12,574 bases of DNA from a virus. Taxonomy: Duplodnaviria; Heunggongvirae; Uroviricota; Caudoviricetes. The translations under genes were made by a program, and so were the position numbers. Positions 1 to 12,574 of the stretch are shown here, piece by piece (the stretch's first letter is position 1; each line of letters opens with the position of its first letter). The notes below the pieces were generated by a model. It made no database searches, was not told where the DNA came from, and worked only from the letters and a program-made list of their open reading frames with translations. The stretch spans positions 1-12,574 of IMG/VR virus record IMGVR_UViG_3300032144_000002. The stretch is one strand, 5' to 3'.

Positions 1-49
1 CCCACGGAGGGAAAATTTAAAGGGTCCTGATTCCATTCTGCGTCAACGT

Positions 50-54
50 GGAGG
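50..54 (+). promoter_or_regulatory. Shine-Dalgarno site for terL
   Basis: GGAGG 8 nt upstream of ATG 63. Confidence 0.7.
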
Positions 55-62
55 GATCCACG

Positions 63-1940
63 ATGGCTAAGGTGGAGCGAGTCACGCGACTGATCACGCG
101 TCAAGTCACGTACATCGGCAAGAAGCAGCTCGCTCAAGAAGCTGGGATGTCTGCGCACGAGGGGACGTCGTGGGAAACGATCATGAAGCCGCCGAAGGAC
201 TACGTCCCTGTCGCGCTGCCCGACGAGGGATGGGACTTCTCGTGCAAGGACTGGGAGGACCGCATCATGAACATGCGGCCTCTGCTGGTCACCAAGAAGT
301 ACCCGCTCAACAAGCACCTCGCTGACCGCGCCATTCGCGCCTTCGCCAAGCTCAAGCTCGCCGACGTAATCGGAACCCCTGCGCTCGACGAAGCTGGGGA
401 GCGCTGGTTCCGCGACATAGTGCGCGTCGTGTTCGGCTGCTACGACGAGGTCCGCAAGATTCGGCTCATCAAGGAGCTGTTCATTCTGGTGCCGAAGAAG
501 AACGCCAAGACTACATACGGCGCTCTGCTCATGCTGCTCGTTCTCATGTTCAACGAGCGACCGCGAGGTCAGGCGATCCTCGCCGCGCCAGAACGCAAAG
601 TCGCTGGCATCGCATTCGATGCGATCGCAGGCGCGATCCAATTGGACGAGGTGCTGCGCGCAAGGTTCATCGTCAAGGAGCAGCAGAAGATCATCATCGA
701 TCGGTGGAACGAGGCCGAACTGCTGGTGATGACGTTCGACCCGTCGGCGCTCACCGGACAATTGGTGTTTGCCGCGCTCATCGACGAGCTCCACGTGATG
801 ATGAAGCTGGCGAAGGCGGCTTCCGCCCTGCGGCAGATACGCGGCGGTATGCTGCCCTTTCCGGAGGCTATCCTCATCTTCATCACCACGCAATCCGAGG
901 AAGCTCCAGTCGGCGTGTTCAAGGCGGAGCTCAACAATGCTCGCGCTGTCCGCGACGGCCTCCGCCCGAAAGCCAAGGTGCTGCCGATCCTGTACGAGTT
1001 CCCGGAGAAGGTCCAGAAGGCCAAGCCAGAGGACGAGCTCAACTGGCGGAACCCGGCAATCTGGGATCGTGTGACACCCAATCTTGGGAAGTCCATTGAG
1101 ATCGGCGCTCTCACGGAGCTGTACGAGGAAGCTTCGGGCAAGGGCGATGCGGAGATGAAGTCGTGGGCGTCTCAGCATCTTAATGTAGAGATCGGCGTCG
1201 CGCTGCGTTCCGATTCATGGACCGGAGCATCGCTATGGGAAGCCGCCAAGTACGAGAAGGCAGCGTCGCTTGAATCGCTGCTCGCTGTTTGCGAGGTCGT
1301 CTGTGCGGGCGTAGACGGTGGCGGTCTCGATGACTTTCTCAGCCTGTCGATCGTCGGACGTGAAAGTGGAACCGGCAAGTGGCTCGTTTGGACTCGTTCA
1401 TGGCTAGCCAAGGTCGCCGCCGAAGCGCGGAAGTCCGAGACGCAACGACTTGAGGACTTTGTAAAGGCTGGCGATCTGGTGGTCGTCGATCAGATGGGTG
1501 AGGACGTCGATCAACTGGTCGAGTGTATCGCCAAGTGCGAGAAAGCTGGGCTGCTTGAGAAGATCGGGCTTGACCCATACGGAGTCGGTAGCATCGTTGA
1601 CGCGCTGCTCGCCGATGGTATTGGTGAGGACCGTATCGTAGGTATCTCGCAGGGATGGAGATTGGGCGGTGCGATCAAGACAGTAGAGCGCGAGCTTGCT
1701 ACTGGCAGGCTCGTGCATGGCGGGCAGCCGATCATGGCGTTCGCAGTGGGCAACGCCAAGACTGAGCCACGTGGAAACGCCACGCTGATTACCAAGGCTG
1801 CATCGGGAGTGGGCAAGATTGACCCGCTGATGGCGACGTTCAATGCGGTGCATTTGATCGCAGCGAACCCAGCTTCGAAGTCCAAGAAGTACCAGTTGAT
1901 TGTTCTTGGTGGAAAGAAGTCGAAACCGGCTGCGGCCTAA
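63..1940 (+). CDS. terL: Terminase large subunit (625 aa) with a 56-aa N-terminal extension
   Basis: Walker A-type LVPKKNAKTT, Walker B ALIDELH, coupling motif ITTQS, nuclease motifs GVDGGGLDD and KIDPLMA. Start placed at ATG 63 because GGAGG (50-54) lies 8 nt upstream; the track's GTG 48 overlaps that SD, and an in-frame TAA at 18-20 bounds the ORF. Confidence 0.95.
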   Translation: MAKVERVTRLITRQVTYIGKKQLAQEAGMSAHEGTSWETIMKPPKDYVPVALPDEGWDFSCKDWEDRIMNMRPLLVTKKYPLNKHLADRAIRAFAKLKLADVIGTPALDEAGERWFRDIVRVVFGCYDEVRKIRLIKELFILVPKKNAKTTYGALLMLLVLMFNERPRGQAILAAPERKVAGIAFDAIAGAIQLDEVLRARFIVKEQQKIIIDRWNEAELLVMTFDPSALTGQLVFAALIDELHVMMKLAKAASALRQIRGGMLPFPEAILIFITTQSEEAPVGVFKAELNNARAVRDGLRPKAKVLPILYEFPEKVQKAKPEDELNWRNPAIWDRVTPNLGKSIEIGALTELYEEASGKGDAEMKSWASQHLNVEIGVALRSDSWTGASLWEAAKYEKAASLESLLAVCEVVCAGVDGGGLDDFLSLSIVGRESGTGKWLVWTRSWLAKVAAEARKSETQRLEDFVKAGDLVVVDQMGEDVDQLVECIAKCEKAGLLEKIGLDPYGVGSIVDALLADGIGEDRIVGISQGWRLGGAIKTVERELATGRLVHGGQPIMAFAVGNAKTEPRGNATLITKAASGVGKIDPLMATFNAVHLIAANPASKSKKYQLIVLGGKKSKPAAA

Positions 1941-1954
1941 CTGGAGAGAAACAG

Positions 1955-1975
1955 GTGAACTGGAGAAACCGATGA
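1955..1975 (+). other. Six-codon leader mini-ORF (VNWRNR) overlapping the next start
   Basis: GGAG at 1943-1946, GTG 1955, TGA 1973-1975 overlapping ATG 1972-1974 (ATGA); the second SD (GGAG 1962-1965) lies inside the mini-ORF. Confidence 0.35.
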
Positions 1976-2160
1976 AAGTGAAGTTGCTGAAGAACAAGAT
2001 GGAGAATGGGAAGCTGAAGACCACGATCCGCATGTCCAAGAAGAAGGTCATCGGCTGGTTCGAAGGCACCATCCTCGAAGTCGGCGACCCGACTGGCGAG
2101 AAGCTGATCGCCAACGGCGAGGCGGAACTGTACGTCGAGCCGACCAAGGCGGGAGCGTAA
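1972..2160 (+). CDS. Small hypothetical phage protein (62 aa), probably virion/head-associated
   Basis: ATG 1972 with GGAG SD (track start at 1900 lies inside terL). MKVKLLK...GTILEVGDPTGEKLIANGEAE pattern resembles small head-module proteins; 18 of the first 20 codons end in G/C. Confidence 0.75.
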   Translation: MKVKLLKNKMENGKLKTTIRMSKKKVIGWFEGTILEVGDPTGEKLIANGEAELYVEPTKAGA

Positions 2161-2163
2161 CCC

Positions 2164-2598
2164 ATGAGCGCAACAGATACCTTCGAAAACAAGATCCTGT
2201 CGCTGTACTTCATGAACGCGGCGGCGGCCAACATCGGCGACGCCTCCGGTCTGCAGCCAGCGGCCACGGCCGGCAGCATCTACGTTTCGCTGCACGAAGC
2301 GGATCCGGGCGAAGACGGCGACCAGACGGACCAGGAAACGGACTACACCAACTACGCTCGCGTCGGCAAGGCCCGATCGGCGTCGGAGTGGAGTGTAGCA
2401 TCCGGCGTTGCCGACAACGACAACATCATCGAGTTCGCGACGTGCGGCGCGACCGGCGCGACGATCACGCACTTCGGCCTGGGATTCGCGGCGTCGAGCA
2501 CCGGCAGTCGAGACATCAACGGCACTGCGTCGCTGGTCGTTTCGAACGGCATCACGCCGCAGTTCGCCGCCGGCGCTCTCGACACGTCGATGGATTGA
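2164..2598 (+). CDS. Conserved phage structural protein (144 aa), Gp80-like family often auto-annotated as tail fibre protein
   Basis: MSxxDxFENxIL start, IYVSLHEADP, ETDYTNYAR, ITHFGL and ITPQFAAGALD motifs recalled for this family; GGGAG SD at 2151-2155; begins 3 nt after the previous stop. Confidence 0.78.
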   Translation: MSATDTFENKILSLYFMNAAAANIGDASGLQPAATAGSIYVSLHEADPGEDGDQTDQETDYTNYARVGKARSASEWSVASGVADNDNIIEFATCGATGATITHFGLGFAASSTGSRDINGTASLVVSNGITPQFAAGALDTSMD

Positions 2599-2603
2599 CG
2601 CCC

Positions 2604-3062
2604 ATGTCGCTGCTGCAGAAACAGGGATACGTAATCGCAGCCAAGGGAGAGCTCGTGGTCGTTGCGATCGCGAGCTTCTCTTGCACCCTGGAGTTCCAGG
2701 ATGCTATTGGCTTGTCCGCGATGATCCGTCGCGAAGCTCGCTATGCGAAGGCGAGCTCCGGCGATCGTTCGCGTCTTCACTCGTCGATCGGCATACTCAG
2801 CGATGCTGCCGCGCAGAAGTGGAGGCAGGCGCGGTGGCGCAAGCTGCCCGAACAGCTGAAGCTGAAGAAACTGTTTGTTCGCCATGCCGGAGCGATGGTG
2901 ACCATCAACATCGGAAGGCAGGGAATGACCATGCCCTACAACGCGGCATTCGAAATCGCGCAGCAGCTGCGAGTCTACGGCAAGCTCGCTCGCAACCATG
3001 CGAATGAGAAAGCCGGCTGGCAGCGTATCAATGAACTCGCGACACCGGTAACGGAGCACTGA
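2604..3062 (+). CDS. Hypothetical protein (152 aa) built from two ~46-aa homologous halves
   Basis: ATG 2604, 5 nt after the previous TGA (track start at 2388 overlaps the upstream gene); ungapped self-alignment at offset 81 residues. Confidence 0.72.
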   Translation: MSLLQKQGYVIAAKGELVVVAIASFSCTLEFQDAIGLSAMIRREARYAKASSGDRSRLHSSIGILSDAAAQKWRQARWRKLPEQLKLKKLFVRHAGAMVTINIGRQGMTMPYNAAFEIAQQLRVYGKLARNHANEKAGWQRINELATPVTEH

Positions 3063-3065
3063 GCC

Positions 3066-3470
3066 ATGTGTGAGCTACTCGTCCGCGTCGTCGATAAGGT
3101 CAACGCGAAAGACCCGGACAAGGATGCACGGTGCTTGAAGCGCGGCGATGTCGTGGTGATCTGTGAAGATGGCCACCAGTGGAGCAAGCGGGAACTGGCC
3201 AACCCGAGCTGGCGCGTCATCAAGCTGCCTGGTACGAATCGTCGCGAGGTCCAGCATCTTATGTACCAGGAGGTGGGTGCAGACCGCCGAGTGGGCATGA
3301 GCCGCGCCTTCAAGGTGGACGTAGACCACATTTCCATTCGCTCGCAGGTCGAGAGTGCCAAGGAGCCGGTGGCCCTGCAAAAGGCCGCTCTCGACGCTGT
3401 GGTGGTGCTCAAGCCCGGAATCACTGATCCGCGCCTCGACCCGGCCACGCGGGCCAAGTCGAAGGGGTAG
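3066..3470 (+). CDS. Hypothetical phage protein (134 aa), MCELLVRVVDK...RGDVVVI...W...E...P.WRVIKLP type
   Basis: GGAG SD at 3053-3056, 3-nt gap after the upstream stop, fills the operon exactly; resembles hypothetical proteins I recall preceding beta-helix fibre genes. Confidence 0.78.
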   Translation: MCELLVRVVDKVNAKDPDKDARCLKRGDVVVICEDGHQWSKRELANPSWRVIKLPGTNRREVQHLMYQEVGADRRVGMSRAFKVDVDHISIRSQVESAKEPVALQKAALDAVVVLKPGITDPRLDPATRAKSKG

Positions 3471-3474
3471 GGGC

Positions 3475-5685
3475 GTGGCCACGACATACACGGTGGGGAC
3501 TGGGGGCGGACGAGACTACTCCACGCCGCAGGCTGCGATTGACGATATCCCGTCTACGCCCACCGGCGGATACATCGTGGATGTGTACAACGATTCGGAG
3601 TACACAGCCGGGTTTGTAATTGATGGATTCACCACGAGCTCGACGGACTTCCTAACAGTCCGAGCTGCCGATGGTGAATCATTCATGGACCATGCTGGCG
3701 CGGCCAGCAATCCACAGCGCTACGACCAGACGAAGGGGGTGGGATTCGACATCCCTTATGCGGTGTTCGGATACGGGGCGAACCTGCAAGGGAATCTCCC
3801 ATACGTCACCATCGAGCGCATGCAGTTCAAGTGCTCCGAAGGACTGGCAACGAGTGTGCTGGTCTTTGAGTCGTACAACATCGACACCTCGATTGTGCGG
3901 AACTGCATCTTCGAGAAGTCCTATAACGACGGGTTTGGGTCAGGCATTGGGTTTGCGCGTGGCGGCGTCATCCAGAATTGTCTGTTCTATTACACGCATG
4001 CGGCTGAAACTATTGGTTTCAATTGCCAGTCCTCTCCTCCTAGGTTTGTCAACTGCGCGTTCCTTGCGCCTAGTGGGTGCTCTGAGGCGGCGGTTGTCTC
4101 CGATGGTGACAACGGCGTCGAACTGATCAACGTAGCGATATTCGGCTACTCGGCTGTTTCCTCTGGCGCCAACGTCAATGCTGACAACTGCGCGACCAAC
4201 CTTGCGAGCGGGTTCACGGGGGATAACAACGAGTACAGCAAGGTCTTCGCTGACGAGTACGAGGCGAGTGATGATTTCCGGTTGAAGTCCGGCAATAGCA
4301 TGCTGTTCGGCCAGGACACCAGTGCATACACCGGCGGTCTGGACATTATCGGCCAGCCACAACCAGGAAGCCCGCCGATCTACGTAGGGCACTGGGCGTT
4401 TCAGGGCGGCGGGCCAAGCGGTGAGATGAACGGTAGCGCTTCTTTTTCGATGTCTCCAACGAGCACTCTGTCTGGGGATGGCGCTCTTACCGGAACGGCT
4501 GCGTTAGCGATTGCCGGTGTTGGCACAATCAACGGACGCGCGCCGATGGCGGGCGCTGCTACGCTCAATATCGCTGGAACTTCTGCGTTGTCAGCTAGAG
4601 GCGCGTTGATCGGTAGCGCTTCATTGACCGTCACGCCAACTGGCAGTCTAACTGGCGACGGCGCGCTCATCGGCAATGCTTCTATTACTGTCACGCCAGT
4701 TGGTTCGCTCTCTGGTCGCGGCGCACTGACAGGGCTGGCGTCTATCACGTTGACGCCAACTGGCGCGCTTGCTGGCGGTGGCGCTGTTACTGGCACTGCG
4801 AATATCACCATCGTTGCCTCAGCGACGCTGGCTGGTCGCGGGGCCTTGGCAGGCGCCGCTTCGGTTACGATCACGCCATCGGGGGCGCTTATTGGTGACG
4901 GCGCTCTTATAGGAGACGCAGATCTAGCGCTGTCACCAGAAGGTGATCTCAGCAACGCTGACGCTGGAAGCATGGCCGGTTCTGCATCGCTGCTACTGAC
5001 TCCGTCTGGTACGCTTGTCGGCGACGGCGCGCTACTCGGGTTGAGCACGATTACCATCACGCCGTCTGGCGCTCTTTCTGGTCGCGGCGCCTTGACCGGG
5101 TTGGCTGCCATCACCGTGGCACCAGTCGGTACGCTCAATGGTAGAGGACCGCTGTCTGGGTCCGCAGGATTGACCATCACCGGAACCGCAGCATTGGGCG
5201 GTCGCGGGCGGTTGCTTGGTAGTGCTTCGCTCACCATCACTGGTATCGGTACGCTCACCTACACAAGCGAAGACTATATGATCGGCGCAGCGTCGATCAC
5301 AATAGCTGGTAGCGGAACGATGTCTGGTCGCGGACGTCTGCTTGGCACAGCAGCGCTCGCAGTGACTGGTATCGGTAGCATCAACGGTAGGACGCCGATA
5401 TCCGGGTCTGCGTCTTTCGCCATTACGTCTGTGTCGCTACTGCGCGGGCGCGGCGCGCTGATCGGCAGTGCTTCGCTTCTTATGACGCCCACTGGTAATC
5501 TGACCGAGAAGATTCCTGGTGAGGCCAGCGGTAACGCGTACATTACGTGGGCCGCGACTGGCGCGATGATGATTGAAACCGAAACTGAAGCCACTATCAT
5601 TCACATCATCGGCGTCGTCAATTCTAATAGAGCGCTGCTTGGAACTGTGGCTACGAATATTTCCCTACTTGGAGTGCGAAGCTAA
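3475..5685 (+). CDS. Putative virion fibre/spike (736 aa): N-terminal pectin-lyase-like beta-helix, choice-of-anchor-Q-like motif, 20-aa repeat stalk
   Basis: GTG 3475 preceded by a G-rich SD-like stretch, 4 nt after TAG 3470. TYTVGTGGGRDYSTPQAAIDDI resembles the start of pectinesterase/pectate-lyase-like beta-helices; repeated xxRNCIF/IQNCLFY/FVNCAFL rungs; DFRLKSGNS...DIIGQPQP...VGHWAFQ matches the DxxLxxxSP...DxxGxxR...DIGAYE closing motif; then 18-19 repeats. Confidence 0.85.
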   Translation: MATTYTVGTGGGRDYSTPQAAIDDIPSTPTGGYIVDVYNDSEYTAGFVIDGFTTSSTDFLTVRAADGESFMDHAGAASNPQRYDQTKGVGFDIPYAVFGYGANLQGNLPYVTIERMQFKCSEGLATSVLVFESYNIDTSIVRNCIFEKSYNDGFGSGIGFARGGVIQNCLFYYTHAAETIGFNCQSSPPRFVNCAFLAPSGCSEAAVVSDGDNGVELINVAIFGYSAVSSGANVNADNCATNLASGFTGDNNEYSKVFADEYEASDDFRLKSGNSMLFGQDTSAYTGGLDIIGQPQPGSPPIYVGHWAFQGGGPSGEMNGSASFSMSPTSTLSGDGALTGTAALAIAGVGTINGRAPMAGAATLNIAGTSALSARGALIGSASLTVTPTGSLTGDGALIGNASITVTPVGSLSGRGALTGLASITLTPTGALAGGGAVTGTANITIVASATLAGRGALAGAASVTITPSGALIGDGALIGDADLALSPEGDLSNADAGSMAGSASLLLTPSGTLVGDGALLGLSTITITPSGALSGRGALTGLAAITVAPVGTLNGRGPLSGSAGLTITGTAALGGRGRLLGSASLTITGIGTLTYTSEDYMIGAASITIAGSGTMSGRGRLLGTAALAVTGIGSINGRTPISGSASFAITSVSLLRGRGALIGSASLLMTPTGNLTEKIPGEASGNAYITWAATGAMMIETETEATIIHIIGVVNSNRALLGTVATNISLLGVRS
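4432..5571 (+). repeat. Tandem 20-aa (60-nt) protein repeats, consensus GSASLTITPxGxLxGRGALx; 18 full units plus 1 degenerate
   Basis: Read directly from the translation: 15 units of 20 aa and 3 units of 22 aa (units 9, 14, 18) span 4432-5529; degenerate unit GNAYITWAATGAMM follows. Repeats are diverged at DNA level. Confidence 0.95.
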
Positions 5686-6107
5686 TGGCGCGCCAGCAAG
5701 ACATCAAGCTGTTCAGCGGTAATGACTTCGTTCTGAGAGCGACGATCATCGACGCTGATACTGGTCTAGCGTACGATCTTTCAGACATCACCGGGCTGGT
5801 TTGGGCGATGGCGCCGAAGGCGTGCCCGCCACCAGCGTCGTCAAGGTACGGTCGCTGCACCTGCAGAACGGATCCTAACTGTGGAAGGATCTTCGGCGAT
5901 GCCATCGTTACCAAGAACCTCGACGACGGTGTTCTGGTCACTGATCCGACGAATGGGAAGGCGGAGGTTACGATCAACAGCGATGATCTCGAACCTCTAT
6001 GCGGAAAGTATTACTACGAGATGCAGGTTGTTTCCAGTACAGGTAAGCGATCTACTGTTCTGTTCGGGTTTGTTTCGGTGCAAGAGAATTTGATCGCGGC
6101 AGCATAG
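5685..6107 (+). CDS. Ig-like / BppU-N-terminal-like adaptor protein (140 aa) with Cys-rich insertion
   Basis: TAATG overlap with the fibre stop; GNDFVLRATI.D..G..YDL, GVLVTDPTNGKAEVTI, GKYYYEMQV..STG...TVLFGFVSV motifs typical of BppU-N/DUF2479-like domains (recalled). Confidence 0.72.
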   Translation: MARQQDIKLFSGNDFVLRATIIDADTGLAYDLSDITGLVWAMAPKACPPPASSRYGRCTCRTDPNCGRIFGDAIVTKNLDDGVLVTDPTNGKAEVTINSDDLEPLCGKYYYEMQVVSSTGKRSTVLFGFVSVQENLIAAA

Positions 6108-6123
6108 CCGTTAAGGAGTACAT

Positions 6124-6786
6124 GTGAGCGTGTTGAAGAGAGCGTATGGTGTCGTCGAACTCAAAGAGTTCGATGACAACAAGCGTGAGTTCGAGGGAAT
6201 CGCTACCACGATTTCTACGGATCGCTACGGCGATATCGTGGAGTCGAGCGGTGCTGTGTTCGAGCTCCCGCTTCCATTGCTGTGGCAGCACAATGCCTCG
6301 GCACCTGTGGGCCACGTCACTTCGGCGACGCCCACGAAGAAGCACATCAAGGTGAAGGGCAACCTCGCAAAGACCGAGGTTGCTGGCAATCTGAAGGACC
6401 GACTCGATGACGCATGGCAGAGCCTCAAGCTCGGTCTTGTGCGGCACCTCTCGATCGGGTTCAATCCGATCAAGTACGAGCCGGTCCCGGAAAGCGACAA
6501 GTACGGCCTCCACTTCCTGGAGTGGGAATGGTTGGAGCTGTCGTTCGTGACTATCCCTGCCAATGCTGGCGCGGGCATCACGGCAATCAAGTCTCTCAAT
6601 GCTCTGAACGCGGAGCAGCTGAGGGTCTTGCGCGAGTACGACCGAAACCTCATGCGAGCCGCGTCAGGCAAGAGCGGAGGCAACGGCGCAGTACGACTCG
6701 ACGAGTACTTCAAGCCCGGCGTCACGGGTGTCGACAAGTCCAAGTCGGGGCAGCGTAAACGCGCTGTGTCTCTCAAGGTCAACTGA
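6124..6786 (+). CDS. HK97-family prohead (maturation) protease (220 aa)
   Basis: FEGIATT, DRYGDIV, PLLWQH (catalytic His), LSIGF (catalytic Ser), ELSFVTIPAN motifs; AAGGAG SD at 6113-6118, GTG start. Confidence 0.95.
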   Translation: MSVLKRAYGVVELKEFDDNKREFEGIATTISTDRYGDIVESSGAVFELPLPLLWQHNASAPVGHVTSATPTKKHIKVKGNLAKTEVAGNLKDRLDDAWQSLKLGLVRHLSIGFNPIKYEPVPESDKYGLHFLEWEWLELSFVTIPANAGAGITAIKSLNALNAEQLRVLREYDRNLMRAASGKSGGNGAVRLDEYFKPGVTGVDKSKSGQRKRAVSLKVN

Positions 6787-6805
6787 GTACAACTGGAGAA
6801 GAAAG

Positions 6806-8215
6806 ATGAAGCTGAGTGAACAGATCAAGGCTCTGCAGGCTGCTCGCGCTGCGAAGGCCGCCCGTCTGCAGGCGATCCTGGCGAAGGCTGCCGAGGAGAC
6901 CCGCTCCCTGGAAGCCGACGAGGCCGAAGAGTTCGATGCCACCGACACCGAGATCAAGACGATCGACGCCGATCTCGTGCGCCTGAAGCGTGCCGAATCC
7001 ATCCTGGTGGAAGAGGCCGAGGAAGTCGACGAGGACGAGGTGGTCACTCGTCGCGTGACGAGCCAGAAGAAGAGCAAGGAGACGAACCGCGGACCGACGA
7101 TCATCATCGCCGATCCGAAGAACAAGGACGAGAAGTTCAAGGGCCAGAACTTCACGCGGCTCTGCATCGCACAGGCTGCGGCGCACATCAAGAACCACGC
7201 GTTCACGCCGGCACAGTACGCCGAGCATCGCTGGGGCGCGAAGGAAGCCGCCGGCGTCATCATGATCCTGCGCGCCGGCGTGCCGTCGGGCGGGTCGGAG
7301 AGCGGCCAGTGGGGCGCGGAGCTCGCGGCTGTGGACTCGCGCTACCGCGGTGACTTCATCGAGTTCCTGTACTCGCGGACGGTGTACGACCGTCTGGCGC
7401 TGCGCGAAGTCCCGGACAACGTGCTGATCAAGGGCCAGGATGGCGCGGCGACGGGATACTGGGTCGGTGAGAAGAAGGCCATCCCGGTGTCGTCGATGGA
7501 CTTCCTGGATGTCGAGCTCCGCGCGCTGAAGGTCGGCGCGATCGCGGCCATCTCGAACGAGCTGATCCTGCGTTCTGATCCCTCAGCGGAGGCGCTGGTG
7601 CGTGACGGTCTCGTGAACGCGAGCGCGCAGCGTGTCGATACCACGTTCATCTCGGCCAACGCGGCAGTGTCCAATGTGTCCCCGGCCGGTATCCTGAATG
7701 GCGTCAGCGCCATCGCAGCGACCGGCGAGGACGCTCAGTCCCTGTTCAACGACATCGGCCTGCTGTACGCGCCGTTCATCACGGCCAAGAACGCCACGGG
7801 GCTGACTTACGTGATGCACCCGGGTCTGGCCAAGAGCATCTCGCTGATGCGCAATGCCCTGAGCCAGAAGGAGTTCCCGGAGCTGACCGCGAACGGCGGC
7901 ATGCTGGAAGGCGACCCGGTCGTGACCGGCGAGAACGTGGCCACCGACGACCTGATCCTGCTGAAGCCGAGCGACATCTATCGCATCGGCGACCGCGGGT
8001 TCGAGGTGTCGGTCTCGAAGGAGGCCACCATCGAGATGGACTCGGCGCCGACCGGTGACGGCCACACGCCGACGGCTGCGTCCGCGAACCTGCTCTCGAT
8101 GTTCCAGAACGAGATGACCGCCTTCAAGGTGGTGCGTCCGATCTCGTTCGCGAAGCGTCGGTCAAGCGCGGTGCAGTTCATCGGCAACGCGACCTACGGC
8201 GGTTCGGCGACCTGA
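6806..8215 (+). CDS. HK97-fold major capsid protein (469 aa) with N-terminal delta (scaffold) domain
   Basis: ATG 6806 with GGAG SD (6795-6798); coiled-coil N-terminus MKLSEQIKALQ...; GAATGYWVGEKKAIP, ISNELILRS, SMFQNEMTAFKV..PISFAKRR motifs; very strong codon bias (20/20 G/C-ending codons at 7742-7801). Confidence 0.97.
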   Translation: MKLSEQIKALQAARAAKAARLQAILAKAAEETRSLEADEAEEFDATDTEIKTIDADLVRLKRAESILVEEAEEVDEDEVVTRRVTSQKKSKETNRGPTIIIADPKNKDEKFKGQNFTRLCIAQAAAHIKNHAFTPAQYAEHRWGAKEAAGVIMILRAGVPSGGSESGQWGAELAAVDSRYRGDFIEFLYSRTVYDRLALREVPDNVLIKGQDGAATGYWVGEKKAIPVSSMDFLDVELRALKVGAIAAISNELILRSDPSAEALVRDGLVNASAQRVDTTFISANAAVSNVSPAGILNGVSAIAATGEDAQSLFNDIGLLYAPFITAKNATGLTYVMHPGLAKSISLMRNALSQKEFPELTANGGMLEGDPVVTGENVATDDLILLKPSDIYRIGDRGFEVSVSKEATIEMDSAPTGDGHTPTAASANLLSMFQNEMTAFKVVRPISFAKRRSSAVQFIGNATYGGSAT

Positions 8216-8231
8216 TAAGTCGCAGATGGAA

Positions 8232-8264
8232 AGCCGGGCACTGTAATGGTGCCCGGCTACTTTC
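8232..8264 (+). terminator. Hairpin after the capsid gene; probable weak/leaky intrinsic terminator or RNA-stabilising stem
   Basis: Perfect 10-bp stem AGCCGGGCAC (8232-8241) / GTGCCCGGCT (8249-8258), 7-nt loop TGTAATG, followed only by ACTTTC (short, interrupted U tract). Confidence 0.6.
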
Positions 8265-8285
8265 GCAGCAAAGAGCAGGTGCGCT

Positions 8286-8576
8286 ATGAAAGAACTCAAA
8301 GTGCTGAAGCCGTTTCCATATGGCGGCAAGATGCGAAACAAGAACGAGCGAATCATGGCGTCTAACAAGCACGCTGCGGTTCTCTCGTTGACTGGCAAGG
8401 CCAAAGAGCTTCCCAAGGAACGGAAGGCCAAAGAGTACAAGACCGCAGTGATGACACCGGAACCAGAAGGCTCTGGGCGGGCAGCGCCACGATCGAACAG
8501 ACAGCAGCGCCGTGCTGAGAGAAGGGCGCAGCAGAAGCCGGGCTACCAGCGCTCGGATATGGCAGCTGAATCGTGA
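8286..8576 (+). CDS. Small basic hypothetical protein (96 aa) between capsid and portal genes
   Basis: ATG 8286; stop overlaps the portal start (GTGA). N-terminal KELKVLKPFPY...AAVLSLTGKA pattern like small head-module proteins; Lys/Arg-rich C-terminus. Confidence 0.8.
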   Translation: MKELKVLKPFPYGGKMRNKNERIMASNKHAAVLSLTGKAKELPKERKAKEYKTAVMTPEPEGSGRAAPRSNRQQRRAERRAQQKPGYQRSDMAAES

Positions 8577-10201
8577 AACGCAAGAACTTCATCAGCCGAG
8601 CGTTCCAGCGGCGCGTGGTGCTGCCGCTCGCCAAGAAGTTGCTTGAAGCATATCCAGTCGACGGTAGGGGGAGCGGCTGGCGCAGAATTCTCGAGACCTA
8701 CACCGGGGCGTGGCAGCAGGATGTTGAAGTCAACTACGCGGTAGTCGACGCCTATTGGGCGGACTTCTCTTGCAAGACTCTGATCGCAGGCGACATCTCA
8801 AAAATGCCGCCGTATGTGATGGAGTATGACGAGGCCCAGCAGATCTGGAAGCGGACAAAGAAGCGACCGGTACTGCGTAAGCCGAACCACTACCAGACCA
8901 CCATCGAGTTCATTTTCGCGTGGATCATCAGTCAGCTTCGCCACGGCAATACCTACGTGCTGAAGGTTCGCGACGACAAGAGGTTCATCGTCGCGCTTCA
9001 CGTTCTCGATCCGTGCCGCGTGATGCCACTGATTACCAAGGACGGCGACGTCTACTATCGTCTCGACAGCGAAAAGCTGGCCGGGCTCGGCGATGGGCGC
9101 CAGATAGTGGTGCCAGCTAGCGAGATCATTCACGATCGGATGTACTGCTTGTTCCATCATCTCGTCGGTGTGTCGCCAGTATTCGCGTGCGGCATACAGG
9201 CGATGCAAGGCTCGGCGATCATCAATACGTCGTCAGCGTTCTTCACCAATCGCGGAATGCCCGCCGGTATCCTCACTGCACCGGGACACATTAGCGATGA
9301 CACTGCCAATCGTCTGAAGACTTATTTCGACGACAACTTCACCGGGCAGAACGCCGGCAAGGTCGCAGTGCTTGGTGATGATCTGAAATTCGAATCGCTG
9401 GGAACAAGCGCCACGGACTCGCAGTTGATCGAACAGCTGAAAATGACCGGCGAAATGATCGCTGCATGCTACCATGTGCCGGGCTACAAGATCGGCGTAG
9501 GACAGATGCCGACGGTCAACAATCTCGCTGCGCTCAACCAGCAGTATTACGAGCAGTGCTTGCAGTATCTGGTGGAGAAGATGGAGCAGAGGCTCGACGA
9601 AGGACTTGAGCTCAATACCGATATCGAGCAGTGCTGGTTTGACACGTCGGTGCTTATGCGCATGGATCCACAGACTCGTTCGACGGTACAGGGCCAGAAA
9701 GTCAAGGATGGTATTCTTGCGCCGGATGAAGCGCGGCGTGAGGATGATCTACCGCCTGTTCCTGGCGGGGGAATCCCGTACATGCAGCAGCAGAACTACT
9801 CGCTGCAGGATCTGGCGCTGCGTTCGCAGCGTGACGCGGCCAAGGGCGACGACACGAATGTCCAGTCGCAGGCTATGAACGGCGCGCAAGTGAAGGCGAT
9901 GCAGGAGATCATCGCGGCAGTCGCGAGCAAACAGCTACCGCCAGACGCTGCGAAGGCCGCGCTACTGGCTGCGTTCCCTCTGCTTGACAAGGAAGAAGTT
10001 GACGCGATGATTGATCCTCTCGCGAACTTCACTCCGGCTCCGGTCGAGGCACCAGAGTCAGCTGAAGAGCCCGCTAATGAGGCCGAGGATGAGGATGCGG
10101 ATGAGGATGAGGCTGAGGATGAGGATGAAGAGCCTGATGAAGAATCTGAAGAAAGCCTCAAGGCAATGGTTAGCAGCAGAATGATGGAGGTGGTCCCGTG
10201 A
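8573..10201 (+). CDS. HK97-family portal protein (542 aa) with C-terminal helical and acidic extension
   Basis: GAWQQ, LIAGDISKMP, RKPNHYQT..EF..AW...LRHGNTY, IIHDR, PAGILTAPG, EQLKMT...YHVPGYKIG, LAPDEARR..DLPP..GG..YMQQQNYSL motifs. Confidence 0.95.
   Translation: MKRKNFISRAFQRRVVLPLAKKLLEAYPVDGRGSGWRRILETYTGAWQQDVEVNYAVVDAYWADFSCKTLIAGDISKMPPYVMEYDEAQQIWKRTKKRPVLRKPNHYQTTIEFIFAWIISQLRHGNTYVLKVRDDKRFIVALHVLDPCRVMPLITKDGDVYYRLDSEKLAGLGDGRQIVVPASEIIHDRMYCLFHHLVGVSPVFACGIQAMQGSAIINTSSAFFTNRGMPAGILTAPGHISDDTANRLKTYFDDNFTGQNAGKVAVLGDDLKFESLGTSATDSQLIEQLKMTGEMIAACYHVPGYKIGVGQMPTVNNLAALNQQYYEQCLQYLVEKMEQRLDEGLELNTDIEQCWFDTSVLMRMDPQTRSTVQGQKVKDGILAPDEARREDDLPPVPGGGIPYMQQQNYSLQDLALRSQRDAAKGDDTNVQSQAMNGAQVKAMQEIIAAVASKQLPPDAAKAALLAAFPLLDKEEVDAMIDPLANFTPAPVEAPESAEEPANEAEDEDADEDEAEDEDEEPDEESEESLKAMVSSRMMEVVP
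10079..10153 (+). repeat. Acidic low-complexity tract in the portal tail
   Basis: 20 of 25 residues are D/E; near-perfect 18-nt duplication GAGGC(C/T)GAGGATGAGGAT at 10079-10096 and 10109-10126. Confidence 0.85.
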
Positions 10202-11763
10202 GCGTTAACATGCGCCAAGCAATCGACATCATTTCTGGCGAGCTCGCCAAAGCGGTGCTGCGGCTCAAAGCATTGTTCGATGAGCGACTGTCCAGCGTTG
10301 AGAAGCGTGTTCAGACGCTTGCTGAGATCGAGGACAGACGTGCCGCCAATGCCGGCACTGCAGCTCTCAAGATAGAAGTCGACTCTGAAGAGATGCAGAG
10401 ACTTCTAAGAGAGTGTACCCAGATTGTCGAGCAGAAGAACGCTGAATTCATGCGCGAACTTTCTGAGAAGTTGCGCGAGGTGGAAAATGAGGCCGCTGCG
10501 CGGGCCGCTGCGCAGAGCGAGCTGATCGCTGAGCTGCGAGCGCTTACTGCTGAGAGGACCGCCGCTCCTACCATGGATGCTATCGTACGACAGATTGTCG
10601 TAGGTATGGCTTCCGACGAAGGACGTCGTCTTGCTGAAGTTCGAGCCATGTGCGATCAGATCATGGCGCCGCACTTGCGGCAGCAATCTGAGCATCTTAC
10701 AACGGTAGCGCGTAGAGTCGACGAGCTCGCCGCCGCCATACCAACCGTGCCAAGTATGGCTGAGATCGCCGCCAGTGCTGCCGCACTTGTGCCAGTACCG
10801 ACCAATGGAAAAGACGGCGTTGACGGGCGAGACGGGCGAGACGGTAAGGACGGTAAGGACGGTGTTGATGGCGTCAACGGCAAGGACGGCGCTGATGGGC
10901 TCAATGGTAAGGACGGAGCCGCCGGGTTGAACGGCCGAGACGGCGTCGATGGCGCGGCTGGTAAGGATGGTGTTGATGGCCAGAGCGTTGACATCAAGAC
11001 AGTGCGTGCTATGATCGATGAATCCGTTGCCGAAGCTGTGTCTAAGTTGCCGGCACCGGCAGATGGCAAGGATGGCGCTGATGGTAAAGACGGAGCTGCT
11101 GGGCTCAACGGTAAGGACGGCGTCGATGGGCGCGATGGAAAGGACGGTGTCAATGGTGCCGATGGCAAGGACGGAACGTCGTTCACGCTGCGTGACGCAG
11201 AAGAAGTAATAGCCAAGGCGGTAGCCGCGCTGCCGATTCCCAGCGCGGCCGATGTCGCTGCGCTGATGAAGCCTGCGATCGCAGAGTGGGCGCTTGACTT
11301 CGAGCGTCGGGCACAGGGTCTGTTGCACGACGTCATGTCCAGGATACCGAAGGACGGCAAGGACGGCAAGGACGGCAAGGACGGTAGGGACGGTAAGGAC
11401 GGTATTGAAGTCAAGATGCTGCGCCCGGTCCTGCTCGAAGACGGAGTAACTCTGCGGTACGAATTCAAAGCTGGCGACGAAACCATTACGCATGATATCG
11501 CGTTGCCGATACCGGAATGGGTCGGCCACTACAAAGCTGGTGACACCTATCCGCGCGCTAAGATGGTCACGTACGGCGGATCCGTGTTCATGGCGATGCG
11601 AGAGACTTCGTCTAAACCGGAGACCGACGATTCGTGGAAGTTGGTCGTCAAGCGCGGTCGTGAGGGTAAACAGGGTATGAAAGGCGACAAGGGCGACAAG
11701 GGTGAGAAGGGCGAGCGCGGCGACAAGGGCGCACCTCCGTTCTCGCCGATCGCTGGGAGGTAG
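10198..11763 (+). CDS. Coiled-coil + collagen-like + CBM5/12-like portal-adjacent protein (521 aa)
   Basis: GGAGGT SD (10186-10191), GTGA overlap with the portal stop; ~180-aa helical N-terminus; four G-X-Y blocks; C-terminal W.G.Y..G..Y....VTYGGS.F.A...T...P....W.LVVKRG module. Confidence 0.88.
   Translation: MSVNMRQAIDIISGELAKAVLRLKALFDERLSSVEKRVQTLAEIEDRRAANAGTAALKIEVDSEEMQRLLRECTQIVEQKNAEFMRELSEKLREVENEAAARAAAQSELIAELRALTAERTAAPTMDAIVRQIVVGMASDEGRRLAEVRAMCDQIMAPHLRQQSEHLTTVARRVDELAAAIPTVPSMAEIAASAAALVPVPTNGKDGVDGRDGRDGKDGKDGVDGVNGKDGADGLNGKDGAAGLNGRDGVDGAAGKDGVDGQSVDIKTVRAMIDESVAEAVSKLPAPADGKDGADGKDGAAGLNGKDGVDGRDGKDGVNGADGKDGTSFTLRDAEEVIAKAVAALPIPSAADVAALMKPAIAEWALDFERRAQGLLHDVMSRIPKDGKDGKDGKDGRDGKDGIEVKMLRPVLLEDGVTLRYEFKAGDETITHDIALPIPEWVGHYKAGDTYPRAKMVTYGGSVFMAMRETSSKPETDDSWKLVVKRGREGKQGMKGDKGDKGEKGERGDKGAPPFSPIAGR
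10807..10986 (+). repeat. Collagen-like block 1, 20 G-X-Y triplets
   Basis: GKD GVD GRD GRD GKD ... GVD GQS read from the translation. Confidence 0.95.
11065..11181 (+). repeat. Collagen-like block 2, 13 G-X-Y triplets
   Basis: GKD GAD GKD GAA GLN ... GKD GTS. Confidence 0.95.
11356..11409 (+). repeat. Collagen-like block 3, 6 triplets, overlapping a perfect 9-bp tandem repeat
   Basis: GKD GKD GKD GRD GKD GIE; AAGGACGGC three times at 11350-11376. Confidence 0.9.
11656..11736 (+). repeat. Collagen-like block 4, 9 triplets of G-D/E-K type
   Basis: GRE GKQ GMK GDK GDK GEK GER GDK GAP. Confidence 0.9.
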
Positions 11764-11768
11764 ATAAC

Positions 11769-12083
11769 ATGGGACTCGTAACGCTTGAAGCCGCAAAGCG
11801 CCACCTGAAGCCGCCTGGAACGGTTGATGACACGCGCATTACTGACATCATTGCGCAAGCCACGAGCATCGTTCTGGAATACATCAAGAAGCCGGAAGGT
11901 GAATACCAGAACGCGGAAGGCGCGCCGATCGCTCAGCTCGTGCCGCCTAACGTACAGGCTGCATGCCTGCTCGTAATTGGCTCGCTGTATGACAACGCTG
12001 ACGGTCAGAACAAAGACAAGGATCCATTGTCACCGGCTGTCAAGAGCCTGCTGCACGCGAGAAGGATGCCGTCAATTGCCTAA
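11769..12083 (+). CDS. HK97 gp6-like head-tail connector (adaptor) protein (104 aa)
   Basis: LVTLEAAKRHLK...DD..I...I..A...V..YI, VPPNVQAACLLVIGSLYDN, PAVKSLL motifs; GGGAGG SD 8 nt upstream. Confidence 0.9.
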   Translation: MGLVTLEAAKRHLKPPGTVDDTRITDIIAQATSIVLEYIKKPEGEYQNAEGAPIAQLVPPNVQAACLLVIGSLYDNADGQNKDKDPLSPAVKSLLHARRMPSIA

Positions 12084-12574
12084 GATCGGCGATAACACGA
12101 ATCCTGTATGGGCCGGTGCCACAGTGACGTGCATCGCATCAGGTCCGTCATTGACGCAGGCGGATGTCGATTTCGTGCGCGGCAAGTCTAGGGTCATCGC
12201 CGTCAATAGGGAGTACGAGACTGCTCCTTGGGCGGATGTCTGCTACGCCGCTGACTATGATTTCTGGCGCGTGTATCTTGCTGAAGGTCTTCGTGACGTA
12301 TTCAAAGGGCAGCTGTGGACAATGAGCGAGCAGGCGAGAAAGGAGTTTGGCATCAGCTGCATCGGTCGCTGTAACGGCGACGGATATTCAATCATACCGA
12401 ACACCATCACCACTGGTGGAAACAGCGGCTATCAAGCGGTGCATCTGGCGGCCTATTGGGGCGCATCGCGAATAGTCATGTTGGGGTATGACATGCAGAA
12501 AACCGGCGGCAAGGAACACCACTATGGAAAGCACAAGGGACAACTTCGCAATGGCCGCAGCTACCCGTTCTGGA
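12076..12574 (+). CDS. Maf/DUF115 (MptE-like) or sialyltransferase-fold glycosyltransferase-like protein, 3'-truncated by the window
   Basis: Not in the ORF track. Frame +1 translated by hand: (M)PKIGDNTNPVWAGATVTCIASGPSLTQADVDFVRGKSRVIAVNREYETAPWADVCYAADYDFW...TGGNSGYQAVHLAAYWGASRIVMLGYDMQKTGGKEHHYGKH...; probable TTG start at 12076 with AAGGA (12062-12066), overlapping the connector stop by 8 nt. Start position uncertain. Confidence 0.8.
   Translation, partial: MPKIGDNTNPVWAGATVTCIASGPSLTQADVDFVRGKSRVIAVNREYETAPWADVCYAADYDFWRVYLAEGLRDVFKGQLWTMSEQARKEFGISCIGRCNGDGYSIIPNTITTGGNSGYQAVHLAAYWGASRIVMLGYDMQKTGGKEHHYGKHKGQLRNGRSYPFW

Follow-up and report, generated by a model that had tools for sequence, protein, structure and literature searches.

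A six-gene cassette between the terminase and prohead protease genes of a siphophage probably encodes a beads-on-a-rope accessory fiber

What kind of structure is encoded by six genes that lie between the large terminase gene and the prohead protease gene of a siphophage is the question raised by this locus. The window that we analyzed, a stretch of 12,574 nucleotides, opens the complete 76.5-kb genome of a siphophage with an RcGTA-like tail; its source is an uncultured, long-tailed siphophage. Positions 1972-6107 hold six tightly packed plus-strand open reading frames, flanked on the left by terL (48..1940, plus strand; phrog_9, E 3e-94; Pfam TerL_ATPase and TerL_nuclease) and on the right by the prohead protease gene (6124..6786, plus strand; Peptidase_S78 and phrog_80), and this layout bears out the original prediction of a packed, co-oriented gene set at this site. 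The identities of terL, the Peptidase_S78 protease, MCP and portal were verified using Pfam and PHROGs. The cassette is separated by 31 nt from the terL stop (1940) and by 16 nt from the protease start (6124), its intergenic gaps from g1 to g5 are 3, 5, 3 and 4 nt in order, and g5 and g6 overlap by one base in the motif TAATG. All six open reading frames are genuine genes.

The most readily identified of these genes is g2 (2164-2598, plus strand; 144 aa), the sole Gp80-family copy in the genome. It matches Pfam PF23140 with an E value of 3.4e-12 and a score of 47.3 bits, the cut-off being 27, which upholds its initial description as Gp80-like, and its PHROG match is phrog_240, labeled 'head protein'. 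This is the family of gp80, the bead of podophage GP4 Fiber I. The family profile matches chain a of PDB 8JOU, which is GP4 gp80 (E 5.5e-6). Dimers of the Gp80 fold are threaded on a rope in phages GP4, A1002, VP1 and Bas63 (PMC13730344, PMC12609058). The g2 product is read here as a repeated bead, predicted to sit as a dimer on a rope, instead of as the 'base' of the cassette that had been proposed.

The candidate rope is encoded by g5 (3475-5685, plus strand; 736 aa), whose GTG start is backed by the homologue P0002 with its N-terminus of MATTYT. Residues 320-683 (4432..5523, plus strand) consist of 18 tandem 20-residue repeats with the consensus GSASLTITPTGTLSGRGALx, and both autocorrelation and motif layout give a period of exactly 20 residues. 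These repeats, the main feature of g5, had been overlooked in the earlier reading of this sequence. When compared against all solved chains, solved ropes included, they show no sequence similarity. We found 65 rope homologues, all of which are ordered as a globular N-terminal domain followed by 8-50 repeats and a short tail; their N-terminal domains include SGNH esterase, LamG, GH30/59 and BNR domains, and this order fits the polarity of the Bas63 and A1002 ropes, whose N-termini are distal and C-termini proximal. Linkage to Gp80 holds in both directions. Downstream of the Gp80 gene, a 20-residue-repeat protein is encoded at L005, L006, L008, L009, L011-L014, L030 and L035, among more than 10 such cases. 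Conversely, when six repeat proteins from unrelated virion backgrounds were picked by their repeats alone, all six had a Pfam Gp80 gene upstream of them, at a distance of 0.03-2.2 kb and in the same orientation. Repeat proteins adjoin Gp80 genes in every sampled context.

A complex prediction with four copies of g2 and three g5 repeats gave an ipSAE of 0.67 (0.67, 0.66 and 0.71 across runs), as compared to 0.00 for the best of three controls. This value is the model's own confidence, a prediction rather than a measurement, and this ipSAE mark, attained by 58 of 80 solved complexes as against 2 of 110 mismatched pairs, was calibrated under conditions that differ from those of our run, with its own alignments and 4+1 chain layout. 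Contacts agree by at least 97% between runs, partner pLDDT is at least 73, and all four modeled g2 copies contact rope residues 14-58 through approximately 10 residues per monomer. Invariant g2 residues are found in the predicted rope interface in 10 of 18 cases (p 5e-4). Because similar complexes have already been solved (8JOU and others), the pass of the g2-rope pair may reflect likeness to them. On the basis of these models, the g5 repeats are predicted to offer serial docking sites for g2 dimers.

The last gene of the cassette, g6 (5685-6107, plus strand; 140 aa), matches phrog_1084 and is modeled by AF2 with a pLDDT of 89.7. Its best fold matches by VIA Z score are DT57C 8hqz_T (10.8), T5 7qg9_L (10.6) and TP901-1 BppU (4v96, 10.3), and matches to neck collars include the Sf14 neck (9.8) and the Bas63 connector 9mt4_H (9.5). 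After T5 and DT57C, the fold matches are baseplate proteins of 80alpha, TP901-1, Douge and NF5. The match to 3uh8 has a Z score of 8.7 and generic Ig domains score 8.6-9, with the phage-collar matches exceeding generic Ig V domains by just 1-2 Z units. The two best matches, T5 and DT57C, are collars of the tail tip and not of the neck. An adaptor among these genes had been anticipated, and the Ig-like fold shared by g6 with BppU-N, T5 p132 and the Bas63 collar agrees with that claim; the more specific description of g6 as BppU-N-like stands at the fold level (4v96, Z 10.3) but not at the sequence level, at which g6 has no Pfam match at E ≤ 0.1, BppU_N (PF10651) and LtfC included. In its Atlas cluster, 16% of members carry BppU_N. 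Genes of the g6 family follow the rope gene in L035, L008, L009 and L036, which represent two unrelated phage groups, whereas the rope of L030 is followed by a different small protein and L030 has no g6 homologue, indicating that g6 is not obligatory. Taken with its modeled fold, g6 would most likely be the collar or adaptor that holds the C-terminal end of the rope, and we propose a contact between this collar and the g5 C-terminal tail (5524..5685 with the stop codon, plus strand; aa 684-736), the putative proximal end of the rope. This tail is conserved with that of the L035 rope, which likewise precedes a g6 homologue and has a different N-terminal domain.

The N-terminal domain of g5 (3475..4431, plus strand; aa 1-319) is a variable globular tip that is possibly a beta-helix. 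Homologues of this domain, two of them in P0001 and others in P0002, P0003 and P0004, are joined to differing repeat regions. AF2 models residues 1-322 with pLDDT below 35, and in a PDB profile search with the domain the SV2 chain 7uia_C was the sole match, and a weak one (E 0.047). The domain also carries NCxF-type motifs. The beta-helix assignment once given to g5 is left unconfirmed, with no Pfam match for g5 itself, the beta-helix models PF13229 and PF12708 included, and a weak match to Pfam Beta_helix in one of six homologous N-domains (E 0.051); its supposed enzymatic nature is likewise unproven.

The remaining three genes are less readily classified. g1 (1972-2160, plus strand; 62 aa) encodes a small protein with weak matches to DUF7302 (E 0.007) and phrog_2616, and its homologues, found by jackhmmer, adjoin the Gp80 gene in L030, L035, L037 and L005. 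The product of g3 (2604-3062, plus strand; 152 aa) is conserved among such cassettes and contains a tandem duplication; it has homologues in L030, L035, L005, L007, L008, L009, L010, L036 and L037, no match in Pfam, PHROG, PDB or Atlas, and no relationship to Gp80 by hhalign. g4 (3066-3470, plus strand; 134 aa) occupies a variable slot: its sole homologue, at 41% identity, is in L030, the rope of which shares the g5 N-terminal domain, and L035 has other genes in this position. Neither a family nor a fold match was found for g4 in Pfam, PHROGs or by fold search, and the chaperones that the cassette had been thought to encode find no support in g3 or g4.

Comparison across phages indicates that, by gene content and position, the cassette is mobile, a portable kit. 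Homologues of g1, g2, g3, g4 and g5 are arranged in the same order in the related phage L030 (41-68% identity), where they lie directly after the head-tail adaptor gene Ad1. In L035, which has homologues of g1, g2, g3, g5 and g6, the cassette occupies the same terL-protease slot, so the placement after terL is not a peculiarity of one phage, and more distant relatives (L025) hold other cargo in that slot. The same gene set is present in the unrelated head modules of L008, L036, L037, L039 and L041; in L008 and L036 it is located after MCP and before Ad1, and in L037 it precedes a Mu gp36-like gene. These locations, together with that in L030, agree with the earlier suggestion of a self-contained, exchangeable module.

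With gene content, repeats, g2 family, g6 fold, linkage and mobility directly observed, we consider it likely that the product of the cassette is an accessory fiber of the chain-like, 'beads-on-a-rope' type represented by GP4 Fiber I, the Bas63 whisker-collar and the A1002 fiber. Its stoichiometry, anchoring via g6, neck location and tip function are inferred. The rope would be g5, with its variable globular N-terminal tip, 18 repeats of 20 residues and short C-terminal tail, and one g2 dimer would clamp each repeat by beta-strand augmentation through the conserved C-terminal strands of g2, so that a rope would carry approximately 18 dimers, or 36 copies of g2. With A1002 as the scale, in which a rope of ~300 Å holds 11 dimers, the fiber would be roughly 50 nm long. 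An Ig-like ring of g6 would fix the C-terminal end of the rope to the virion, with the head-tail junction as the probable site; the synteny that bears on attachment at the neck or tail is the position of the cassette beside Ad1 or connector genes in L008, L030, L036 and L037. The conserved companions g1 and g3 may aid assembly or cap the fiber, and g4 goes together with this particular tip of g5. A glycan on the host surface is the probable target of the tip, which would bind or cut it, in which case the fiber would serve a reversible first contact with the host.

The same beaded fiber could also be mounted on the distal tail, with the g6 collar around the tail tube or baseplate and the fiber acting as a side tail fiber. 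We regard this placement as unlikely: the T5 and DT57C tail-tip chains top the g6 fold list (Z 10.6-10.8) with baseplate proteins next, T5 p132 and lactococcal BppU form comparable collars and the chain-like fibers of A1002 hang from the nozzle, yet the cassette is always placed within or next to head and connector genes and never amid baseplate genes, further downstream the phage carries RcGTA-type baseplate and fiber genes of its own, and the neck collars of Sf14 and Bas63 fit g6 nearly as well (Z 9.5-9.8). Very unlikely, in our estimation, is the original prediction of a capsid spike, in which a vertex spike or head decoration is expressed with the head genes and bound to pentons or hexons. 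Head spikes are known on RcGTA-type particles, and the position of the cassette between terL and protease, the 'head protein' label of phrog_240 and the resting of GP4 fibers against the capsid in the mature virion are in keeping with such a role. Nevertheless, solved Gp80-type fibers are all anchored at the neck or tail, the genome position is not fixed (the L030 cassette follows Ad1), no part of the cassette is similar to a known decoration or penton-binding protein, and g6 has its fold relatives among collar and baseplate adaptors. The idea of an undescribed head appendage system is likewise not supported, as the parts match the described neck- or tail-anchored fibers of GP4, Bas63 and A1002.

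A different objection concerns the rope itself, since g5 might be a conventional, self-standing beta-solenoid fiber or tailspike with self-stacking repeats, next to which g2 is an unrelated virion neighbor. AF2 folds the repeats alone into a regular solenoid over residues 323-670, with three short strands per repeat and pLDDT of 56-78; a repeat of ~20 residues suits one turn of a beta-helix, and the NCxF-type motifs of the N-domain and the weak Beta_helix match in one homologue point the same way. This explanation is nonetheless highly improbable given the strict tie of the repeats to Gp80 genes (6/6 in the reverse test), the g2-rope prediction of 0.67 versus 0.00 in controls, the enrichment of conserved g2 residues at the rope interface, and a repeat number that ranges from 8 to 50, as expected of a length-setting string.

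Returning to the beaded accessory fiber, we tentatively suggest a broader possibility, namely that the rope of 20-residue repeats serves phage appendages in general as a portable 'ruler' in which repeat number sets the dimer count and hence the distance in nanometers from the virion to a swappable enzyme or lectin tip, and that the kit of five or six genes (small protein, bead, g3, rope and Ig collar) can be installed on podo-, myo- and siphophages. If so, this would be the first beaded fiber on a siphophage with a GTA-like tail, approximately three times the length of the GP4 fiber and bearing a glycan-active tip. So far, only cryo-EM has revealed beaded fibers, in a handful of phages in culture, and their rope proteins lack a sequence signature. 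The cassette and the 65 homologues offer one, a globular tip and n repeats of 20 residues always beside a Gp80 gene, so that beaded fibers could become recognizable in metagenomes and their length predictable from sequence. The modular enzyme or lectin tips to which it points could help to predict host range and to engineer fibers, and a puzzling insertion in a head module can now be read as a mobile accessory-fiber kit.

The closest precedents differ from this fiber in instructive ways. According to the accounts that cite Zheng et al. 2023, Fiber I of the Ralstonia podophage GP4 (PDB 8JOU) comprises gp80 dimers, a separate rope protein and an Ig-like fiber-tail adaptor, the rope interlocking with this Ig-like collar (PMC12609058, PMC13730344). 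Here too the bead belongs to PF23140, the rope is a separate gene and an Ig-like protein is encoded alongside; however, GP4 is a podophage with 5 dimers per fiber, whereas our phage is a siphophage, has an RcGTA-like tail and ~18 predicted sites, and its rope is a near-perfect 20-residue tandem repeat with a globular N-terminal domain of ~320 aa and no sequence similarity to solved chains. The collar-whisker of the Escherichia myophage Bas63 and of Sf14 (PDB 9MT4, 9C39; PMC12609058) likewise combines an Ig-like collar, putative in our phage, with a rope and Gp80-fold dimers that are strung on it like beads. In Bas63 the rope is an N-terminal extension of the Ig-like collar (PMC12609058). The Ig portion of Bas63 9mt4_H (residues 56-166) can be aligned to the g6 model with Z 9.5, and the order of the genes, in which the Ig protein follows the rope, parallels that of the Bas63 domains, in which the rope is N-terminal to the C-terminal Ig domain; in contrast to the single Bas63 polypeptide, which carries just two dimers on each rope and lacks a distal globular domain, the two proteins here are separate genes linked by the TAATG overlap. 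The Pseudomonas podophage A1002 combines a nozzle-rope, gp39, with gp40/gp41 dimers, and ~268 rope residues accommodate its 11 dimers, or ~24 per dimer (PMC13730344). A long rope with serial docking sites is common to both, as are, by prediction only in our phage, binding by beta-sheet augmentation and a distal N-terminus with a proximal C-terminus, but in A1002 the rope belongs to a split nozzle and carries two bead proteins, whereas the present cassette has one bead gene and a rope without a nozzle domain. Lastly, T5 p132, its DT57C homologue and the BppU N-terminal domain (7QG9, 8HQZ, 4V96, 3UH8), the best folds for g6 (Z 10.3-10.8; 105-112 residues aligned, rmsd 2.6-2.9), are small Ig-like ring proteins that hold fibers or receptor-binding proteins at the tail tip, and g6 is distinguished from them by an extra Cys-rich insert at residues 45-70.

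A 76,574-bp IMG/VR record, rated complete, begins with the 12.6 kb of the window, in which every gene lies on the + strand. A cassette of six small-to-large ORFs (1972-6107), here g1 to g6, separates terL (48-1940) from the genes for a prohead protease (Peptidase_S78; 6124-6786) and the major capsid protein (MCP; 6806-8215), which are followed by a 96-aa ORF (8286-8576), the portal gene (8573-10201), a gene for a collagen-like 521-aa protein (10198-11763) and the gene for the head-tail adaptor Ad1 (11769-12083). Gaps of 3-5 nt and a TAATG overlap between g5 and g6 confirm the gene spacing described in the original prediction. The tail genes further along the record specify a siphophage tail of the RcGTA/phiJL001 type, comprising tail-completion gp17, a lambda-like tube, a tape measure, DUF2460, a phiJL001 gp84 hub, and Rcc01698-like and DUF2793 proteins. 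No cultured phage matched the whole window in a megablast search. The order terL, protease, MCP, small ORF, portal, with the portal gene 3' of the capsid gene, is kept in the window (48-10201) and in the related contigs L025, L030 and L035; the usual HK97-like order is terL, portal, protease, MCP.

The cassette most likely encodes a beaded fibre of the GP4, Bas63 and A1002 type, in which Gp80-fold dimers are threaded on an extended rope 'like beads on a string' via beta-sheet augmentation (PMC13730344, PMC12609058). The bead would be g2 (144 aa), which falls in the Pfam family Gp80, 'Podophage GP4 fiber I protein gp80' (E 3.4e-12). A PDB search with the single g2 sequence returned nothing, and PDB 8JOU chain a was reached only by a family profile built from g2 and seven relatives (E 5.5e-6).

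The candidate rope is g5 (736 aa), in which a domain of ~320 aa precedes a repeat region and a tail of ~50 aa. Residues 320-683 form 18 tandem 20-residue units with the consensus GSASLTITPTGTLSGRGALx. Because the A1002 rope, of ~268 residues along ~300 A, devotes roughly 24 residues to each dimer (PMC13730344), a 20-residue period suits the binding of a single dimer by each repeat. The full protein had no match in Pfam, PHROG or PDB sequences, the repeat profile had no meaningful match in PDB and no sequence likeness to any solved chain, tblastn with the low-complexity filter on found no match to the rope in cultured phages, and a locus search with whole g5 confirmed no relative. A search with the repeat region alone retrieved 65 proteins.

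Bead and rope genes were found linked in both directions. In loci retrieved with g2 alone, a 20-aa-periodic protein is encoded at most ~2 kb downstream of the Gp80 gene (L005, L006, L008, L009 and L011-L014), and the same holds in L030 and L035. Conversely, in all six genomic contexts examined among the 65 repeat proteins (P0156, P0166, P0184, P0170, P0200 and P0217) the repeat-protein gene is preceded, at 0.03-2.2 kb and in the same orientation, by a Pfam Gp80 gene, in backgrounds that include Mu-F/scaffold heads, lambda-E capsids, P22-like podophages and ClpP/HK97 heads. The rope homologues P0155 and P0156 (L036 7001-10696; 1231 aa) carry ~49 of the 20-aa repeats; if each repeat holds one dimer, the resulting fibres would exceed 100 nm by a wide margin.

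Structure prediction for four g2 chains with a 60-aa rope fragment spanning three repeats gave a complex with an ipSAE of 0.67 (0.67, 0.66 and 0.71 across runs), against 0.00 for the best of three controls; 58 of 80 solved complexes attain this mark, as do 2 of 110 mismatched pairs. The runs share at least 97% of their contacts, with a partner pLDDT of at least 73, and all four g2 copies contact rope residues 14-58 at a spacing of ~10 residues, equivalent to one dimer per repeat. Ten of the 18 invariant g2 residues lie within the 30 predicted rope-interface residues (hypergeometric p 5e-4), and G129-A135 is an invariant stretch of g2. The model supports, but does not show, binding of g2 to the g5 repeats, and its score may mainly reflect likeness to similar complexes that are already solved. 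Two results run counter to a bead-on-rope arrangement: AF2 on g5 alone folds the repeats as a solenoid (pLDDT 56-78), and the repeats, as noted above, resemble no solved chain in sequence.

Each of the 65 rope homologues consists of a globular N-domain, 8-50 repeats and a short tail, and their N-domains include SGNH/GDSL esterases, Laminin_G_3, GH30/59, BNR and Ig domains. The g5 N-domain itself recurs at 45-49% identity in P0001, which has two copies of it, and in P0002, and its homologues in P0002, P0003 and P0004 are fused to repeats of other kinds. The locus of P0002 is podophage-like and no Gp80 gene could be detected there, indicating that the tip domain travels separately from the rope; judged by these sequence relationships, it is a separate module. 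The beta-helix originally assigned to g5 could not be confirmed, since the N-terminal domain was left unmodelled by AF2 on the full-length protein (pLDDT <35) and a Pfam Beta_helix match appeared in one of six homologous N-domains (E 0.051). The g5 rope tail is conserved in the L035 rope, whose N-domain differs, and a g6 homologue lies 3' of both ropes. From the rope layout, this shared tail and g6 linkage, and the N-distal polarity of Bas63 and A1002, we infer that the N-domain would do its work at the distal end, with the C-tail held proximally by g6.

The 140-aa g6 matches phrog_1084, a family of unknown function, and belongs to a large phage family of ~115-aa proteins with 349 representatives at E <= 1e-3; domains of this type also occur as tandem copies within large proteins. 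Its AF2 model, from a 56-sequence alignment, is an Ig-like sandwich (pLDDT 89.7). The best fold matches are DT57C 8hqz_T (Z 10.8) and the T5 tail tip 7qg9_L (Z 10.6), and a T5 p132-like collar on the distal tail is a possible alternative to a collar at the neck. Next come the 80alpha and TP901-1 BppU baseplate proteins (Z 10.3), followed by the neck-type matches Sf14 neck 9c39_J (Z 9.8) and Bas63 connector 9mt4_H residues 56-166 (Z 9.5), and then generic Ig V domains (Z 8.6-9). Atlas look-alikes agree, falling in clusters labelled BppU_N (16% of members) and LtfC. The 108-aa protein encoded 3' of the L030 rope shows no similarity to g6. A Cys-rich insert at g6 aa 45-70 (window 5817-5894; C47, C58, C60 and C66; pLDDT 59-66) is missing from most of the ~115-aa family. 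Because Bas63 collar rings are reported to be disulfide-linked, this insert might cross-link a ring; it might alternatively bind metal.

The position of the cassette varies among phages. L035, an 82.5-kb contig with terL 65%, MCP 71% and portal 65% identical to those of the window, carries it in the same terL-protease slot with the middle exchanged (gene sizes 61, Gp80, 149, 509, 168, 568 for the rope and 136 for a g6-like protein). L030, a 55-kb contig (portal 54% and Ad1 59% identical, tail genes at ~68% nucleotide identity), has g1-g2-g3-g4-rope in unchanged order directly 3' of Ad1. In unrelated phages the cassette lies 3' of the capsid gene and 5' of connector genes, preceding Ad1 in L008 and L036 and a Mu gp36-like gene in L037. 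These varied positions bear out the proposal of a self-contained, exchangeable module. Junction sequences of the cassette are not conserved between the window, L030 and L035, which have no leader or boundary repeat in common, and GC content does not shift at the cassette. A promoter and terminator scan gave nothing above shuffled expectation and hence does not indicate that the cassette is transcribed as a unit of its own. The more distant L025, L026 and L028 also have the unusual gene order terL, protease, MCP, portal, and their slot spans only ~1 kb, part of which is a type IV pilin-like ORF; in L025 (8439-8873) its N-terminus reads MKKQSGFTLIELLIV... and it looks like a moron gene.

Capsid vertices were the attachment site originally proposed. 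The cassette usually adjoins connector genes, and both this and the way in which every solved relative is anchored argue against capsid vertices and, by analogy, point to attachment at the neck. In Bas63 the collar is mounted at the adaptor/head-completion interface, and the rope, an N-terminal extension of the Ig-like collar protein, carries two dimers (PMC12609058). In GP4 the rope is the product of a separate gene; it holds five dimers and interlocks with an Ig-like collar (PMC12609058, PMC13730344). The present cassette has ~18 predicted dimer sites, compared with 5 in GP4, 2 in Bas63 and 11 in A1002, and differs from all three in belonging to a siphophage with a GTA-like tail, in its strictly periodic rope, in its swappable globular tip and in two conserved extra proteins, g1 and g3.

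Searches of Pfam, PHROG and Atlas gave no informative family or fold match for g1, g3 or g4; g4 gave no signal in any of them, and g3 also had no PDB match. g3 (2604-3062), whose conservation is among the highest in the cassette, consists of an internal tandem duplication, with aa 3-68 resembling aa 81-146. Its candidacy as a second, divergent bead was rejected (hhalign probability 0.1 against the Gp80 family). The genes that occupy the g4 position in L008, L009 and L010 bear no relation to g4. In L035, g4 is replaced by a 509-aa protein (3480-5009) with a signal-peptide-like N-terminus and a run of ~20 prolines; such a signal for export would be unexpected in a virion component.

Two further genes adjoin those for the portal and Ad1. 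The collagen-like protein (10198-11763), encoded directly 3' of the portal gene with a 4-nt overlap, contains GKDGxDG runs, matches in its C-terminal part the C-terminal extension of the long 'portal protein' PHROGs phrog_1289 and phrog_2271, and is kept in L025, L030 and L035; it may form a second fibre close to the portal. An MptE-like/sialyltransferase-like ORF (11977-12573; phrog_4603, E 9e-33) overlaps the end of the Ad1 gene, and its homologue in L030 lies just 3' of the fibre cassette.
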